Virus record (IMG/VR): IMGVR_UViG_3300043570_002836
Coordinates: 1 to 64,000 of that record
Origin: a virus
Reading direction: 5' to 3' (one strand)
DNA length: 64,000 nucleotides
A model generated the notes under the pieces. The model had not been told where the DNA came from. It saw only the letters and a program-made list of their open reading frames with translations, and searched no databases. The position numbers and the translations under genes were made by a program. Every line of letters begins with the position of its first letter. Within the stretch, counting starts at the first letter, position 1. Positions 1-64,000 of the stretch are shown here, piece after piece.

Positions 1-1
1 T

Positions 2-604
2 GATACTCGTGGCACAGTTACTGAAGTTAATCAACAAACAGGTGAACAAAAACAAAGACCAATTAAACCTCACGAAACTGTTTGGGTTAAATACGAAGAA
101 ATTTTCACAGATAAGTACAAAATAATGGATGAAAAATATCGTAATCATTTATTTCAGTTTGAAGAGAATAAATATAATAGTGATATCGTTTTACCATATG
201 AACGTGTATGGACAAAACCTGTTACGTCATATGCAATGAACTACTCTAAATTTGACATATCATTGGCACCGATTAAAAATCACGTTTTCAACCGAGTTAA
301 ATCACAACTTAAAGTAATTGAGGCAGGGTTTTATAAGAAAGCGTTGATAGCATCTAATGTTGGTCCTTATACAATCGACTTGAAACATTCATTAAAAAAT
401 GGTAACTTTGTTGATGGTAACGCATTATTGGTCGATGAGGTAAAAAATCATAGTGATTGGTCAAAATTTGTTAAGAAGTTAGTTGACAACCCAAATATGA
501 TTATTGATATGGGTGAACGATTATATGAGACCGTTAAAGACAAATACGACTTGAGAAACGTTACTAAAGAAAGAGCTGAATTTTACAAATCTATAATTAA
601 ATAA
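2..604 (+). CDS. Glycosyltransferase (GT-B fold), C-terminal part; 5'-truncated by window edge
   Basis: Frame open from base 2; DISLAP...KSQLKVIEAG...IASNVGPY GT-B C-terminal motifs. Confidence 0.75.
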   Translation, partial: DTRGTVTEVNQQTGEQKQRPIKPHETVWVKYEEIFTDKYKIMDEKYRNHLFQFEENKYNSDIVLPYERVWTKPVTSYAMNYSKFDISLAPIKNHVFNRVKSQLKVIEAGFYKKALIASNVGPYTIDLKHSLKNGNFVDGNALLVDEVKNHSDWSKFVKKLVDNPNMIIDMGERLYETVKDKYDLRNVTKERAEFYKSIIK

Positions 605-606
605 AA

Positions 607-1317
607 ATGATAAAAATACCAATTACAAAAATTTTATTCTTGGACATTGAGACGGTTGGAGCTTGTCCCGACTATGACTCATGTGCCGCTTTAGACACTG
701 ATATTGCTAATCAATTTGACAAATATTTTGATTGGTTTCAGAAAAGATTTCCTGAAGATGCCGCGGTAGAAATTGACCAAAAAAATTACATGTTTAAAAG
801 ACGTGCGGCATTAGTACCTGAATTCGCTAAAATCGTTTGTGTTAGTGTTGCGTTTGTTACTGACAAAGGTGAAACTAAAGCTCAAACATTTTCAGGTGGC
901 GATGAGAAAGAAGTTTTATTGGGGGTACAAAAATTACTTGATAGATGTGGAAAGTTAGATTTCTATCTATGTGGTCACAACTTAAAAAACTTCGATATTC
1001 CTATGTTGGCAAAACGTATGATTATTAATGGTTTATTACCACCATCAATCCTACCATCTTATGATACTAAACCTTGGGAGATTAAGGCAATCGACACAAA
1101 AGAAATTTGGCAATACGGGTCGTACACTTCAATTGGGTCTTTAGATTTAATGTGTACTTGTATGGAAGTACCATCACCAAAAGATGGTGAGGTTACTGGT
1201 GATAAGGTTCATGAAGCATATTGGGAAAAAAGTATGATAAAAGAAATTGCGGAATATTGTGAACGTGATGTTCAAGTATTAATTGATGTAATAAAAAAAT
1301 TAAAAGAATTAAAATGA
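607..1317 (+). CDS. PolB-type 3'-5' exonuclease (DEDD)
   Basis: LFLDIET, GHNLKNFDIP, YCERDV Exo I-III motifs. Confidence 0.85.
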   Translation: MIKIPITKILFLDIETVGACPDYDSCAALDTDIANQFDKYFDWFQKRFPEDAAVEIDQKNYMFKRRAALVPEFAKIVCVSVAFVTDKGETKAQTFSGGDEKEVLLGVQKLLDRCGKLDFYLCGHNLKNFDIPMLAKRMIINGLLPPSILPSYDTKPWEIKAIDTKEIWQYGSYTSIGSLDLMCTCMEVPSPKDGEVTGDKVHEAYWEKSMIKEIAEYCERDVQVLIDVIKKLKELK

Positions 1318-1922
1318 CAAATCCTGAAAATTACGATTTTTATAATGAACGTATGAAAGAAATTGATGATATCATGAAAACTGATTTAGATGATGAAGAT
1401 ACTGAAGATTTTGATAGTATTTTAAATGAGTTAGGTGTTAATATTGATGACATTGAATCTGAGTTTAATGACTATGTTCCTAAACTTGAATTAGGTTACA
1501 CTAAACTACATGAAGATGCCGTCGAACCTAAATACAATTACGAAAGTGATTCGGGGTTTGATTTACATTCAACGGAAAAAATCGTTGTATCAGCATTTGG
1601 TAGAGTACTTGTGCCAACAGGTATTTCATTAGATATTAAAGATGGGTTTGAAGTTCAAGTTAGGTCTAAGAGTGGTTTAGCTTTAAACCAAGGGTTAATG
1701 TGTTTAAACTCACCTGGTACTGTGGATAACGGTTATACAGGTGAAGTTAAGGTAATCATTTTTAATACAAATAAAGAACCTTTTACTATCACTAAAGGTA
1801 TGAAGGTAGCACAAGCGGTGTTATGTCCCGTAGTTAACGGAAAATGGGTTGAATTGGTCCAAAAGGGTACTATCAAAAATAAAGAACGTGGAGAAAACGG
1901 GTTTGGTTCAACAGGAATTTAA
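1314..1922 (+). CDS. dut: dUTPase with acidic N-terminal extension
   Basis: SGFDL, RSKSGLA, GTVDNGYTGE, RGENGFGSTG motifs. Confidence 0.95.
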   Translation: MTNPENYDFYNERMKEIDDIMKTDLDDEDTEDFDSILNELGVNIDDIESEFNDYVPKLELGYTKLHEDAVEPKYNYESDSGFDLHSTEKIVVSAFGRVLVPTGISLDIKDGFEVQVRSKSGLALNQGLMCLNSPGTVDNGYTGEVKVIIFNTNKEPFTITKGMKVAQAVLCPVVNGKWVELVQKGTIKNKERGENGFGSTGI

Positions 1923-1932
1923 ATAAGTAAAA

Positions 1933-3435
1933 ATGATAACAATAATTTACTCAACACATAAAGATGAAGATTATAACGATAAGTTTAACGACCATCTTGT
2001 ATTAACATCAGGACTTCAGTGGGTAGAGATTTTACCCTATGTAAATCATAACGAATACTCATTATCCGAACTTTACAATAAAGGTATTAAAGAATCAAAG
2101 TACGATATTGTGGTATGTTGTCATAATGACATTAAACTTGAGAAAAATTGGGGTAAAAAATTATTAGAAGATTTTAATAACAACCCTGACTTTGCAATTA
2201 TTGGTAAAGCTGGTAGTTGTTATTTACCTGAATCAGGTGTTTATTGGGAACGACTTCATCAAACAATGGTTGGTCAAGTATACCATCACCCTGATGGACA
2301 AAAGAAATTTTTAAGTAAATATTCGCCTAAATTACCGTTTATTGTTCCTGTTGTAACTATTGATGGTTTATTTATGTCGTTTGACAAAACAAAGATAAAA
2401 CATAATTTTGATGAGACCATGGGACGTTTTCATTTTTATGACCATGGTTTTTGTTTACCAAATTACATTGATGGTGTTAAGATAGGTGTTACCTCATCAT
2501 TTGAAATTACTCATCAATCAGTTGGACAACCGAACCAAGAGTTTTATGATACAAAGGCAAAGTTTGTTGAGAAATATAAATCGGTATTACCTTTAGATTT
2601 AAAACCTGAATCAATATACGTCCCTGAAATTAAAGAAAAACAAATTAAAAATATTGGTAAAGTTGCGGTTATAATTCCCACAAAGAGTAAATTGAATTTA
2701 TTATTTGATTGTGTTGATTCATTTCACAAACACTGTAATTCATCATTGTATGATATTTTTATTGCCGATACAGGTTCATCAGTAGAGGAAACAGAATTAA
2801 TTAAAACAAGATATGAAAATACTAATGTTAAATTAATCGAATTCGATTATTATAATTTTGGTAAGATAAATAATGAAGTTGTAAAATACCATATTGGTAA
2901 TGAATACGAATTTATTTTGTTTTGTAACAATGATATTAAGTTGTTGAACAATGCGATTTATGGTATGTTGAAAGTCTTTAAAGAAAATACTAAGGTTGGA
3001 ACTGTTGGGGGTAGATTACATTTTGAAGATAAAACCATTCAGCATGATGGAATTATACTTTTTGTTGATAAAAGTAGTAATATCCGATTGAGTCATAAAA
3101 ATTTAACAAATTATTATAATTATTCGACAACCCTAACTAAGGAAACGGGTAATACAGGTGGGTTATTGATGATTAAAAAAGACATTTTTGAAAAATGTGG
3201 GTATTTTAATGAAAACTATATTAGTTGTTTTGAAGATGTTGAGTTAAATTTAAAATGTGTGACATTGGGGTTGACAAATTATTGTGATGGAAACATTGTT
3301 GCATATCATTATGAAGGTCAAACAAGAAATGAAGACGGTGAGAAAGAAACTAACGTTCAACAAGACTACGTAAATAATTTACTACCTTTTTTAATCAGAA
3401 ATCGTGATAAAATAAAACAGTGTGTACTGAATTAA
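1933..3435 (+). CDS. Two-domain glycosyltransferase (GT2-like)
   Basis: CCHNDI; VAVIIPT...IADTGS...FCNNDI...FEDVE motifs. Confidence 0.85.
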   Translation: MITIIYSTHKDEDYNDKFNDHLVLTSGLQWVEILPYVNHNEYSLSELYNKGIKESKYDIVVCCHNDIKLEKNWGKKLLEDFNNNPDFAIIGKAGSCYLPESGVYWERLHQTMVGQVYHHPDGQKKFLSKYSPKLPFIVPVVTIDGLFMSFDKTKIKHNFDETMGRFHFYDHGFCLPNYIDGVKIGVTSSFEITHQSVGQPNQEFYDTKAKFVEKYKSVLPLDLKPESIYVPEIKEKQIKNIGKVAVIIPTKSKLNLLFDCVDSFHKHCNSSLYDIFIADTGSSVEETELIKTRYENTNVKLIEFDYYNFGKINNEVVKYHIGNEYEFILFCNNDIKLLNNAIYGMLKVFKENTKVGTVGGRLHFEDKTIQHDGIILFVDKSSNIRLSHKNLTNYYNYSTTLTKETGNTGGLLMIKKDIFEKCGYFNENYISCFEDVELNLKCVTLGLTNYCDGNIVAYHYEGQTRNEDGEKETNVQQDYVNNLLPFLIRNRDKIKQCVLN

Positions 3436-3452
3436 TAAAATTAGAAGAATAT

Positions 3453-3707
3453 ATGGAAACAGTTGGTAATTTAATTGATAAATTAACAGTGACTAATATT
3501 AGAATTTGGATGGCTGAGGATATTAAACGAAATGTTAATGCCACCGACTCAGATATTGCTAAAGCGACTAAAGTAACAAATATTGCTAATCAACAAAGAA
3601 ACGATTTAATTCAAGAAATTGATGAAATGATTAATGATATTTTAATAAACCAAAAACCTCAAAAACTTTATAAACAAGGAAGTACTAAAATGTATGGAAA
3701 AGATTAA
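3453..3707 (+). CDS. Small helical hypothetical protein (start moved to ATG 3453)
   Basis: METVGNLIDKL...QQRNDLIQEID; lies within the operon. Confidence 0.6.
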   Translation: METVGNLIDKLTVTNIRIWMAEDIKRNVNATDSDIAKATKVTNIANQQRNDLIQEIDEMINDILINQKPQKLYKQGSTKMYGKD

Positions 3708-4467
3708 TTTTATTTGTGGTGGAAAAACGGGAGATTTATTACATAACTTAATGGTTATTAAAACAATATGTGAATCTAATAACTTTAAAGGTGTTTTATA
3801 TATAACAAACAATGGAGGTTATGGTGGTGATTACTTCCATTTTGATATTGAGAAAACGTATGATGATTTAGAACCAATGATTATGTCTCAAGACTATATC
3901 GAATCATTCCATATTTTAATAGATGGGGAAAACATTGGTAATTTTATTAATTTAAATCAGTGGAGATGGTCTAAATTATTTTTTAAAAGTAATTGGATTG
4001 ACTTATTATGTGATAATTATCAAATTGACCCCCCAATAGAACCATGGATAAAATCAAATAAAATTGAAGGACTTGAAGAGACAATTTTAATTCATAGAAG
4101 CTTACATAGACACACACCTAATTTTCCTTGGGAAAAAATCGTTAATGACAATAGGTGTAAATTTATAACTAACATAAATTCAATAGAAGAATACGACTCA
4201 TTCCCATTTAAAGATAAAGTTGAATTACTGACTTGTAATACCTTTAATGATTTTGTACAATCAATTAACTCTTGTAAATTTTTCATCGGTAATATGTCAA
4301 CACCTTTAGCGATATCACATGGTTTAGGTAAACCTCATTTATGTGAATTATATAGTGTTGATGAAATACACTACATTGGTGATGAAAAATATGTTAAAGA
4401 CTATTTTTACATTTCACCAAGTGGTAATAATAACTTGGACGGAATTGATAGATATCTTAACTTATGA
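3694..4467 (+). CDS. Glycosyltransferase-like protein (GT9-like)
   Basis: GDLLH N-terminal motif; FFIGNMS...AISHGLGKP C-terminal motif. Confidence 0.55.
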   Translation: MEKINFICGGKTGDLLHNLMVIKTICESNNFKGVLYITNNGGYGGDYFHFDIEKTYDDLEPMIMSQDYIESFHILIDGENIGNFINLNQWRWSKLFFKSNWIDLLCDNYQIDPPIEPWIKSNKIEGLEETILIHRSLHRHTPNFPWEKIVNDNRCKFITNINSIEEYDSFPFKDKVELLTCNTFNDFVQSINSCKFFIGNMSTPLAISHGLGKPHLCELYSVDEIHYIGDEKYVKDYFYISPSGNNNLDGIDRYLNL

Positions 4468-5402
4468 AGAAAATTTTAATAACAGGTCCTTTAGGTCAAG
4501 ATGGTATAATATTAACTGAATTATTACAGGATAAGTATGAACTACATGGTGTATGTAGAATGACGTATTCCGTAAAAAAATTAAATGACCATAAAAAAAA
4601 TTATAATATTGATTTATGTATGTCTGAATTAACGGACATCGGATATGTTGATTTTTTAATTAAAAATCTGAATCCTGATATTGTCATAAACTTTGCGGGT
4701 GAAACTGATGTTATTAATCCGTGGTTGGATACTTATAAAACATTTGAACAAAATTATATTATCCCCTCAAATATTTTAGATTCAATCGTTAAACATAATA
4801 AAAACATATTTTTCTTTCAGGCGTCATCGTCATTAATGTATGGTAGGTCAGATGAAAAAATTATTACGGAAAATAGTAAATTCTCACCAATGTATCCTTA
4901 TGGAGTTTCTAAATTAACTACTCATAATTTAATTAATGAATATCGACACCAATACGGATTAAAATGTTCGTCAGGTATCTTTTTCAACCATGAGTCAAAT
5001 TATAGAAGTGATAAGTTCATTAGTAAAAAATTATCAACTTTAGTTAGTGAAATAATAAAAGGTAATACAACCAAAATAAAATTATATGATTTAAATTTTA
5101 ATAGGGATATTAGTCACGCCGAGGATTTTATGAGGGGAGTTGAATTAATTATTGAAAACGAAATAAATGATGATTTTATTTTTAGTAGTGGACATTTAAC
5201 AAATGTGCTTGAGTTCTCTAAAAAGTTTTTCTCTCTACATAATTTAAATTTTTATGACTATATTGATTATACCGATTCAGGAAATTACCCAAACGATTAC
5301 TCAATAATTGGTGATAATTCTAAATTAAAATCAATTGGTTGGGAACCAAAATATGATATTAATGGGTTAATAACTGATATGGTGAATAAAGAGATTATAT
5401 AA
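4464..5402 (+). CDS. GDP-mannose 4,6-dehydratase-like NDP-sugar epimerase/dehydratase (divergent paralog)
   Basis: ITGPLGQDG, QASSS, YGVSK, FNHES. Confidence 0.85.
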   Translation: MKKILITGPLGQDGIILTELLQDKYELHGVCRMTYSVKKLNDHKKNYNIDLCMSELTDIGYVDFLIKNLNPDIVINFAGETDVINPWLDTYKTFEQNYIIPSNILDSIVKHNKNIFFFQASSSLMYGRSDEKIITENSKFSPMYPYGVSKLTTHNLINEYRHQYGLKCSSGIFFNHESNYRSDKFISKKLSTLVSEIIKGNTTKIKLYDLNFNRDISHAEDFMRGVELIIENEINDDFIFSSGHLTNVLEFSKKFFSLHNLNFYDYIDYTDSGNYPNDYSIIGDNSKLKSIGWEPKYDINGLITDMVNKEII

Positions 5403-5407
5403 CCAAT

Positions 5408-6328
5408 ATGAACGTAGCATTTATTAATCACACACAAAAACAATGTGGTGTTTATCAATATGGTAAACGTGTCTCGGACATACTAAAAACTGATGATAGA
5501 TATTCTTTAGAGTATATTGAATGTGATAGTTATGGGGAGTTTTCATCACAAATTAATGATAAACATTTTTCCCATATAATATACAATTGGCATCCATCGA
5601 CAATGTCATGGTTAAATATTGAAATTACCAATAGTTTTAAAGATAACTCGAAACAACTAATAGTATATCACGAAACTTCGTTACCAACTCATTTATCAGT
5701 TGATGGATTGATAATGACTGATTTATCCGAAAATAGAGAATTAAAACGGTTTTCCTTACCTAGACCAATTTATGAAATTGATTTACCTAACGTTAAAAAT
5801 GAAAAAATTAAAATTGGTAGTTTTGGGTTTGGGTTTAATAATAAAGGTTTTGAACGGATATGTGATGTGATAAATAAAAATTTTGATAACGCAATAATAC
5901 ATCTTCATATCACAAACGCATTTTTCGGTGATAAAAATAAAACCATATCTAACGGGGTAATTGATAGATGTAAATCGTTAATGAATGGTAAAACTAATGA
6001 ACTAATTATTACGACAGATTTCTTAGATAATCAAGATATTTTAAATTTTTTAAATGAGAATGATGTTAATATTTTCCTATATGACAATATGCCAGGGAGA
6101 GGGTTATCTTCAGTGATTGATTATGCGGTTAGTGTCAACACACCATTAATTGTGAATAATTCTAATATGTTTAGACATTTATTATCAGATAGACCAAGTA
6201 TATCAATTGATAATGATGATATTAAATCAATAATCGGACGTGGTAAAAAAGATTTGGTTTACTTCAGAGATAAATGGTGTAACTTAAATCTTAAAAATAA
6301 ATTTTTAGAAATTTTAAATGAAATATGA
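5408..6328 (+). CDS. Putative glycosyltransferase (GT-B-like)
   Basis: CGVYQY N-terminus, GSFGF..KGF, GLSSVID; cluster context. Confidence 0.5.
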   Translation: MNVAFINHTQKQCGVYQYGKRVSDILKTDDRYSLEYIECDSYGEFSSQINDKHFSHIIYNWHPSTMSWLNIEITNSFKDNSKQLIVYHETSLPTHLSVDGLIMTDLSENRELKRFSLPRPIYEIDLPNVKNEKIKIGSFGFGFNNKGFERICDVINKNFDNAIIHLHITNAFFGDKNKTISNGVIDRCKSLMNGKTNELIITTDFLDNQDILNFLNENDVNIFLYDNMPGRGLSSVIDYAVSVNTPLIVNNSNMFRHLLSDRPSISIDNDDIKSIIGRGKKDLVYFRDKWCNLNLKNKFLEILNEI

Positions 6329-6933
6329 AATATTATTCACAATCAAACCAAGACAAATGGGTCGTAGAATTTCTAAATTTTAAAAAAAATGGGTATTTTA
6401 TCGAATTGGGAGCGTATGATGGTATACAAACAAGTAATACCTATTATATGGAAAAAAATTTAGAGTGGGATGGTATTTGTGTGGAAGCAAATCCTTCCGT
6501 GTATAAATTATTAGTTAAAAATCGAAAATCAAAAAACATTAACGTAGCGTTAACTGACTACGTAGGTGAATGTTTTTTTACCAATGATAAGATTACCACC
6601 GATGGTATTAAAGTACCTTGTAACACGTTAGAAAATATCTTAAATGAAAATGGGTGTCCAAAAGATATTGATTATTTATCAATAGATATTGAGGGATATG
6701 AGTATATCGTTCTTAAAGATTTTAATTTTAGTAATTGGAATATTAGTCTAATGACTGTTGAACATAACTTATATTGTGATGGTAATGACAGGAAGGATAA
6801 ACTTTATGAACTATTAACTAATAATGGTTTTACTAGAGTTGTTGAGGATGCCCCGTGTTTAGATACAAATCCGTCATACCACAATCAACCTTATGAGGAT
6901 TGGTACATAAATAATAAATTATTAAATAAATAA
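6325..6933 (+). CDS. FkbM-family methyltransferase
   Basis: FIELGAYDG...SNT, VEAN, IDYLSIDIEGYE. Confidence 0.9.
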   Translation: MKYYSQSNQDKWVVEFLNFKKNGYFIELGAYDGIQTSNTYYMEKNLEWDGICVEANPSVYKLLVKNRKSKNINVALTDYVGECFFTNDKITTDGIKVPCNTLENILNENGCPKDIDYLSIDIEGYEYIVLKDFNFSNWNISLMTVEHNLYCDGNDRKDKLYELLTNNGFTRVVEDAPCLDTNPSYHNQPYEDWYINNKLLNK

Positions 6934-6936
6934 ATT

Positions 6937-8157
6937 ATGGAAGAATTATTTACGTTAGGGAACTTATATGTTTCCGACTTTTTAAAAGATGGTGAATCAC
7001 CAAGAGGTGGTTCTGTAGAAATGAAAATGATGTTAGAACCTGAAACGGGTTCTGTTAGATTAGAGAATATCGCACCATTAGATACAATGTACGGTAAATA
7101 TTGGTATAGGTCAGGTATTAATCACACAATGAAGAAAGAATTAAAGTCTATTGTTAATTCAATAACAGATGTTGTATCATTGAAAGAGAATGACTTATGG
7201 ATTGATATTGCGTGTAATGATGGAACATTATTGAGTTACGTTCCTGATAACTTAATTAAAGTTGGGATTGACCCTGTTGATGATTCATTTAAAAAAGAAT
7301 CTGAAAAACACTCTAATTTAATTATTCAGGATTATTTTTCATCAAAAGTATTCCAAGAATCTAAGTTTGGTAACCTTAAAGCTAAGGTTATTACAACAAT
7401 TGCAATGTTCTATGATTTAGAAGAACCTAAAAAATTTGTTAATGACATCGTTGAAGTTTTAGATGATAATGGTGTTTGGGTACTACAATTATCGTACACC
7501 CCATTAATGATTGAACAATTAGCATTTGATAATATATGTCATGAACATGTGTATTATTATTCGTTATTCAACATTCGAAAAATGTTTAAAGAGTGTGGGA
7601 TTGACGTTGTTGATGTTCAATTAAACGACACCAATGGTGGGTCTTTTAGAATTTATTGTATGAAAGAAACTGCCGATAAACGTAAATTTGGTACACAACC
7701 ATATCGTGACGTATGTAATTTTAGATTAAATTCTACGTTAGAGTATGAGAAAACATTAGGTTTAGACACCCCAAAAATTTGGTTAGATTTTTATGATAGA
7801 ATCAATGAACTAAAAGAAAAAACGGTTTCATTTATTAAAGAGGAGAAAGCCAAAGGTAAAGTTATATGGGGTTATGGTGCGTCAACCAAAGGAAACACAT
7901 TATTACAATATTTTGGGTTAGATAACACATTGATAGACGGAATTGCTGAAAGAAGTATTTATAAATTTGGATTAAAAACTGTGGGAACAAATATTCCTAT
8001 TTATTCTGAGGATGAAATGAGAAAGGCTAAACCCGACTATTTGTTGGTATTACCATGGCATTTCATTAACGAATTTATTGAACGAGAATCCGAATTTATA
8101 AACAGAGGAGGTAAGTTCATAGTACCTTGTCCATCTTTTGAAATAATTGGGTTATAA
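6937..8157 (+). CDS. NDP-sugar C-methyltransferase
   Basis: DIACNDGTLL, ICHEH, GYGASTKGNTLL, PDYLLVLPWHF. Confidence 0.9.
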   Translation: MEELFTLGNLYVSDFLKDGESPRGGSVEMKMMLEPETGSVRLENIAPLDTMYGKYWYRSGINHTMKKELKSIVNSITDVVSLKENDLWIDIACNDGTLLSYVPDNLIKVGIDPVDDSFKKESEKHSNLIIQDYFSSKVFQESKFGNLKAKVITTIAMFYDLEEPKKFVNDIVEVLDDNGVWVLQLSYTPLMIEQLAFDNICHEHVYYYSLFNIRKMFKECGIDVVDVQLNDTNGGSFRIYCMKETADKRKFGTQPYRDVCNFRLNSTLEYEKTLGLDTPKIWLDFYDRINELKEKTVSFIKEEKAKGKVIWGYGASTKGNTLLQYFGLDNTLIDGIAERSIYKFGLKTVGTNIPIYSEDEMRKAKPDYLLVLPWHFINEFIERESEFINRGGKFIVPCPSFEIIGL

Positions 8158-9068
8158 TGGAAAAGACTTTAGTTACAGGCGGATATGGATTAGTAGGTTC
8201 TGAATTTACGGGACCTAATTATATCCCATTATCATCAAGTGAATGTGATTTAAGAAATAGAAATGAAATTGATAGTATTTTAAATAAAATTAATTTCGAT
8301 TCAATAATACATTGTGCTGGTAGAGTTGGTGGTGTTGGAGGTAACATGAGTCGTAAAGGTGAATTTTTTCATGATAACATAATGATGAATACCAATGTTA
8401 TTGAATCGGCGAGAGTTCATGGTATTAAAAATTTGGTAGCATTTTTGTCCACATGTATATTTCCTAATCAGATTGATTATCCGTTATCCGAAAATAAAAT
8501 TCATTTAGGACCACCACATTTTTCAAATGATGCTTACGCATACGCTAAAAGAATGAGTGATATTCAAATACGTGCGTATAAAGAACAATATGGATTAAAT
8601 TATAAATCGGTAATACCAACAAACATATATGGTCCAAATGATAATTATGATATACAAGATGGACATGTTATTCCATCATTAATTCATAAATGTTATTTAG
8701 CTAAAGAAAATGATACCCCATTAGTTATTTGGGGTTCAGGAAAACCATTAAGAGAATTTATATTTAGTGGGGATGTTGCAAAATTAACTGAGTGGGTTTT
8801 GTATGAATATAATGAAACTGAACCGATAATTCTTTCGACATCGGATGAAATATCAATTAAAGAAGTTGTTACCATTATTACTGAAATTATGGATTTTAAT
8901 GGTGAGATTATTTACGACTCAACAAAACCTGATGGTCAATTTAGAAAACCTTCCAATAATTCCAAAATAAAAAAATACTTACCAGAATTCAAATTTACCC
9001 CACTTTATGATGGGTTAAAAGAAACAATAAACTATTTTATAGTTAATTATGAAAACATACGAAAATAA
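8157..9068 (+). CDS. fcl: GDP-L-fucose synthase
   Basis: GGYGLVG, RVGG, STCIFP, YAYAK, HVIPSLI, WGSGKPLREF. Confidence 0.9.
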   Translation: MEKTLVTGGYGLVGSEFTGPNYIPLSSSECDLRNRNEIDSILNKINFDSIIHCAGRVGGVGGNMSRKGEFFHDNIMMNTNVIESARVHGIKNLVAFLSTCIFPNQIDYPLSENKIHLGPPHFSNDAYAYAKRMSDIQIRAYKEQYGLNYKSVIPTNIYGPNDNYDIQDGHVIPSLIHKCYLAKENDTPLVIWGSGKPLREFIFSGDVAKLTEWVLYEYNETEPIILSTSDEISIKEVVTIITEIMDFNGEIIYDSTKPDGQFRKPSNNSKIKKYLPEFKFTPLYDGLKETINYFIVNYENIRK

Positions 9069-10035
9069 AATTGCCCTTATAACGGGTATAAATGGACAAG
9101 ATGGTTCATATCTAACGGAATTTTTGTTAGATAAAGGTTATGAAGTTCACGGAACTTTAAAAAGGAATTCAGTATCTGAGAATCAAACCTCAAGATTGAA
9201 TGATGTCTATGATAGAATCAAACTTCATTATGCGGATATGACCGATTTATCATCATTAATTCGAGTTATCCAAGAAGTTAATCCTGATGAAATTTATAAT
9301 TTGGCTGCACAATCTCACGTTAGAATATCATTTGACCAACCGTTATACACCGCAAATGTAACGGGTATCGGTACGTTAAATTTATTAGAATCGGTTAAAC
9401 TAATTAAACCAAATACTAAAATTTATCAAGCATCATCATCTGAAATGTTTGGTAATAATATTGATGATGATGGTTATCAAAGAGAAACAACACAAATGAC
9501 ACCAGTATCACCATATGGTTGTGCTAAAGTGTTTAGTTACAATATATCAAGAAACTATAGAAATTCATACAATATGTTTGTGTCTAATGGTATTTTATTT
9601 AATCATGAATCACCAAGACGTGGGACTAATTTTGTAACTAATAAAGTTTGTAAAGAAGCTGTTAAAATCAAATTAGGTTTAACGGACAAACTTAAATTAG
9701 GTAATCTTGATGCGACAAGGGATTGGGGACACGCTAAAGATTATGTTGAGGCCATGTGGTTAATCTTACAACAAGATAAACCTGATGACTTTGTATGTTC
9801 TACAGGGATATCACATTCGGTGAAAGATTTATGTGAATATGTATTTAAAAAATTAGAGTTAGATTTTAATGAATATGTTACAATGGATGTAAAATTTTTA
9901 AGACCTGAAGAATTACGTGATTTAAAAGGTGATAGTTCGAAATTAAAAAAATTAACAGGATGGGAACATAAATATACGTTTGAAACTATGTTAGATGAAA
10001 TGATTGAATATTGGCTTGAATATTACAAACAATAA
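9049..10035 (+). CDS. gmd: GDP-mannose 4,6-dehydratase
   Basis: ITGINGQDGSY, NLAAQSHV, YQASSSEMFG, FNHESPRRG, RDWGHAKDY. Confidence 0.95.
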   Translation: MKTYENKIALITGINGQDGSYLTEFLLDKGYEVHGTLKRNSVSENQTSRLNDVYDRIKLHYADMTDLSSLIRVIQEVNPDEIYNLAAQSHVRISFDQPLYTANVTGIGTLNLLESVKLIKPNTKIYQASSSEMFGNNIDDDGYQRETTQMTPVSPYGCAKVFSYNISRNYRNSYNMFVSNGILFNHESPRRGTNFVTNKVCKEAVKIKLGLTDKLKLGNLDATRDWGHAKDYVEAMWLILQQDKPDDFVCSTGISHSVKDLCEYVFKKLELDFNEYVTMDVKFLRPEELRDLKGDSSKLKKLTGWEHKYTFETMLDEMIEYWLEYYKQ

Positions 10036-10070
10036 AGTATTATTTAAGTATAAAAATTAATTTATAAATT

Positions 10071-10811
10071 ATGGCTAGACCAAAAAAAGTGACTCCGCAG
10101 GCTGGTCCTTCGGTGAATGAGGAATCAACAAGACCACTCAATAAGAAAGACATTATTGGTAAAATCTTTAAACGAAAACCCAAAGAAAAATTTTTAACGG
10201 AAAACCAACGAAAGTATTTTGAAATTTTAAAACATAATCAGATTACAATTTGTACAGGTCCAGCGGGTGTTGGTAAGAGTTATGTGGCCATGAATGCCGC
10301 ATTAACCTTATTATATGACCCTGATAATAATTATGAAAAAATCATCATTGTACGACCAGCGGTTGAAGCCGAAGAAAAATTAGGTTCATTACCAGGTAAC
10401 GTAGAGGAAAAACTTGACCCATATATTTTCCCATCTTATTACCTGATGAATAAAATTATTGGTAAAGAATCTAAGGAAAAACTTAAAGAACTTGAATTTG
10501 TTGAAGTGTTTGCATTAGCATACATGAGAGGTATGAATATTGATAATTCGATATTAATCTTTGAGGAGGCTCAAAACTCAACACCTAATCAAATGAAATT
10601 GTTATTAACAAGGATTGGTTATAGTAGTAAATTCTTCATATCAGGTGACTTAGAACAAACGGATAGATACAAAGATAAAAAACAAACAGGACTTTGGGAT
10701 GCAATTCAGAAACTTAAAAACGTAAGTGAAATTGGTATTTTTGAATTTGGAAGTGAAGATATTGTCCGTAATCCATTAATTGGTAAAATATTAAATAGAT
10801 ACGAAGAATGA
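10071..10811 (+). CDS. phoH: PhoH-family ATPase
   Basis: GPAGVGKS, RPAVEA, LAYMRG, EEAQN, GDLEQTD. Confidence 0.93.
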   Translation: MARPKKVTPQAGPSVNEESTRPLNKKDIIGKIFKRKPKEKFLTENQRKYFEILKHNQITICTGPAGVGKSYVAMNAALTLLYDPDNNYEKIIIVRPAVEAEEKLGSLPGNVEEKLDPYIFPSYYLMNKIIGKESKEKLKELEFVEVFALAYMRGMNIDNSILIFEEAQNSTPNQMKLLLTRIGYSSKFFISGDLEQTDRYKDKKQTGLWDAIQKLKNVSEIGIFEFGSEDIVRNPLIGKILNRYEE

Positions 10812-11401
10812 GAGTTGGTATTGAAATAAACGGTGTTTTAAGGAACACGTTAGATAAAATAGAACAAACGTATCAAAAGTTTTACATAGATAAAACTGAT
10901 GGTATTGATGAAGAAAATTCTTTTGGATATAAAATAACCACCCCATTTGATTCGTTGGAATTAAAAAACCATTTCTCGTTTCATACTGATGAAGAATTAT
11001 ATTCATTTCTATATGAGGAATTCCCAATGGAAATCTTTGGTCACGCACAATCATCTGAGTACACATCTTTCAACGATTTAAATGATGTGTACATAAAATT
11101 ACGTGATTATCATGATTTTCTTGTTGTTTCAGATGAGATTGGTAGGTCTAAACCAGCGTCACTATTCTTCCTATCAAAATTCGGTTGTCAATTAGAAAAG
11201 GTTAAATTTTATAGTAATTTGACAATTAATTCAATGTGGGACGAAGTTGATATTTTACTTACATCAAATCCCGCTTTATTATTAGAGTATCCGACCGATA
11301 AAATTGTAATAAAGTTTGAAACTGAATATAATAAAAATATATCAAGTACACATACTATTAAAACAATAAAAGATTTGGAAATTAAATTAAAAGAACTATA
11401 A
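10808..11401 (+). CDS. HAD/5'(3')-nucleotidase-like protein, catalytic DxD apparently degenerate
   Basis: RVGIEINGVLR resembles the HAD motif I with D->E/N. Confidence 0.45.
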   Translation: MRVGIEINGVLRNTLDKIEQTYQKFYIDKTDGIDEENSFGYKITTPFDSLELKNHFSFHTDEELYSFLYEEFPMEIFGHAQSSEYTSFNDLNDVYIKLRDYHDFLVVSDEIGRSKPASLFFLSKFGCQLEKVKFYSNLTINSMWDEVDILLTSNPALLLEYPTDKIVIKFETEYNKNISSTHTIKTIKDLEIKLKEL

Positions 11402-11403
11402 AG

Positions 11404-11745
11404 ATGTTAAAAATTTTAAACGAGTACTACTATCTTGACTTAGACAAGATGGAAGAATTGGTCAACATACCAACTAAAGAAAAATCTGAAAGTGTAAAAT
11501 CTGAAAGTGTAAAATCTGAAGGTGTGAAATCTGAAGGTGATGATTCTGAGAATGAGGAACTTGATGGTATGACGCAACACATTAGTATTGTTAAATACGA
11601 TATGTTAAAAGTTATGATTGATGTGTTAATGACTGAAAGTGAAGAAGTCGATGAGAAATTAGGACCTAAAAGTACGGAAATTTCAATCCCATTTAAATTA
11701 GCGTTTAACACTCTTTTAAATAAAAAAATAATAAACAAATATTAA
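11404..11745 (+). CDS. Hypothetical protein with KSE(S/G)V tandem repeat
   Basis: ORF within the operon. Confidence 0.7.
   Translation: MLKILNEYYYLDLDKMEELVNIPTKEKSESVKSESVKSEGVKSEGDDSENEELDGMTQHISIVKYDMLKVMIDVLMTESEEVDEKLGPKSTEISIPFKLAFNTLLNKKIINKY
11481..11538 (+). repeat. 15-bp in-frame tandem repeat, about 4 copies (AAATCTGAA(A/G)GTGT(A/G))
   Basis: Read directly in the sequence. Confidence 0.9.
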
Positions 11746-11750
11746 ACAAT

Positions 11751-12815
11751 ATGAATCAAGAGAACATTTCAAAATTAGAAGTAGCTATTCAAAAAATGAA
11801 AGATAAACAATCGAGAGTTTATCTTTTAGTTCAAGACACTAAAGGTAATGCTACTGCATCGGTTGCGTATATTTACAGATTGGCGATGGCGTTACATAAG
11901 TCAGGGTATAATACTATTATATTACATGAGGAATCAGAATACTTTGGGGTATCTACATGGTTAGGACAAGAGTATATGGACGAATTACCACATCAATCAA
12001 TTAATGGTCAAAACTTAGAAGTATCACCTGAAGATTTTATTATCATTCCTGAGTTATACGGATATGTTATGAGTCAAATTAGTAAATTACCTTGTGGTAA
12101 AATTGTTTTATCTCAATCATATGATAGTATCCTTGAGACATTACAACCTGGTGAAACTTGGTCACAATTAGGTTTCTTTAAATGTATAACAACATCTGAA
12201 ACTCAAAAAGACTATATCACCAAATTAATGAGAAACGTATCAATTGATGTTTTGGAACCATACATTTCGGATATGTATTCTAAACCAACATTACCAGCAA
12301 AACCTATTGTTTCGGTATTAACTCGTGACCAAAGGGACACTATTAATTTAGTGAAAAGTTTTTACATCAAATTTCCACAATATAGATGGATAACTTTCCG
12401 TGATATGAGAAACTTAACTGAAAAACAATTTGCTGATGGTTTGAAAGATGTTTGTTTGTCAGTATGGATTGACGATATCAGTAGTTATGGTACATACCCA
12501 TTAGAGTCTATGAAAACAGGTGTTCCTGTGTTAGGACTAGTCCCTAATGTAGTGCCATCTTGGTTAAACGAAGGTAACGGATTATGGTCAAATAACAAAG
12601 TTCAAGTTGTTGATTTTGTTGCTGATTACTTACAAAGTTGGTTGGAAGATAACATTGATGAAAAAATTTATGGCGAAATGGATAAAACTGTTTCTGAATT
12701 ATCAACTAAAGAAAAATTCGATACTGAGGCGGTATCACTTATTGAAGGGTATATTAATACTCGTTTAACTTCGTTTGAAGAACAATTATCTAAACTAGAA
12801 ACAATTGAAGAATAA
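11751..12815 (+). CDS. Glycosyltransferase (GT-B-like)
   Basis: IIIPE motif and SYGTYPLESMKTGVPV. Confidence 0.7.
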   Translation: MNQENISKLEVAIQKMKDKQSRVYLLVQDTKGNATASVAYIYRLAMALHKSGYNTIILHEESEYFGVSTWLGQEYMDELPHQSINGQNLEVSPEDFIIIPELYGYVMSQISKLPCGKIVLSQSYDSILETLQPGETWSQLGFFKCITTSETQKDYITKLMRNVSIDVLEPYISDMYSKPTLPAKPIVSVLTRDQRDTINLVKSFYIKFPQYRWITFRDMRNLTEKQFADGLKDVCLSVWIDDISSYGTYPLESMKTGVPVLGLVPNVVPSWLNEGNGLWSNNKVQVVDFVADYLQSWLEDNIDEKIYGEMDKTVSELSTKEKFDTEAVSLIEGYINTRLTSFEEQLSKLETIEE

Positions 12816-13629
12816 TATGGAAAATGTAGAAAAATTTGATGTATCGGTTATTTTACCGATTAAAACTAATAAAACACTTAACTTTGAGGATTATTTCGTA
12901 AAATGTATTGAGTCACTTAAAATTCAAAAATTACCTGTTAATGAATTGGTAATTGTTTATGGTAACGACACAACTTTAGTTGATTATTTAAATTCTTATG
13001 ATTTTGGCGACATCAATGTTAAATTATTAGAGTGGACGGGTGAACCAAATTATGCGGCACAAGTTAACCATGGTGTTAATTCATCTGAATCAACTTGGGT
13101 ATCATTGTATGAATTTGATGATGAATATTCAACAATTTGGTTTAATAACGTTAAAAAGTATTCTGAAGCTTATCCTAATGTTGATGCGTTTTTACCAATC
13201 GTTGTTGATACTGACGATAAAGGAGTGTTTGCGGGGTTTACTAATGAAGCAACATTTGCGGCGAACTTCTCATCTGAAATGGGGGTATTGACTAATGAAA
13301 CTCTTCAAGACTATCAGAACTTTCAATTATCAGGAATGGTGATTAAAAAATCTAAGTTTATTGAGAACGGACTTATTAAACCATCGTTTAAATTAACATT
13401 TGGGTATGAGATGTTTTTACGATTAACTCAAAATGGTGTTAAAATTATGTCAATTCCAAAAATTGGATACAAACATATCAATTTACGTGAAGGTTCAATA
13501 TTTTGGAATTACAAAAATGGTGAACAACCTCTTACAAATGATGAGGTTAGGTTCTGGGTTGAGTCGGCGAAAAAAGAGTATTTCTTTATTAATGACAGAG
13601 ACATAAAATATGAAGTTCTTGAAGCTTAA
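12805..13629 (+). CDS. Glycosyltransferase family 2
   Basis: VSVILPI, VNHGV, YEFDDEY. Confidence 0.75.
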   Translation: MKNNMENVEKFDVSVILPIKTNKTLNFEDYFVKCIESLKIQKLPVNELVIVYGNDTTLVDYLNSYDFGDINVKLLEWTGEPNYAAQVNHGVNSSESTWVSLYEFDDEYSTIWFNNVKKYSEAYPNVDAFLPIVVDTDDKGVFAGFTNEATFAANFSSEMGVLTNETLQDYQNFQLSGMVIKKSKFIENGLIKPSFKLTFGYEMFLRLTQNGVKIMSIPKIGYKHINLREGSIFWNYKNGEQPLTNDEVRFWVESAKKEYFFINDRDIKYEVLEA

Positions 13630-14378
13630 TGATTGGAGACAATGGATTGACTGGAGATACAACTGTTGAGTTAAAAAAGAAAGGTAGGAAACCAAAACAA
13701 GCAAACTATTTTGATGTTCAGGAGGAATTAGCGGTAATAAATTTTTTATCCGCTGAGACCTACGAAGAAAAAAATAAAATTTATAATGAATTCCTAAAAA
13801 AACCTTTAGATAAGATGATTTCGTCAATTATTAGACGATACAAATTATACAGAAAAGATATGGACTTTTACGAAATCCATATAGACACTCACTCGTTTTT
13901 AATGACTAAAATTGATAAGTTTAAACCTGCAAAGGAAAAAAAAGCTTATTCTTATTTTGGAACAATATGTAAAAACTATTTAATGGGTCAAATTATTAAA
14001 GACCAAAAAGAAATGAACAGAAAGATTTCTTATGAAGATATCTCAAGTGATTTGGAAAATAGTGAACGATTCGCTTATTATATTGAGAAAGATACTTTAG
14101 ATTATGGGAGTGTTATTACTAAATTTTTAATCGAGCTGGAAACATTTATTCAGAATGAAAAATTATCTGAGAACGAAAGAAAGTTAGGTTTAGCCTTATA
14201 TGATTTGTTTGAGAATTATGAAAGTATTTTTATTGGTAATGATAATAATAAATTTAATAAAAATATCGTATTGTTATCTTTAAGAGAGATGACAAATCTA
14301 TCAACAAAAGAAATTAGAAGTTCTATGAAAAAGTTTAAATTAATCTATTTAAATCTAATACAGGACCTTATTAAATAA
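13629..14378 (+). CDS. Late-transcription sigma factor (T4 gp55-like)
   Basis: N-terminal ANYF; KFKPAKEKKAYSYFGTICKNY resembles the gp55 region-2 motif. Confidence 0.65.
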   Translation: MIGDNGLTGDTTVELKKKGRKPKQANYFDVQEELAVINFLSAETYEEKNKIYNEFLKKPLDKMISSIIRRYKLYRKDMDFYEIHIDTHSFLMTKIDKFKPAKEKKAYSYFGTICKNYLMGQIIKDQKEMNRKISYEDISSDLENSERFAYYIEKDTLDYGSVITKFLIELETFIQNEKLSENERKLGLALYDLFENYESIFIGNDNNKFNKNIVLLSLREMTNLSTKEIRSSMKKFKLIYLNLIQDLIK

Positions 14379-14403
14379 AATTTTTTACAAAATATTTATT
14401 ATT

Positions 14404-14772
14404 ATGGGAAGACCACCGAAAAAAGAAATTAATTTAACTAAAGAATCAATATTATCTTTGTTACAAGAAATCTATAATGAACTTGTTGAACAAAGAAATA
14501 CCGCAATTAGAATACAAAATAAAATGTTGGCAATGATGAAAGACCCTGAAGATATGACACTGATTGGTCCTGTCATTGAGAAACAACAAAAGATTATTAA
14601 CGACTGTGTTGAGAAAAAATTGTCCCTTTCAAAATTACAGTCAAGTATTTGGGAAAAATCGAATACCAATACCGAAAGTTTTTCAATATCGGACATTGAT
14701 ATGGATGACGATGTTATTAAAAGTTTAATTGAAAAAGATATCAAAACAGGTGGTGGGTCATATAAAATGTAA
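14404..14772 (+). CDS. Hypothetical protein
   Basis: ORF with upstream TATTTATT motif. Confidence 0.7.
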   Translation: MGRPPKKEINLTKESILSLLQEIYNELVEQRNTAIRIQNKMLAMMKDPEDMTLIGPVIEKQQKIINDCVEKKLSLSKLQSSIWEKSNTNTESFSISDIDMDDDVIKSLIEKDIKTGGGSYKM

Positions 14773-14786
14773 TATTTAATGTATCC

Positions 14787-16742
14787 ATGAAAGCATCAAT
14801 TAATAAAGAAGGAGCGTCAATAGATATAAAAGACGATTACAAAAAACTTGAAGGTCAGATTCAGTCGACTAAGACATATAATGATTTAAAGAAGCAATAT
14901 AAAAAGGCCTCAAAAAGTACGGGGTCTTCGTTAGAAAAATTTAGTGATAAATCTAAAATATTTTCGGAAAATATTGATTCGATTTCAGGTAAAACTAAAG
15001 CTTTTCAGAAAGAAATAAAAAATCAATTTGAGAAACTTTTAGATATTAATGAAGTAACGGGGTCAAAATCAATCAAGTATATTAAAACAAAATTAATATT
15101 AACGGTTAAAGATATTGAACCTCAAGTTTCTAAAATTTTATTAGAAGAGATATTAAAAGCGGTTGGTTGTGACCAACAACAAACTTACAATCCAGGCGTT
15201 CCTGTTTTAATTAGTGTTGCGTCGGTGGATTTAGGGGGACTATTAAAAACGTCACCATCAAGTAAGGTGGGTAGATTATTATACGAAAAAAAACCAATAT
15301 CAGTTCAAAACTCACCGTTTGCGATGAATAAACAGTTATTTGAACTAATCCAAAGTGGTAATCCATACTCAACATTTGCTGGAGGTAATTCATATATTGG
15401 TGAGTCTAAACAAGATTTACTTGATATAAGATATCATGATATTAATCCTGTGACAGGTATTGGTGGTGGATGGTTTGAGGTAACCCCTAAACAAAGAATT
15501 GATAAATTTGTAGGACAATTTCTTGCCGATTATTATAAAACTATTAAATTATTTGATGGTCATAATGTTTATACATGGTTAATGGAATTTTTGTCGGGGG
15601 CGATATCAATTAAGTTAAAAAATGACGATAAAAAAATTTCAGATTTAACATCGTTTCAGTTATTAATGCAAAGAATGTTAGGTTTATGTTTTGATGGCCG
15701 AACAGAAATTGATGTTAGCGGTAATGCCAAAGTATCACCATCTGATAATGTTGACGAATCTTTTTTTGAATTAAGTAATATTGATTTAAGATACATTGAA
15801 AACAAAGTAAATAATGTTAAAAAAGGTGTAATTGAATTTGAGGATTGTAATAATGTTAAGATACCTGTAAATACTGAAGGTATTTTAAGTGATTTGGATA
15901 AGATGATTTATGTTAAAGATGAGGATTTTATGAATATTGCGGCAACGTTACCGACAATAATGACTAACCCACCTGAAATACCAACAATTAATTTACCAAG
16001 TGCTGAAATATTTGATAAAGAATTCCTTAAACAATTAATAAACGGTTTAATAGCATCGTTATTATCCCCAAAAGTTATATTACCTATCATGGTTATGATT
16101 AAATCTATAGGTACTACGGTTAGTAATTCACTTGATAAAATAGATTCATATACGGCATTTTCTAAATATTTTAAAACTTTCATGATTAATATTGTTACCC
16201 GAATTGGTGCTTTATTTATTAAAACATTATTTAATATTATTAAAAAAGACCTTAAAAATTTAATTCTAACAGTTATTCAGGATGTTAATAAAGAAAAATC
16301 TGAAAAACATGCAGCGTTAATTTTAAAATTAACTAAAATATTGTTAACTGTTGCTGAGGTCTATAAATTAGTTGATGATTTTAGAAAATGTAAAAGTGTT
16401 GTGGATGAATTACTCAACATAATACAGATATGGACTACCAAGAAGGGTGCTCAAAAATCACAAATCCCGTTACCTATTTTATTTGCATCAAGATTAATGG
16501 ATGGATACTCTCAAACAAGGGCGTTTATAGGTACGATAGAGGAATTACAAAAACTAGGTATTCCGACAGGTGCTATGCCTGATGGTAGTCCTAATTTAAC
16601 GGTGTTATCAATGTTTTCACAATTAAAAGCATCCGCTGATGAGGAAAATTTAAATGGTAAAGTACAAATAGCAATTAACCCATTAACTGTGACACCATCA
16701 GGATTAACAATACCCGCAAGTGCGTTTGGAAAAAAATTATAA
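14787..16742 (+). CDS. Hypothetical, probably virion/baseplate protein
   Basis: 651-aa ORF next to the gp5-like gene. Confidence 0.5.
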   Translation: MKASINKEGASIDIKDDYKKLEGQIQSTKTYNDLKKQYKKASKSTGSSLEKFSDKSKIFSENIDSISGKTKAFQKEIKNQFEKLLDINEVTGSKSIKYIKTKLILTVKDIEPQVSKILLEEILKAVGCDQQQTYNPGVPVLISVASVDLGGLLKTSPSSKVGRLLYEKKPISVQNSPFAMNKQLFELIQSGNPYSTFAGGNSYIGESKQDLLDIRYHDINPVTGIGGGWFEVTPKQRIDKFVGQFLADYYKTIKLFDGHNVYTWLMEFLSGAISIKLKNDDKKISDLTSFQLLMQRMLGLCFDGRTEIDVSGNAKVSPSDNVDESFFELSNIDLRYIENKVNNVKKGVIEFEDCNNVKIPVNTEGILSDLDKMIYVKDEDFMNIAATLPTIMTNPPEIPTINLPSAEIFDKEFLKQLINGLIASLLSPKVILPIMVMIKSIGTTVSNSLDKIDSYTAFSKYFKTFMINIVTRIGALFIKTLFNIIKKDLKNLILTVIQDVNKEKSEKHAALILKLTKILLTVAEVYKLVDDFRKCKSVVDELLNIIQIWTTKKGAQKSQIPLPILFASRLMDGYSQTRAFIGTIEELQKLGIPTGAMPDGSPNLTVLSMFSQLKASADEENLNGKVQIAINPLTVTPSGLTIPASAFGKKL

Positions 16743-16744
16743 AA

Positions 16745-16954
16745 ATGGAAAAAGAACAAATAGATAAACTCGTCGATATTGTGAATGACTTTAAAAACCA
16801 TTCCAACAAAGATTTAATATTGGCTTTGGAAACATTAAATAAAGAATTTGAGACTACCAAAGAAACGGTTATTAAATTAACATATTATTTAGATAATTTA
16901 GAAAATAATTATAATACTATATTGAAAGAGTATAAAGATAGAACTAACACATAA
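16745..16954 (+). CDS. Small coiled-coil hypothetical protein
   Basis: ORF within the operon. Confidence 0.65.
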
Positions 16955-16965
16955 TTAAAATAGTC

Positions 16966-18603
16966 ATGACTGATAAAGGGGAGGTAGAAAGAATAATTTC
17001 GGAATATTTAAGGAAAAATAATACAAGTCAAATAATTTTTTGGGGGGTTGTTTTAGATAATAAAGACCCAATGATGTTGGGTAGAATACGTGTTGCTCCT
17101 AAAAATAAGAATGAAAGAGATACCTTAGCAGCTATAACTAATTGGGATGACAAAAAAGATAAATGGACATCTAAAGACCCCTTTGTATTTTTACCCTTAT
17201 TACCTTTTTTTATTAGTCAAACACCCAAGGTTGATGAGTACGTACATATAGTTTATTACAATAAAGATTTCCCCCAAGCAAATCAATTTTATATTCAAGG
17301 ACCATTCTCATCTCCGATGACAACCCCTTTTGAAAATTTTAATCCTGCTCAAAAATTTTTAGCCACGGGTGATAGATTAGCTGGTAGTGTATCAATTAAA
17401 AACCAAGATGGTTCCTACCAACAAGATTTTAGTATTGGGGTTTTTCCTGAGCCAGGTGATAACTCATTATTAGGTCGAGGTAGTGCGGATGTTATCGTTA
17501 AAGAAAATGAAGTTTTAATAAGAGCAGGTAAAACTAATAAATTAGATAAAACAGAATTACCTGTTGCAAACAGTAAACGGGCATTCTTACAATTATCAAA
17601 TTTTACTCAAGAAAAAGTTATCGAAAAATCAGAAAAATTTGGTAATTTTATAGAAAATGTTAAGTCAGTTAAAAAGATGGTTGTGTGGGATATTACCAAT
17701 TTGGAAAATACTTACGACGCGTTTAATGGTTCGGTTAGTATCTATAATGTTTTACCAAATAAAGTAACTAACACTCAAAATTTTAAATACGACACTATTA
17801 CTAAGATTTCTATCGGAACAAATTATGTTGGACCAATAGAAAAGTTTGAATTTAATGCCATGGGTATTGATGATATAACAACGTTAGTTAACAACGTTGC
17901 TCAAGGTGTTGTTATTGGTAATTTAAATATCTCAGGGTACACAACTAATTCACAATCAAATGTTGACCCAAAAGAATCATTTCCATTCATTGTAACCCCA
18001 TCTAAATTAACCTATGAACGAGGTTTTAATCAAAAATTTATCGTTATTAGTACTCAACAAGATGTGAATGAAATTAATAATTACGTTAAATTTAATACTA
18101 AAATAACACCTGTTGGTAATAATAATTATAATGGATGGTTTTTAGTGTGGGAAAACAAAAAAGATTATCCAGTAATTGGTGTTCAAAAAGAATTAAACAT
18201 TCAAACAGTTACACCGTTCACATTTAAAGACAATGACATTACTTATGGTGTTTTAGGTGGTCAAAAATTATACTTATTATCACATGATTCTTCAGGACCA
18301 AAAGGTGATATTGATTTGAGAAATACTTTATATGGTATAAATCAAGATAATTTTATTGGTGGAGTTGGTAGTAAAGGTGCTGAGGATAGTATTTTTGAAA
18401 AAACTTACCCAACTGTTAGGGGGGATGAGTTAATGAAACTTTTGATGAAAATGTTTGATTACGTTATTGGACACGTACATCCAATCGCAACTATGCCACC
18501 TGTTCCTGTGTCTTCAGGTAATGGTCAAACCACTTCTGAGATTTTGGCAATCCTCGCAGATTCACAAAATACTATCTTAAATCAAAATATTAGAATTAAT
18601 TGA
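16966..18603 (+). CDS. Baseplate hub/spike protein with gp5/VgrG-type OB-fold
   Basis: [17 protein letters not shown]...PKVDEYVHI; C-terminal HVHP. Confidence 0.7.
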
Positions 18604-18625
18604 TATTTATATGTAAAACATTTAA

Positions 18626-20095
18626 ATGTCAATTAACAATTCATTCTTTAGCAGAAATAACACAATCATTTACAATAGCTTTGTCAACACGGGTAGAAAC
18701 CCTGTTACTGAGTTATTTTATGGTTCAGTAATCTCAACACAATATCCGATTAATTATAGTCGTTTTATTTTTGATTTGGATTTAGATTTATTAAAGGAGA
18801 AAGTTGCCGATGGTACAATTACAACTACTTGTACTGACGATATCAAACATACTTTGAGAATGATTAACACGTCAACATTTAATGACTTGTTAAACACAAC
18901 AACATCTCAAAGTAGAATGAGAGCAACATCTTTCGACTTAATTTTATTTAGAATTCCATTCATAGATAATGACCCTGATTTACCCCAACTTTGGGATGAG
19001 GGTGTTGGTTATGATTATGCCGATTTGGTTTACGAAATATCTAACGACAAAAATTTTTCAGATAGACCATCAAATTGGTATCAAACAACAACAATTGGAA
19101 CTTGGACCGAACCTGGAATTTACAATAATAAAAATCTAGGAGTTGTTAATTATACAGATTTATATATTGTTGATATCCAACATTTTGAATTTGGAAATGA
19201 AAATATCAGTTTCGATATGACTGATGAAATAAACTCGATATTAAATGGTTCATCAACAAATATTTCAGGTTGGGGTATTGCATTTAGACCTCAAGTTGAA
19301 AACTTATCAGGTTTAACTGAAAACTATGAAGTTCAGTTCTTTACAAGACACACCCAAACTTTTTATGAACCTTATTTAGAAACATCGTATAACGACCTAA
19401 TTGAGGATGACAGAAATTTATTTACACTTGGTAAAACGAATAAATTATATCTTTATTTGTTTGACAATGGAAATCCAATTAACTTGGACTTTAATCCGTA
19501 TGTCGATATTAATGATTCAAATGGTACACCCATTAATGGGTTAACAGGTTTAAATACTTGTCAAAGAGCTAAAGGGGTATATGAAGTTACAATACCAGCA
19601 TTAATTGGTTATAAAACACCATGTACGTTTTCGGATAAATGGTATAACATGAAATTGAATAATTTCCCAATACCTGAAATTATTAATGATTTTGTAATTC
19701 ACCCACTAAAAAGTTCAATTCAAATTGGAACCTCTTCTGTTGACCCTAAAGTTTATGGGTTTGATTTCTACGGAATTAAACAAGATGAGAAAATTTTTAA
19801 CAGTGATGTTAGAAAAGTTGGTGTGATAATTAAACAAGCCTATACAACCCAAAAGTTACTACAACATGTTGACGCTAGTTATCGTGTTTATGTTAGAGAA
19901 GGTCAGACTGAAGTTGAGGTTCAAGGGTGGACTAAAATTAGTAGAACACCTAATGAATATTACTTCATTTTTGACACTAGAGACAAAATTCCTAACGAAT
20001 ATTACTTAGACATCAAAGTTGTTAGTGGTGGTGAAATCAATACTTATAAACAACAAATAAAATTTCAAATTGTGAATGTCAAATATTTATTTTGA
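18626..20095 (+). CDS. Putative virion structural protein
   Basis: Late motif upstream; beta-rich; structural context. Confidence 0.5.
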   Translation: MSINNSFFSRNNTIIYNSFVNTGRNPVTELFYGSVISTQYPINYSRFIFDLDLDLLKEKVADGTITTTCTDDIKHTLRMINTSTFNDLLNTTTSQSRMRATSFDLILFRIPFIDNDPDLPQLWDEGVGYDYADLVYEISNDKNFSDRPSNWYQTTTIGTWTEPGIYNNKNLGVVNYTDLYIVDIQHFEFGNENISFDMTDEINSILNGSSTNISGWGIAFRPQVENLSGLTENYEVQFFTRHTQTFYEPYLETSYNDLIEDDRNLFTLGKTNKLYLYLFDNGNPINLDFNPYVDINDSNGTPINGLTGLNTCQRAKGVYEVTIPALIGYKTPCTFSDKWYNMKLNNFPIPEIINDFVIHPLKSSIQIGTSSVDPKVYGFDFYGIKQDEKIFNSDVRKVGVIIKQAYTTQKLLQHVDASYRVYVREGQTEVEVQGWTKISRTPNEYYFIFDTRDKIPNEYYLDIKVVSGGEINTYKQQIKFQIVNVKYLF

Positions 20096-20142
20096 TATTT
20101 ATAATTAAAATAATCAGAAATGTACCTTAAAAACAAATTAAA

Positions 20143-20763
20143 ATGGAAAATTATATTATAAATGAATGTATTACTAATAATGTCCACATTCTTTCTTCGT
20201 CAGGGTTAACTTCGGGTGCCACAATAGAGTTTGATATTAGCGAGGCCCGATTTTGTGGTACTGTTGGGTCAGTAACAGGGGGCAGCGAAACTCCAAACAT
20301 AACCTTCATTCAACTATACGACGATTCTTGTGCGTGTTTAAGTGGTATTACAATATTAGATGAAACTTTAAATTTTAGCTTTACGCGATGTGGGAGATTT
20401 GGTACAGAGATTTCTATTGAAGCGACTAACTTTTGTAATGATTTTGGATTACCCACAACAGGTATTACTTATGGATTACAATTTGGGTCTGAAATACCAT
20501 TTTGTGCAACTTTTAATGGGTTAAGTTCAACGGGAACAACAAATTATTCATACGTTTCAGGACCCTTTTCAAATTGCGAAGATTGTGGACAAGAACCATC
20601 ACCAACGAGAAGTGCGAATGCTGAAACGGTAATATGTGAAGTTTGTAGTGGTGAAACCATTACATTATACCCACCACACGCACAATATAGTGACTCACAA
20701 AACAATATTGTGATACAAATGAATACAGTTGCGTTAGGTGGGGAAAATGGGTTAAATAATTAA
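20143..20763 (+). CDS. Cys-rich putative virion appendage protein
   Basis: Shares a ~50-aa C-terminal module with the next ORF. Confidence 0.5.
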   Translation: MENYIINECITNNVHILSSSGLTSGATIEFDISEARFCGTVGSVTGGSETPNITFIQLYDDSCACLSGITILDETLNFSFTRCGRFGTEISIEATNFCNDFGLPTTGITYGLQFGSEIPFCATFNGLSSTGTTNYSYVSGPFSNCEDCGQEPSPTRSANAETVICEVCSGETITLYPPHAQYSDSQNNIVIQMNTVALGGENGLNN

Positions 20764-20767
20764 AAAT

Positions 20768-22072
20768 ATGGGTACCGCAGGAAAAATTGATAATACATTC
20801 CCTCACGGATTATTATACGGGTTTGATAAAAATGTTCATGATGTTAAAATACAAAGTGATGGTAAAATATTAGTTGCTGGTGATTTTGAACATTATGATT
20901 ATAATGGAGTTATTAATTATTCACCATATTTATGTCGATTAAATGTCGATGGAACTTTTGATACAACGTTTGATATTACTGATGGTAGTGTAGGTTTAGA
21001 TAATTCGATTAAAACCATACATGTTCTTAGTAATGGTAAAATAATTGCTGGTGGTGAGTTCACTCAAATAATTAGAAACGGGATTACTTATAATTACTCA
21101 AATATTATTATGTTTAATACTGATGGGTCAATCAACACTTCATTTAATGTTGGAACGGGTTTTAATGATACTGTTGAAAAGATTGAGGAACTATATAATG
21201 GTAAAATAGTTGTTGGTGGTAGATTTACACAATATAGTGGTCAATCGTATAATTGTATAATACAACTTAATATTGACGGGTCAGTAGATACGTCTTTTAA
21301 TATTGGTACAGGTTTTAACGATACTATACCACATGTCACGGACATTATTAAAGATGGTAATGACTTATTAGTTGGTGGAACCTACACTAGTTATAATGGT
21401 ACCCCAACAAATGATATAACAAGATTATTATCAAATGGTGATATTGACACTTCATTTAATGCTGGGACAGGTTTTAATGGTCCTGTGTTTAGTATCGGTT
21501 TACAATCGACAGGTAAAATTATTGTTGGAGGTTATTTTACAGAATTTAATGGTATTGACCTACATTATGGTAATATTGTAAGATTAAATTCTGACGGGTC
21601 GTATTCCGATTCATTTGGATATGGTCTTGATAATATTGTTACCTCAATATGTGTTCAACCTAATGATAAGATTATTGCTGGTGGTTTTTTTGACAAATAT
21701 TATACATCATCAATTGATTTCATAGAATCAAAAAAATTAATTAAATTTTTATCCACCACAAATTTTGATAATAATTTTTATTTAGGGTACAGTTATAGTG
21801 ATGGAATCTATTCAGTAACACCCTATAATGGTGATGATTATTTATTTATTGGGGGTGAAATGAATTACCCACCATTTAATCATTTTGGTAAATTAGTAAA
21901 CGAGGCACCAATCCCTATTAGTGCTAACACGGAATACTTTATGTGTTCAATATGTTCGGGAGACACTAACACAATTACAGTACCACATCCAACATATTCA
22001 AATGGTATGGGACGTGATGTAATACAACTAAACGCAATCACCCTTGGTGGCGAAAATGGATTAAATAATTAA
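20768..22072 (+). CDS. Delta-60-repeat beta-propeller protein (putative adhesin/receptor-binding)
   Basis: Repeated Q.DGKI.VGG.F...RLN.DG..DTSF..GTGFN units. Confidence 0.85.
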   Translation: MGTAGKIDNTFPHGLLYGFDKNVHDVKIQSDGKILVAGDFEHYDYNGVINYSPYLCRLNVDGTFDTTFDITDGSVGLDNSIKTIHVLSNGKIIAGGEFTQIIRNGITYNYSNIIMFNTDGSINTSFNVGTGFNDTVEKIEELYNGKIVVGGRFTQYSGQSYNCIIQLNIDGSVDTSFNIGTGFNDTIPHVTDIIKDGNDLLVGGTYTSYNGTPTNDITRLLSNGDIDTSFNAGTGFNGPVFSIGLQSTGKIIVGGYFTEFNGIDLHYGNIVRLNSDGSYSDSFGYGLDNIVTSICVQPNDKIIAGGFFDKYYTSSIDFIESKKLIKFLSTTNFDNNFYLGYSYSDGIYSVTPYNGDDYLFIGGEMNYPPFNHFGKLVNEAPIPISANTEYFMCSICSGDTNTITVPHPTYSNGMGRDVIQLNAITLGGENGLNN

Positions 22073-22074
22073 TT

Positions 22075-22482
22075 ATGAAAAAAATAGTAAGACTTTCGGA
22101 AACAGAACTCTCTAAATTAATTAAAAAAATGATTAATGAACAAGAAAGTTCACGATATATGTTTTTTTCTAATTTAGAACAAATGAAAAGACAATGTGAA
22201 ATTTTATTAGATATGGACGAAGAAGAAGTCAGTTCTATTTTGGAAAACGGTCACGATTGGGCTCAGGACCATATTGCTGAAGCAAAAAACAATATGGACC
22301 AAGTATTTGATTTCTTAATGAATGAAACTGAACGTGATAATTCTGAAATGGAAATGTCTGAAGATTCTAACACTCAAGAAGATGAAGCCTTAGCTATTAG
22401 TATGACTAACCCCAATTTAGGATTGGCGATGTCAACTAATGAAGGTAAAATAAGAACTAAAACTAGATTCAACCGTAAATAA
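22075..22482 (+). CDS. Hypothetical protein with MKKIVRLSE leader (putative head-internal protein)
   Basis: N-terminal motif shared with several ORFs. Confidence 0.6.
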   Translation: MKKIVRLSETELSKLIKKMINEQESSRYMFFSNLEQMKRQCEILLDMDEEEVSSILENGHDWAQDHIAEAKNNMDQVFDFLMNETERDNSEMEMSEDSNTQEDEALAISMTNPNLGLAMSTNEGKIRTKTRFNRK

Positions 22483-22503
22483 CGTTGTTCAGGTGTATAT
22501 TGT

Positions 22504-22529
22504 AAGGGGAATTAATTTTCCCCTTTTTT
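22504..22529 (+). terminator. Intrinsic terminator
   Basis: AAGGGGAA..TTCCCCTT hairpin followed by T-tract. Confidence 0.75.
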
Positions 22530-22578
22530 ATGTCTATTTCTAAAATGTTTTCGTATATTTGTTTTAAATATAAGACGT

Positions 22579-22998
22579 ATGTTTGAGATAATTAGAAGAT
22601 TTTTTAGGAGAAATTATGTTAAATACCTGATTAATGTTAGGTACAGTAAATTGATTAGTGGTGGAAATGCCGAGGCTAATCAAAATGAAAGATTGTGTAA
22701 ATCAATTTGTTATAAATTGATAAATCAACCTGATTCAAAATTCTTAATTGCGCCAATCTCAGGAAAAAGGTATATTAAAAACTCTCGTTTAGAATTGTTT
22801 GTAATTCTTGATGACAGACGTATTAGTATTACTAACCATGTCTATCACTATGATGTGGTATTTACTGATAGAGATTTTGATAGAATAACAAAAATGTACG
22901 ATAATAAAACTGAGACTATTAGACAAGAATTTGAGAATGAAATGAAATCACAAATTCAAAGTTCGTTAGGTACTATTTTAAATAGACTTAATAATTAA
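22579..22998 (+). CDS. Hypothetical protein
   Basis: ORF preceded by TATATTTG host-type -7 element at 22554-22561. Confidence 0.7.
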   Translation: MFEIIRRFFRRNYVKYLINVRYSKLISGGNAEANQNERLCKSICYKLINQPDSKFLIAPISGKRYIKNSRLELFVILDDRRISITNHVYHYDVVFTDRDFDRITKMYDNKTETIRQEFENEMKSQIQSSLGTILNRLNN

Positions 22999-23621
22999 CG
23001 TTTGTTAATAAACTCTAATAAATAATTTTTAATTCTAACCTCAAAAGATTCGTTCTGTGAGGTTTTTTTGTTTGTTGTGGATGTGATACTTGACTTAGGT
23101 CGTTTAAAGAGATTCTCAACGATTAAATCGTCATTAATCTCAATCCATTCTTTAATTGTATGAACATCATGTGTTGGGACATCATATGTTCCGTCAGGTC
23201 CTTTTTCCCAAACACCGACAACACGTTTATTATTATTTTTTAATTTTTTTTGTTTGATAACTTTATTTAATTCGTTTTTAACAATTATGTTAAATGGTGA
23301 TAACAGAGTATTATTCCATTTTTTTAAACCTAATTCTATCGGACCACTATACTCACCAGCACTACCTTCCGAATTAGTCCCCTCAATAATGACTTCATCA
23401 ACATTAACCCATTCATTAACAGGAACAATCCCCAATTTGTTTTTACCTTTAGGAATTTTATTAATAATATTCCCTTCATAATCAGAAACAGAGTCAGTAA
23501 ATGGTGCTAATATATCTTTTTTAAACTTTCTTAATCCAGGTCGTAAAGGTGTGATATACGTTCCCCTCCCACCTGAACTCGTAGAGGTTGATTCATTAAT
23601 ATGGATTTTATCGTTTTTCAT
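22995..23621 (-). CDS. Hypothetical protein with internal duplication (start probably MKNDK at 23621)
   Basis: Late motif at 23631-23638 lies just upstream of this ATG; two similar G.Y..P...GL.K.....L.PF blocks. Confidence 0.6.
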   Translation of the reverse strand: MKNDKIHINESTSTSSGGRGTYITPLRPGLRKFKKDILAPFTDSVSDYEGNIINKIPKGKNKLGIVPVNEWVNVDEVIIEGTNSEGSAGEYSGPIELGLKKWNNTLLSPFNIIVKNELNKVIKQKKLKNNNKRVVGVWEKGPDGTYDVPTHDVHTIKEWIEINDDLIVENLFKRPKSSITSTTNKKTSQNESFEVRIKNYLLEFINKR

Positions 23622-23657
23622 GATTATAATTATAAATATCAATACATGTTTAAATTT

Positions 23658-23909
23658 ATGGAACAAGAAGAATTATATGGTAAATTGTTTGACACAATAC
23701 CTCTTTATAGTGAAGAACACCTCGATTTATTATTACAAACATTATCTAAAGATGATGCTAGTCGAATCTTAATACACGCAGTTAAACAAGCGTTTCGTCA
23801 AAATATATATTCACTTGGGGAATGTGAAGTAATATCTAAATCAATTAGAGTTATCTCAAGAGTTGAACCTGAAGAAAAAAGTGATGAACAAAAAAAAGAC
23901 GGAGAGTAA
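23658..23909 (+). CDS. Hypothetical protein (start uncertain)
   Basis: ORF ending at a bidirectional terminator. Confidence 0.55.
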   Translation: MEQEELYGKLFDTIPLYSEEHLDLLLQTLSKDDASRILIHAVKQAFRQNIYSLGECEVISKSIRVISRVEPEEKSDEQKKDGE

Positions 23910-23920
23910 TTCCGTCTTTT
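23892..23920. terminator. Bidirectional intrinsic terminator
   Basis: AAAAAGACGGA..TCCGTCTTTTT between convergent genes. Confidence 0.8.
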
Positions 23921-23928
23921 TAAAATTT

Positions 23929-24324
23929 TTAAGGATTTAAAGAAGTTGGTAAACCATTTGGTGACCTATTTGGTGAACCATTCGAGAAATAATCTTGTGC
24001 GGGTTTTAAACCGTATTTTGCTAAATCTGTAGGTGATATTTCGGGTGTTGTTGCCGCAGGTGCTACGGGTGTAGTTGCAGCAGGTTGTGTGGTTTTACCT
24101 TGTAAAGCGGCTTGTGCTGCGGCCAATGTTTTCGGTCCTAATTTACCATCGGGTACTAAACCTGATTGAAATTTAGTATTTAAATGGTCTTGTAACTGTT
24201 TAACTTTTTCGTTATAAACACCTGGTTGAATTGCGGTATCTAGAACTGATTGTTCAGTTATATAACTTTTGTGAAGTTTTGAAATATTTCTTCTCTCATC
24301 TTCGGTTAATATAAATCTATTCAT
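23929..24324 (-). CDS. Protein with peptidoglycan-binding-like motif
   Basis: VKQLQ..LN...L..DGKLGPKT. Confidence 0.6.
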   Translation of the reverse strand: MNRFILTEDERRNISKLHKSYITEQSVLDTAIQPGVYNEKVKQLQDHLNTKFQSGLVPDGKLGPKTLAAAQAALQGKTTQPAATTPVAPAATTPEISPTDLAKYGLKPAQDYFSNGSPNRSPNGLPTSLNP

Positions 24325-24333
24325 ATTTTTTAT

Positions 24334-25248
24334 TTATTGTTGTAGTTTAGTTAATAAAATGTCAATATCGGAATTTTTTAATTGACCTGTTCCTGTAGGA
24401 ACACCTAAAGTAGTTTGTAATTTAGTAATTCCCGCAAGTGTATTTTGAGTATATTGTTTTTTTCTATTAACTTGTTGAGTATTTTTTTTAGGTGTGGTAA
24501 CGGTTGACTCTGGTGTAGTTGTTTTAAATTCCGTAGCACAATCAAATGGTTCCCATCCTACATTACTCAAATTACCAGATGACAAAGTAGGATTTGACGT
24601 TGGTTGCTTTGTACCATCTTTCCAATATCTGAATTTAGCGTCAGCATAATATTGGTTTCCATCTGGGTTACTATACTTCGTAAGTCCATTTGATGGTATT
24701 AAACAAGGATATTTTGCTAATTCTGCGTTAGAAGATACCACGAGTTGTGTTCTCTTGGTAGCTGCCGCAGCAGTAGCTTTCGCCGCTTTATCAGCCGCTT
24801 GAGTAGTTGGAATAGTTGTATCATTACATATAGCGTCAAAATCATCTTGAACACCATATGGCCAATTTTCCCCCCAATATTTAATTTTTGATGTAGTCGT
24901 CTGGAGAATTTTACTCGAACACCAATATCTAATAGTTCCCGTATTGTCTTGAAGAACCTGACCCGTAAAGTCATCAACGAATTGATATTTCACATTAGCG
25001 GCAATTAAATTGTTTATAGATTCTTTTTTAAATACTGTTGATTTAAATAGTTTTAATTCCCAATTTACATTATTATCGTCACCACTTTTAACTTCACAGT
25101 CAATATTTGAATAAAGAGTAAGTGTTCCCTTAGAATTATCGACTTTGGAGAAATATTCCATCAAATATTGTGATTTGGTTCTTGATTCGTGTAACGAAAG
25201 AATTCTTAGAACTTCTTCCGATTTTATTTCAAATAAATTTTTTTTCAT
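24334..25248 (-). CDS. Hypothetical virion-associated protein
   Basis: Late motif upstream; downstream of the capsid gene. Confidence 0.55.
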   Translation of the reverse strand: MKKNLFEIKSEEVLRILSLHESRTKSQYLMEYFSKVDNSKGTLTLYSNIDCEVKSGDDNNVNWELKLFKSTVFKKESINNLIAANVKYQFVDDFTGQVLQDNTGTIRYWCSSKILQTTTSKIKYWGENWPYGVQDDFDAICNDTTIPTTQAADKAAKATAAAATKRTQLVVSSNAELAKYPCLIPSNGLTKYSNPDGNQYYADAKFRYWKDGTKQPTSNPTLSSGNLSNVGWEPFDCATEFKTTTPESTVTTPKKNTQQVNRKKQYTQNTLAGITKLQTTLGVPTGTGQLKNSDIDILLTKLQQ

Positions 25249-25302
25249 AAAAAATGTTTTATTATAAATATCAATAAATGATAAAAATTCAGTTTATTTG
25301 TA

Positions 25303-25337
25303 TAAAAAAAAAAAGGTCAGATTTCTCTGACCTTTTT
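25303..25337 (-). terminator. Intrinsic terminator after the major capsid gene
   Basis: AAAAGGTCAGA..TCTGACCTTTT hairpin with long T-tract on the minus strand. Confidence 0.85.
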
Positions 25338-25358
25338 CAAGATTTATTTAAGTTTTGA

Positions 25359-27194
25359 TTATCTCAATTCTTTTAAATCAAATGTACGTACTCCGTCAAC
25401 TGTAACACGAGCGTAGAAACGGTTATTAACCATTTTCTTAGCGTAACGTGTCATAATACCTTTAATAGGTGTGAAGTTGAATGGGTTGTACATTGTTGGA
25501 GTTAATTGTAATGGTACATACGGTGCGTAGATGTAACCTGTGTCTAACAATGACGTTCCTTTGTGACCAATCAAGATTTGGTTAGCTGGGAAGTAAGGGT
25601 CACGGTAAACTTGGTAACGACCTGCTAATGTACCAACTCTTTCAATACCCATGTTGTATTGGTCTTGCTCAGGAGACGCGTTAGATACGTGGAAGTATTC
25701 TAAATCGTCAAAGATAGCTGAAACCTCAGAAGAAACAACAATCCAGTTAGCTCCACCTCTCAATGTAGATTTGTGGATTTGTGCTGACAATTGGTTGATT
25801 GCAGTAATCAAAGTTTGGTTCCAATCTTTTTGAGTGTAAGAAGTTGTTTGAGAAAGTCTTCTCCATCCGTTGTAATCCCAACGTAGATTCCAAGCCGCTC
25901 CTTTACGTAAATCACGTAAAATCTCACGGTCAATCTCAGCAGCTACTTGTTCAGATAACAATGCAGTTAACTCAGCCTCAGCGTCGATGTTATGGAAAGC
26001 CGCAACGTCTTGAGCTAACTCAGGAGACCATTGTGCTCTTAATTTTCTTTCAGTAACAGATACTGTAACAGAATCCAAGTCGAAAGAAACCTCACCGATT
26101 TTGTCTTCGAATTCTAATTCTTCGTAACGTCTGAATACCGCAGTAATCGCTTCAGCATCTAAAGTTTCAATCAATGTTCCGTTGTATCCGTCAATAGACT
26201 CAGCGTCACATGTAGGACAAACAGGACAAGATAAATCAACTTCTAAATAAATACATCCGTCAGCACTACAAACATTTTTGAATGAACCACCGTTTCCTGT
26301 ACTTGGCCATACTGTATTTACAGTGTTACCGTATTGAACGATACCTTTACCATATTGTTGAGTAACAACTCTGAACAATAATGGAATAGAATCTCCATCA
26401 GCATTTACGATAGTATCACAAGCTGAACCACCTGAAATTACTAATAATGATGGGTCAGCAACTAAACGTAAATCAGCTAAGAAAGTTTCACTATCCATTT
26501 CGTTACCGTCAGGACCGATTAATTTTCCAGCTCCATTATCTGCGAAACCACACATTTTAACAATAAGTTTTCTAACGTTTTTACCATCGTAAGTAGTACC
26601 TGTGTAATCAGTTAATCCACCATTTGCCCATACTTGAACATCTGTAGTAGCAGTAACTGCTGACCAACGACCTTTAGAATAATCGAATAAACCTGCTGGG
26701 TCTAAACCTGGCTCAGTTCCTTCGTAGAATAAATCATAAAGATTTTTCTTGTAACCACCTGTTGCATCAGTATAACCATCATTTTGATTTGTTGGTCCAT
26801 TAGGTGCTCCGATTGGTGCGTAGTGGTCACCTGATTGATTAGCAGTACCACCGTCATATCCTTGGATTTTTGGTACGAAGAAGAACAATTTACCGATTGG
26901 TAAGTTCATTGCTTGTACAGAAACGATATCATTCGCTAATAATTTAGAGAATACACGTCTAACGATTGGGAAAACAACAGTTTCAAAAGAACCTGATGAC
27001 CCTTCAGAAGTCGCTTCATTGATTAAGTGAGATGCTTGGTTCTCATATAATTGAGCCACGTTCTCTTTAAGATGTCCTTTAAGACCATCTAGGAATCCTA
27101 ATCTATCCCATTTGTTAATTGTATCTTCTTTGATAACTTTAAGGTGTTTTAACCCGATGTTACCTACAAGACCTGATTCTAATAATGCTCCCAT
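25359..27194 (-). CDS. Major capsid protein (T4 gp23-like)
   Basis: RKLRAQWSPELAQD...DAEAEL...EIDREI, YAPYVPL, GIMTRY. Confidence 0.95.
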   Translation of the reverse strand: MGALLESGLVGNIGLKHLKVIKEDTINKWDRLGFLDGLKGHLKENVAQLYENQASHLINEATSEGSSGSFETVVFPIVRRVFSKLLANDIVSVQAMNLPIGKLFFFVPKIQGYDGGTANQSGDHYAPIGAPNGPTNQNDGYTDATGGYKKNLYDLFYEGTEPGLDPAGLFDYSKGRWSAVTATTDVQVWANGGLTDYTGTTYDGKNVRKLIVKMCGFADNGAGKLIGPDGNEMDSETFLADLRLVADPSLLVISGGSACDTIVNADGDSIPLLFRVVTQQYGKGIVQYGNTVNTVWPSTGNGGSFKNVCSADGCIYLEVDLSCPVCPTCDAESIDGYNGTLIETLDAEAITAVFRRYEELEFEDKIGEVSFDLDSVTVSVTERKLRAQWSPELAQDVAAFHNIDAEAELTALLSEQVAAEIDREILRDLRKGAAWNLRWDYNGWRRLSQTTSYTQKDWNQTLITAINQLSAQIHKSTLRGGANWIVVSSEVSAIFDDLEYFHVSNASPEQDQYNMGIERVGTLAGRYQVYRDPYFPANQILIGHKGTSLLDTGYIYAPYVPLQLTPTMYNPFNFTPIKGIMTRYAKKMVNNRFYARVTVDGVRTFDLKELR

Positions 27195-27235
27195 TTTTAG
27201 TTTTTTGTTTTTATTTTATTTGTTTATTTTATTTT

Positions 27236-28777
27236 TTATCTTAATTTTGTCATTAAATCTTTCATTCTCAAGAATTGAGGATTTTCGTAAGTTTTTGACT
27301 CAATTAAGTTAACCGCTGAACCTGTTGATGGAACTTTATTTAAATTTCTCTCAATAGATTCGTTCATTGGTTGTGTTTTAGTATTTGATAATTCGTCTTT
27401 AATAACTTGGTACAAATTTTTAGATTCTTTAATTGTTTCTACAGTATCAAATCTTTTTAGAATATTAATTTTTTCATTCTTAGTTGTAGTGTGTTCAGTG
27501 AACAAACGTGTAGCGTACGCTAAGTTTGAATTGAATACTGCAACTTCAGTTAATTTATTTCTAAATACATTTAATGCTTGTCTGTATTCTTCATTTTTTT
27601 CTCTTAATACTTTTACTTCACTACTATTAACGTTTTCAAGGTTAAGATTTCTGTTAGGTGTAATTCCTTTTCTCAAACCACGTCCTGATTTAGAACCATT
27701 TCCGTAAGTACGAGCAGCTTCTTTAGTTTCAACCTTTTTAGTTTTTGGTTTTAGTTTAAATTCACCGTCTAAGTTTTCACCATCTTTGTAAGAAAATCCT
27801 TTTTTCGCACTTCCTGTTCCCATAGTTGTGTTAGCTGTTTTTTTCACAGTTTTCCATCCACCTTCTTGGTTAGGTTTTGCTGAATAGATTTTTTTCTTAT
27901 TTGGGTTACCCAAACCTAATCCTTTTGATTTGAAAGATTTTGCTTCCATAACTGAATCTAAGTCGTAAGATTCAACTTCTTCTTCGTCTTCGAACTCTTC
28001 GTCCAACTCATAAGATTCTTCTTCGTCTTCATCTTCCATTTCTTCTTCGTCTTCATCTTCCATTTCATCTTCATCATCCATTTCTATTTCGTAAACGATA
28101 TCGTCTTCGTCCATTTCCTCTTCGTCATCTCCCAAATCTACGATGTCTTCATCGTCTTCTTCATATTGTTCGTTAGTTGAGAAAACTTTGTCAATAATAC
28201 TTTTTACGTCTTCGTCATCATTGTCATCGTCACTAGAGAATTCAAACTCATCATCTTCATCTTCATCTTCATATTCGAACTCGTAAAGTTCGTCTTCAGA
28301 TTCATAATCGAATCCTTCTTCTGATTCTTGTACAATCATATATTCTTTGTTAGTTTTATTATCTTTTAAACTGATGTTATTAGAATTGTCTTTTTGAACA
28401 ATGATTTCATCATCAGGACCCATCAATTGAAATACACGTAGTACTTCATCAGTGTCCTCTTCACCTGTTAAATCAATAACTGGTTCTTCTTCATCATCCA
28501 TAAATTCTGAGTCCATCTCATCATCTTCAAGATTATCAGTTTCATCATCTTCCATGTCATCCAACTCAACGTCCGATTCCATATCATCTAATTCCACATC
28601 TGTGTCTTCAATCTCGTCACCTTCTTCATCTTGTTCCGTTAGAGATTCTTTTACTAATTGATTGATTTCTTCTTTCATAGTTGACTGAAGTATTCCTTTT
28701 GCGTTTTCGGCTACAACATCCTCCAAATTCTTAATTTGGATTATTGCTTCTTCTACCAAAGATTTTTTGTTTTCCAT
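27236..28777 (-). CDS. Prohead scaffolding/core protein (gp22-like), highly acidic
   Basis: Directly upstream of the capsid gene; D/E-rich with coiled-coil C-terminus. Confidence 0.75.
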   Translation of the reverse strand: MENKKSLVEEAIIQIKNLEDVVAENAKGILQSTMKEEINQLVKESLTEQDEEGDEIEDTDVELDDMESDVELDDMEDDETDNLEDDEMDSEFMDDEEEPVIDLTGEEDTDEVLRVFQLMGPDDEIIVQKDNSNNISLKDNKTNKEYMIVQESEEGFDYESEDELYEFEYEDEDEDDEFEFSSDDDNDDEDVKSIIDKVFSTNEQYEEDDEDIVDLGDDEEEMDEDDIVYEIEMDDEDEMEDEDEEEMEDEDEEESYELDEEFEDEEEVESYDLDSVMEAKSFKSKGLGLGNPNKKKIYSAKPNQEGGWKTVKKTANTTMGTGSAKKGFSYKDGENLDGEFKLKPKTKKVETKEAARTYGNGSKSGRGLRKGITPNRNLNLENVNSSEVKVLREKNEEYRQALNVFRNKLTEVAVFNSNLAYATRLFTEHTTTKNEKINILKRFDTVETIKESKNLYQVIKDELSNTKTQPMNESIERNLNKVPSTGSAVNLIESKTYENPQFLRMKDLMTKLR

Positions 28778-28848
28778 TTACTGTTTGGTTATTTTTTTAT
28801 ATAAATAGTCTCAAATAATAAAAAAGTCAGTTTTTAATATTCAAACAA

Positions 28849-29850
28849 TTATATATTTGATTTTAATTTTTTAATTTTATCAAGTTCAATTTTGATTAAA
28901 TCCTCTAAAGCTTGTTTTTTATATAACAAATTATCTAATCTTCTTTGACTTGTATTAAATAATTGTTTAACTTCATCCTGTTTATTTAAATTATATTTGT
29001 TATACATTTTAGGTTTTTTTTCAGATTTAAATTCTATATTAGTCATTAACCATGGTTCATAAAAATTAATATAGTCATCTGATGTTTGTACAATTCTTCT
29101 TTTTTCATTTGAGAATGCGATATATTCTGATTTTGAGTAATTAACTAAAAATAGGATGTCAACATTTTTTTCAGAATACTTACTTATTTTAATTCTTGTT
29201 TTAACTCTAAAAAACGTATCTCCTTCGTGTTTGTCAACATAACTGTTTATTGATTCAAATGGTTTAACCTGAACGTGATATTGGTTACCATTAATTTCGA
29301 CTGATATATCTTTACCTTCCAAAGTATCTCTCCTATCACCTGAACAAAATCTTTTTAAAATTGCATTATCACCAAAATAATTTTTTAACGCGTCCATACT
29401 GAACATTTCGTTTCTATTACCTTTATCTATGGTTTCTTGATTTAATGAAACTAATTTAGTGGTATAACCATTTTTACCAATGTCTTTAAAAAGTTTTTCA
29501 CCATTATCAGACATCCATTGTATAAATTTTTTTTCAGAATATTCCTCATCACCAATTTCTTCTAAAAATCTTTTAACTAATTCATCACGTACTATTGTGT
29601 TAGTGTCAAATCGGTTTACTATTGACCATTCATCTTGACCTTCTAAATGGGGGTATAAATAAATGACCCCTTCATTGGTTTCACAATTATTATCGGGATT
29701 TTGAATCTTACCCCAAAAATTAGTTCCTTGATAAATATTTTTTAAGGTTTCTCTAATAGCCACGGCAACGTTATCGGATTTTGATTTCCATTCATTTAAT
29801 AACTGTTGTTTAATTTCGTTTAATAAAAAAGAATTATTATTATATTTCAT
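28849..29850 (-). CDS. Hypothetical protein with possible PD-(D/E)xK nuclease-like motif
   Basis: GKDISV...HVQVKP; late motif at 29855-29862 favours ATG 29850. Confidence 0.45.
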   Translation of the reverse strand: MKYNNNSFLLNEIKQQLLNEWKSKSDNVAVAIRETLKNIYQGTNFWGKIQNPDNNCETNEGVIYLYPHLEGQDEWSIVNRFDTNTIVRDELVKRFLEEIGDEEYSEKKFIQWMSDNGEKLFKDIGKNGYTTKLVSLNQETIDKGNRNEMFSMDALKNYFGDNAILKRFCSGDRRDTLEGKDISVEINGNQYHVQVKPFESINSYVDKHEGDTFFRVKTRIKISKYSEKNVDILFLVNYSKSEYIAFSNEKRRIVQTSDDYINFYEPWLMTNIEFKSEKKPKMYNKYNLNKQDEVKQLFNTSQRRLDNLLYKKQALEDLIKIELDKIKKLKSNI

Positions 29851-29872
29851 GTTATATAAATATTCATTAAAC

Positions 29873-29900
29873 AAAAAAAGGAGGGTAAAAACCCTCCTTT
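29873..29900 (-). terminator. Intrinsic terminator
   Basis: AAAGGAGGGT..ACCCTCCTTT hairpin followed by T-tract. Confidence 0.8.
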
Positions 29901-29922
29901 AAAAATTATCGTTGAAAAAAAC

Positions 29923-30138
29923 TTAGTCTATCACCTCATCAATTTTACTTTCAACAATACCAGTTATTCTCCAATCCATAGTATAGTTCTCATACACTTT
30001 GGTTACTTTCGCCTCAACATCAGTTGGTGAATAACCAAGAACTAATTTCTCTTCTCTCATTTTTTTTACTTTACCTGATTCTGTATCTAACAAATCAGAA
30101 CAGATTTTTGCTACGAAATATTTTTCTCCTTGTTCCAT
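29923..30138 (-). CDS. DUF4494-like small protein
   Basis: YF.AKI....ESGKVKK..E..LV...S.TDVEA pattern. Confidence 0.55.
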   Translation of the reverse strand: MEQGEKYFVAKICSDLLDTESGKVKKMREEKLVLGYSPTDVEAKVTKVYENYTMDWRITGIVESKIDEVID

Positions 30139-30151
30139 ATTTTTTAATAAT

Positions 30152-30880
30152 TTAATTTCCTAAATAATCGGATAATCTTTTCATTAAGTCAAGTGATTTA
30201 TTACCGTTGTCTGAAACTTCAGTATTAGACCTCATTTTCTTTTCTTCCTCAAGATTCTCATCGTACTTAAATTTATCTTCAGGATTATTGAAAAGATAAG
30301 CACCTGGTGTAGATGGTGATGATACCAAGTCAAAACAAATTAATTCAAAATCGTCTTGTACTTCATTTTTTTCACCAACCTTTTTAAGTGAACCAACACC
30401 TCTTGATGAAATACCTAACGTAACGCCTTGTCTAAGGTAGTTTGCTGCCATATCACCTTTAGTTGATACAATCCCTCTCTCGTGGAAACCTGGACTTGTT
30501 AGAAGTTGTAATTTACCAATAAGGACATTACCTTCCCACCATATTTCGGTAATCATGTGAGATACACGGTCCAAATCTATCAAAGAAGATTCGGGGTGGT
30601 TTAATTCAGATAAAGACACCCCTTTTTCTATCAATTTTTTATAATTTTCGGCTTCACGTTCTAAAATACGTTTAGGATAGATTCTACCATTTCTATTTGG
30701 TGTGTCATACTTCTGTAGTACGGCATAAAATTCGAATGGTTTAGAATAGTCTAAAAAACCTTTAGACTCCTGTATCACACTTAAATTATGTTTGTCTTTT
30801 GGGGATATATATCCTGCATCATATTCTATAAGAATTCCCTTTTTACCGATATCGGTTGGGCTTAATATTTTTAAATCCAT
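30152..30880 (-). CDS. Prohead protease (T4 gp21-like)
   Basis: NRNGRIYP, ELNHP, VSHMI, GISSRGVGS, DLVSSPS. Confidence 0.93.
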   Translation of the reverse strand: MDLKILSPTDIGKKGILIEYDAGYISPKDKHNLSVIQESKGFLDYSKPFEFYAVLQKYDTPNRNGRIYPKRILEREAENYKKLIEKGVSLSELNHPESSLIDLDRVSHMITEIWWEGNVLIGKLQLLTSPGFHERGIVSTKGDMAANYLRQGVTLGISSRGVGSLKKVGEKNEVQDDFELICFDLVSSPSTPGAYLFNNPEDKFKYDENLEEEKKMRSNTEVSDNGNKSLDLMKRLSDYLGN

Positions 30881-30903
30881 CTTAAATGTTTATTTAATAA
30901 ATA

Positions 30904-31371
30904 TTAAACACTTTCGGTTTGGTACTCTTCTTCTAGTTTTTTACTTTTAGTTAGTGTGAAATTAAAATAATCGTTATTATTAAAATTCTCATCGTAGATT
31001 CTTGTTACGATATTTTTTAGATTTTCTTTTATCTCTTTTGATTTAAAATCAAGTTCTTCTTCGTTTAAGAAAAAATTGATTTCTAAGTTCATAAATGATT
31101 TTTTACCTAATGTTAAACCACTTGACCGTAAGTCTAAATCCACAATAAAACTGTCATCAAATAACACTTTGTCTAATGTTTCATAAACGGAATGTTTAAC
31201 GGCTCGGCTTAAATTTAAAACGACTCTTGTCCAATTCTCAGGTTCATTTATTGGTTCGACCCATGTTTGTAAATTTAAGTACAATGATTTGAAATTAATT
31301 GAGTCTACAGTACCATATACAATTTTAGATGTGTTGAATCCCTGTATTTTTGAGGTTTTCCCCTTTTTCAT
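30904..31371 (-). CDS. Hypothetical protein
   Basis: ORF in head module; YGTVD motif. Confidence 0.7.
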   Translation of the reverse strand: MKKGKTSKIQGFNTSKIVYGTVDSINFKSLYLNLQTWVEPINEPENWTRVVLNLSRAVKHSVYETLDKVLFDDSFIVDLDLRSSGLTLGKKSFMNLEINFFLNEEELDFKSKEIKENLKNIVTRIYDENFNNNDYFNFTLTKSKKLEEEYQTESV

Positions 31372-31445
31372 TATTTTTCATATTATAATCGTTTATTTTT
31401 TTAAAATATAAGTATATTTACCTTTATAGTCAAAAAAGTAAAAAT

Positions 31446-31640
31446 ATGCTAATAGTTAAAGTTGATAAGAACTCAAATATTGAGAAAGCCCTAAAAGAAT
31501 ATAAGGGAAAAATAATCAGAACAAGACAGAGTTCTAAATTAAACGAAAGAAAAGAATTTATAAAAACTTCCGTAAAAAAAAGAAACGTACTCAACAAAGC
31601 TAAGTACGTTCAAAAAAATTATAAAGATAAATCTAATTAA
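31446..31640 (+). CDS. rpsU: Ribosomal protein bS21, phage-encoded
   Basis: MLIVKV....IEKALK.YK.K.......L..RKEF.K.SVKKR....KAKY; 64 aa, basic; Tyr54 present. Confidence 0.88.
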   Translation: MLIVKVDKNSNIEKALKEYKGKIIRTRQSSKLNERKEFIKTSVKKRNVLNKAKYVQKNYKDKSN

Positions 31641-32353
31641 AGATTCTCGTTCAATCCTTTTAGTTTGAAATAAGTTAATTTATCGTATTTCTCAGATTCG
31701 ATTTTACTAATCGTTTCATTAATTTGTTTACCTGTTTCGTAATCAGTGTTATCTCTTTTTAAAGAAGTTAATTTAGATATTACTGATGATTTTAACGGCT
31801 CGAAATTTTCAATTAACGTTTTATCATCTTGTGATAAAAGACTAAACAATTCTTTTTTATCTGATTCATTTAAATTATCCAAATAATCAGTAATTGTTCT
31901 GTTAGCAATTGAAACCATTGAACTAATTGGAATTTTAGCAAATTCTTTTTGAACTGTTGGTTTTTTCTTTAACGATTCAGATATTAGCTTTTTACTGTTA
32001 ATTCTTGACTCAATGGTTAATATATTATCCGAAAACAAATCATCAATGTGTTGGTATTGGTTTGTCGTTTTAATATTACCAACCCAATTTTTTAAAGTTG
32101 TTAAATCGTTTAAACTAACCTTACCAACTACTTTGTGGTAATTAGAAATAGACTCATTAATATATGTCTCAACGATTGATTCATTGATACCTTTATTAGA
32201 TGTTAAATCATCATACAAGTAATATAATTTACTAATATTTTTATTTTCCAAAACATATTTCTTAAAGTTAGATAACTCTTGTTTAAATGTTTTTTTACTA
32301 TATGACTCAGACAATAATGTCTCTATTTTTGATTTTAATATTCCGAATTTCAT
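31637..32353 (-). CDS. Hypothetical head-module protein
   Basis: ORF downstream of portal; several L/I-x-E motifs. Confidence 0.65.
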   Translation of the reverse strand: MKFGILKSKIETLLSESYSKKTFKQELSNFKKYVLENKNISKLYYLYDDLTSNKGINESIVETYINESISNYHKVVGKVSLNDLTTLKNWVGNIKTTNQYQHIDDLFSDNILTIESRINSKKLISESLKKKPTVQKEFAKIPISSMVSIANRTITDYLDNLNESDKKELFSLLSQDDKTLIENFEPLKSSVISKLTSLKRDNTDYETGKQINETISKIESEKYDKLTYFKLKGLNENL

Positions 32354-32374
32354 AATTTGTTTTCTATATAAATA

Positions 32375-34210
32375 TCAACGATTTAGAAGTTTATCTAATT
32401 GGGTTTCAATATCACCCAAAGAATTTCTTGCCTTAGATAAATCAATAAAAGAGTCATCCTCAGTTAGACTATCACTTTCTAATAATATTTTTAAATTATC
32501 TTTTTTATCAATTGATTCAGGTGTTAGACCCGCGTCACCACCTGGTACAGGACCTGGAGGTGCTGGAGGACCTTCCATTCCACCACCCATGTCGGGAGCT
32601 CCCATATCACCGCCTGGCGCTGGCGGAGGAGTTGTTGTGGCATTTTGAGTACCACCTGATTTAGTTGCGTACAATTTGTCGATATTATCAAATAAACCTG
32701 TATGAGTGATAATTGTTGCCGTATTAACTAATTCAGCACCGACTGCTCTTTCAATTCTTTGTTGTTGTAAATCAAGTTTAATTTCATCATCTGAGAAACC
32801 TAAAATATGTTTTTTAGCCCATGACGCTGAAACAGGTGCGATACCTTCTTGTGCTGGCATTACCGCATCTTTGTATAATAACATTTTTTCTTTCCAAATG
32901 TCAATTTTTAATAAATCGGCTTGTGAAGAAGGATTAGTTAAACTTAATGTAAAGTTAGATAATTCATCCTCAAATCCTAATAAAAATAAATGGATAATCG
33001 CGATTTTATTCATCTCAGCAATCATACATTTCTGTATTTTATTAATAGTTCTTGCAAAACGAATATCCATTAATGATAAGTCTTTACCACCACCGACAGG
33101 TTCCTCAAATCCTAAGAATGCTTTTGGTACACGTAATGCCGTTAATAATTTCTTTTGGATGTATTCGATATCGGCAATCTCACCTAAGTTCTGAGCGCCT
33201 GGTAATGTTTCGATTGGGGATGCTTGTGCGGGGTCACGTACAGGAATAAAATAATCTTGGTCAACCGCCATTTGGTTAAACCTCATATCAACATTACCTG
33301 TTGCTGAGTCAACAACTTGACTTCTTTTGAATTTGTTAGCAACACGTTGTACGTATGGTTCAACATCTTTATCATCCATGTTACCAACGAATACTTTAAA
33401 TACACGTCTTTCAGGTGCTCTTGATGTACGATAAATCAACATCGCATCCTCAGATAACAATAACTGTTTCCAAATACGTCTTGCTTTTTCTAACATTGAA
33501 GTACCATAAGGAAGTTTTCTATCATCCCCCAATAAACGGAAGTGAGCGATTTCCCATGTGTTAAATTCCATGTCTTTAACTTTCCATTTGAATCTTAAAC
33601 CTTTGTTTTCAATTGGTTCATCAACATTTGCTGATTTGGCAGCCATACCTCTTTCCAAACGTTCAATCTCGATGTTTGGTAATTGCATACAACCAATAAT
33701 ACCTTTTTCAGTATCTAACTTTAAGTAAACAAAGTTATCCCCATACTTACATGTGTTTCTTGTCCACATAGGTAAGTTGGTATTGATATCTAAAGCGTTA
33801 TTAAATAAATCGGTTAGAATTGATTTAATACGTTTAGATTCTGAGTATATTTGTAACATGTAACCATTTTGGTCAACTGTTGTAGATTCCTCACCGTAGA
33901 TGTCTAATGCTGCAGAAATCTCAGGAGTGTACTCCATTGATTCGTAATCATAAAATGACGCCAAACGTGTTGGTTCATAATAAACGGCTTGTGTGTATAG
34001 ATTACTTTCAATTTTAGACCATTGGTTAGCTAAAAAATAAGTTTGTTGTGCTTGTAATTTTTCCCTATCATAATCGTCCTTTGAAGTTGTTTTTAACAAC
34101 TCTTTTTTGTCAAATTTATATGTGGGATAATCTTGATTTAATAATGAGTTTGGACCAAACGCGTGTGATAAACGTTGCCAAACTGTCAGATTATTTTGTT
34201 TATTTTCCAT
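32375..34210 (-). CDS. Portal protein (T4 gp20-like)
   Basis: EDAMLIYRTSRAPERRVF, DYFIP, IETLPGAQNL, ALRVPK. Confidence 0.95.
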   Translation of the reverse strand: MENKQNNLTVWQRLSHAFGPNSLLNQDYPTYKFDKKELLKTTSKDDYDREKLQAQQTYFLANQWSKIESNLYTQAVYYEPTRLASFYDYESMEYTPEISAALDIYGEESTTVDQNGYMLQIYSESKRIKSILTDLFNNALDINTNLPMWTRNTCKYGDNFVYLKLDTEKGIIGCMQLPNIEIERLERGMAAKSANVDEPIENKGLRFKWKVKDMEFNTWEIAHFRLLGDDRKLPYGTSMLEKARRIWKQLLLSEDAMLIYRTSRAPERRVFKVFVGNMDDKDVEPYVQRVANKFKRSQVVDSATGNVDMRFNQMAVDQDYFIPVRDPAQASPIETLPGAQNLGEIADIEYIQKKLLTALRVPKAFLGFEEPVGGGKDLSLMDIRFARTINKIQKCMIAEMNKIAIIHLFLLGFEDELSNFTLSLTNPSSQADLLKIDIWKEKMLLYKDAVMPAQEGIAPVSASWAKKHILGFSDDEIKLDLQQQRIERAVGAELVNTATIITHTGLFDNIDKLYATKSGGTQNATTTPPPAPGGDMGAPDMGGGMEGPPAPPGPVPGGDAGLTPESIDKKDNLKILLESDSLTEDDSFIDLSKARNSLGDIETQLDKLLNR

Positions 34211-34267
34211 ATAGTAATTTTAAATCTATTTATCAATAATTAAATAGTAACTCGTAATCAATAAATA

Positions 34268-36034
34268 TTATCTACGACCAAATAACCACCCATAAGTTTC
34301 ATAATCATTTCGACTTGGGTTATATCCATTCGATTGTCTCATTCTATCTTGATAATGTGGTATAACGGGATTAAAATCTAAGGTTTTACTAGCTTCCTCA
34401 TTATCACTAACAGTCCAAGATTCTAACATTGATTTTGTTAATTCGGTTACTTTTGTTAAATTACTGAAAGATGATTCGCCAACATAAGTAGCCATTGCGA
34501 TAGACATAAGTAAATCGTCATGTCGTCCTTTTTGGTGGTCAGGTCTACCATTAATGTAAATGAACGTATCCATTTCATTGTACAAACGATGACTATATAT
34601 TTTAAAATCGTGTCTCATCGCCTCTTCATATGATGCGATAATCTGAACACGTTTATTATTAAAGTTAATTCCTGGTATCTTCTCTGCAGATTTTGGATTA
34701 TATTTCCAAGTGTTACCTAATTCAACACCATCAACATATAAATCTTTATATCCTAATTCCTGTAATTTACGTGATGTGGATACTCCCATACCACCCGTGA
34801 TATCTATTACGATATAGGCTGAATACATATTGGCCCATTTATAACATATTTCAGCCATAGTGTCAGGAGGTAATTTACCGACAAATTCTGCAACTTGTTC
34901 ACGAGTATCAAAATCGACTAATTGAAATGAACTAAAATCCTCACTATCCCCACGACTGACATCGACACCCATAATGTATTTATGGCCAATAACAGGGTCC
35001 TTCCAAATCCATAATTGATTACCCAACATTTTATTTTGAGGTTCAACCAAATAATTCTCACGGATTTTTTGCATTAATCTTGAGTCAAATACGTTATCCC
35101 CTGAACTAAGGAAGTTACACTCTAACTCTTGAGAAACTTTACGTTTGTCGTATTTAAGTTTTTTAACCATTCTTTCAAACCAATCAGAACATGGTTTGTG
35201 CCCATCCTTAATTAATTCTTTAGCAACCTCAAAATCTCTCTCTAAAAATGGTTTGTCAGCCCAACTAATAATTTTGGTTGGGTCATATTCTTCTTTATTT
35301 AAAAGATAATGAATAGCATCATCAGTTTTAACAAAATATAAGTCGCTAGTATAACGAGGGTCACGATACCAATACATTTCCGTAATTTTGAAATCATTCA
35401 TATTACGTAACGCTTGGTCATAAATCTCATAGTAAATTGGGTCATTACCGTTAGGTGTTGATACCACAATTACTTTACCCCCTGTAGATAGGGACGCCAT
35501 ACAGGCAGACCAAAAGTCACTGTCGGCTTCGATAAACGCTGCCTCATCAAATACAAGTATTGTTGGAGTAAATCCACGTAAAGCATCCTTAGATGTTGCA
35601 ACCGCTTTAACCTCACAACTATTTGTTAATTTCCAATGTTTGGTAGATTTTTTATTTGGGTCAATTCCGACATTAGTCCATGACGGCCATTGAGTTACAA
35701 ACAACCTAATCTTATTCGCCATCTCGATTGATGTATCAAGTTTGTTGGCAATAATAAGAATTTTCTCAGGTTTTTCTTTTTTAGCAAAAGCTAATTTTTT
35801 TGATATCCAAGCGGCGGTAACTGTTGATACGCCCGCTTGTCGATATTTTAAGGCAATGTTCTCATTATAATCTTCATAATCCTGTAACAATTTGATTTGG
35901 TCAGGGAATAATTCTAGTGGAACAAATTTTGATACTGTGTTATCGTATGTTTGTAGATACGTTCTTAAAGCGTATGAGGTGTCCCTCATACACTTTACGT
36001 ATTCTAGTAATATTTGTTCTTTAGTTAATGACAT
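34268..36034 (-). CDS. Terminase large subunit (T4 gp17-like)
   Basis: KYRQAGVST, VFDEAAF, STPNG, QELECNF, GVDVSRG, HDDLLM. Confidence 0.95.
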   Translation of the reverse strand: MSLTKEQILLEYVKCMRDTSYALRTYLQTYDNTVSKFVPLELFPDQIKLLQDYEDYNENIALKYRQAGVSTVTAAWISKKLAFAKKEKPEKILIIANKLDTSIEMANKIRLFVTQWPSWTNVGIDPNKKSTKHWKLTNSCEVKAVATSKDALRGFTPTILVFDEAAFIEADSDFWSACMASLSTGGKVIVVSTPNGNDPIYYEIYDQALRNMNDFKITEMYWYRDPRYTSDLYFVKTDDAIHYLLNKEEYDPTKIISWADKPFLERDFEVAKELIKDGHKPCSDWFERMVKKLKYDKRKVSQELECNFLSSGDNVFDSRLMQKIRENYLVEPQNKMLGNQLWIWKDPVIGHKYIMGVDVSRGDSEDFSSFQLVDFDTREQVAEFVGKLPPDTMAEICYKWANMYSAYIVIDITGGMGVSTSRKLQELGYKDLYVDGVELGNTWKYNPKSAEKIPGINFNNKRVQIIASYEEAMRHDFKIYSHRLYNEMDTFIYINGRPDHQKGRHDDLLMSIAMATYVGESSFSNLTKVTELTKSMLESWTVSDNEEASKTLDFNPVIPHYQDRMRQSNGYNPSRNDYETYGWLFGRR

Positions 36035-36037
36035 ACA

Positions 36038-37696
36038 TTAATCCTCGTCCATCCAAGACATGTCATCGTCAGAATCATCGTCTTCGTCTTCGTCAGGTTT
36101 ATTACCATATTGTTTTTTAGTCATATATGATGGGTTTTGGTCCATTTGTTTTCTAAGACTTCTTGATTTTTCAACCAAACTACCGATATAATTCTCAGCA
36201 AATTCAGGGTCTTCTAAACCTAATGTAAATAATGACTTAGTTAATTTAAATAATTTATCTTTATTTTCGTTAGATAAAAATTTAAGTAAAAACGGTGTTA
36301 ATTCTCTTTGTTCATTCACATCACTTACAACTCTGTTAAAAATTTTGTAAAATTCAATGTAAAATTTTTCACTGTATACCAAATCGTATGCTTCAACTTC
36401 TAATGAAGTGGCAGCTTTTTTAGTAAGTTCTCGTTGTCCTTTATCTTTAGGTCCACCAGCTGATGTAAAGAACATGATAACACCTTTAATTAATTCGTGA
36501 ACTAATAATGGTAATGTTGATGCTCTTGCCTCAATAGTAAAAGGACCATTAGCTTTTTTAGGTTCTTGTGATGGGGTTCTTTCAGGTTCTTGAGATGGTT
36601 TTCTTTTAGGTTCTTCTGAATCATCAGAATCTTCAGAATCATCAGATGATTTACTTTTAGGTTGTTCAGAATCTTCGGGTGGTTTAACTTGGATTTGACC
36701 AATTTGTCCTCCACCTGAATTACCAACATTCCCGATGTCATCAAATAACCAATACATATGTAACATAATTGGTTGTATAACATTTGATATTTGGATAATT
36801 CTCTCACCACCAGGTAGTTCTGAAATTTTATCAGCACAAATTTCATATGCGTTTGAGTAGTATAATGACATACCTCTTCTGAACATATTAATAATCATTC
36901 GTCTTGATACCTCATCAGAAAATTCGTTCTTAGCTTTCTCAACAGTTGATGGTGAAATTTTAAAAGTTGACTCAACAGATTCTTTAACTTTTTCTTCATC
37001 AAAATCAACACCTGCAGATTCGATATCACGTTTTAAATCTTCAATTTGTTGTTGTTTTTCAGCGTCGATGTCGGCAAATTTTTCGGCAATTTCCTCATCA
37101 GAAAAATTCTCAACTTTTGCTTTCATTCCTTGAAGTTGTTTTAAAAACCCTGTTGTAAGTTTACCATCCAATTTCAATTTAGCATTAAAGAACTCTCTAT
37201 CAATACCCATCGCTTTTTCAACTGATTCTGCTGCAATTTCTTCAATCTCATCTTTGTTTCTCATTTGTAGTGAAATTAATTCACCCATCAAGTCACCAAC
37301 AACACCCATGAAAACACGGAATGCGTTTTGAGAATCGGTTTTAAGATTTTGGTTAGCAATTGTCAAACGTCTATCAATACCTGAATTTCTACCCAATAAT
37401 TCTTCTAAACGAACTATTGAATCTTTAAATGCCATTGAAGTAAAGAAATCAACTTGTGCTTGAGTTAAACCAAATTTACTAAGTGGTAATTCACCTCTTT
37501 CAATTTTACCTTGTAAATTTCTACTTGGTCTACCACCACCAACTTCAGACCCAAATGTCATTGGGGCTTCATTAATTTCTTTTTTAACTCTTTCTAAAAG
37601 ATATTTTTCATCTCTAGTTAAACCTTCACTAACTAATTTTCTTTCTAAAGTTTTTTTAACTTTAAAATATTTTTCCATGTTTTTGTTTAAGCTCAT
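36038..37696 (-). CDS. Hypothetical protein with HEL motif
   Basis: IEARA...PLLVHELIKG. Confidence 0.6.
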   Translation of the reverse strand: MSLNKNMEKYFKVKKTLERKLVSEGLTRDEKYLLERVKKEINEAPMTFGSEVGGGRPSRNLQGKIERGELPLSKFGLTQAQVDFFTSMAFKDSIVRLEELLGRNSGIDRRLTIANQNLKTDSQNAFRVFMGVVGDLMGELISLQMRNKDEIEEIAAESVEKAMGIDREFFNAKLKLDGKLTTGFLKQLQGMKAKVENFSDEEIAEKFADIDAEKQQQIEDLKRDIESAGVDFDEEKVKESVESTFKISPSTVEKAKNEFSDEVSRRMIINMFRRGMSLYYSNAYEICADKISELPGGERIIQISNVIQPIMLHMYWLFDDIGNVGNSGGGQIGQIQVKPPEDSEQPKSKSSDDSEDSDDSEEPKRKPSQEPERTPSQEPKKANGPFTIEARASTLPLLVHELIKGVIMFFTSAGGPKDKGQRELTKKAATSLEVEAYDLVYSEKFYIEFYKIFNRVVSDVNEQRELTPFLLKFLSNENKDKLFKLTKSLFTLGLEDPEFAENYIGSLVEKSRSLRKQMDQNPSYMTKKQYGNKPDEDEDDDSDDDMSWMDED

Positions 37697-37704
37697 CTTA
37701 TAAA

Positions 37705-38580
37705 TTATTTAATCATTCTATTTTTTTTAACTTGTCCCATAAAAAATCTAAATCCGTCAGATTTTGCTTCAGGGTCATCAGATGGGTCTGGGTCATCAAA
37801 AGGGTCAAAATCAGGTTTTGGTGTAATTGTCGGTGCTGGTTTTGTACCAGGTTTAGGTAATACTTCAGGATTTCTAGCTTCAGGGTCGTCAGATGGGTCT
37901 GGGTCATCAAAAGGGTCAAAATCAGGTTTAGGTGTGATTGTTGGTGCAGGTTTTGTACCAGGTTCAGGTAAAACTTCAGGTGACTCCATAATAGTTCTAA
38001 TGAAATCTTTCTTAGTCATTTTAGGAAAAATCGAATTTTCAATAATTTGTGAAAATTCATCTTCTAAAATACTTTCCCATTTTAAACTTGGTTTAATGTC
38101 GGCAATTTTATTACCCATGTTTTTGTTTGATGCTTTACCAATCATATCCATATAACCACCTTCTTTAGTTTCCACTTTTTTAGGTAATCCTTTATGTTTA
38201 GTTGATGCAAAATCTTTAACGTCTTTCTTAGACATTTCTTTAGCGGCTTCACCCGCTTTACCTTTTTTAGGTGTTTTACCTTTTTGCATACTTCTAACAA
38301 CACCAAAAAATTCTTGTTGTTTTTTAGATACTGATTTTTCATTTACTTCATCTTCACGAATTTCTTCTTCATATGTTACAAAAGGTTTTTTTTCGGATTT
38401 TGCTTTATTAATTGAAACCATATCAGTTTTTGGTATGTTCAATGTTTGTTCTTTAACAGTTTTTCTCTGTTTAACCAATCTTACGTGTAAGTGATTAATT
38501 TGAGATTCGTTAAGAGACATAACCAAAGATGGTTTTAACCCATAACCAATTAAGCTCAATTTTTTTTCGTTAGTTTTCAT
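37705..38580 (-). CDS. Hypothetical protein with DUF3008-like segment and duplicated Pro/Asp-rich block
   Basis: KSVSKKQQ...MSKKDVKDFASTKHKGLP; start taken at MKTNE. Confidence 0.6.
   Translation of the reverse strand: MKTNEKKLSLIGYGLKPSLVMSLNESQINHLHVRLVKQRKTVKEQTLNIPKTDMVSINKAKSEKKPFVTYEEEIREDEVNEKSVSKKQQEFFGVVRSMQKGKTPKKGKAGEAAKEMSKKDVKDFASTKHKGLPKKVETKEGGYMDMIGKASNKNMGNKIADIKPSLKWESILEDEFSQIIENSIFPKMTKKDFIRTIMESPEVLPEPGTKPAPTITPKPDFDPFDDPDPSDDPEARNPEVLPKPGTKPAPTITPKPDFDPFDDPDPSDDPEAKSDGFRFFMGQVKKNRMIK
37766..37981 (-). repeat. 111-bp in-frame tandem duplication (PEVLP.PGTKPAPTITPKPDFDPFDDPDPSDDPEA x2)
   Basis: Read directly in DNA and protein. Confidence 0.9.
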
Positions 38581-38980
38581 ATACAACTTTTTTTTCAAAT
38601 TCTAAAACGATATCACGTTCATATAATTTATCTTTAACTTTTTGTTCTTCATCACCAAAGTTAAACACTAATCGTTTTTTATAATTAAAGTCAATGTCAT
38701 CATTTTCTTTTTCCCAACACAATGCGATAATACCATCCATTGAATCGGTCATACAAAAATAATCAGAATTTTGAATAACCTCCATTTCTATGGTATCATT
38801 TTTTAAAACTCCGACTTTCTTAATTAATTCTAAACTTGGAGGACTTGGGTATCCATTAGATGGTTTGGACTCCCAAGATTCTCCCCAGATTTCTTCCAAA
38901 GTATCTGAGAAAATAAATTCGTAAATATTATCTCCCTTATAGTTTGGCCCTAATTCATTGACATATATCAAATAACTCAT
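38570..38980 (-). CDS. Hypothetical protein
   Basis: ORF within the operon. Confidence 0.7.
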   Translation of the reverse strand: MSYLIYVNELGPNYKGDNIYEFIFSDTLEEIWGESWESKPSNGYPSPPSLELIKKVGVLKNDTIEMEVIQNSDYFCMTDSMDGIIALCWEKENDDIDFNYKKRLVFNFGDEEQKVKDKLYERDIVLEFEKKVVYEN

Positions 38981-40302
38981 AGTAATTTAAAACCACCTTT
39001 AGTCGATACTTTTAATCTTTTATCTTCAACTTCAAACACGATGTCTTTACCAACTGTTTTACCTACTAATTTAGCCGTAGGGTATTTGCTTAAAACTTTA
39101 GCTGACGCTGCCTCTTGAGATTTACTCTCAGAAAGTTTTTGTATTTTATTAAATGTAGTTTCTTTTCTTTGTACGTTTTCTTTAACCAATTTTTTTGTTG
39201 GTTTAAAATATTTACCTAATACTCTATCAACACTTGATTCAGAAAAAAGACTTTCAATCATGTCCTCAACTTGGAATGATTCGTCATCACTCATTTCATC
39301 GTGGTGAATTCTTCTACGTCTCGAACCTCTTGGTTTGAAATCTTCTTCTTCATCTTCTTCATCATCATCAAAGTTAAATCCTTCGGCCATTTCAGGTTCA
39401 GGTACTGCAGGTACTTCAGGTTCTAATTCTTCACCTTCTTCATCACCCATTTCATCACCCATTTCAGGTTCTTCCATATCCATGTCCATATCATCACCTT
39501 CTTCGTCATCACCAAGACCTTCCAATTTGTCTAAGATATCTTCTTTATCTTCTTCTTCTAAGTTATTTAAATCTAAAGCCGATAATACAGAATTGATAAC
39601 GTACTTAATATCTTTTGATGGCATTTCATTTTCTTCGTCAGATAAAAACGTTCTAATTTTTTGTCCTAATTTTCCTGTGATTTTTTGAATTGATTTAAAA
39701 GTAACAACTTCATCCTCATCATCTTCAGGTTCTTCCATGTCCATATCGTCTTCCATATCCATATCCATGTCTTCATCACCCATTTCAGGTTCAGGTAACT
39801 CTTCACCTTCAGGAGAAGGAATTGCCGAAGGGTCGGGAGCAGGTGCGGGTGCGGGAGCTGGTACAGGTGCGGGAGCTGGAGCGGGTGCCGCTTGTTCATC
39901 AGTTTCACCACCACCTGAATTTAATTTTAAATAATATTTCATTTCCTCATCTTCACTTTCAAACAAAGAAACGTTTTTGTCGTAACCTTCGTTAACATTC
40001 ACTTCTTTAGCGATTAAGTTTAATCTTTTAAATGCTTGTGAATATGAAGAATAGTATTTTCTATTTTTCATCGGTTCAATATAATCAGTCGATTCGTTCA
40101 AACCTTTTTTGATTACATATCCGTTACGCTCTTTATCAATACGATAAGTATTTCCATCCGCCAAAGTAATAGTGTACTCAACAGACTTATCTTCATTTAG
40201 AGGTTTTGGTATATTCTCTTTATATCTCGCAATTTCCATAATACGATTTATTTTAGCTAAACCTTCTAGTTTTTCACTACCAATTGGTCTTATTTTTCCC
40301 AT
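38977..40302 (-). CDS. Acidic, Pro/Ala-repeat hypothetical protein (possible prohead core)
   Basis: Late motif upstream; low-complexity acidic centre. Confidence 0.6.
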   Translation of the reverse strand: MGKIRPIGSEKLEGLAKINRIMEIARYKENIPKPLNEDKSVEYTITLADGNTYRIDKERNGYVIKKGLNESTDYIEPMKNRKYYSSYSQAFKRLNLIAKEVNVNEGYDKNVSLFESEDEEMKYYLKLNSGGGETDEQAAPAPAPAPVPAPAPAPAPDPSAIPSPEGEELPEPEMGDEDMDMDMEDDMDMEEPEDDEDEVVTFKSIQKITGKLGQKIRTFLSDEENEMPSKDIKYVINSVLSALDLNNLEEEDKEDILDKLEGLGDDEEGDDMDMDMEEPEMGDEMGDEEGEELEPEVPAVPEPEMAEGFNFDDDEEDEEEDFKPRGSRRRRIHHDEMSDDESFQVEDMIESLFSESSVDRVLGKYFKPTKKLVKENVQRKETTFNKIQKLSESKSQEAASAKVLSKYPTAKLVGKTVGKDIVFEVEDKRLKVSTKGGFKLL

Positions 40303-40379
40303 CTTATTTTTTTTTAAAAATTATTTTATATATAAATATGTAATCAAATAGAAATGTTAATTAATTCTATTTAATGGCG

Positions 40380-41132
40380 TTAATATCTAAACTCTTTTAA
40401 CGTAAGTTTTTTATCCGTTAGTTCATCTTTTAAATTTCTTATTTTTTCTAAATACCCATTTCTTCTTAGTACTTTGAAGACCAAATTTTCTTCGGAATAT
40501 TCACCATCTTTTTGTAATCCACAAGTACGGTATTTTCTAAGTTTTTCATTATACTTATCAATCAGTTTTTTGGACTCATCAAAATCTTCATCTTTAACAT
40601 TATCAACAAGATTATCAATGATGTTCATCCATTGTTGTGATTTTGATTTAATTTTACCGTGATTGATATCAACAGTTTCACTAACAGGTGTCTCAACCCA
40701 TTCGTCATTTAAGATTGAATATTTAGCGATACTCTTAACCTCATTTACCATAGACTCATCTTCAACATATAATTCAACTTCATAACCATAGATTGTGATA
40801 TCGTGTTTTTTATTATAAATTGTTTTCTTTAATTTGAATAAGTCCTCATATAAAGGTTTTTCTGAATTATTAAATTGTGAAAAATCCGCTAAGATATGTA
40901 TATCAACATCTGAGTAATCGGACCAATTATAATTTGCCAATGAACCTGACATTATAATATCAGATATTACAAGATTCACATCTAAAAATTCAATAAAATC
41001 ATTACCAATTTTTAATAATCGTTCTCTAACTTTTGGTTTCATGGTATAACTACCATTTGTTTTTTCCCAAATGTCAGTATTTAAAGTTTCCTTTAATTTG
41101 AAACTTTTTAATATTTTACGAAAGTCACTCAT
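40380..41132 (-). CDS. Nucleotidyltransferase (Pol-beta superfamily)
   Basis: GSLANYNW..YSDVDIH and VELYVE. Confidence 0.8.
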   Translation of the reverse strand: MSDFRKILKSFKLKETLNTDIWEKTNGSYTMKPKVRERLLKIGNDFIEFLDVNLVISDIIMSGSLANYNWSDYSDVDIHILADFSQFNNSEKPLYEDLFKLKKTIYNKKHDITIYGYEVELYVEDESMVNEVKSIAKYSILNDEWVETPVSETVDINHGKIKSKSQQWMNIIDNLVDNVKDEDFDESKKLIDKYNEKLRKYRTCGLQKDGEYSEENLVFKVLRRNGYLEKIRNLKDELTDKKLTLKEFRY

Positions 41133-41162
41133 CAGTAATAAATACTTGATAAATATAATTTA

Positions 41163-41405
41163 TTACAGTTTTTTGAATTTATATACTTTCGCAATTTTAC
41201 CACTAAAAAATTTACCCTGAGATTCTGAAGTTCTCATTTGCGTAAATAATTGATGAGGTACGTCTAAATACTCATATCGAATACCTGTGTTAAATTCAAT
41301 AATTAAATGTTTGGTTGCGGTATCGTATTCCGCTCTTTTAAAATTACTTGATTTAACTTCACAAATTATTTTAGTTCCGATGATTTCTTCTTTTAAAATT
41401 GACAT
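41163..41405 (-). CDS. KTSC-domain protein
   Basis: VKSSN....YD....L.IEF..G..YEY.DVP........SESQGKFF. Confidence 0.9.
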   Translation of the reverse strand: MSILKEEIIGTKIICEVKSSNFKRAEYDTATKHLIIEFNTGIRYEYLDVPHQLFTQMRTSESQGKFFSGKIAKVYKFKKL

Positions 41406-41408
41406 AAG

Positions 41409-41846
41409 TTAAGCTATTTTAGTTAATGTTGCGGAATAATCACCTTCAACACCTTTTATTTCCCCAACACCCGCAAGTGTAAATTGGCTAGCTTTTGTTT
41501 TTGCGGCTTGAACCATTTTATTAATTTGGTTTTGGTCAAGTTTAAATAATTTATCTGTATTATCTTTCGCCCAAACCATTCCTTTACTATCTTTCCATAT
41601 TGCAACAACACCAATACCTCCTTTATAAACACTGAAACCTAACTTTGTAACATTCACGGCAACTTTATATTTAGTCTTAACACCATTGTATTCCAACGAT
41701 AATGGACCACCACTTGATGTGTTTGTCGGAGATATTTTAACGTTATTAACAACAACTTGTTCCATTAATGGTTTTTTCGATTCTTCAATAACTCTTTTGA
41801 CAATTCTATTTAAATCAGACTCAGTTAATCTTATTACTTTTTTCAT
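41409..41846 (-). CDS. Hypothetical protein with MKKVIRLTESDL leader
   Basis: Shared N-terminal motif. Confidence 0.65.
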   Translation of the reverse strand: MKKVIRLTESDLNRIVKRVIEESKKPLMEQVVVNNVKISPTNTSSGGPLSLEYNGVKTKYKVAVNVTKLGFSVYKGGIGVVAIWKDSKGMVWAKDNTDKLFKLDQNQINKMVQAAKTKASQFTLAGVGEIKGVEGDYSATLTKIA

Positions 41847-41951
41847 TTTTTTCATTTTTTTATTATAGTGTTTTATGGTATTAAAACATCAATTTATTTT
41901 ATGATTGAGTTTTAATAATAATTATCCTATAATTAATAAAAAAACAAAAAT

Positions 41952-43988
41952 ATGATTGAATCTGTAGAAAATAGTGGTAAAGGTAAAAAAGGTGATTCAT
42001 CAACTCCTGTTTTAGATAACTTTAGTCGTGATTTAATTAAATTGGCTGAGGAGGGTAAATTAGACCCTGTAATCGGTCGTGATAGGGAGATTAATAGAAT
42101 CGCCCAAATTTTATCAAGACGTAAGAAAAATAACCCAATTATTATTGGTGAACCAGGTTGTGGTAAAACTGCGATAGTTGAGGGATTGGCGATTAAAATT
42201 TACAACAACGAATGTCCAAGAAATTTAATGGATAAAAAAATCGTATCGTTAGATATGACTTCAATTGTTGCAGGTACAAAGTATCGTGGTCAGTTCGAGG
42301 AAAGGATGAAAGTAATTATTGAAGAATTACAAACAAACCCAAACATTATTGTATTCATTGATGAGATACATACAATTGTTGGTGCTGGTAATTCATCAGG
42401 TTCAATGGATGCGTCTAATATCTTTAAACCCGCATTAGCAAGGGGTGAGATTCAATGTGTCGGAGCAACAACATTAGATGAATACCGTAAAAACTTTGAG
42501 AAAGACGGAGCGTTAGAAAGACGTTTCCAAAAAGTTATTGTTGACCCAGCGACCAAAGAAGAAACTTTTGAAATTCTTAAAAACGCTAAAGACAAATATG
42601 AAAATTACCACAAAGTAGTTTATAGTGATGAGGTATTAACATTGTGTGTTGATTTGGCGGAAAGATATATTACGGATAGAGAATTTCCTGATAAGGCGTT
42701 TGACATCTTAGATGAGGTTGGGGCTCGTAGTCAAGTTGAAGTTAAAATTCCTGATGAAATTGAGAAACTTAAATTAGAAGCTCTTGATATTAAACAAGAA
42801 AAATTGGATGTTGTAAAACGTCAAGATTACGAAGAGGCCGCTAATCTAAGAGATAAAGAAAAACGTATTCTAAACAAATTAGAAACTGAGAAAAAGAAAT
42901 TTGAGGAAGAACTAAATCAACAACGTAAAGAAATTAGTACTGAACTTGTTTATGACGTAGTTTCAAACATGACCAAAATTCCAATTTCTAAATTAAACGC
43001 TGATGAGACAAAATCATTAAGTGAAATGGAAGGTAATTTAAATGATAAAGTTATTGGTCAACCTGAAGCGGTTTCCAAAATTGCTAAATCAATTAGACGA
43101 AATCGTTTAGGGATTAAGGACCCGAACAAACCAATTGGCTCATTTATTTTCCTTGGTTCAACAGGTGTTGGTAAAACTCACTTAGCAAAACAATTAGCCA
43201 AACAAATTTTTGGTACTGAAGATGCGTTAATCAGAATTGATATGTCGGAATATCAAGAGAAACATAATATCTCAAGATTAATCGGTTCACCTCCAGGATA
43301 TGTTGGTCACGAAGAAGGGGGACAATTAACCGAACAAGTTAAAAACAAACCTTACTCAGTGATTTTATTTGATGAGGTTGAGAAAGCGAACAAAGATATT
43401 TTCTCAACATTACTTCAAGTACTAGATGATGGTCACTTGACAGATAGTTTAGGTAGAAAGATTAATTTCAAAAACTGTGTAATCATTATGACTTCAAATA
43501 TTGGGGTTAGAAAATTACAAGATTTTGGAACAGGTATCGGATTTGGAACATCGGCAAAAACTTATGTTGAAGAAGAACAAAAACGTGATATGTTGAAAAA
43601 AGAACTTCAGAAGTTTTTCGCTCCTGAATTCTTAAACCGTATTGATGAGATTGTTGTATTCAAAAGTTTAAATCGTGAGGATGTTAAGAAAATAGTTCTA
43701 TTGGAAGTTGAAAGATTACAAAAACGTTTAACAGGATTAAAATACAACTTCACATTTGACGAATCCGTTATTGATTTAATTTCTGAGGTTGGTTACGATG
43801 AAATATACGGTGCAAGACCTTTGAAAAGAGCTATCCAAGATAAGATTGAGGATTATATCTCAGAAGAAGTGTTGAAGGGTACTTTAGTGGAGAATGTTTT
43901 ATACCGATTAATTGTGATTGATAAAGAAGTTAAAATTGAAGAAGATAAACCTGTAAAAAAAGGTAGAAAGAAAAAGGGGGTTGAATAA
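41952..43988 (+). CDS. clpC: ClpC-like AAA+ unfoldase lacking the N-terminal Clp repeat domain
   Basis: Two AAA modules (GEPGCGKT, GSTGVGKT), UVR-like middle domain, GIGF ClpP-docking loop. Confidence 0.88.
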   Translation: MIESVENSGKGKKGDSSTPVLDNFSRDLIKLAEEGKLDPVIGRDREINRIAQILSRRKKNNPIIIGEPGCGKTAIVEGLAIKIYNNECPRNLMDKKIVSLDMTSIVAGTKYRGQFEERMKVIIEELQTNPNIIVFIDEIHTIVGAGNSSGSMDASNIFKPALARGEIQCVGATTLDEYRKNFEKDGALERRFQKVIVDPATKEETFEILKNAKDKYENYHKVVYSDEVLTLCVDLAERYITDREFPDKAFDILDEVGARSQVEVKIPDEIEKLKLEALDIKQEKLDVVKRQDYEEAANLRDKEKRILNKLETEKKKFEEELNQQRKEISTELVYDVVSNMTKIPISKLNADETKSLSEMEGNLNDKVIGQPEAVSKIAKSIRRNRLGIKDPNKPIGSFIFLGSTGVGKTHLAKQLAKQIFGTEDALIRIDMSEYQEKHNISRLIGSPPGYVGHEEGGQLTEQVKNKPYSVILFDEVEKANKDIFSTLLQVLDDGHLTDSLGRKINFKNCVIIMTSNIGVRKLQDFGTGIGFGTSAKTYVEEEQKRDMLKKELQKFFAPEFLNRIDEIVVFKSLNREDVKKIVLLEVERLQKRLTGLKYNFTFDESVIDLISEVGYDEIYGARPLKRAIQDKIEDYISEEVLKGTLVENVLYRLIVIDKEVKIEEDKPVKKGRKKKGVE

Positions 43989-44002
43989 CCCCCCTTTTTT
44001 AT
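43970..44002. terminator. Bidirectional intrinsic terminator
   Basis: AAAAAGGGGGTT..AACCCCCTTTTT between convergent genes. Confidence 0.85.
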
Positions 44003-44010
44003 TACATTTA

Positions 44011-44826
44011 TTATCCGAGTATAGGGATATTTTTCTTTATAAACGGATAATAATTGTTACCCAAAGATTCAATCATTTCCTTACCCGTTTTAATTCCGTT
44101 ATAAACGTCCTCAATAACAACGTATTCATTTTTTGTGTGGTAATCGTAATAACCAATAGCATAATTGATACAGGAGAAATCAAATTGTTTCTTTAATGCG
44201 TAAACATCCGTGTATGGGTGTGATTGGTACTCGTTACGACCCTCAAATCCTTCAGTCAATACTTTGTCACACTTGTCAAAGAAATCACCCTTACGGTCAA
44301 ATAATTGAACTCCCATACAATACTCACTAACCATTAAGTTGCCAGGTGCGTCAAATTGGATTGCGTATCCAACATTTTCGAAAAACTCAGGGTCAGCATT
44401 TCTTGAACCGTGACAACCTGTTTCCTCAGATACGAAGAACGCAACTTTAAGATTTGGTAATTCTTTTAGTAATTCCAAACAAGCGAATACCCCACATTTA
44501 TCATCACCACCAATACCTGTTGGATTACCTGAATTATTGTAAGCCTTTAACGCTGGTTTTAATTGACCTTGTTCGTTAGGTAAACTTTCTTCTCTAACGT
44601 TGATAGTGTCAATATTATGAACCGTGTCAGTATGAGCAACAACACAAGGGAAATACTCAACCTCATCAGTTTGTTTCGTTACATAGATGTTATTCATATC
44701 ATCTAAGTAATATTCGAAGTTGTTCTCAGTCAACCATTTTTCTAAGAAGTCAACCATTAGTCCTTCTTTATAAGTTTTTGTCGGTACTGATAAAACTTCT
44801 TTTAGTAAATTAAAATCTCTTTCCAT
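44011..44826 (-). CDS. M20/M28/M42-type Zn metallopeptidase
   Basis: AHTDTV, GGDDKCG, SEETG, YHT. Confidence 0.85.
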   Translation of the reverse strand: MERDFNLLKEVLSVPTKTYKEGLMVDFLEKWLTENNFEYYLDDMNNIYVTKQTDEVEYFPCVVAHTDTVHNIDTINVREESLPNEQGQLKPALKAYNNSGNPTGIGGDDKCGVFACLELLKELPNLKVAFFVSEETGCHGSRNADPEFFENVGYAIQFDAPGNLMVSEYCMGVQLFDRKGDFFDKCDKVLTEGFEGRNEYQSHPYTDVYALKKQFDFSCINYAIGYYDYHTKNEYVVIEDVYNGIKTGKEMIESLGNNYYPFIKKNIPILG

Positions 44827-44866
44827 ATTGTAAATGTACGGAAAGTTTATTAATAATAAAATATTT

Positions 44867-46009
44867 TTAAAATTTATTATTGACCCCTAATAAATTTTTA
44901 TTAAAGTTTGACTCTAACTGTTCTCTAATAATTTTTCTGATTTTTTTATTTTCGAATAATTTATAATTCTCAATAAACGTTGGGAAATCCTCAAAACTAA
45001 TTTTTCTAGCCTCCTGAGAACCTCCTGAATTTGAACGTACAATTATTGTTACACCATTAACAACATTAACATTTTTAATTGTGAACGAATATCCTTCCAT
45101 TGTCGGGATTGGATACCAATTAACACCATTATGTTTAACATGGGGTAATTTTTTGATGTATTTCATAATTCGTTCATAACCTTCAAAATCAGCGTCACCA
45201 TCTTCAAACGATGATTCAACCTTTTCAAGAACTCTTTTTAAATAATAATTAACATCTTTATTATACGTATCTCTATCAAAATTTTGACATCCAACGTTCC
45301 AAACATCTTCACTATAATTACCAAAACTTCTATCTAAATTAGTTATTAATTTTTCAATTAATTCTTTGATTGATAAATTTTGAGAATCTGTTTCTTCATA
45401 TAACCTTACTAAATTAGAAGCGATTGTAACATATTCAGTTAATAATTCTTTTTCAACAATGTTATACGGTTCTAAGATATTAGATAATTCGCTTTTAACC
45501 AAGTCAACCAACCCATTTTCCATACATTCATTATACCTATTTTGATATTCGGTAATCATATTACTAACGTCATAACCCCACTCTTTATCATGGTCAAGTA
45601 AAAAGTGAGAAATTCCACCATCGTCATCAATACCTTCAACATTAGGACTGTATTTAATAAGTTCTTTTAAAATACCCCTATTCTCCTCATCAAATTGACC
45701 AAAGTGATATCCTTCTTTAAAATCATCTTCAGCACTATCCCAACTAAGATATTCTCGTGGTTCACGATAATAATAACTATGAATGTTTAGCAACTCGATG
45801 GCGTCCTCCATATCATACTCACTTAAATCATCAATTAGTTTAAGGAATTCTCTTTCCTCAAATGTCAATTTAATAAATGTTTTACCTGGACTATTTTGGT
45901 TAAAGTGTTTAACTTCCATATTATCACCAACTTCGACATCATTCTCGTATTCACCGTCAACAATTGATTTCAATACTATATATTCGTCAGAAAATTCACT
46001 TTCATCCAT
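44867..46009 (-). CDS. Acidic hypothetical protein
   Basis: ORF with late motif upstream. Confidence 0.7.
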   Translation of the reverse strand: MDESEFSDEYIVLKSIVDGEYENDVEVGDNMEVKHFNQNSPGKTFIKLTFEEREFLKLIDDLSEYDMEDAIELLNIHSYYYREPREYLSWDSAEDDFKEGYHFGQFDEENRGILKELIKYSPNVEGIDDDGGISHFLLDHDKEWGYDVSNMITEYQNRYNECMENGLVDLVKSELSNILEPYNIVEKELLTEYVTIASNLVRLYEETDSQNLSIKELIEKLITNLDRSFGNYSEDVWNVGCQNFDRDTYNKDVNYYLKRVLEKVESSFEDGDADFEGYERIMKYIKKLPHVKHNGVNWYPIPTMEGYSFTIKNVNVVNGVTIIVRSNSGGSQEARKISFEDFPTFIENYKLFENKKIRKIIREQLESNFNKNLLGVNNKF

Positions 46010-46107
46010 TTTAGAAACTTTTTTTTATATAAATATACTCAGAGCTTGGTCTTTTCATTTTTTCCCCTATATTTGTATTAATAAACAACGAAAGTTCTTT
46101 GATTTAT

Positions 46108-46491
46108 GGGGATAACTTGGAATTGACTGGCATTGTTAATTATTCGGGGCACGCAGTGAGAAGATTCCTATCACTTAAATCTATGGTGTCAAATTTCAAA
46201 CGGAGACGTTTTAGACAAAATGGAAGTTATCGGATTAATCCGTACTTCTGAAGTTACTGTAGCCTAATAGCAAACGGAAACGCGGGTCGGTGAGCATATA
46301 ACCAAGGAACAGAAGCTCTTACAAAGACGGAAAAACGATTGAGTCCGTAAATCGAATTGTCCATTGGTTGTTAGTTTACGATGGTGAAGAACAAACTTAC
46401 TATTTTTGGAACATTAGAAAATGTTATCCTAAGCGTGTAGTCCTTAGTCTTTAAGGTGTACAAGACGCGGGTTCGACTCCCGCTATCTCCA
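46108..46491 (+). ncRNA. ssrA: tmRNA; predicted tag (A)GDVLDKMEVIGLIRTSEVTVA* at 46202-46267
   Basis: 5' GGGGATA pairs with 3' TATCTCCA (G3:U), GAC motif, T-arm GCGGGTTCGACTCCCGC, internal tag ORF ending in Ala. Confidence 0.9.
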
Positions 46492-46516
46492 CTTTTAACC
46501 CTATCTCCACACAAAT

Positions 46517-46548
46517 AAAAAACCCCACTCTTTTTAGGATGGGGTTTT
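46517..46548. terminator. Bidirectional terminator after tmRNA
   Basis: AAAACCCCA..TGGGGTTTT. Confidence 0.75.
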
Positions 46549-46568
46549 AATGTTTTATTATGGTAAAG

Positions 46569-47222
46569 TTATTTAATTCCTCCTTGTTGAAGTAATTTAC
46601 CAAATGATTTCATATCTTTAAATGCCGCATTTTTTATTTGACTAACATCAGTTTTTGCATATCTTTCCGCTTGATTAAATGCTTGTGTGAAATTTTTAGC
46701 GTCACCACGAGCTGCCGCGATTGACATATTTTTAATAACACCCGCTGGTGAAGTACTAATTAACGCTTTTAATGATTGTTTACCTGTATTAGTACTTAAC
46801 ACACCAAATAATGGACTTGTTTTACTAATAATTTTTTTCCAAGTATCATCACCCGATAGTAAGGAGTATAATGGCCCTAATAACACATTTCCAACAGTAC
46901 TAGATAAACTTTGTTCATCCATTCCACGTCTTGTTCTTACTTTGAACGGTTTACTATGTTTGTCTTTATACGTATCAAACATTTTTCTACCTGAATCACC
47001 TTTACCAAACCATTTAGTATCATGACCATGTTTAGAATCTAAACTATCAAAATCATCAAATTCTTCTTCATCAAAATCATCACCCATATCATCAACTCTA
47101 GTAAATCTATCGTCTTTATCATACCATTCTTCGTCATCAAAAGAACCATATTTACTTTCACTAATCACTCTTTTAACTATTCTCATCAAATCTGATTCTG
47201 TTAATCTTATTACTTTTTTCAT
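46569..47222 (-). CDS. Hypothetical protein with MKKVIRLTESDL leader
   Basis: Shared N-terminal motif; late motif upstream. Confidence 0.65.
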   Translation of the reverse strand: MKKVIRLTESDLMRIVKRVISESKYGSFDDEEWYDKDDRFTRVDDMGDDFDEEEFDDFDSLDSKHGHDTKWFGKGDSGRKMFDTYKDKHSKPFKVRTRRGMDEQSLSSTVGNVLLGPLYSLLSGDDTWKKIISKTSPLFGVLSTNTGKQSLKALISTSPAGVIKNMSIAAARGDAKNFTQAFNQAERYAKTDVSQIKNAAFKDMKSFGKLLQQGGIK

Positions 47223-47303
47223 ATAAATCGTTTTTTAATAAATATATTATAAAATAAAAAAACCCCTCCGTTGAAGAAGGGGTTTTAATGTTTTATTTAA
47301 AGA

Positions 47304-48056
47304 CTACGCCACCTCCGCAGCCTTTGATTTTTTTAATTTTACCCATATTGATTTATCCGTTCTTAAATTTTCGTAATCAAATAATAAAAATACTGATGTC
47401 GGTTCAAGAGTTAAATCATAACTATATGATGTAGTATAATAATTTGCGGTGTATTCACCATCTGAGAATGATACTTTATTGTAATCAATATTGGTTAATA
47501 CAGTATCACCGATTAATTCAGATATCACACCTATTTTAACGTAGATATCACTTTTTTCTGATAACACCTCAACATTAGTATTTTTAACAATAGTTAAAGT
47601 TGCGGGATATAATAATGACCCATTTAATGTTTCTTTAAGGTCAACAAATGTTTTTGTCAATCTAATTTTAGCCTCAAGTTCTCTTTGTAATGAGTCTTCT
47701 AATTCTTTATTTAATTCATTACTGTCTTTTTGTAACTGAGCAAGTTGGGCAGAATTTACTTTTATAGTACGATTATTTTCATTTATCGTACCCACAATCT
47801 CACTAGCTCTTTTTTTATAAGAATCCATTAATTTCTCTCTATCAGGAGTATTTCCTTCTCTTTCAATTAAAATCTGTAATACAGACGTTAATACTTGTAA
47901 TTCTTCATTTTCAGTTGATAAAGAAGAATTAGATAACGTTAATTTACGGATTATACTTTCTTTTTGTTTTGAGCTAATAACGTTTAACTTAATTTCCGCG
48001 ATAATTTCTTTAGATGGTCTTGCGTCTGGTGCTTTAATTGGACTTGAATCTGACAT
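47304..48056 (-). CDS. Coiled-coil hypothetical protein
   Basis: ORF with late motif upstream and hairpin terminator downstream. Confidence 0.65.
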   Translation of the reverse strand: MSDSSPIKAPDARPSKEIIAEIKLNVISSKQKESIIRKLTLSNSSLSTENEELQVLTSVLQILIEREGNTPDREKLMDSYKKRASEIVGTINENNRTIKVNSAQLAQLQKDSNELNKELEDSLQRELEAKIRLTKTFVDLKETLNGSLLYPATLTIVKNTNVEVLSEKSDIYVKIGVISELIGDTVLTNIDYNKVSFSDGEYTANYYTTSYSYDLTLEPTSVFLLFDYENLRTDKSIWVKLKKSKAAEVA

Positions 48057-48160
48057 TTTTATGTTTTTTAGTTTTTATTTGTTTATTATAATAAATATCT
48101 TAAAAACTAAAAATCCCACTTTTTAGGGTGGGATTTACTTTACTTTTTATCAATGTGTTG

Positions 48161-48233
48161 TAGCATCGGACTGGAATCGAACCTGCTTGAGTCGGCTTAT
48201 GAGACCGATGAAATACCTTACCTCCCCCCTGCT
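48161..48233 (-). tRNA. tRNA with CAT anticodon, degenerate acceptor and T stems
   Basis: TCGGT-CTCATAA-GCCGA anticodon arm; GGTTCGATTCC. Confidence 0.6.
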
Positions 48234-48242
48234 ATATATAAA

Positions 48243-49080
48243 AAAACGTTGAGATTACACGTATTATTGAGAACCTTTGGAAGGATTATTGTTTCCCTTC
48301 GTATCCACTTTCTTTTGAAAAGTATTCCTCAGTGTCGGTTTTTTAGGTGAACCACTCCTTGAGACATCAACTACTCTCTCATTACTTAACTCTCTTCGAG
48401 AATGCCTTCCCGACTAATCCTTGCGAGATTAGAGGTATTTGGTAAGAATATAGGTCAACTTGCGGTATTCCTATGCAATGAACAACTCATTACTATGTAG
48501 ACACCTTTCGTTGATATCTGACGGACACTTTTGCTTTATAGTTATAAATGTTACTTCATTTCCTTAAAGTTTTTTGTGTTGTGGATGAATCAAAGCAGTG
48601 GTCCGTCTTTCAGATTCGTCGTCTTTTGAACAACGAAATACCAAACTACTCTGTGAAGTATCCCTACCTCAATATTTTAAGATTACTTCGAGATTATTCT
48701 TTTGGTAAAGAATTATCAAGGAAAATTTCAGCACCACCTGTTTGTTTTCATACCTTTCGGTTTTAAGCCACCTTTTATAATGGAATACGCAATAATAAAA
48801 TTGGATAATCTTATTTTTCACAAAATTCCTACGAGTTATTCCTATTAGAGTTCCCTCCTCAATCTGATGACCCACATCACCAAATCATATAACCACTTTC
48901 TCTACATCGTTGACCTCGATACTAAAGGTTATACGGTATCCCGCTTGTGTACTCGACCTCGGTTTCCCAAGACGCAAATCATTTACACTCATGACTCACT
49001 TTATCCTACTTTCGTAGTTTATTTTATGGACTATACACGGCCCAATATCTTTATCAGTTTCATTACTTACTCCTGAACGG
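48243..49080 (-). ncRNA. Large structured ncRNA, GOLLD-like (boundaries approximate)
   Basis: About 830 nt without a credible ORF, GC above background, many GNRA-capped hairpins, tandem promoters and boxA-like site upstream, tRNA directly downstream. Confidence 0.65.
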
Positions 49081-49288
49081 ATAATCAATTTTTCAAAGAA
49101 CGTCTCGGACATTTCCGATTTGTTTTACAAAGTTACGACTTTACTTTTGTTTTGTCAAGTACCTTGTGAACTTTTTTTTGAGGTTTAGGAAACTCAACGT
49201 TTTATAACAGATTGTCAACCTTTCCCTCATTTGTTTTACAAACTTACGACATTCATATTTGTTTGTCAAGCGATTTGTAAAACTTTTT

Positions 49289-49444
49289 TTAAATTTTTTC
49301 TAAGTAAACTTCGAATGTACCATATTGTGTAGCTCTTGCTTGAGCAAACATTACATTTGGAGTCCAAAGTAACGCTCCGTTATCTGTGCGATAACCGTAC
49401 AATACATTCTCATCGTTTTCTTGGTCAACTACTTTTTCTGACAT
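49289..49444 (-). CDS. Small hypothetical protein, 51 aa (MSEKVVDQEN...VYLEKI), not in ORF track
   Basis: Translated by hand; host-type -7 element at 49500-49507. Confidence 0.65.
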   Translation of the reverse strand: MSEKVVDQENDENVLYGYRTDNGALLWTPNVMFAQARATQYGTFEVYLEKI

Positions 49445-49547
49445 TTGAAAAGAATTAAAGGGTTAATAAAAAAAGAACTGTTTGTTTCTAATTGTTTTAC
49501 AAATGTATGTAATAAATATTGATTAGAAAAGCGAAAACAGTTATTTA

Positions 49548-50105
49548 TTAGAATAATTTTTTCATTCGATTAATTTCCTCTTTAATTAATGTCGATTTCT
49601 CTTCGATTTCCTGTTCATTTAAATCTTTTGATTTTAAGTTTAATGCCCCTTGGGCGAATGTTACAGGCGATAAGAATATTTTTAATAGACCTTTTAATAC
49701 GTCATCCTTAGATTTATATTCTTCATCATTACCGTGAGATTCAGTGTCTTTAGATTTAAAATTAGATGAATTAACACCACCACTAATTAAATCTTCTACA
49801 TTAACATTAGGTGAAATATCAAATGTGAATTTACCATTTTTGGTTTGACCAATTTGTCTTCCTTGGTGAACAATCTGACTATTTGTGACAGTTGGATAAA
49901 ATCCTTCTAATGTACTGACCCATTTATCACTTCCTATTTTGTGAGTAATTTCAACCGAGTCATGTCCTATTTTAGTAACTTTACCTTCATATGGACTAAC
50001 AATATTATCACCACTCTTAGTGGTGAATTTAAGTTTACTTTTATTTAAAAATGAAGTTCCTTCAGGAGTTCCATTAGGACATGGGTTTTCAAATTTTATA
50101 TTCAT
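49548..50105 (-). CDS. M23 peptidase-like fold protein, catalytic residues not evident
   Basis: G..IVSPYEGKV...VEITH...V..GRQIG; HLH motif absent. Confidence 0.5.
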   Translation of the reverse strand: MNIKFENPCPNGTPEGTSFLNKSKLKFTTKSGDNIVSPYEGKVTKIGHDSVEITHKIGSDKWVSTLEGFYPTVTNSQIVHQGRQIGQTKNGKFTFDISPNVNVEDLISGGVNSSNFKSKDTESHGNDEEYKSKDDVLKGLLKIFLSPVTFAQGALNLKSKDLNEQEIEEKSTLIKEEINRMKKLF

Positions 50106-50725
50106 TTCATTAAATTTTTAATCCTTTTAATATCTTCTTGAACATTGGCAAAACCTTTAGCTAAATCATCCAACCCTAAATTAGTTGACAAAACACCTTT
50201 TAATAAATTTTTACCTTCCTCCTTATAATCTGTGGATGATGAACTACTTGATGATGAATTATTATCTGATGACCCACTTGATTCAGGTGAGTCGGTTGTT
50301 GTGTTTGTGGCATTTGAACCCATATTTTTAGAGCTTTGTTTGTGTTCCCAATGCCAAGGTTCTCTTGGTATAGTTGTAAACCCATACGTTGCCGCATTCT
50401 TTTTTAACCACTCAAGGGCGTTACCTTTACCTACCTTAAAATTTAAATCAACGGCACCACCCCATCCATGGTTAGATGTACCAGGTTGTGCGGCTAATCC
50501 CCCTTTAGAATATAAACCTTTTCTTTTTACTAAATCTTTTTGAGTTTCTAAAGTTCGATATGAATCAGTTACGCCCCATTCAACACCTTCAGCTTTAGCT
50601 GCGGCAACCATTTTAAGATAAGCAACTGATGCTTCAGAATTTAATTTATGATTACCACCGATGGATATTAAATAACTACCATTTAATAACCCATTTGACG
50701 CTTCGTTTAAATTAGTTCTATTCAT
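50102..50725 (-). CDS. M15B (VanY-like) peptidoglycan peptidase
   Basis: SYRT...Q, AAQPGTSNHGWGGAVD, EPWHWE. Confidence 0.88.
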   Translation of the reverse strand: MNRTNLNEASNGLLNGSYLISIGGNHKLNSEASVAYLKMVAAAKAEGVEWGVTDSYRTLETQKDLVKRKGLYSKGGLAAQPGTSNHGWGGAVDLNFKVGKGNALEWLKKNAATYGFTTIPREPWHWEHKQSSKNMGSNATNTTTDSPESSGSSDNNSSSSSSSSTDYKEEGKNLLKGVLSTNLGLDDLAKGFANVQEDIKRIKNLMK

Positions 50726-50726
50726 A

Positions 50727-51326
50727 TTAATATGTCATTAACACACCACCTAAAGCGGATGCGTGTTTTTCAAGTTCGTTTATTGAATGTTGACTTAAAT
50801 TCATTTTTTGTTTGGTATAATCTAAACCTAAAGTTCCAATGAATTTGTCATCAATGGTCTTTATTGCAAATAAATACCCTGATTTACAATCTGTGGTTTC
50901 AGCAACATACTTTAGACCAAATGTAGCAATTGATTCGTCTTTATAATCGGGTATAATGATTTTATTATTATCTAATAATTCATTGATTGATTTACTGAAT
51001 AAATTAACAGGGATATTTCTAAAATTAGTTTGTATTGAAGTAACATTAACATTAACTGTTTCATATATAACACTGAATTTAGCAATTGATTTACCTGTAG
51101 GGTAAAAATTACCACCATTGTGAAATTGGGTAATCCAAACTCTATCGGCCTTAAATTCTTCACGAATTTCATCAATACTATGTGTAACTAATTCACTCAC
51201 TTTTAAAGTTTCTTTAATCATATCAGGTTTTGACTTTCTCTTATCTAAATAGGTCTTTAATAGAACTAAAACAACAGGACCAAGAATACCCGTTAAAAAC
51301 GCAACAACAATTTCCTTACTCATCAA
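50727..51326 (-). CDS. Putative holin: N-terminal TM helix plus GAF-like domain (T4 T-like architecture)
   Basis: One TM segment, ADRVWITQFHNG, FIGTLGLDY; next to a peptidoglycan hydrolase. Confidence 0.55.
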   Translation of the reverse strand: MMSKEIVVAFLTGILGPVVLVLLKTYLDKRKSKPDMIKETLKVSELVTHSIDEIREEFKADRVWITQFHNGGNFYPTGKSIAKFSVIYETVNVNVTSIQTNFRNIPVNLFSKSINELLDNNKIIIPDYKDESIATFGLKYVAETTDCKSGYLFAIKTIDDKFIGTLGLDYTKQKMNLSQHSINELEKHASALGGVLMTY

Positions 51327-51382
51327 TAATTTTTATTTTATAAATATCTCTGAACATAAAAAAAAGTCCCGAAGGACTTCTT

Positions 51383-52417
51383 TTATTTCTCGTTAAGTAA
51401 GAATTGATTACTAATGGATTTAAAACTTATTGTTCTATCGTAAGAACGAACAACAACACCTTCTCGTCCAAAATTAGAATTTAAGTTAGAAGGACTTTCG
51501 GCGTATTCTAACATATTGTCAATTGAATTAGGTAAATCAAAATCAAAATCTAATATTGGCACTGTAGTTAATCCAAATTTTTGAGTTATCTCAGTAAATT
51601 GTAAGAATGGGATGTTTTCTTGTGTATCAATATTGAACCCGTTGAAAAATCTTACAGTCTGTCCTTTAATTTTGTAAGGATTACCTTGAACACCTTCACC
51701 AATTAATTCACCTTGTAAACATACGTTAAATCCTAATGTTTTTAACTTATCCTCAAGTTCTAACTCTCTAGCAACTTTCCAAAATGTATTATCATCAGTT
51801 TCAAGTAATTCTAAGTTACGGGAACATACACTAAACACCTCATCTTTCACGTAGAATGTTGCTGAAGAACCATCTAACTTTTCAGTCACGTAAAACTTCA
51901 TCCCCAATTTATTTTGGGTTCTGTATTTTTCGTAATCAGACGCCAAATTTTGAACTCTTTCTTCATCAGTCTTACGGATGAAAGATGGGAACAAACCTTT
52001 AACTTTACCAGCCAAAGATGCTGGAATTGGTGGTTCGTATTTAACAATGTCCAACATTTCAGTAACATCTAACCCTTCAAATGGGGTTACGTTAATGTTT
52101 GCATCAGGTGGGTTTAATACTACAATAGGTAAAATCAAACCTTGAGATACTTGACCTCGTAATCTTATAGTTTTCAAACGGAAACCTTCTTGGTCACCCA
52201 TTTTTTTGAATGAAGTTTTTCTTAAAAATTCAAATTCTTCACGAATTGGTAAGAACGAATCTACTTCACAGTAAACAATTAAATCACCTACTTTGTGATT
52301 CACATCTTTAGCAACAACAACTTTCCATCCGTCAATTGTTGCAAGTTCGATTTTATCGGCCCCCTCAATTGGTTGGATGTTACTTATTTTTCTAACGGTT
52401 GCTAATTTTCTTTCCAT
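51383..52417 (-). CDS. RNA ligase, DRB0094 family
   Basis: N-terminal OB-like RKLATV..I.PIEGAD.IE; TEKLDGSS, QGELIG, REGVV, FKSIS. Confidence 0.9.
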   Translation of the reverse strand: MERKLATVRKISNIQPIEGADKIELATIDGWKVVVAKDVNHKVGDLIVYCEVDSFLPIREEFEFLRKTSFKKMGDQEGFRLKTIRLRGQVSQGLILPIVVLNPPDANINVTPFEGLDVTEMLDIVKYEPPIPASLAGKVKGLFPSFIRKTDEERVQNLASDYEKYRTQNKLGMKFYVTEKLDGSSATFYVKDEVFSVCSRNLELLETDDNTFWKVARELELEDKLKTLGFNVCLQGELIGEGVQGNPYKIKGQTVRFFNGFNIDTQENIPFLQFTEITQKFGLTTVPILDFDFDLPNSIDNMLEYAESPSNLNSNFGREGVVVRSYDRTISFKSISNQFLLNEK

Positions 52418-52598
52418 TTGTTATTTCATTAAATTCGTTAATACCTCTACGTCTAAGGTCCCTATATTGGGATATCATAAAATTACTAATTTTATCGGGA
52501 TTATGTTCATGTAAGTCCAACATTTTTTGTGCACTTGATACATCATCTAAAAAATCCAATAATTGGTATTTTACATACTTGTCATTTCCCACTACCAT
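52392..52598 (-). CDS. Small hypothetical protein
   Basis: ORF within the operon. Confidence 0.5.
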   Translation of the reverse strand: MVVGNDKYVKYQLLDFLDDVSSAQKMLDLHEHNPDKISNFMISQYRDLRRRGINEFNEITNGKKISNR

Positions 52599-52755
52599 AA
52601 CATTCTAATTTTTTATCTTTTACATTCCACAAGTCTTTAACCCCTTCCGTCATATGACAATTGTGTTTCTTTTCCATTCTTTTTCCGAACTCCACAATCA
52701 TATCATTATGACGATTACGAATAAAATGGGGACATTCTTTACAAGGTTTTTTCAT
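52582..52755 (-). CDS. Small Cys/His-rich protein, 57 aa (MKKPCKECP...NCHM...ECYG), not in ORF track
   Basis: Translated by hand; fills the operon gap. Confidence 0.65.
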   Translation of the reverse strand: MKKPCKECPHFIRNRHNDMIVEFGKRMEKKHNCHMTEGVKDLWNVKDKKLECYGSGK

Positions 52756-52758
52756 AAT

Positions 52759-53427
52759 TTACCCAACAACATTTAACATTTCATCAGTGTGGTGGTCCTT
52801 TTCAATCTCTGAATGGATTGGTTGTTTATTTAGCAACGGAACCAACTCTCTCATCAGGTGGTATGGTCTAAATTCTAAGTGACCATCAATACCAGCATCA
52901 ATTCGTTTTCCTTTACCCAACCTTTTATTGTTAGGTAAGTGACAGTGACCGTGTAAGTGCATTGCACCTTTACGTAAGTTATTCCACGAGTCAATCGGGT
53001 AGTGCATCAATTGAATTTCTATTTTACCGATTTTTAATGTGTTATAGTGTGACACACTTGTAAATAATTCTTGAACCTCATCACGGTTATTTTCAATATG
53101 GTGGTCGTGGTTTCCAAGGATTAAATGTATGTTTTTACATATAACTCTATCTCTGAATTTTTGAATAGATTCAAATCCCCCAAAAGACCAATCACCTAAG
53201 TGTATTAAAATATCATCCTCTTTAACAATACTGTTAATGTTGTTAACAATAGTATCATTCATTAAATCCAAATTTTTGAAATCACGAGTTTCGTTAATTG
53301 GAACTGAACCATCAGGTTTTCTCCAACTAGTAGTCCCACGACAAATGTTCGCATGATTGTAGTGTGTGTCCGATGTTACCCAAACATCAGGAAATTCTCC
53401 TTTTTTATTTGCTATAATTTTAATCAT
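52759..53427 (-). CDS. Calcineurin-like metallophosphoesterase
   Basis: SDTH, HLGD, GNHD, HYP, HGHCH. Confidence 0.9.
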   Translation of the reverse strand: MIKIIANKKGEFPDVWVTSDTHYNHANICRGTTSWRKPDGSVPINETRDFKNLDLMNDTIVNNINSIVKEDDILIHLGDWSFGGFESIQKFRDRVICKNIHLILGNHDHHIENNRDEVQELFTSVSHYNTLKIGKIEIQLMHYPIDSWNNLRKGAMHLHGHCHLPNNKRLGKGKRIDAGIDGHLEFRPYHLMRELVPLLNKQPIHSEIEKDHHTDEMLNVVG

Positions 53428-53912
53428 GTTAATTCTAATTCTCTTTGTTTATACCATTCAGGGACTTCTCTATTTTTCCACACCGCAAACCCTGATTTAG
53501 CTCCTGTGTAATAATTTCTATACGATTCAACAACACTATCTACTTTATACTCATCAGGCATTGCCTTTGGGGGGTTGGTAAATCCTTTGTCAACTATGTT
53601 TGGTTTCATTTTTAAACACCATTCAATAACTTCTTGAGATTTATGTCTCTTACCATAACGATATGTGTATTCATAACATAATTCCAACCCCAACTCACAC
53701 AAATACAAATAGTTAGATAACGATTCTCTCGACCATATCGCACTTGGATGATTTTTGTGAGATAATTTATACGGTATCTCAGATTGTGTTTCAACAACGT
53801 GATGAACACCACATAAAAGTTGTGCGGTCTCAAGTATCATTTTAACTACGTGCTTATCACAATGATATTCCGCACATTTCTTGACATCAAAATCCAATAT
53901 AAAAACGTTCAT
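53424..53912 (-). CDS. Pyrimidine-dimer DNA glycosylase-like protein
   Basis: MNVFILD...HCDKHVVKMILETAQLL, HKNHP, YRNYY. Confidence 0.75.
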   Translation of the reverse strand: MNVFILDFDVKKCAEYHCDKHVVKMILETAQLLCGVHHVVETQSEIPYKLSHKNHPSAIWSRESLSNYLYLCELGLELCYEYTYRYGKRHKSQEVIEWCLKMKPNIVDKGFTNPPKAMPDEYKVDSVVESYRNYYTGAKSGFAVWKNREVPEWYKQRELELT

Positions 53913-53934
53913 GTTGCTAATATAATAAAAATTA

Positions 53935-54405
53935 TTAAACGGTGTGTTCTATTTTTACTCTTACACAAGTTTGGTCCTGACCCTCATTCATTAAGAAGTT
54001 ATTAATATAACCCATAATGTTTGCTGACCCGATTGGGTTTGCTGAGTGAACAACAACTTCAGGAAATCTGACAGGTGTTTGTTTTTTATCAAATCTACTC
54101 ATTGTTAAACGTTTTGGGTATTTATCGTAGAATTCGTTAACCATCCATTTAGCAACATCGTATCCTGTTTTTTCTTCGATGTTATCGTAATTTAATTTGT
54201 AATTTTTAGATACGTTATTGAAGTACTCCTGCATTGCGGTATCACCTAAATCGTGGTCTAATGAAATTAATGAAATGTTAGTCATACCAACTTTATTCAC
54301 CAAGTTAACAAACTCGTGAAAATTTCTTACTACTAACCAATCTTTATCGACAGGTGTACGGACATCGTCTAGGTAAATCCTCACCTTATTTAAATTTTCT
54401 CCCAT
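53935..54405 (-). CDS. Cyclic-phosphate-processing receiver-domain protein
   Basis: YLDDVR, ISLDHDLG, TGYD, VHSANP.G. Confidence 0.8.
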   Translation of the reverse strand: MGENLNKVRIYLDDVRTPVDKDWLVVRNFHEFVNLVNKVGMTNISLISLDHDLGDTAMQEYFNNVSKNYKLNYDNIEEKTGYDVAKWMVNEFYDKYPKRLTMSRFDKKQTPVRFPEVVVHSANPIGSANIMGYINNFLMNEGQDQTCVRVKIEHTV

Positions 54406-54439
54406 ATTAAATTTTTATATTGTTTTTCTTTTTGTCTTA

Positions 54440-54805
54440 TTATTTAGAATTTTTATTTAATTTAATTAAAGTGAATAATTGAACAATAACGATTAAAATG
54501 ATGTTTAAGATAAAAAGTGGGATTCCTATTACAAAGATAATAAGATTAGTAGTTTGATAATCATAACCATAATCGTCCCCGATGTAGTTGATTAAATCAC
54601 AACACCAAGTGAATACATTTAAGTTATATTCTGGTTTAAGGTCAGATAGGATACTGAAAAACTCAAAATAAGAGTTATAAACTTCGTGATTTTTTAAGTA
54701 ATAAGGGTTTGCAACAGATAAATCGTTACCTAATAAAACAAATAATAAATAAAATACAATCCAAAATGTGATTGATAAAAAGTAAAGTGTCTTAACAGTT
54801 CTCAT
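54440..54805 (-). CDS. Membrane protein (two TM segments)
   Basis: Hydrophobic N- and C-terminal segments; -7 element at 54827-54834. Confidence 0.65.
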   Translation of the reverse strand: MRTVKTLYFLSITFWIVFYLLFVLLGNDLSVANPYYLKNHEVYNSYFEFFSILSDLKPEYNLNVFTWCCDLINYIGDDYGYDYQTTNLIIFVIGIPLFILNIILIVIVQLFTLIKLNKNSK

Positions 54806-54849
54806 AGTTCCAAAGTTTAGTTAAGACAAATATACTAAAATTTTACATA

Positions 54850-55986
54850 TTACGCATAATCGCTTTGATTTAATTCAATATTAATTTTTGGTTTGTTATT
54901 CAACCCATCATCAGGGTGTTCAAGATAACCTAATTGTCGAATAGATAAATAATACCCAACATTATTGTCATTTTTAATTTTCCATATCTTTTCAGGGTAA
55001 GATAGACCTTCTAATTCTTTGGGTGTGGTTTTAATATCGTCAATTTTTTTAAAATCATAAATATCCGTAACATAAAATTTATCACCAACTTTTTTATAAG
55101 AAAAACGGCCTAAAGTGGTTGCGACCATAAATTTAGGGTTAGCAAATAAAGTATTCAAAATCATATCACTCGATTTAGTACCTCCAGGTCCAAACCATTC
55201 TTTTTCGATACCACCACCATAATCAACATACTCAACACTACCATAAGTTGTTTTACCTGTTCGTTTAATAGCATTATTAATAGTACTCATAATTATGGTT
55301 TTTTGAGGTCCTGTAAAATCATCAGTGGATAAATCACGAGCAAAAAATAATTCAGCAACATTAGGGAATAACTTTCTAAAATATGATTTAAGACCTTTTT
55401 TGATAGGACTAAATGCGGGAAATAAAGGGCTTGATAAAACGGCTAAAATATTCGCCCAAGAAGACCAAGAGGGTCCAGAATTTTTTGATTTTAATTCGTT
55501 AATATAGTCAGTTTTAAATTTGGCGTAAGACGATTTTGTAATGTTATCCATAACACCCGTTTTATTAGTTGGGATTATGGAATTATTATACCAACCTTTA
55601 TGGGTTTTATTCATCCATAATTGAAATCCTTTTAAAAAGTCAACATTTTTTTTCGACTTATTATTAGTCGTATCTTTTGTTTTTAATTTATCAATATAGT
55701 CTTTAATTTTGCCGTGTAATATTGTAATTGCTTTAGGATTATTAGTTAAATCAACCCATTTTACCCCATTTTTATTTTTTGCAAACCAAACACCTTTTAA
55801 TAATTTATAATCATAGGTTTTGTCAAAATTAGTATAAACACCATCATTAATATTTTTAAGATATTTATCATAAAAACTTTGATTATCGTTTTTAAAATAA
55901 TTTGAAGATGGTGATAGTTGTTCAGATAAAATATTTTTGACTAATGTTAATAATTGATTCTCGTTTAGACGTATTATTTTTTTCAT
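54850..55986 (-). CDS. Hypothetical protein with MKKIIRLNE leader
   Basis: Shared N-terminal motif; late motif at 56001-56008. Confidence 0.65.
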   Translation of the reverse strand: MKKIIRLNENQLLTLVKNILSEQLSPSSNYFKNDNQSFYDKYLKNINDGVYTNFDKTYDYKLLKGVWFAKNKNGVKWVDLTNNPKAITILHGKIKDYIDKLKTKDTTNNKSKKNVDFLKGFQLWMNKTHKGWYNNSIIPTNKTGVMDNITKSSYAKFKTDYINELKSKNSGPSWSSWANILAVLSSPLFPAFSPIKKGLKSYFRKLFPNVAELFFARDLSTDDFTGPQKTIIMSTINNAIKRTGKTTYGSVEYVDYGGGIEKEWFGPGGTKSSDMILNTLFANPKFMVATTLGRFSYKKVGDKFYVTDIYDFKKIDDIKTTPKELEGLSYPEKIWKIKNDNNVGYYLSIRQLGYLEHPDDGLNNKPKINIELNQSDYA

Positions 55987-56048
55987 AAAAATTTCTTTAT
56001 TATAAATACATTTTAAATGAAAAAAAAGCGTAAGGAATAGAATAAAGT

Positions 56049-56154
56049 TATTAATACAGGTTTCGAACCTGTGAGTCCCCGTGTATAGGTATCATACATA
56101 CCACATTCCCAGACTTTATGTATGCTCAACCATAAGCCACTCGGTCAATTAATG
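56049..56154 (-). ncRNA. tRNA-like RNA with expanded, non-canonical anticodon arm
   Basis: ATTAAT/ATTAAT acceptor, class-II-like D arm, ACAGG-TTCGAAA-CCTGT T arm; CATACATA/TATGTATG stem with 16-nt loop. Confidence 0.6.
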
Positions 56155-56159
56155 AACCT

Positions 56160-56366
56160 CCCCTGAGATTACGGAGAGTAGATATTCTCAGTTTTTCTTA
56201 TACAAAACCCAACGCGTCTTACCGCTTAAAAATCAACCATTACGTCGGAGTGAGGATGGTGTTCCACACTATTAACCCAACGACCCCCTTTACAAATCCT
56301 AATGAGGTATCAGATATATCATTGTTTAAGTAACGATACCAAATCTACTGAGTTTCTCGAACTCAT
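56160..56366 (-). ncRNA. Candidate structured ncRNA (~205 nt) at the end of tRNA array B
   Basis: AGTAGAT/ATCTACT long-range pairing crossing CTGAGA/TCTCAG; no ORF. Confidence 0.45.
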
Positions 56367-56368
56367 TG

Positions 56369-56443
56369 TGGAGACAGTGGGAATCAAACCCACCCCACGG
56401 TGAATGCAAATCACCATCGCCAAGTCTTGGAACATTTGCCCCC
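56369..56443 (-). tRNA. tRNA-Ala(TGC)
   Basis: GGTGA-TTTGCAT-TCACC; G3:U70. Confidence 0.85.
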
Positions 56444-56453
56444 ATTTTATTTG

Positions 56454-56526
56454 AGCGGGTGGAGGTAATCGAAACCTCGTCCTTAGATTGGAAGTCTAAT
56501 ATAATAAGCCACTATACGACACCCGC
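56454..56526 (-). tRNA. tRNA-Gly(TCC)
   Basis: TTAGA-CTTCCAA-TCTAA. Confidence 0.92.
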
Positions 56527-56612
56527 AAATTTGGGTAGAATCAGACGCGTTCTGTCTACCGAGACCTCATCGTTAATGAATTACTTCATCAGAGCGTACT
56601 GAGACACTATTG

Positions 56613-56692
56613 TGAACCTGGAGGGAGTCGAACCCTCAACCATATGGACTTCGGCTTAAACGAAGCGTGTTTACCAATTTCACCACAGGTCC
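56613..56692 (-). tRNA. tRNA-Leu(TAA)
   Basis: CTTCG-TTTAAGC-CGAAG; long variable arm. Confidence 0.9.
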
Positions 56693-56698
56693 ATTTTG

Positions 56699-56771
56699 TA
56701 GTCCTATCAGGATTCGAACCTGAATCAAAGAGGTAGAAGCTCTTTATGTTAATCCCTTACACCATAGAACC
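56699..56771 (-). tRNA. tRNA-Arg(TCT)
   Basis: AAGAG-CTTCTAC-CTCTT. Confidence 0.9.
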
Positions 56772-56780
56772 AAATTGTTG

Positions 56781-56852
56781 AGGGCTGGGGGAATTTCGAA
56801 ATCCCGACCTTTCGATTAACAGTCGAAGGCTCTTCCTCTGAGCTACCAACCC
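56781..56852 (-). tRNA. tRNA-Asn(GTT)
   Basis: TTCGA-CTGTTAA-TCGAA. Confidence 0.9.
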
Positions 56853-56866
56853 TTATATTTGTTTTG

Positions 56867-56939
56867 AGGTCTCTAACGGATTCGAACCGTTATCCCTGGG
56901 TTACAAAGCCAGAATAATAAGCCATTATACTAAGAGACC
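56867..56939 (-). tRNA. tRNA-Thr(TGT)
   Basis: CTGGC-TTTGTAA-CCCAG (C31:C39 mismatch). Confidence 0.85.
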
Positions 56940-57158
56940 AATTTGTGATTACTCCTTGGGTGTTTCATCACATTTACGTGAATGGAGTGGCCAAACTCAC
57001 TAACAACACGGACATTAGTTTTTAACAAAATAACTATCGTCAAAAATCGTCAGTTTTTATCAACCAAAACTGAATAAACGGACTGTCGTATTTGTTAACA
57101 CTATTTAAGTGCGTGTTACCTACGTTCACAATCAGAACCCTACTTGTTTACACTCCCG

Positions 57159-57230
57159 CGGTCTATGAGAGAATCGAACTCTCAGCACATCCGTGACAGG
57201 GATGTATGTTAACCATTACACTAATAGACC
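57159..57230 (-). tRNA. tRNA-Asp(GTC)
   Basis: CATCC-CTGTCAC-GGATG. Confidence 0.92.
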
Positions 57231-57235
57231 TTTAG

Positions 57236-57306
57236 TAGCGGATTCAGGACTCGAACCTGGCCTCGGGGTTATGAGCCCCACGTGCTACCATTTACACTAA
57301 ACCGCG
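57236..57306 (-). tRNA. Initiator tRNA-fMet(CAT)
   Basis: GGG/CCC anticodon stem; C1:U72 mismatch. Confidence 0.88.
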
Positions 57307-57311
57307 ATGTG

Positions 57312-57383
57312 TATTCCCACGGAGAATCGAACTCCGATTTTATGGATGAAAACCATAGGTCCTAACCGTTAGACGATGGGAAC
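57312..57383 (-). tRNA. tRNA-Glu(TTC)
   Basis: TATGG-TTTTCAT-CCATA. Confidence 0.92.
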
Positions 57384-57450
57384 GTTTAATTGTCTTACAA
57401 ATCTAAGTATTTACTTTTGATTATACAAGACCTTTTTAATTTTTTTTCTG

Positions 57451-57524
57451 TGGTCCAGATAGGATTCGAACCTATGACCTTCGCTTTATGAGAGCGCCGC
57501 TCTAACCACCTGAGCTACAGAACC
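57451..57524 (-). tRNA. tRNA(CAT), probably Ile2 (lysidine, reads ATA)
   Basis: CGCT-CTCATAA-AGCG; Ile-like D arm; leader B contains ATA and no internal ATG. Confidence 0.8.
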
Positions 57525-57529
57525 TTATG

Positions 57530-57602
57530 TACCCCCAACAGGATTCGAACCTGTAAAAAATAGTTCCTAAAACTATCGTGTCTACCTTTCCACCATAGGG
57601 GC
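57530..57602 (-). tRNA. tRNA-Leu(TAG), unusually short variable region
   Basis: ATAGT-TTTAGGA-ACTAT. Confidence 0.85.
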
Positions 57603-57652
57603 GTTTACTTCTATTCCAATACGTCAATGAACTCTTGTTCTGTTTTGTCTGA

Positions 57653-57686
57653 CAAATCTAATACTTTTATTTTGATTTGCCAAACT
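57653..57686 (-). promoter_or_regulatory. Bacteroidota-type promoter (TTTG...TAGATTTG) between terminator B and tRNA array B
   Basis: Matches the -33/-7 consensus; boxA-like GTTCATTGAC at 57623-57632. Confidence 0.7.
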
Positions 57687-57694
57687 TAGGTCAT

Positions 57695-57726
57695 AAAAAA
57701 AACCCCTCTCTTTTGGAGAAGGGTTT
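57695..57726 (-). terminator. Attenuator-type terminator B
   Basis: AAACCCTTCTC-CAAAA-GAGAGGGGTTT followed by T-tract; 5' arm complementary to GGAGTAGG spanning the leader stop codon. Confidence 0.85.
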
Positions 57727-57758
57727 CATTTAAATTTTATCTTAATGAATTAACACAC

Positions 57759-57827
57759 CTACTCCGATACACAAGGATTGTCCCCCTCCGTTCTCGCATT
57801 TAAAAGTATGTTATTCAAATTTTGCAT
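57759..57827 (-). CDS. Leader peptide B, MQNLNNILLNARTEGDNPCVSE (putative attenuator of tRNA array B)
   Basis: Codons 3-17 are all cognate to array B tRNAs and cover all 10 elongators. Confidence 0.8.
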   Translation of the reverse strand: MQNLNNILLNARTEGDNPCVSE

Positions 57828-57892
57828 TACTATGTCGTTTTTTATTAAATATATTGTACTTCTTGAAAAGTTCAATAGTTTATGAAAAAAAA

Positions 57893-58450
57893 TTATTTTT
57901 TTATGAATACGTATATAGTATTTGTACCATAATTAGTTGATGAGGTAAACCCATCTTTAAAATATTCTTTATTTGTCCAAGATTCTTTGAATGATTTTCT
58001 AGAGATAACTAAACAATCTGTAGGTATCATATTATAAATTTCGGCATCAATATTATTGGGGAATAACGTATTATCCATGTAGATTACTGTGGCATCAGAA
58101 ATATCACAATTTAAAATATTGTCATTAATAAATGAAATATTATCATTTTTGATATTATGAGTTTCCATTAACTTTAATGATGTTTCGTATCGTTCACGAC
58201 TATACTCAATACCACAAGATTTTTTGGGGTTATATTCCACCCCAATATGGATTACTATTTTCCCAATACCTGAACCTAAGTCATAAAATACCGTATCATC
58301 ATTAAAATGTGTTTTGTATTTGTTAACTATTTCGTTAATTGAATCGTAACCTGTTTCTCCATAACCTTCTGACCCGACAATATTAACATCAAATTCTGTT
58401 TTATTGTGGATGTTATATGAATTAAAATTATATAATGTTTCTATCGACAT
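57893..58450 (-). CDS. SAM-dependent methyltransferase (DOT1-like); start moved to ATG 58450 outside the tRNA
   Basis: YGE, FYDLGSGIGK, GIEYS..R, DATVIY. Confidence 0.8.
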   Translation of the reverse strand: MSIETLYNFNSYNIHNKTEFDVNIVGSEGYGETGYDSINEIVNKYKTHFNDDTVFYDLGSGIGKIVIHIGVEYNPKKSCGIEYSRERYETSLKLMETHNIKNDNISFINDNILNCDISDATVIYMDNTLFPNNIDAEIYNMIPTDCLVISRKSFKESWTNKEYFKDGFTSSTNYGTNTIYVFIKK

Positions 58451-58464
58451 ATTGGTAAATTTTG

Positions 58465-58545
58465 TGGGAGTGGAGGGATTCGAACCCCCACGCAATAAAG
58501 ACCTGATTTACAGTCAGGCGAGCCAGCCAGTTGCTCAACACTCCC
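58465..58545 (-). tRNA. tRNA-Tyr(GTA), copy 2
   Basis: CCTGA-CTGTAAA-TCAGG. Confidence 0.9.
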
Positions 58546-58584
58546 AAGTTAGGAAAGAGGAAGATGGTTTGTACGTCTTTTATT

Positions 58585-59079
58585 TTAGACCTCCAAATTT
58601 TTATTAAATAAGACATCACCTTCTTTCATATATTCTTTTTTCACTTTTTCAATCAAGGATTTCAAAGCGGAGTTACCTTGTGTTGTTTTTTTAAGGTCTT
58701 CAAGTTTAGGACTACCTTTAAAACTAATCTTAGTATAAGACGTTCCGTTTTCTTTACCCCATACAATGTTAGTTAAACACAACTTGTCAATTTTCTTTTG
58801 CTCCTTTTCTTTTTCTTTCTCGAATAGAATATCATCAATAACTGAATCAAGTGTTCGTGAATAACCAAACTCTTTTGGTAAAGTTTTACAGAAGTTATAA
58901 ACCTCATCTAAAACTTTAGACATACCTTCATTTAAAGGTTGGATATTTGTATTACCACCGTGTCCGTCATTTTGAGCGTATGCCGTTTTTTTACCGTTTA
59001 TAAAAACATCAGCCATGAAACAAGTAGTTTCTTCGCTAAACATTTTGTTAATCTTTACATTTTTAAGTTCTATTTTCAT
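58585..59079 (-). CDS. Hypothetical protein between the two tRNA-Tyr copies
   Basis: SEETTCF.A...INGK....A.NDGHGG; own -7 element at 59100-59107. Confidence 0.75.
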   Translation of the reverse strand: MKIELKNVKINKMFSEETTCFMADVFINGKKTAYAQNDGHGGNTNIQPLNEGMSKVLDEVYNFCKTLPKEFGYSRTLDSVIDDILFEKEKEKEQKKIDKLCLTNIVWGKENGTSYTKISFKGSPKLEDLKKTTQGNSALKSLIEKVKKEYMKEGDVLFNKNLEV

Positions 59080-59155
59080 ATTGTTTTTTTTTTGTCTTAC
59101 AAATCTACAATTTTAATTTAGTTCTCACAATAGTTTTTTTATTTTTTTTTTTAAG

Positions 59156-59236
59156 TGGGAGTGGAGGGATTCGAACCCCCACGCAATAAAGACCTGATTT
59201 ACAGTCAGGCGAGCCAGCCAATTGCTCAACACTCCC
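59156..59236 (-). tRNA. tRNA-Tyr(GTA), copy 1
   Basis: Identical to copy 2 except one D-loop base. Confidence 0.9.
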
Positions 59237-59308
59237 AAAACATATCGTAGATTGTCCTTCACAATTTAACGGCGGGTTTGAACTTAATCAACTCTCCTAC
59301 GATATTTG

Positions 59309-59380
59309 CACACCACCAAGGACTCGAACCCTGACCAAATGGGTTGGAACCATTTATGCTAGCCATTACACCAATGATGC
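59309..59380 (-). tRNA. tRNA-Trp(CCA)
   Basis: AATGG-TTCCAAC-CCATT. Confidence 0.9.
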
Positions 59381-59404
59381 GAATAATGAAACTTTGTTTC
59401 ATTG

Positions 59405-59478
59405 AGGACAGAGAGAGGTTCGAACTCTCGAATAATGGATTTGCAGTCCACCCCCTTAGACCACTCAGGCATCTGTCC
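59405..59478 (-). tRNA. tRNA-Cys(GCA)
   Basis: GTGGA-CTGCAAA-TCCAT; U73. Confidence 0.92.
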
Positions 59479-59872
59479 TTGAATTTACCATTTTAACTAA
59501 GACATCAACTAATATTACATTGTCGATACCCTCAATTAAGATTGGATTTTTTGTTTTCCCGTTTTCGATTAAATTACCTACTCCCATGTAAAACTTACAA
59601 TCAGTACTAATATTTGTTTTGTACATAATTGCGTTATACGCTTTTTGTTTTAATCTATCACTTCTAAATGTTGTTGTCAAATCTATGAAGATATCAACCC
59701 CGTCAATTGTTGTTTTAAAATCAAAATCAATAATTTGTTTTTTACCTAATGAGTTAATGAAAAATGGTTTTTCTTTATTTAACATTTTTTTTAACCCCGT
59801 TAATAATTCAAACTTGTCTTCTAATGACTTTCCATTCAGACATTTTTCTTGGTTAGTTTTACTGTGTGTCAT
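59465..59872 (-). CDS. Putative PD-(D/E)xK-type endonuclease within the tRNA array
   Basis: GKSLE..F...IDFDF......IFIDLTT..RSDRLK; stop codon lies inside tRNA-Cys. Confidence 0.5.
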   Translation of the reverse strand: MTHSKTNQEKCLNGKSLEDKFELLTGLKKMLNKEKPFFINSLGKKQIIDFDFKTTIDGVDIFIDLTTTFRSDRLKQKAYNAIMYKTNISTDCKFYMGVGNLIENGKTKNPILIEGIDNVILVDVLVKMVNSRTDA

Positions 59873-59993
59873 AGTCGTAATGTTTTTAAATATTAAGTCG
59901 CGGGGAATCCATCTGCCGCTTATTACTAGAATCTTGTGGTTTACTTACTATAGTTCATACCGTTACCACTAGGAAACCCAACTTAATATTTTG

Positions 59994-60065
59994 TAGCCCC
60001 TGTAGGACTCGAACCTACACTATTTTGTATGTAAAACAAACACTTTTCCTTTAAGTTAAGGAGCT
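59994..60065 (-). tRNA. tRNA-Val(TAC)
   Basis: TTTGT-TTTACAT-ACAAA. Confidence 0.88.
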
Positions 60066-60073
60066 AATTATTG

Positions 60074-60148
60074 TGTCCCCGACAGGAATCGAACCTGTGA
60101 CCCTTCCATTAAAAGTGGAATGCTCTAAACCAACTGAGCTACGAGGAC
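60074..60148 (-). tRNA. tRNA-Lys(TTT)
   Basis: TTCCA-CTTTTAA-TGGAA. Confidence 0.93.
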
Positions 60149-60159
60149 ATTTTTTTAAG

Positions 60160-60233
60160 TCGGAATGGTAGGGTTCGAACCTACGACCTTTCACGTATCA
60201 GGCGAATGCTCTAACCAACTGAGCTACATTCCG
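60160..60233 (-). tRNA. tRNA-Ile(GAT)
   Basis: TTCGC-CTGATAC-GTGAA. Confidence 0.92.
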
Positions 60234-60240
60234 TTATTTT

Positions 60241-60315
60241 TGGTCGGGGTAGCAGGTGTCGAACCTGCCGCCTCTTGGTCCCAAACCAAGCGTCTCTCCC
60301 CAAGACTATACCCCG
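60241..60315 (-). tRNA. tRNA-Pro(TGG), CCA encoded
   Basis: CTTGG-TTTGGGA-CCAAG. Confidence 0.9.
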
Positions 60316-60711
60316 TTATTTTGTTTTTAAGATATCCCCCAACTTCTTTACACGATTTTTGAAAGTTGTGTTGTAGAACTTTTCAAAATCTTGTTTAAGG
60401 TAGTTGAATCTGATATCACACCCATTTTTTAATTCTTTGTATGTGGAACCCCAATTCATCCCATCATTTACCATATCAATAACCAAGATTCCTACAGATA
60501 AGTTAGTAACATTCCCAACCCATATTGATATCTTCAATTCAGGGTTATATAAACCTCTACCATAAGATTCACCTCTTGGGTCAATAACAAAACCTCTTTT
60601 TTTGAACTCATCTAAAATGAAAGTTACCATTTCAGGTTTTAAACCTGATTGAATAGATTTAATCTCGTTATTTAATCCTTGAACTTTAGTTATTTTGTCT
60701 GTAGTTGTCAT
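60316..60711 (-). CDS. Hypothetical protein within tRNA array A
   Basis: Own -7 element at 60740-60747; stop codon abuts tRNA-Pro. Confidence 0.7.
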   Translation of the reverse strand: MTTTDKITKVQGLNNEIKSIQSGLKPEMVTFILDEFKKRGFVIDPRGESYGRGLYNPELKISIWVGNVTNLSVGILVIDMVNDGMNWGSTYKELKNGCDIRFNYLKQDFEKFYNTTFKNRVKKLGDILKTK

Positions 60712-60791
60712 ATGTATGGGTTTATCGTTGTTTGTCTTACAAATCTACGAAATCATTTCCATTCTCACAACACTTTTGTTATTTTTTTTTG

Positions 60792-60861
60792 TACCGAGTA
60801 TGGGTTTCGAACCCACTTGACCATCCTTATGAGAGATAGTTCTTTTCCTTTAAGCCTCGGT
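60792..60861 (-). tRNA. tRNA(CAT), probably elongator Met; short, atypical D arm
   Basis: TATCT-CTCATAA-GGATG; leader A has two internal ATG codons. Confidence 0.7.
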
Positions 60862-60868
60862 GTTTCTG

Positions 60869-60956
60869 CGGAAGATGTAGGGTTCGAACCTACGCATCAT
60901 ATTTCAGACCTACTTGTTTAGCAAACAAGCCTCTTTACCGATTTGAGTAATCTTCC
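60869..60956 (-). tRNA. tRNA-Ser(GCT)
   Basis: CTTGT-TTGCTAA-ACAAG; long variable arm. Confidence 0.92.
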
Positions 60957-60996
60957 AAATTATACCGACCTAGCTCGGTATCACACATCGGATACG

Positions 60997-61068
60997 TAGT
61001 CCCCCAAGGACTCGAACCTTGACAATAACATCCGTAGTGTTAAGTGCTATCCATTACACCAAGGAACC
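60997..61068 (-). tRNA. tRNA-Arg(ACG)
   Basis: TAACA-CTACGGA-TGTTA. Confidence 0.9.
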
Positions 61069-61124
61069 AAATTATTAGGTCAGGACCTAATAATCACTCA
61101 TTATTAGGTTTTAACCTTATATTG

Positions 61125-61199
61125 GGAGTATAGTGAGATTTGAACTCACCCTATTATCACCACAAAATAACGTGCTCAACCACTGACACTATATACTCC
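61125..61199 (-). tRNA. tRNA-His(GTG)
   Basis: TTATT-TTGTGGT-GATAA; G-1:C73. Confidence 0.88.
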
Positions 61200-61277
61200 A
61201 TAAAAACCCCACTTCATCAGCTTAACGGACTGACTGCCATATCGGAGGTGGGGGTATCCTGTTAATTCAGGACCTCG

Positions 61278-61350
61278 TGGGACAGGAGAGAATCGAACTC
61301 TCATTGCTTGTTCTTCAAACAAGTGCCTTGACCAACTTGGCAACTGACCC
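61278..61350 (-). tRNA. tRNA-Phe(GAA)
   Basis: CTTGT-TTGAAGA-ACAAG. Confidence 0.88.
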
Positions 61351-61359
61351 AATTTATTG

Positions 61360-61432
61360 TTGTCCCACAAGGGTTCGAACCTCGACTCTTCTGTACCAAA
61401 AACAGACGTGTTGCCAATTACACTATAGGACA
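61360..61432 (-). tRNA. tRNA-Gln(TTG)
   Basis: TCTGT-TTTTGGT-ACAGA; U1:A72. Confidence 0.9.
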
Positions 61433-61438
61433 GTGAGA

Positions 61439-61564
61439 TTACTTTTGTAATCTTTTTAATAATTTTTTAATTAACTTAAATTTGATTTTAATCCCTTTAG
61501 GTTCTTGTCTCAAAAACACTCGACTTGATTCGAATGTTCCTGTTAATACTTCTTTTCTTTTCAT
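61439..61564 (-). CDS. Small basic protein, 41 aa (MKRKEVLTGTF...KRLQK), not in ORF track
   Basis: Translated by hand; A-rich 5' region; fills the gap between tRNA-Ser and tRNA-Gln. Confidence 0.5.
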   Translation of the reverse strand: MKRKEVLTGTFESSRVFLRQEPKGIKIKFKLIKKLLKRLQK

Positions 61565-61583
61565 AATTTATTTTTCTTTTTTG

Positions 61584-61666
61584 CGGAAGACAGAGGAATC
61601 GAACCCCTAAAGCTTTTACACCCAGCTGATTTCAAGTCAGTGTCCTCGTCCATTCGGGCGCCTTCC
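61584..61666 (-). tRNA. tRNA-Ser(TGA)
   Basis: CTGA-CTTGAAA-TCAG; long variable arm; G73. Confidence 0.92.
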
Positions 61667-61687
61667 GTATTTTTATCTTTACCAATA

Positions 61688-61717
61688 TGTCAAAGAACTT
61701 TTCATTTTACAAAGTTA
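61688..61717 (-). promoter_or_regulatory. Host-type -7 element (TAACTTTG) and boxA-like GTTCTTTGACA ahead of tRNA array A
   Basis: Motif match. Confidence 0.65.
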
Positions 61718-61753
61718 CATTTTTTATTTTGTAACTTCCTAATTTTTATTCCA

Positions 61754-61796
61754 TAAAAAAACCCCCGAACTTTTGGTTCAGGGGTCTTACTAAATT
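61754..61796 (-). terminator. Attenuator-type terminator A
   Basis: GACCCCTGAAC-CAAAA-GTTCGGGGGTT followed by T-tract; CTGAACCA complementary to TGGTTCAG in leader A. Confidence 0.85.
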
Positions 61797-61811
61797 AATA
61801 TACGTTTATAT

Positions 61812-61931
61812 TTAACTTAATATGTTTTCTGAACCATATGACATGCTAAACCACATCGGATACGATACGCAACAAACGCGAATCTGTTTCGATGGACTTA
61901 CTTGTTTAATATGTTGTTCAGTTGCTCTCAT
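61812..61931 (-). CDS. Leader peptide A, MRATEQHIKQVSPSKQIRVCCVSYPMWFSMSYGSENILS (putative attenuator of tRNA array A)
   Basis: Codons 6-32 are all cognate to array A tRNAs and cover all 14 anticodon types. Confidence 0.85.
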   Translation of the reverse strand: MRATEQHIKQVSPSKQIRVCCVSYPMWFSMSYGSENILS

Positions 61932-61957
61932 TTTTTTTATTCTTTAATATATATCTA

Positions 61958-61987
61958 CAAATTTAGTAAAAGTTTGTTGAATGTCAA
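61958..61987 (-). promoter_or_regulatory. Promoter for leader A (TTGAC...TAAATTTG)
   Basis: Bacteroidota -7 consensus about 27 nt upstream of the leader ATG. Confidence 0.65.
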
Positions 61988-62001
61988 TGTTTTTTTAAAT
62001 T

Positions 62002-62184
62002 TTAACTGTTTTTCCACTCTTTCCAATAGTCAAATTCTTTTAAATTTTCTAAAAATTGTTTCTCAACCATTACATAGTTACTTGAGTTTTCCATTTCAGA
62101 TAACATATTGAAAAATTGTTGTCCATCTAATGACTCGGCAAACTGTCTATGTTCTTCTTCTAATATTTCGTGAAATCTTCCCAT
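62002..62184 (-). CDS. Small hypothetical protein
   Basis: ORF track. Confidence 0.6.
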   Translation of the reverse strand: MGRFHEILEEEHRQFAESLDGQQFFNMLSEMENSSNYVMVEKQFLENLKEFDYWKEWKNS

Positions 62185-62185
62185 C

Positions 62186-62365
62186 TTATATTTTCTTTAC
62201 GTGGTATTCGTGACCTGAATCAGAATTTGTTTGAAAGATGTCTTTCATTGTTTCAGCTTCATTTTCGGTTTCAAATTCCCAAACCTCAATATCAGTGTTT
62301 AATAAAATAACAGGTAAACTTTTTCCTGTTTTTTTGTTTTTTACGTTTTTGATAATTACATACAT
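62186..62365 (-). CDS. Small hypothetical protein, 59 aa (MYVIIKNVK...HVKKI), not in ORF track
   Basis: Translated by hand; -7 element at 62385-62392. Confidence 0.65.
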   Translation of the reverse strand: MYVIIKNVKNKKTGKSLPVILLNTDIEVWEFETENEAETMKDIFQTNSDSGHEYHVKKI

Positions 62366-62417
62366 AGTCTCGATATTTTTTTTACAAATCTAATAACAAT
62401 TTAGATATTAAACAACT

Positions 62418-63998
62418 TTAAAATCTGTTTTTTTTCTTACCACCAAACATTCTTAAATTTTGTTCGGCTAACGTACCCTTCTTTAATTCAAAGATTTCAT
62501 TTCGGTTAAGGGGTTTATTAACTTGTTTTGGTTTTTCATCCTTAGATGGATGATAAATATCTTTTCGGTTTTGGATGTTATTGATTAAATCGTAATTTAT
62601 TTTGGCGTTTTCTTGTTTTGGTTTAACATTTAATTTGAGAACATTGGTTAATAAATTTTCAATTTTATCCTTAACTATGTTGAATTCGGATAAATTTGAC
62701 GAGTTAATTACTTCAATTGTTATTTCTTTAAATTTTTCGGTAATTAACTCGGATAATGGTCCAAAATCTTTTTTTGTTTTACTAATTTTTGAATAATTAC
62801 TTCTAATTTTTGACGACATATTAGTGTCAGGATGTTGTGTTAAACTATTTGGATGAATACGTCGATAAAACCCAATTTTTTTAGTGTGGGTTAATTTTAC
62901 TTTATTTTTATATAATCGACCCATTAAATCGGAATCAGCCGCACATCTCCACCCCTCAAATCCATTCATATTTAAAAATAAGTTTTTATTAATACCGAAT
63001 ACACCTTCACCGTATGTGTTAGTTGTGGTGATGGTTTTATTAATTCCTTTAACGTCACCTTTAAAATCTAAATACATAGGTTTAATTAAGTCATGCGTAC
63101 TTTTTTTGGCCATGATATCTTGTATTAATTGTTCTGTCATAATATCGTCAGAATCAAAAAATAAAATATAATTAGATTTACTAATTTTAGTTAAACTATT
63201 TTTAATAATATATGGACCAACATTTTTTTCAAAGTATTGAAAACTTATTCGACTATCAAAACTATTATTTTTCACATATTCTAATGTTTTTTTACAACCA
63301 TCAATTCCGATGAAGATTTCACATTCAAGGTTTTTGATAGACTTAATTATGGATTGTAACGTTTCATCAAGGAATTCAACATTGTCGAATGTTGGTAATA
63401 TAATTGTTATTTCTTTCTCTTCATTTTTAATATCGAATTCATTAACTATTTTATCAATAAACAACAAATCTTTATATACCAATATGTTTTCGTTATTTTT
63501 ATCATTTCCGATAACTATAACTTTATCACCATGTGACCATTTTTGTAAATTTTCCAAAATTACAACTGAAAAATCTTTTTTAGTTTTATCAACATTAAAT
63601 AAAATTTTACTACCTATTTTCTCTTTAAAGTTATTTTCTAAATACGTTAAATGGTGCATGTTCATTCGTGAAATTAAGTACTTATTCTCAACCATTTTTC
63701 TTGCAGGGTCAGAAAGAACCGAACTATAAATATGTCTACCGTATTTTCTATCATCTATCTTATATATTGATGGTACATAAAGTTTATCTTCTAAAAAATA
63801 GTATTTATCACTTTTATAATATGTAATTATTGGTGAATATAATGTATCAATATTATTAAGTTTCATTAAATTCACCTCCTCTCTTAGTTGACGGTCATTA
63901 TAACATTCATCATTATCTAAAGTCATAATATATTCACAATTCACCGATTTACATTTTTCTAAACCCAAATTTCTTTTATCAATCATACCATCAATTTT
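62418..63998 (-). CDS. Glycosyltransferase family 2 (two GT-A-like domains), probably 5'-truncated by window edge
   Basis: TLDNDE; ITIILPTF...IDG...FFDSDD...AADSD; frame open to window end. Confidence 0.8.
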   Translation of the reverse strand, partial: KIDGMIDKRNLGLEKCKSVNCEYIMTLDNDECYNDRQLREEVNLMKLNNIDTLYSPIITYYKSDKYYFLEDKLYVPSIYKIDDRKYGRHIYSSVLSDPARKMVENKYLISRMNMHHLTYLENNFKEKIGSKILFNVDKTKKDFSVVILENLQKWSHGDKVIVIGNDKNNENILVYKDLLFIDKIVNEFDIKNEEKEITIILPTFDNVEFLDETLQSIIKSIKNLECEIFIGIDGCKKTLEYVKNNSFDSRISFQYFEKNVGPYIIKNSLTKISKSNYILFFDSDDIMTEQLIQDIMAKKSTHDLIKPMYLDFKGDVKGINKTITTTNTYGEGVFGINKNLFLNMNGFEGWRCAADSDLMGRLYKNKVKLTHTKKIGFYRRIHPNSLTQHPDTNMSSKIRSNYSKISKTKKDFGPLSELITEKFKEITIEVINSSNLSEFNIVKDKIENLLTNVLKLNVKPKQENAKINYDLINNIQNRKDIYHPSKDEKPKQVNKPLNRNEIFELKKGTLAEQNLRMFGGKKKNRF

Positions 63999-64000
63999 AT

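Follow-up and report, generated by a model that had tools for sequence, protein, structure and literature searches.

The leader-peptide attenuators of trp, his and ilv respond to charged tRNA, whatever the cause of a change in its supply. Among the closest known systems are the multivalent attenuators of enterobacterial amino-acid operons (Leu/Val/Ile in ilvGMEDA, Thr/Ile in thr) and leaders with a single input (trpL, hisL, pheL and leuL). The phage loci described here resemble them in having a short leader rich in regulatory codons whose stop lies shortly before an intrinsic terminator, in the alternative 1:2, 2:3 and 3:4 pairings with region 2 at the leader 3' end, and in the use of ribosome position as the read-out, the translation of the phage leaders and the read-out being inferred. 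Whereas the enterobacterial attenuators control biosynthetic enzymes and repeat the codons of one to three amino acids, the phage system controls tRNA genes and devotes one or two codons to each of 10-14 (up to ca. 20) species. Moreover, the phage codons are partitioned to fit each array, and the setting is a phage in which boxA follows the terminator. No published description of such control for tRNA genes was found in the literature.

T-box riboswitches likewise tie read-through to a specific tRNA state via a choice between terminator and antiterminator. However, a T-box recognises a single uncharged tRNA by direct contact with its specifier codon, does not depend on translation, and acts on genes for amino-acid functions and aminoacyl-tRNA synthetases, whereas the phage leaders are ORFs with many codons; the phage sequence had no Rfam match to a T-box. 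The antitermination system of rrn operons (boxA with NusB-S10, NusA, NusG and SuhB) provides another parallel: a 17-mer before each phage array is identical to a Bacteroidota pre-23S spacer sequence, and array A appears to be bracketed, like pre-rRNA with its leader-trailer processing helices, by a long-range helix between the boxA-adjacent leader and a trailer. Unlike in an rrn operon, the genes framed here are the tRNA genes of a phage and boxA comes after a proposed leader-peptide attenuator, and there are no Nus-binding or processing data. The trn operon of Anabaena sp. PCC 7120 is a long tRNA array that is induced under translational stress (PMC8421152, PMC10272220), and the proposed behaviour of the phage arrays is similar in that an accessory tRNA array would be turned on when translation is impaired. 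The Anabaena operon is, however, regulated by promoter direct repeats and the repressor TrcR, and the words leader, attenuat- and terminator are absent from both papers (PMC8421152, PMC10272220).

The tRNA arrays and their leader ORFs

It was confirmed that, in this phage of lake origin, each of two tRNA blocks is preceded by a tiny ORF spelled in that block's codons. The features of the window, i.e. the whole 64,000-nucleotide stretch of DNA that was analysed, are given in Table 1.

Table 1 Features of the two tRNA arrays and their leader regions in the window
Feature	Position	Strand	Details
P1A, leader A promoter	61958..61987	-	TTG, spacer, TAAATTTG; Bacteroidota type; regular expression TTG-N17-21-TAnnTTTG
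Leader A ORF	61812..61931	-	39 codons
Sensing run A	61836..61916	-	leader A codons 6-32 (27 codons); array-A-only codons; 14/14 species touched
Attenuator A region 1	61909..61921	-	pairs with region 2, -10.4 kcal/mol (MFE fold and duplex calculation)
Attenuator A region 2, predicted antiterminator strand	61829..61840	-	TGGTTCAG pairs with CTGAACCA, -12.8 kcal/mol
Intrinsic terminator A	61755..61788	-	13-bp stem, CAAAA loop, T7 tract, -19.2 kcal/mol
boxA-like 17-mer (61698-61682) and leader strand of array A helix	61677..61698	-	
Array A	58464..61666	-	Ser-TGA, Gln, Phe, His, Arg-ACG, Ser-GCT, (Met?), Pro, Ile-GAT, Lys, Val, Cys, Trp, Tyr, Tyr
Three ORFs interspersed in array A	60711-60316, 59872-59465, 59079-58585		
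Array A trailer strand	58438..58460	-	4 nt past last tRNA-Tyr; overlaps ATG of DOT1-like methyltransferase gene
P1B, promoter-like, leader B	57846..57875	-	TTG, N19, TATATTTA; read from sequence
Leader B ORF	57759..57827	-	22 codons, ATG at 57827
Sensing run B	57777..57821	-	15 codons; array-B-only codons; 10/10 species touched
Attenuator B region 2	57754..57766	-	GGAG(T/A)AGG pairs with CCTTCTCC
Intrinsic terminator B	57695..57727	-	12-bp stem, CAAAA loop, T8 tract, -16.8 kcal/mol
P2B, second promoter	57653..57684	-	TTTG, N20, TAGATTTG; between terminator B and boxA
boxA-like 17-mer before array B	57616..57632	-	
Array B	56369..57602	-	Leu-TAG, CAT (Ile2 by position), Glu, initiator-like CAT, Asp, Thr, Asn, Arg-TCT, Leu-TAA, Gly, Ala-TGC (sub-threshold)

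ARAGORN at default settings together with Rfam placed 23 tRNAs on the minus strand (56453 to 61432). These calls matched the tRNA order given in an earlier note on this DNA, three of whose tRNAs were sub-threshold. Ser-TGA (61666-61583) emerged in ARAGORN only once the threshold was relaxed, and its Rfam match was weak. Ala-TGC (56444-56369), which carries G3:U70, fell below the default calling thresholds; by our own count over the two printed sequences, it is ca. 93% identical to an ARAGORN-called tRNA-Ala at the same site in the relative L102. The D arm of the Met candidate (about 60862-60795) is poor; this candidate received no default call, and a good Met-CAT occupies its site in the relatives L092 and L102. 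As for the CAT tRNAs of array B, that at 57524-57450 has Ile-TAT at the same position in relatives, and that at 57306-57235 looks like an initiator. Complete cover of the arrays by the leaders needs Ser-TGA, Met and Ala, which were uncalled at default settings, as well as one CAT tRNA read as Ile2.

The unbroken run of own-array codons that had been proposed for both leaders was borne out, including the isoacceptor choice (CGC and ATT in run A; AGA and ATA in run B). Run A also contains AGT/AGC and TCG/TCA, and run B contains TTG/TTA and CTT. When all six frames of the 96.5-kb genome were compared, run A was the longest array-A-only run and run B the longest non-repetitive array-B-only run. 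The genome-wide counts expected from the codon usage of this genome were 5e-6 for run A (27 codons, full cover) and 0.07 for run B (15 codons, full cover). The observation as a whole was confirmed and lies far beyond chance. With the 23 confident tRNAs only, run A was still the longest run lacking array B codons, by a small margin (27 versus 24 and 23), and run B dropped out of the longest runs lacking array A codons.

Leader codons and array content in other phages

The same layout, consisting of a promoter, a 22-51-codon ORF, an intrinsic terminator and a tRNA array, was found in ca. 30 divergent Bacteroidota phage contigs, and the distance from leader stop to terminator stem was always 19-38 nt across the related loci. 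The comparative check suggested in the earlier note, i.e. whether leader codons follow array content, was carried out on a non-redundant set of 26 leader-array pairs drawn from other phage contigs, and such tracking was observed. The fraction of in-set codons was 0.652 compared with 0.504 ± 0.018 when the arrays were permuted (z 8.0, p < 1e-5), the coverage of array species by the leaders was 0.92 versus 0.78 (z 6.2), and the longest in-set run was 8.7 versus 5.4 codons (z 6.1). Ancestry shared between leader families was not fully removed in these permutation tests. The in-set fraction was 0.60 in the ORF frame versus 0.42 and 0.41 in the other two frames, and 0.60 in leaders versus 0.43 in long ORFs at the same loci. 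It was also higher upstream of region 2 (0.65) than at or after it (0.46; Fisher p 7e-6). Tracking at the isoacceptor level between loci (46 against 23 codons) is only suggestive.

Both leaders were found again in eight related contigs, in which leader A is nearly invariant. Every change in codons 6-29 of leader A, the first 24 of the run, remains in the array A set, and drift is confined to the last three codons of the run. Leader B has 24-25 codons in relatives, with AAG replacing the TAG, and carries a 3-nt in-frame deletion in L082 and L093. Two observations count against the attenuation reading: the relative G001 (L091) has lost tRNA-Val yet retains three Val codons in its leader, and the phage relatives G003-G005 (ca. 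79% TerL identity) have small arrays that lack such leaders.

The leaders might instead encode functional micropeptides, acting for example on tRNAs or ribosomes, with composition and hairpins as by-products and no switch in cis. Otherwise unrelated leaders do share the N-terminal pattern M-K/T-x-x-Q/N-N/H-I, and trans-acting leader peptides exist elsewhere, peTrpL being one example. Past the N-terminus, however, the peptides are not conserved between families and their composition still follows the array; the changes between close relatives are mostly non-synonymous yet stay inside the array's codon set; and there is no Pfam match. Micropeptides would also leave unexplained the fixed stop-to-terminator distance and the complement of the terminator arm in the 3' end of each ORF, and we consider this explanation very improbable.

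Terminators, antiterminator pairing and promoters

Both terminators have the CAAAA loop and the T-tract followed by ATG that had been described for them. This ATG is not conserved in relatives and is therefore without meaning. The 3' end of each leader is complementary to the 5' arm of its terminator, also as previously described. In attenuator A, CTGAACCA is part of the terminator 5' arm and loop. In attenuator B, the region 2 pairing is perfect in relatives (-16.2 kcal/mol) and has one mismatch in the window, where an energy of -14.1 kcal/mol is obtained with an alternative strand (GGAGGGGG, 57789-57782). The covariation expected between terminator and antiterminator was examined across 29 loci, and pairing of the leader 3' end with the 5' arm of its own terminator was favoured (-13.8 versus -8.4 ± 0.5 kcal/mol permuted, z -11.6). 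Ten leaders were folded without the terminator 3' arm; most of them, leader A among these, showed the 2:3 helix, which was not clear in leader B. On these predicted pairings, the geometry is that of trp/ilv-type attenuation. A point against the model is that a ribosome stalling close to the end of the run, at one of its final few codons, would itself cover region 2.

P1A is kept in L081 and L082, and a -7 box of its kind lies 13-65 nt before the ATG in 20 of the 29 related leaders. A promoter had also been proposed downstream of each terminator. This held in full for B, which has a complete Bacteroidota-type consensus (P2B); for A only a -7 box was found (61717-61710). Since promoter-like sequences follow each terminator ahead of its array, attenuation cannot be the sole array input in the window, in line with the earlier view that it is probably not the only route. 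That view does not hold for 11 of the 29 related loci, in which the terminator is no more than 20 nt from boxA; no space remains there for a second promoter, so that these arrays must be fed by read-through and attenuation would be their only route.

These data bear on whether the loci are merely ordinary operon boundaries, with a spurious or unimportant small ORF, the terminator of an upstream unit, arrays on their own promoters, and a match that arose by chance and selective reading. The promoter-like sequences past both terminators, the sub-threshold status of three tRNAs required for full cover and the less exceptional run lengths with conservative tRNA sets are compatible with such a boundary. 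However, chance does not account for two correctly placed runs with the low expected counts given above, nor for a match that recurs in ca. 26 independent leader families (z about 8) and is specific to frame and to leader. In addition, each leader holds the complement of its own terminator, and in the 11 loci a second promoter would not fit. We regard an ordinary boundary as practically ruled out.

The proposed switch, boxA and the leader-trailer helix

What has been demonstrated is the anatomy of the sequence, the statistics on it and the way it covaries across phages. We consider it likely that a transcription attenuator of the ribosome-mediated, leader-peptide kind controls each array, and that its regulatory codons serve as a checklist of what the tRNAs of that array decode. 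This attenuation reading, advanced in the earlier note, is supported by the tracking, the own-terminator pairing and the frame and leader specificity. Transcription would start at the Bacteroidota-type promoter just before the leader, and a ribosome would be on the leader while RNA polymerase nears the terminator. If all checklist aminoacyl-tRNAs were plentiful, the ribosome would reach the last codons or the stop and cover region 2, the terminator would form, and transcription would stop short of the array. If any of them were scarce, the ribosome would stall within the run, leaving region 2 free to pair with the terminator 5' arm, and the polymerase would read through. It would then pass the rrn-type boxA, inferred to confer resistance to termination, into the long untranslated array, which in the case of array A would be closed by a helix like that of pre-rRNA. 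The predicted outcome is one feedback loop per array, acting as an OR gate with 14 decoding species as inputs for array A and 10 for array B, and the second promoter past each terminator may provide basal array transcription in this phage. Production of a given tRNA set is thus probably raised only when the ribosomes are short of that set. Leader translation, switch polarity, Nus-factor use and the cause of tRNA depletion are inferred, and there is no experiment on translation or switching.

The earlier note had named a host anticodon nuclease as the trigger; no evidence here supports this, and it remains speculation. What the switch would sense is how much charged tRNA is available, however a shortage came about. 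The nuclease link is unnecessary if the switch is real and has an input other than the loss of specific tRNAs, serving as a general gauge of translation capacity or amino-acid starvation, or as an infection timer that would turn the array on at an early stage, when phage tRNAs have yet to accumulate, and turn it off afterwards. Leader-peptide attenuators answer to charged tRNA regardless of cause, nothing in the sequence points to a nuclease, and the presence of second promoters suggests that a basal level of expression is modulated. The exact partition of codons per array, however, argues that specific decoding species are read rather than global translation, and such an input seems unlikely, though not to be dismissed. 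It differs from the checklist attenuator only in the physiological trigger.

The boxA-like 17-mer occurs just twice in this phage genome. An identical sequence immediately precedes 23S within the 16S-23S spacer of Polaribacter, Muriicola, Flavobacterium and Flagellimonas, and the 17-mer was found ahead of tRNA arrays in over 50 phage contigs. Judged by this identity, the 17-mer before each array is the rrn spacer boxA of the host phylum. The possibility that the conserved pre-array element is part of a promoter was rejected, the element being identical to the rrn-type boxA of Bacteroidota spacers. The array A trailer is predicted to pair with the boxA/leader strand at -23.5 kcal/mol (z -5.7), and compensatory differences were seen in L091 and L093; a covarying leader-trailer helix is thus predicted to close array A.

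Array-specific codon runs in two leaders

The phage genome, 96.5 kb long with 31% G+C, codes in the window for the major head protein, the portal protein and the large terminase (TerL), and a phage ATP-dependent protease is also encoded (phrog_4871, 'ATP-dependent protease', E 4e-241). The DNA runs containing most of the stretch are labelled as lake-water metagenome. ARAGORN and Rfam concordantly identified 23 minus-strand tRNA genes between 56453 and 61432, in the order that an earlier note had read from the sequence. Three further tRNAs named there, Ser-TGA, Ala-TGC and Met, were present only as weaker candidates. Ser-TGA was called by ARAGORN at a relaxed threshold only. Ala-TGC was left uncalled; the pair G3:U70 is present, and the sequence shares ca. 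93% identity with a tRNA-Ala that ARAGORN calls at the corresponding position in one relative. The Met candidate has a poor D arm, and a good Met-CAT stands at its exact place in two related loci, L092 and L102. In array B, one CAT tRNA has three G-C anticodon-stem pairs and a 1:72 mismatch and looks like an initiator, and a second occupies the position of Ile-TAT in relatives. Because of these CAT tRNA features and the positions of Met-CAT and Ile-TAT in relatives, the proposed assignment of ATG to array A and ATA to array B holds; it is clean in the relatives and no more than plausible in the window itself.

Coordinates of the features discussed in the text
Feature	Position	Strand	Remark
P1A (promoter 5' of leader A)	61987-61958	minus	Bacteroidota consensus TTG-N17-21-TAnnTTTG
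Leader A	61931-61812	minus	behind P1A
Leader A upstream strand	61921-61909		pairs with region 2
Leader A strand TGGTTCAG	61836-61829		pairs with terminator A
Terminator A	61788-61755	minus	-19.2 kcal/mol
17-mer, locus A	61698-61682		ca. 13-15 nt before first tRNA
BoxA-adjacent strand, locus A	61698-61677		pairs with trailer strand
Array A	61666-58464	minus	
Ser-TGA candidate	61666-61583		
Met candidate	ca. 60862-60795		
ORFs in or behind array A	60316-60711, 59465-59872, 58585-59079, 57893-58450	minus	
Trailer strand, array A	58460-58438		begins 4 nt past last tRNA-Tyr
Leader B	57827-57759	minus	ATG at 57827; behind P1B
Leader B alternative strand GGAGGGGG	57789-57782		
Leader B region 2	57766-57754		
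Terminator B	57727-57695	minus	-16.8 kcal/mol
P2B (promoter-like sequence between terminator B and array B)	57684-57653	minus	Bacteroidota consensus TTG-N17-21-TAnnTTTG
17-mer, locus B	57632-57616		ca. 13-15 nt before first tRNA
Array B	57602-56369	minus	
Ala-TGC candidate	56444-56369		
Phage ATP-dependent protease	41952-43988	plus	

Four protein ORFs lie in or behind array A, and their presence varies among relatives. One encodes a DOT1-like methyltransferase (Pfam PF08123, E 2e-16), and the other three have no clear family; tRNA-Tyr occurs in two copies that flank the ORF at 58585-59079. No relatives were found when the DOT1-like protein was used as the query for related loci.

Leaders A and B have the form expected of attenuator leaders, being short ORFs with their own start, located 3' of a promoter and directly 5' of the genes to be regulated, and enriched in codons that report on the tRNAs supplied by those arrays. 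The peptide of leader A consists of MRATE, a run of 27 set A codons (codons read by array A tRNAs) and GSENILS, and the run represents 14 of the 14 array A species, including CGC, ATT, AGT/AGC and TCG/TCA. Leader B encodes MQ, 15 set B codons (read by array B tRNAs) and PCVSE, and represents 10 of 10 array B species, with AGA, ATA, TTG/TTA and CTT. The array-specific runs described in the earlier note were confirmed, with full cover of the 14 and 10 species. When the whole genome was searched in six frames, the A run was the longest A-only run, the next non-repetitive one having 21 codons and 9 species, and the B run was the longest non-repetitive B-only run, followed by one of 12 codons. Under a chance model using the codon usage of this genome (set A, 0.499; set B, 0.501), the genome-wide expected count of a run with full cover was 5e-6 for A and 0.07 for B, computed without demanding a position directly 5' of the run's own array. 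The codon runs are real and not a product of chance. When only the 23 confident tRNAs were counted, the A run was still the longest free of B codons, with a smaller margin, and the case for the B run depended on its cover and position.

Leader codons track array content in other phages

TerL identified more than 596 relatives in IMG/VR, and the relatives were reached via TerL and DNA patterns, not via the 39-aa leader A protein. Exact matches to a 16-mer of leader A were mostly unrelated ORFs having YPMWF in common. Leader A was found in 8 contigs and is almost invariant; the few substitutions in codons 6-29 are synonymous or lead to other codons of set A (P to Q, C to S(AGC) and S to I), and the final three positions of the run have shifted to set B codons. 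Relatives also keep leader B, with a stop three codons later than in the window and, in one lineage, a 3-nt in-frame deletion. In one relative (G001, locus L091), tRNA-Val is gone and unrelated sequence stands between tRNA-Lys and tRNA-Cys instead; its leader A retains three Val codons, a recent mismatch between leader and array. The relatives G003-G005 (ca. 79% TerL identity) have only 5-tRNA arrays without such a leader and provide no test of codon tracking, and ahead of some of them lies a structured RNA of another kind. In more distant relatives (L083, ca. 16220-16090, minus strand; L085, ca. 12050-12190), the small tRNA arrays have, where a leader ORF would be, a conserved element of ca. 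130 nt that looks structured and starts with ATAGGTTGATTGGGGAA.

A 17-mer, GTTCWTTGACRTATTGG, occurs twice in the genome and only at the array heads, and a query against IMG/VR placed it ahead of tRNA arrays in more than 50 contigs (loci L107-L220), where the arrays differ considerably in tRNA order and content. One layout was common to 54 motif sites in these loci and in the relatives of the window, which fell into 30 leader families at 50% identity. Its elements are, in order, a Bacteroidota-type promoter, the ORF (22-51 codons) with its stop, a strong intrinsic terminator, the 17-mer and the array, with the stop 19-38 nt from the terminator stem (29 loci). The leader of an array with Lys, Trp, Ser, His and Phe contains SSKHSSSFKFWS, and that of an array with Pro, Gln, Tyr, Glu, Lys, Trp, Gly and Thr contains KTTYTYQPETKQPKGGT. 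A 13-species array is preceded by a leader in which a 19-residue stretch, NKHMNVVIWKQQFSNCSYP, names all 13 amino acids; its longest in-set run (codons within the set of its own array) is 12, because one Ser codon (AGY) is not read by the tRNA-Ser(TGA) of the array. In phages with a single near-complete array, a leader of 47-48 residues contains all 20 amino acids.

Statistical tests were run on non-redundant leader-array pairs. For 26 pairs, the in-set codon fraction was 0.652 as compared to 0.504 ± 0.018 when arrays were permuted (z 8.0, p < 1e-5), the coverage of array species was 0.92 against 0.78 (z 6.2), and the longest in-set run was 8.7 against 5.4 codons (z 6.1). The 21 partial arrays gave z values of 7.7, 5.8 and 8.7, respectively. 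The in-set fraction was 0.60 in the ORF frame, against 0.42 (p 5e-5) and 0.41 (p 2e-4) in the two remaining frames; long ORFs at the same loci reached only 0.43, as compared to 0.60 for the leaders (p 1.4e-4). Leader codons thus track array content in related phages, which was the check that the earlier note had suggested. Tracking at the isoacceptor level (Leu, Ser and Arg families, across loci) was suggestive and not significant. That the leaders are translated is inferred, with only indirect support from the frame-specific codon signal and the in-frame indel.

Otherwise unrelated leaders (L109-L217; window 61931-61905 and 57827-57800) have in common an N-terminal pattern, M-K/T-x-x-Q/N-N/H-I, with nucleotides around AACATA that overlap region 1, the upstream strand of the leader RNA, in the window. 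This pattern could reflect common descent, the context of the translation start or a strand involved in pairing. Suppressor-like tRNAs, expected to decode stop codons, were seen in some related arrays, with the anticodon CTA (L112 and L198), TTA (L174) or TCA (L134, L147 and L179), which hints at stop-codon reassignment in those phages.

Terminators and alternative pairing

At both loci an intrinsic terminator lies between the leader and the genes to be regulated, as in attenuators; the T-tract 'ending in ATG' reported earlier was not conserved in relatives. The other element of the class, a strand near the leader end that pairs with the terminator 5' arm (region 3) and would be covered by a ribosome that has reached the last codons, was also observed. 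When the terminator 3' arm was left out of the folds, the 5' arm paired with the leader 3' end in most of ten leaders, leader A included; leader B and one further leader were not clear. In the window, TGGTTCAG pairs with CTGAACCA of terminator A (-12.8 kcal/mol). The upstream strand of leader A can pair with region 2, the second leader strand (-10.4 kcal/mol), which would give the locus the 1:2, 2:3, 3:4 layout of trp-type attenuators. At locus B, the GGAGAAGG:CCTTCTCC helix is perfect in relatives (-16.2 kcal/mol); region 2 of leader B in the window contains one mismatch because the TAG stop of the window falls within that strand, and an alternative strand, GGAGGGGG, gives -14.1 kcal/mol. The complementarity between leader 3' end and terminator 5' arm that had been proposed for both loci thus stands for A in its own fold, and for B with a mismatch and an alternative strand. 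Pairing of regions 1 and 2 amounted to -10.4 kcal/mol in leader A and -14.5 kcal/mol in leader B, and was seen in several folds, without controls across loci.

Across 29 non-redundant loci, the duplex of the last 15 leader codons with their own terminator arm had an energy of -13.8 kcal/mol as compared to -8.4 ± 0.5 kcal/mol for permuted pairs (z -11.6), and the leader strand and the terminator arm therefore covary. Codons 5' of region 2 had an in-set fraction of 0.65, and those at region 2 or 3' of it one of 0.46 (p 7e-6); the matches cluster in the part of the leader where ribosome stalling would keep region 2 uncovered. If the loci were chance operon boundaries with an unimportant small ORF, neither the run statistics nor the array tracking, the terminator-arm pairing or the specificity for leader and frame would be expected, and this explanation fares poorly. 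The same four lines of evidence contradict the reading of the small ORFs as functional micropeptides, which also fares poorly. A T-box riboswitch, with Stem I, a specifier loop, a T-box and no translation, was also considered and rejected; an E-value scan of 55500-62500 gave no Rfam match to one, and an ORF is found there instead.

These observations lead us to propose that each array has its own ribosome-mediated attenuator. A ribosome that translates the codon checklist fluently would end up on region 2 and allow the terminator to form. If it stalled at any codon of the checklist, region 2 would be exposed and the terminator prevented, so that the polymerase could enter the probable boxA (the 17-mer) and the array. 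The sequence anatomy, with its statistics and covariation, is demonstrated here; the rise in read-through under tRNA limitation and the polarity of the switch are inferred. Attenuation by a leader peptide is textbook knowledge for genes of amino-acid biosynthesis and the like, with one to three amino acids each, whereas the phage loci appear to control tRNA genes, with up to 14 inputs (elsewhere ca. 20) partitioned per array. Full-text literature searches yielded no account of tRNA genes under the control of a leader peptide; in the nearest published case, the Anabaena trn operon, control is at the promoter and not in a leader.

Transcription and a probable boxA at the array heads

P1B, the promoter 5' of leader B, is a near match to the Bacteroidota consensus. 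The earlier note had placed a promoter 3' of each terminator; P2B is a full match, and P2A, its counterpart before array A, is just a -7 box. In 20 of the 29 related loci, a -7 box was located 13-65 nt 5' of the leader. In 11 of the 29, no more than 20 nt separate terminator and boxA, and the array there can therefore be reached only by read-through. In contigs from lake metatranscriptomes (Logan, RNA libraries), both leaders are represented and both terminators are spanned, e.g. at 61660-61810 and 57654-57788. These contigs are assembled, lack a control for DNA carry-over and show neither transcript ends nor levels; they are merely compatible with the attenuation model.

The 17-mer, which the earlier note did not mention, had at least 120 exact matches in a bacterial genome collection; nearly all the matches listed were in Bacteroidota genomes, many on rRNA contigs of 5-6 kb. 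In each of the four loci checked, from Polaribacter, Muriicola, Flavobacterium and Flagellimonas, the spacer tRNAs are on one side of it and 23S is on the other. Its occurrence in Bacteroidota rrn spacers points to a Bacteroidota host. The 17-mer is probably the boxA of these spacers, judging from this position and from a similarity to the E. coli and Bacillus boxA sequences; any binding of NusB-S10, termination resistance and the use of Nus factors are inferred. The window's two copies and those of more than 50 phage contigs have a promoter-proximal place at the head of a long untranslated unit. The 17-mer was rejected as a promoter, since no -10/-7 element lies at a workable distance and it also occurs within rRNA spacers.

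The role of phage tRNAs is debated between compensation for codon usage and replacement of cleaved host tRNAs. We tentatively suggest, with rather more doubt than conviction, that the loci are per-array tRNA homeostats in phages of several lineages, in which the leader polls every species that the array can supply and opens the array upon any depletion, for instance by anticodon nucleases or host shut-off; such a sensor in the phage-host tRNA contest would borrow host signals for rRNA antitermination and processing. The physiological trigger is inferred, and host anticodon nucleases are a possible one without support here. A general translation gauge would differ from the proposed attenuators in trigger only. 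If attenuation of the tRNA arrays holds, it would account for how phages dose them, would constitute a natural multi-input sensor of decoding capacity, and would make the debated role directly testable by reporter fusions. It would also be tied to a second borrowed system for long untranslated transcripts, namely host rrn boxA with leader-trailer framing. The leaders could moreover be used to predict, from sequence alone, which tRNAs share one transcription unit.

Such framing was observed at array A, where the boxA-adjacent strand and the trailer strand pair across 3.2 kb (-23.5 kcal/mol, z -5.7). Array B showed no such helix (z 0.6), and none was found directly 3' of the last Tyr in L092 and L102. 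L091 and L093 have the same pairing with both strands differing in sequence. The ATG of the DOT1-like methyltransferase gene lies inside the array A trailer strand. In another related locus (L173, ca. 1800-2050), a large tRNA array lies behind four tandem units, in each of which a promoter-like TTTTTATTATATTA comes before a boxA that is either degenerate or perfect.

Follow-up and report, generated by a model that had tools for sequence, protein, structure and literature searches.

How does a phage adjust the expression of a long block of tRNA genes to the state of translation in its host? This question is raised by the window analysed here, which comprises the first 64 kb (64,000 nucleotides) of the 96.5-kb IMG/VR record IMGVR_UViG_3300043570_002836, from an uncultured phage (31% G+C; completeness of about 33% as estimated by CheckV). 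In this region 23 tRNA genes were called by ARAGORN, all of them on the minus strand from 61432 to 56453, and a tRNA-Ser(TGA) at 61666-61583 was added when the tRNA-calling threshold was lowered. The tRNA genes form two blocks whose decoding sets complement each other:

Array A, minus strand: two tRNA-Ser genes, Gln, Phe, His, Arg-ACG, Pro, Ile-GAT, Lys, Val, Cys, Trp and two tRNA-Tyr genes
Array B, 56369-57602, minus strand: Leu-TAG, a CAT tRNA, Glu, an initiator-like CAT tRNA, Asp, Thr, Asn, Arg-TCT, Leu-TAA and Gly-TCC and, below threshold, a tRNA-Ala-like element

Ten tRNAs of array B were detected by ARAGORN, including the two with a CAT anticodon. One of these (57306-57236) was judged initiator-like by eye, on the basis of a 1:72 mismatch and a G-C-rich anticodon stem, and the other is an uncertain candidate for Ile2. 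The tRNA-Ala-like element (56443-56369, minus strand) carries the anticodon UGC and the G3:U70 pair and has an aberrant D arm; it reached 25.5 bits with the Rfam tRNA model, below the gathering score of 29, and was not called by ARAGORN even at -ps80. Another tRNA-like element, with a CAT-like anticodon loop, is present at 60861-60792 (minus strand) and is likewise sub-threshold (Rfam tRNA, 23.1 bits; no ARAGORN call). In array A, a 164-aa ORF (59079-58585) that gave no Pfam match separates a pair of tRNA-Tyr genes of almost identical sequence (59236-59155 and 58545-58464, minus strand), and a very basic small ORF of about 41 codons (approximately 61563-61440, minus strand) is located between tRNA-Ser(TGA) and tRNA-Gln, a position that is kept in the relative L004 (L004:12206-12331).

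Based on the features described below, array B is probably preceded by a ribosome-mediated (leader-peptide) attenuator that senses tRNA supply, and the phage probably makes more of the array's tRNAs when ribosomes read the codons of the leader slowly. Computation on the DNA established the leader ORF and its codon match, the terminator, the alternative helices and their covariation, and the conserved layout; from these we infer the translation of the leader, the stalling of ribosomes, the direction of the response and the activities of the promoters. The coding part of the leader consists of two elements:

57827-57759, minus strand: leader ORF B, 22 codons followed by TAG
57821-57777, minus strand: sensing run, codons 3-17 of leader B, all of them read by array-B tRNAs

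The leader codons match the array that would be regulated, 15 of the 15 core codons being cognate to array B. The run contains five Asn codons, two read by Leu-TAA, and one each for Leu-TAG, ATA, Ala, Arg-AGA, Thr, Glu, Gly and Asp; the CTT and AAT codons are read by wobble only. These codons are exactly those listed in the initial annotation, in which every coordinate given for the leader and its stems also proved correct. Its further statement that the run covers all ten elongator tRNAs of the array stands for the 15 codons and the ten tRNA types, and has to be qualified for Ala, whose tRNA is sub-threshold (25.5 vs 29 bits), and for Ile2, which is a tentative assignment. The 5' UTR of the leader is short and A-rich and contains no Shine-Dalgarno sequence, the absence of which is usual in Bacteroidota.

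The frequency of such runs was evaluated by partitioning the 61 sense codons according to the array that carries the decoding tRNA, with the long ORFs of the record as background; array-B-class codons account for 52% of the codons in these ORFs. A six-frame scan of the whole 96.5-kb record revealed only seven runs of at least 15 array-B codons, six of which are acidic or Gly/Ala low-complexity stretches that draw on 3-7 tRNA types, and the run in leader B was the sole one with more than seven types (it has ten). In simulations, the probability of a 15-codon run with at least ten tRNA types was about 2e-6 per start position. Under coding codon usage, approximately 0.4 such runs would be expected in the six frames of the record and approximately 6e-4 within the 300 nt upstream of the array.

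The second block is preceded by a leader of its own:

61931-61812, minus strand: leader A, before array A, with 20 consecutive array-A codons of 11 types

The probability of the leader-A run is about 5e-8 per start position, and the two leaders differ in their content of codon classes (Fisher p = 9e-4). The distinction extends to isoacceptors, as leader B has AGA and ATA and the leader-A run has CGC and ATT, in each case fitting the tRNAs for Arg and Ile in the array behind it. Leader A also has a three-helix layout like that of leader B, in which CUGAAC pairs with GGUUCAG or, alternatively, GGUUCAG pairs with the terminator arm CUGAACC. An Rfam match of leader A to the 'rnk leader' was sub-threshold (27.9 bits vs 50) and was regarded as noise.

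The RNA elements of leader B that could form mutually exclusive structures are the following:

57726-57695, minus strand: intrinsic terminator, with a stem of 11-12 bp (57726-57700), a 5-nt loop and eight T (T-run 57702-57695)
57804-57817, minus strand: region 1, over codons 4-8, the 5' strand of helix 1:2 (the anti-antiterminator), from MFE folds
57746-57765, minus strand: region 2, comprising GGAGTAGG (57765-57758), the 5' strand of the antiterminator, which includes the TAG, and the 3' strand of helix 1:2 (57760-57746)
57722-57715, minus strand: region 3, the terminator 5' arm CCTTCTCC, common to terminator and antiterminator
57725-57749, minus strand: inner stem of the antiterminator, TTCATT (57749-57744) with AATGAA (57730-57725)

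As had been proposed from inspection of the DNA, GGAGTAGG pairs with CCTTCTCC at seven of eight positions across the TAG stop and encloses the TTCATT/AATGAA stem, the exception being a U-U opposition at the T of the TAG. The free leader was predicted to fold as helix 1:2, formed by codons 4-8 with the stretch just past the stop, together with the terminator (z = -4.7). When region 1 was masked and the 3' arm of the terminator was not yet made, the MFE structure was the proposed antiterminator (-12.8 kcal/mol), in which GGAG.AGG pairs with CCU.CUCC around UUCAUU/AAUGAA. With a ribosome placed at the stop codon, the terminator alone remained in the predicted fold, at about -18.6 kcal/mol. Since the antiterminator, with its U-U mismatch, is weaker than the terminator, it must act kinetically. 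The TAG stop is situated inside GGAGTAGG, so that a terminating ribosome is predicted to cover region 2. A second G-rich stretch able to pair with the terminator arm, GGAGGGGG (57789-57782), was considered as a partner and rejected; it pairs locally in the folds and lies inside the sensing run.

Homologous leaders were found by a sequence shared among tRNA loci. An exact 18-mer of the leader matched the close relative alone, GenBank phages, searched by megablast with the entire tRNA region, gave short tRNA matches only, and no relatives were retrieved with the gene for a DOT1-like methyltransferase that adjoins the leader. A scan of IMG/VR with the boxA-like 17-mer described below yielded more than 115 contigs, from which loci were fetched. 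A unit was defined as a short ORF, followed by a terminator roughly 5-40 nt past the stop codon and then by tRNAs, and 47 non-identical units were collected by script on this basis. One relative (L002-L004), with 65% amino-acid identity in the neighbouring glycosyltransferase, has both leaders and both arrays, and the homologues of leader B amount to nine sequences from other phage contigs.

In the nine homologues the ATG, the frame and the position of the stop are kept, indels within the ORF occur only in multiples of 3 and the stop codon is found 0-8 nt from the antiterminator strand. All nine fold as helix 1:2 plus terminator when the full sequence is considered; with the early codons masked and the terminator 3' arm absent, they adopt the antiterminator fold (-11.7 to -17.3 kcal/mol). 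The relatives have a 6-bp inner stem at the same place with a different sequence. The antiterminator helix (alignment columns 63-70 with 108-115) is 94% paired, compared to 46-67% in slid controls, and the observed pairing was reached in 0 of 500 shuffles. It includes three compensatory pairs (A-U/U-A/G-C at the first position, A-U/G-C at the second and G-C/A-U at the third), two of which are within the terminator loop in some members. Because in two of the sequences the 3' partners of co-varying pairs fall within the loop of the terminator, the terminator stem itself does not explain the covariation. The alignment, which had been suggested as a check on an antiterminator placed over the stop codon, thus bears this architecture out across the nine sequences. 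Helix 1:2 is 85% paired in the family vs 24-65% in slid controls, with modest covariation that is not clearly above that of the controls. At the codon level, substitutions among the homologues disregard the chemistry of the side chains, yet they keep within the tRNA set of the array.

The relationship between leader codons and array content was examined in 30 non-identical leader/array units with 6-17 tRNA classes each, excluding the first three and last five codons. The match of leader codons to their own array was 0.73, compared to 0.49 for shuffled or other arrays (permutation p <= 5e-5), a difference that is inflated by the shared ancestry of the units and computed with some arrays cut by contig ends. 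With the same qualification, 22 of 22 codon classes were commoner in leaders whose array holds the corresponding tRNA. The tendency was also observed within split boxes, where TTR codons reached 2.4 with the tRNA in the array vs 0.1 without it, and AGR codons 1.1 vs 0.3. In genomes with two full arrays, the match of a leader to its own array was far above the match to the other array.

Asn codons provide an example of this correspondence. In the relative L004, tRNA-Asn belongs to array A; its leader A contains three Asn codons (none in the leader-A run of the window) and its leader B contains two (five here). Past codon 3, the leader studied here contains four Asn codons. The remaining B-type leaders, whose visible arrays all lack tRNA-Asn, contain 0-1. 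Two independent leader types were also recognized, namely a Leu/Val/Cys-rich leader (L338, at about 11851 in the scanned orientation) before an array of Cys, Val and Leu tRNAs only, and a leader rich in Thr, Tyr, Gly, Pro and Trp (L323, at about 13390) before an Ala-Tyr-Gly-Trp-Pro-Ile-Arg-Thr array. The match is imperfect in the relatives, in which a His codon occurs at position 5 with no His tRNA in the array; L090 retains a Phe codon though its visible B-type array is devoid of a Phe tRNA.

Several putative signals for transcription surround the leader:

57846-57875, minus strand: promoter P1 of leader B, TTGAAC (57875-57870), a spacer and TATATTTA (57853-57846)
57653-57683, minus strand: promoter-like P2, downstream of the terminator, TTGGCA-N17-TAGATTTG
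57430-57389, minus strand: internal promoter of array B, before tRNA-Glu, of the same class as P2
57616-57632, minus strand: boxA-like site, 15 of 17 positions identical to the motif GTTCTTTGACATATTGG, ending 13 nt before the first tRNA

The promoter form in this locus, TTG..-N17-TAnnTTTG, is what we take to be the Bacteroidota type. P1 would be a -33/-7 promoter of this type with a non-consensus -7 box, in which the final G is replaced by A, and a TTGACA-like element with TATATTTA is kept upstream of nine of the nine B-type leaders. The initial annotation saw no strong terminator between the end of array A and leader B and suggested that the two arrays could be gated in series. No terminator was found there in the present analysis either, but leader B has its own conserved promoter P1, and serial gating remains a conjecture. 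The stretch between array A and leader B contains an ORF (58450-57893, minus strand) with a Pfam match to DOT1 (E = 2e-16), a histone-methyltransferase-like family that is unusual for a phage and is found here in an unusual place between tRNA blocks.

Sites similar to P2 were detected in seven of the nine B-type units, but among all 47 units only 12 have one. A distance of 5-30 nt between the terminator and boxA or the first tRNA was seen in many units, where a second promoter would not fit. In the window, a promoter core, TAGATTTGTAAGACAAA, which includes the -7 box and a conserved downstream stretch, is repeated on the minus strand at 62392-62376, 60747-60731, 59107-59091, 57660-57644 and 57405-57389. 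These copies precede array B, tRNA-Glu and small ORFs within array A, which suggests that the arrays are fed by several promoters. As P2 and the internal promoter lie past the terminator, array B could be expressed in a way that bypasses the attenuator, and in this phage the attenuator most likely acts on no more than the part of transcription that starts at P1. The attenuator as the sole gate on array B is not supported.

The boxA-like 17-mer was found in exact form 7-14 nt before the first tRNA of the arrays in about 30 of the fetched IMG/VR loci. An exact copy lies 153 nt ahead of the 23S gene in the Pedobacter hartonius 16S-23S spacer, and the 17-mer also occurs in more than 120 genome stretches, nearly all of them from Bacteroidota. 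Based on its identity with the Pedobacter spacer sequence and its frequency in this phylum, the 17-mer was read as an rRNA-type boxA. Since the exact 17-mer of the sister units occurs almost only in Bacteroidota genomes, the host of the phage is probably a member of this phylum. In the window the motif (GTTCTTTGACATATTGG and variants, minus strand) precedes array A (61698-61682), array B (57632-57616) and a large ncRNA near 48-49 kb (49101-49085). The phage seems to borrow a host rRNA antitermination signal for its own stable RNAs, and with boxA located past the terminator, only polymerases that clear the checkpoint would turn termination-resistant.

A model can be proposed in which P1 would start a leader transcript of about 150 nt and a ribosome would translate the 22-codon ORF as the RNA polymerase proceeds. 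If the array's own tRNAs were plentiful, the ribosome would reach the TAG inside the antiterminator strand GGAGUAGG and mask this strand, upon which the terminator would form and transcription would end at about 57695. If the leader were untranslated, region 1 (codons 4-8) would pair with region 2 and the terminator would form as well. Conversely, the scarcity of any of the approximately ten tRNA species would stall the ribosome in codons 3-17, where it would cover region 1; region 2 would then be free to pair with the terminator 5' arm and the polymerase would continue via boxA into the tRNA genes. The outcome would be a negative feedback on tRNA supply with OR logic across many tRNAs, to which P2 and the internal promoter would add an input independent of the attenuator. 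In a broader form of the model, each phage tRNA block would be self-tuning, its leader being a multi-input OR-gate that checks every encoded tRNA species and opens if any of them is short, for example through host anticodon nucleases or the shutdown of the host's own tRNA supply; such gates would be widespread in large phages that infect Bacteroidota and would evolve in step with array content. We consider the broader form to have an even chance of being correct.

Other explanations of the locus were weighed against this attenuator. The P1-leader-terminator segment could be an autonomous small unit (a micropeptide gene, an sRNA or an insulator) with a constitutive terminator, array B being driven by P2, boxA and internal promoters. 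The strength of the terminator, the non-consensus -7 box of P1 and the retention of P2-like promoters past the terminator in 7/9 B-type units are in agreement with such a unit, which would however leave unexplained the covariation of the last leader codons with the 5' arm and loop of the terminator, the way in which leader codon content follows array content and the absence of space for a second promoter in many sister units. The substitutions among homologues, which keep to the array's tRNA set and disregard side-chain chemistry, also speak against it, and the autonomous unit is regarded as unlikely. An origin by chance, in which the ORF is a spurious one in AT-rich intergenic DNA ahead of a terminator, is strongly disfavoured and very improbable: although about 0.4 comparable runs are expected across the six frames of the record, the expectation falls to about 6e-4 for the 300 nt upstream of the array, and a chance origin would have to accommodate the second, complementary leader before array A, the conservation of ORF, frame and structure in nine homologues and the family-wide association between codons and arrays.

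It could also be argued that the attenuator is real and responds to another signal, such as amino-acid starvation, tRNA charging or a general inhibition of translation by antibiotics or ribosome-targeting host toxins. Classical attenuators are established to respond to charged tRNA, the sequence does not separate tRNA abundance from charging, and a tRNA array of Anabaena is induced by general translational stress (PMC8421152, PMC10272220). On the other hand, a general stress sensor would need neither a partition of codons at the level of isoacceptors nor the tracking of tRNA gains and losses between arrays, and extra tRNA gives no relief from amino-acid starvation. This variant of the attenuator is considered quite unlikely, and a leader that senses the supply of the array's tRNAs remains the preferred interpretation.

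Textbooks describe leader-peptide attenuation as a mechanism of amino-acid operons; in the phage, tRNA genes themselves appear to be under this kind of control, with approximately ten tRNA species read at once. Multivalent leader peptides have been described in enterobacterial attenuators, including the thr leader (Thr and Ile) and the ilvGMEDA leader (Ile, Leu and Val), in addition to trpL, hisL, pheL and leuL (PMC1183508, PMC3082878). The phage leader resembles these in its short ORF rich in regulatory codons, the intrinsic terminator, an antiterminator (2:3) exclusive with the terminator, a predicted anti-antiterminator (1:2) and a stop codon placed for the masking of region 2. It differs in that the genes under control are tRNA genes instead of genes for amino-acid biosynthetic enzymes, in that leader B samples about ten tRNA species, mostly once, whereas classical leaders repeat 1-3 amino acids, and in its setting, a Bacteroidota phage with a boxA and a second promoter after the terminator. 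Because tRNA genes, and not genes for amino-acid biosynthesis or transport, lie downstream, it is better described as a variant than as a classical member of the leader-peptide attenuators.

T-box riboswitches are also transcription attenuators that report the tRNA status of the cell; a T-box, however, binds one uncharged tRNA directly and without translation, whereas in the phage leader the proposed sensor is an ORF together with the position of the ribosome on it. No T-box match was found in 55500-62500 (Rfam, E <= 1), and no known Rfam family matched leader B at the same cutoff. With regard to antitermination by boxA in rRNA operons (NusB/NusE), the 17-mer of the sister units equals the Pedobacter 16S-23S spacer sequence and the copy in the window retains 15/17 positions, the difference being that the putative site in the phage comes after a proposed leader-peptide attenuator, and that such sites stand ahead of tRNA arrays and a large ncRNA.

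Literature searches for leader-peptide attenuation of tRNA genes in phages or bacteria revealed no published account. The nearest published system is the Anabaena trn operon, a long tRNA array that is induced under translational stress via the repressor TrcR (PMC8421152, PMC10272220). Both are accessory tRNA arrays turned on, or proposed to be turned on, when translation is impaired; in contrast to the phage arrays, the Anabaena operon is controlled through promoter direct repeats bound by a protein repressor and has no leader, terminator or codon-matched ORF, and the words attenuation, leader and terminator are absent from the 2021 paper. The tRNA-Phe genes of E. coli were considered as a possible precedent for leader-peptide attenuators and were rejected, as the region upstream of K-12 pheV holds an adjacent promoter but lacks a leader ORF, and for K-12 pheU there is, at the level of annotation, a 106-nt spacer only and no annotated leader.

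If the mechanism is true, it would offer a direct answer to how phages time the expression of their tRNA arrays, and would link phage tRNAs to the translation state of the host and possibly to tRNA-targeting defences. The leader would then constitute a natural, compact and programmable sensor of tRNA availability. As leader composition follows array composition, leaders could in that case mark the boundaries of functional tRNA operons, and could lend support to doubtful tRNA genes such as the Ala-like element of array B.

Some of the spacers between tRNA genes in the window, with lengths of 80-220 nt (57157-56940, 56611-56527, 59992-59880 and 61276-61199, minus strand), contain no ORF and gave no Rfam match. 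Similar long, structured-looking spacers between tRNAs are present in the relative (L004:16420-17070), where each of them is preceded by a boxA-like motif.

Follow-up and report, generated by a model that had tools for sequence, protein, structure and literature searches.

One way to frame the puzzle posed by this locus is to ask why a phage that carries its own tRNA genes should place in front of them a short reading frame, followed by a terminator, in which a long unbroken run of codons calls for just the tRNAs encoded downstream. The answer developed here is that this frame, called leader A, and its terminator probably form a ribosome-mediated (leader-peptide) transcription attenuator, which gates a phage tRNA array by sensing decoding capacity. 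An earlier note, made from the bare letters of the DNA, had proposed such an attenuator, and the analysis supports it in silico: by the anatomy of the unit, by the statistical significance of its codon run, by conservation among related phages, where codon content follows array content, and by covariation of the strands of the antiterminator.

The window (the whole stretch of DNA analysed, 64 kb) is the first part of a 96.5 kb IMG/VR viral contig with 31% GC and a CheckV completeness of 33%. The listed sequencing runs that contain the stretch are all labelled lake-water metagenomes, and the phage has a host in the phylum Bacteroidota. Its tRNA genes are sorted into two arrays on the minus strand. 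Array A encodes tRNAs Ser-TGA, Gln, Phe, His, Arg-ACG, Ser-GCT, a Met-like species, Pro, Ile-GAT, Lys, Val, Cys, Trp and Tyr, the last in two copies; array B encodes the remainder, so that the two combined supply one tRNA per codon box and 20/20 amino acids. Some of these genes are less secure than others. The tRNA-Ser(TGA) gene (61583-61666, minus strand) is called by ARAGORN at a relaxed threshold only. The Met-like CAT gene of array A (60792-60861, minus strand) scores 23 bits in Rfam, below the threshold of 29, and folds with no D-stem; it shares 91% identity and synteny with a tRNA-Met that ARAGORN does call in a relative (L003). The tRNA-Ala(UGC) gene at the end of array B (56368-56439, minus strand) is degenerate: the anticodon loop is UUUGCAU, there is a G3:U70 pair, and the acceptor stem is weak. 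All three were missed by ARAGORN at default settings, and all three are ‘predicted’ by the codons of the leaders. The coordinates of the two units are collected in the table.

Features of the two leader-array units, listed in the direction of transcription
Feature	Coordinates	Strand	Description
Promoter of leader A	61958..61987	-	TTG, 19 nt, TAAATTTG; Bacteroidota type; from pattern scan
Leader ORF A	61812..61931	-	ATG, 39 codons and TAA; homologous leaders aligned
Sensor run A	61836..61916	-	codons 6-32; all read by array A; 14/14 types used
Antiterminator 5' strand TGGTTCAG	61829..61836	-	immediately past the run; duplex z = -2.5, p = 0.017
Inner hairpin	61788..61822	-	enclosed by the antiterminator; holds the stop codon (61814-61812)
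Intrinsic terminator A	61755..61786	-	11-bp GC-rich stem, CAAAA loop, U7
Possible internal promoter, -7 box TAACTTTG	61710..61717	-	TAnnTTTG-like, poor -33 element; predicted from sequence
boxA of array A	61682..61698	-	17-mer identical to the boxA of Bacteroidota rRNA-operon spacers
tRNA array A	58464..61666	-	14 types, with interspersed ORFs
Leader ORF B	57759..57827	-	22 codons
Sensor run B	57777..57821	-	codons 3-17; all read by array B; 10/10 elongator types in 15 codons
Terminator B	57691..57727	-	hairpin and U-run; 5' arm pairs with the stop-codon region of leader B
Promoter ahead of array B	57653..57683	-	TTG, 21 nt, TAGATTTG; full consensus
boxA of array B	57616..57632	-	two mismatches to the 17-mer at 61698-61682
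tRNA array B	56368..57602	-	Leu-TAG, CAT, Glu, CAT, Asp, Thr, Asn, Arg-TCT, Leu-TAA, Gly, degenerate Ala-UGC

The surroundings of the arrays have features of their own. The two tRNA-Tyr(GTA) copies (58464-58545 and 59155-59236, minus strand) lie on either side of a 164-aa ORF (58585-59079) that has its own TAGATTTG promoter, and several of the other ORFs interspersed in array A have promoters of the TAGATTTG type. A few kilobases away are a GOLLD RNA (48246-48653, minus strand; 315 bits) and a tmRNA (46108-46494, plus strand; 71 bits).

Leader A starts 27 nt past a TTG-N19-TAAATTTG promoter, which the sigma-70 scan lists as well; the more general motif, TTG-N19-TAnnTTTG, is found upstream of both leaders and of other genes in the region. 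The start codons of leaders A and B stand in an A-rich context without a Shine-Dalgarno sequence, as is usual in Bacteroidota. The earlier note had claimed that 27 consecutive codons of leader A are cognate to array A, that they use every one of its 14 tRNA types, and that such a run is improbable. The run lies where it was placed, at 61916-61836 on the minus strand. The full coverage also stands, with the qualification that two of the types (Ser-TGA and Met-CAT) depend on the relaxed and sub-threshold tRNA calls just described. As to improbability, codons read by array A make up 0.50 of usage in 90 long ORFs of the contig, giving 0.50^27 = 8e-9 per position, and the probability that 27 such codons cover 14/14 types is 0.005 at the codon usage of the contig; the claim is upheld, at 8e-9 x 0.005, when the genome's real codon usage is applied. 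Nor are similar runs common: in a six-frame scan of the whole 96.5 kb contig the run of leader A is the longest of its kind, the next two longest are low-complexity repeats, and every other run has at most 10 types, leader A alone having 14/14. The 27-codon run is far beyond chance.

Array B is preceded by the same layout, in the same order: promoter, leader B, a hairpin with a U-run, array. Here the full coverage of the 10 elongator types includes the degenerate tRNA-Ala. The division of labor between the leaders reaches into synonymous codon boxes, which are split as the arrays are: the CGC and ATT codons of leader A match Arg-ACG and Ile-GAT of array A, and the AGA and ATA codons of leader B match Arg-TCT and a CAT tRNA of array B. 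In the two runs taken together, 14/39 codons end in G or C, against 19% in phage genes (p = 0.012); examples, read via wobble by U34 tRNAs, are TCG, CCG, CAG, GCG, ACG, GAG and GGG. Such an excess would raise the sensitivity of a sensor that reads decoding speed.

An attenuator needs more than codons; the position of the ribosome must decide between two structures. The earlier note had TGGTTCAG, just past the run, pairing with CTGAACCA in the terminator, around an inner hairpin that overlaps the stop codon. The 8-bp pairing is perfectly complementary at the positions claimed (61836-61829 with 61781-61774), with CTGAACCA falling within the 5' arm and loop of terminator A, and the inner hairpin (61822-61788) is present over the stop codon. 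The hairpin of terminator A itself (61786-61760) has a folding energy of -17.9 kcal/mol in ViennaRNA, and its U7 tract ends at 61755. It is conserved, with G-U changes, in the closest relative (L003-L005); a terminator scan by consensus lists terminator B, not terminator A.

Nascent RNA that ends before the 3' arm of the terminator, folded with a 30-nt ribosome footprint, forms the antiterminator with a probability of about 0.97 when the A-site is at any of codons 2-27; it drops to 0.87 at codon 28 and 0.48 at codon 29, and from codon 30 to codon 39 it is 0. The claim that a ribosome finishing the frame breaks the antiterminator, and one stalled in the run does not, is borne out by this contrast; all 14 array-A types are represented within codons 6-28. 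In full-length leader A at equilibrium, the terminator outdoes the antiterminator by about 7 kcal/mol, and with a ribosome footprint it still forms at nearly every ribosome position. As the terminator is favoured at equilibrium, the switch must be kinetic, as in the trp operon; for a kinetic switch the fold of the full-length RNA is not informative, and that of the nascent RNA is the one that counts.

Leader B shows an additional structure. When no ribosome is present, the antiterminator strand is tied up in a helix that joins codons 5-9 to the stop-codon region, and the antiterminator probability is 0.30; a ribosome at codons 2-17 raises it to 0.85, whereas one at codons 18-19 leaves it at about 0.1. 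The stall window that the structure defines ends exactly at the end of the cognate run. Between array A and leader B the terminator scan found no U-run hairpin resembling a terminator on the minus strand, so that transcription continuing past array A probably runs on into attenuator B, and everything that enters array B from upstream would then be under the control of that attenuator.

The proposed course of events runs as follows. Transcription of leader A would begin at the Bacteroidota-type promoter, and a ribosome would translate the 39 codons as RNA polymerase advances, sampling each tRNA species of array A in codons 6-32. Were all of them decoded fast, the ribosome would arrive at codons 30-40 in time to cover the TGGTTCAG strand and the stop-codon hairpin; with TGGTTCAG covered, terminator A would form, and transcription would stop at 61755. 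Were any codon slow, the ribosome would lag; TGGTTCAG would pair with the 5' arm of the terminator as it emerges; and, with the antiterminator formed, polymerase would pass boxA into the tRNA genes. Leader B would act in the same way for array B. The outcome would be negative feedback of the tRNA supply, host and phage together, on tRNA transcription, with one channel per array. We infer that the leader ORF is translated, that ribosome and polymerase are coupled, and that the regulatory outcome is the one described.

Related phages provide a comparison. A total of 45 non-redundant IMG/VR units were assembled from matches to boxA (described below) and to the neighbouring glycosyltransferase gene, a unit being a small ORF, then a terminator, then a tRNA array on the same strand; the glycosyltransferase relatives L006-L014, which have no tRNAs, were left out. 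In complete units the leader covers all or nearly all of the types in its own array (18/18, 17/17, 16/16, 15/15, 12/12, 11/11 and so on); peptides of equal length, sampled at random from the codon usage of the locus, reach such coverage with a probability of 1e-4 to 1e-2 per unit, and, since related units share ancestry, per-locus statistics of this kind, here and in what follows, are not independent. Leaders also fit their own arrays better than those of others: among the 22 complete units the mean Jaccard index is 0.666 for own pairs and 0.488 +/- 0.030 for re-paired ones, and 0/200,000 permutations reach the value of the own pairs.

Codons track arrays even where the amino acid is unchanged. 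When the array has Leu-TAA only, the Leu codons of the leaders are 0 CTN and 10 TTR; when it has Leu-TAG only, they are 18 CTN and 5 TTR; the genes of the phages use about 35% CTN in both groups. The leaders align as a homologous family with conserved residues, and synonymous tracking of this kind is hard to explain by the function of a peptide. A similar shift accompanies the movement of a gene between arrays. The closest relative (L003-L005; 65% protein identity in the neighbouring gene) carries tRNA-Asn in array A, and its leader A run has three Asn codons; in the phage studied here Asn codons number 0 in leader A and five in leader B.

The structural side of the proposal also extends to the relatives. 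The best duplex between the 5' arm of the terminator and the leader is significantly stronger than with shuffled leaders in 27/39 units (median z = -2.5), while about 12/39 have no significant simple antiterminator duplex. Terminator arms differ widely in sequence and yet pair with the leader, which amounts to covariation. Within the 22 complete units cognate codons are concentrated where a stall would matter: 341/408 codons in the stall-effective window are cognate, against 155/241 outside it (Fisher p = 4e-8).

The element is present in cultured phages as well, and is thus bench-testable. Cellulophaga phage phi4:1 (KC821632; L252) has at least three units, with leaders at 3723-3791, 4647-4766 and 6429-6527, each followed by a terminator; the leader at L252:3723-3791 is rich in Gln, Arg, Leu, His, Glu and Pro, and the tRNAs downstream of it are Pro, Glu, Gln, His, Leu, Leu and Arg. 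Cellulophaga phage Calle_1 (MT732432; L253) has at least two, at 3645-3722 and 5225-5314, with terminators. A further candidate in Calle_1 (L253 6465-6554) matches in its amino acids but has no terminator before tRNA-Pro. One of the Cellulophaga phage leaders is annotated, as hypothetical protein gp075; the others are unannotated. Alignment of the present locus with cultured phages gave no match by megablast, and by blastn matched tRNA genes only, the best being those of Cellulophaga and Tenacibaculum phages.

Between terminator and tRNA genes lies a further element, boxA. Copies of the exact 17-mer of array A occur in the genomes of more than 120 bacteria, nearly all of them Bacteroidota, and 70/122 of its sites in genomes follow the 3' end of 16S, tRNA-Ile and tRNA-Ala; this position downstream of all three identifies it as the boxA of the rRNA spacer. 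Pedobacter, Mucilaginibacter, Chitinophagaceae and other Bacteroidota have the identical box in their rRNA operons between tRNA-Ala and 23S. No copy was found upstream of 16S, the actual place being the spacer before 23S. In IMG/VR, 43/120 exact matches are followed within less than 80 nt by a tRNA array, and the box thus heads tRNA arrays in at least 43 contigs there. From these positions the box is read here as a host-type element that would make transcription of an untranslated array processive. In many relatives a tRNA-Thr gene stands between the terminator of the attenuator and boxA. Elsewhere in the window, 17-mers with at most 3 mismatches to boxA occur immediately ahead of the tmRNA (46094-46110) and at 49085-49101. 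A 780-base contig (L141) of an Algoriphagus sp. MAG has the 17-mer between tRNA-Arg(TCT) and tRNA-Leu(TAA), Pro and Met, an arrangement of the phage type, which makes it probable that the contig is phage DNA binned with the Algoriphagus MAG.

How much of the transcription of the arrays passes through the leaders is a separate matter. Promoter-like elements follow both terminators, so the attenuators may modulate only part of the flux, and arrays A and B of this phage may also be transcribed independently of the leaders. The closest relative, L003-L005, is simpler: the U-tract abuts boxA, the first tRNA begins 11 nt later, and there is no element like that at 61717-61710. With no room for a further promoter, the one upstream of the leader is all that is available there, and array A would depend on read-through. 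Contigs from lake-water RNA libraries cover leader A (61787-61936 and 61828-61996), and one (61660-61810, one mismatch) spans terminator A and continues across boxA to the start of tRNA-Ser; such contigs, which may contain DNA and cannot show transcript ends, were taken as evidence of presence and bridging only, the depth, gaps and contig ends of the metatranscriptome contigs being excluded.

A different perspective supposes that the leaders gauge the rate of translation in general: any slowing of the ribosome (by toxins, global starvation or host shut-off) would do, and the codon match would be secondary. A race between ribosome and polymerase over 27 codons would indeed integrate any delay, and a tRNA array in Anabaena is induced by general translational stress (PMC8421152). 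However, such a sensor needs neither an array-wise partition of codons, nor full coverage of types, nor the tracking of Leu isoacceptors, and it would not gain Asn codons when tRNA-Asn changes array; as a full account it is unlikely, although it is the strongest of the competitors. Less probable again is the view that the hairpin merely ends an upstream operon of small genes, that the arrays use promoters of their own, and that the ORF is an ordinary small protein whose resemblance to the array comes by descent. This would accommodate the promoter-like elements past both terminators in this phage and the membership of the leaders in a homologous family with conserved residues. It leaves unexplained the partition of codons between two leaders, the synonymous tracking, the covariation of the antiterminator, and the overlap of cognate codons with a stall window defined by structure; and in L003-L005 there is no promoter between terminator and array for it to invoke.

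The sign of the loop might also be reversed, with efficient translation of the leader by phage tRNAs promoting read-through and tRNA expression thereby reinforcing itself. Wherever a translated leader precedes a terminator this possibility arises as a matter of logic; nothing specific speaks in its favor, and the geometry of leader A makes it very improbable. The terminator stem begins 25 nt past the stop codon, out of reach of a ribosome that terminates there; what such a ribosome occludes is the antiterminator. The least credible of these accounts, though it is invited by regulated products that are tRNAs and by a leader that displays their codons, has the RNA sense the tRNAs directly, as a T-box does, by codon-anticodon contact and with no ribosome involved. 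The codons form one unbroken frame with an ATG and a stop; Rfam has no T-box match at the leader (E up to 1) or in the whole window, no other Rfam family matches the leader, and there is no conserved specifier-loop architecture.

The attenuator sensing decoding capacity thus remains the preferred account, and it has implications for what is sensed. Host tRNAs read the same codons, and the sensor is therefore not specific to phage tRNAs; amino-acid starvation would trigger it too. Candidates for the natural trigger are an early lack of phage tRNAs, decay of host tRNAs, and host defences that cleave tRNA. A more speculative extension, offered tentatively and possible rather than probable, is that the leaders are multiplexed gauges of the tRNA pool and serve as an inducible counter-defence, each array coming on when the tRNAs that it replaces are being lost. 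The agents of loss might be host anticodon nucleases, other tRNA-cleaving immunity, or phage-driven decay of host tRNA. That is, the phage would diagnose which subset of tRNAs is under attack and resupply that subset, and the excess of wobble-dependent codons in the runs would tune the sensitivity of the diagnosis.

If the attenuator is real, several things follow. Product feedback on tRNA supply would be direct, and one leader would read up to 18 tRNA species. Separate leaders would gate separate arrays, and the sorting of phage tRNA genes into arrays would have an explanation. Ambiguous tRNAs could be assigned from sequence, such as which CAT tRNA reads ATA, or whether a degenerate gene is functional. 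There would be a link between phage tRNAs and the bacterial immunity that targets tRNA, and the leader would be a compact natural sensor of codon-specific decoding speed.

Leader-peptide attenuation is, to our knowledge, not a known control of tRNA genes in general, and a full-text literature search turned up no account of tRNA genes under such control. Possible precedents were considered and set aside. The annotated small ORFs of the tRNA region of phage T5 do not have the pattern of codons matched to its tRNAs; E. coli pheV, considered as a candidate for a leader attenuator, lies in K-12 about 100 nt past yqgA with no Phe-rich ORF; and pheU, about 100 nt past dicD by the annotation table only, was dropped. 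Among the Rfam leader families (His, Trp, Leu, Thr, rnk) the only match was rnk_leader, which scored 27.9 bits (E = 0.19) where 50 is the threshold.

Leader peptides that answer to more than one amino acid are familiar from the ilvGMEDA (Ile/Leu/Val) and thr (Thr/Ile) operons; other attenuators of this kind are those of trp, his, leu and pheA. The model for enterobacterial amino-acid operons is summarised in PMC3082878. On the proposed model, the phage units share with the ilvGMEDA and thr attenuators a short leader ORF with regulatory codons, an intrinsic terminator and kinetic control; in both, an antiterminator excludes the terminator, and the position of the ribosome decides. Leader B resembles the classical attenuators further in having a 1:2 helix that would give termination without translation. 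The differences lie in what is regulated and in how much is read. The regulated genes are tRNAs here and enzymes there; the phage leaders sample 10-18 tRNA species, mostly one or two times each, where the enterobacterial leaders repeat one to three amino acids; and the phage setting brings Bacteroidota promoters, no Shine-Dalgarno sequence, and a boxA past the terminator. That box is the same 17-mer as in rRNA operons, but the phage copy, identified by its sequence, heads tRNA arrays downstream of an attenuator.

The pheST genes of E. coli are attenuated via the pheM leader. This, too, is leader-peptide attenuation of a gene for the translation apparatus, responsive to the supply of charged tRNA; it differs in that the regulated product is a synthetase, the amino acid a single one, and the gene chromosomal. 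T-box riboswitches likewise employ a terminator/antiterminator switch that reads the status of a tRNA via a codon, but they bind the uncharged tRNA directly, through one specifier codon, without a ribosome and with a conserved T-box sequence; the phage units show none of these features.

The nearest functional parallel found in print is the trn operon of Anabaena sp. PCC 7120, a long tRNA array induced under translational stress (PMC8421152), whose repressor TrcR binds direct repeats at the promoter (PMC10272220). The terms ‘attenuat’, ‘leader peptide’ and ‘terminator’ do not occur in the 2021 paper (PMC8421152). Like the phage arrays as envisaged here, the Anabaena array is an accessory set of tRNAs, expressed at a low level until impaired translation induces it; it differs in being cellular rather than carried by a phage, and in being held by a protein repressor at the promoter. 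The mechanism proposed for the phage units is, then, a known one; what would be new is its application to phage tRNA genes, with 10-18 species sampled by a leader.
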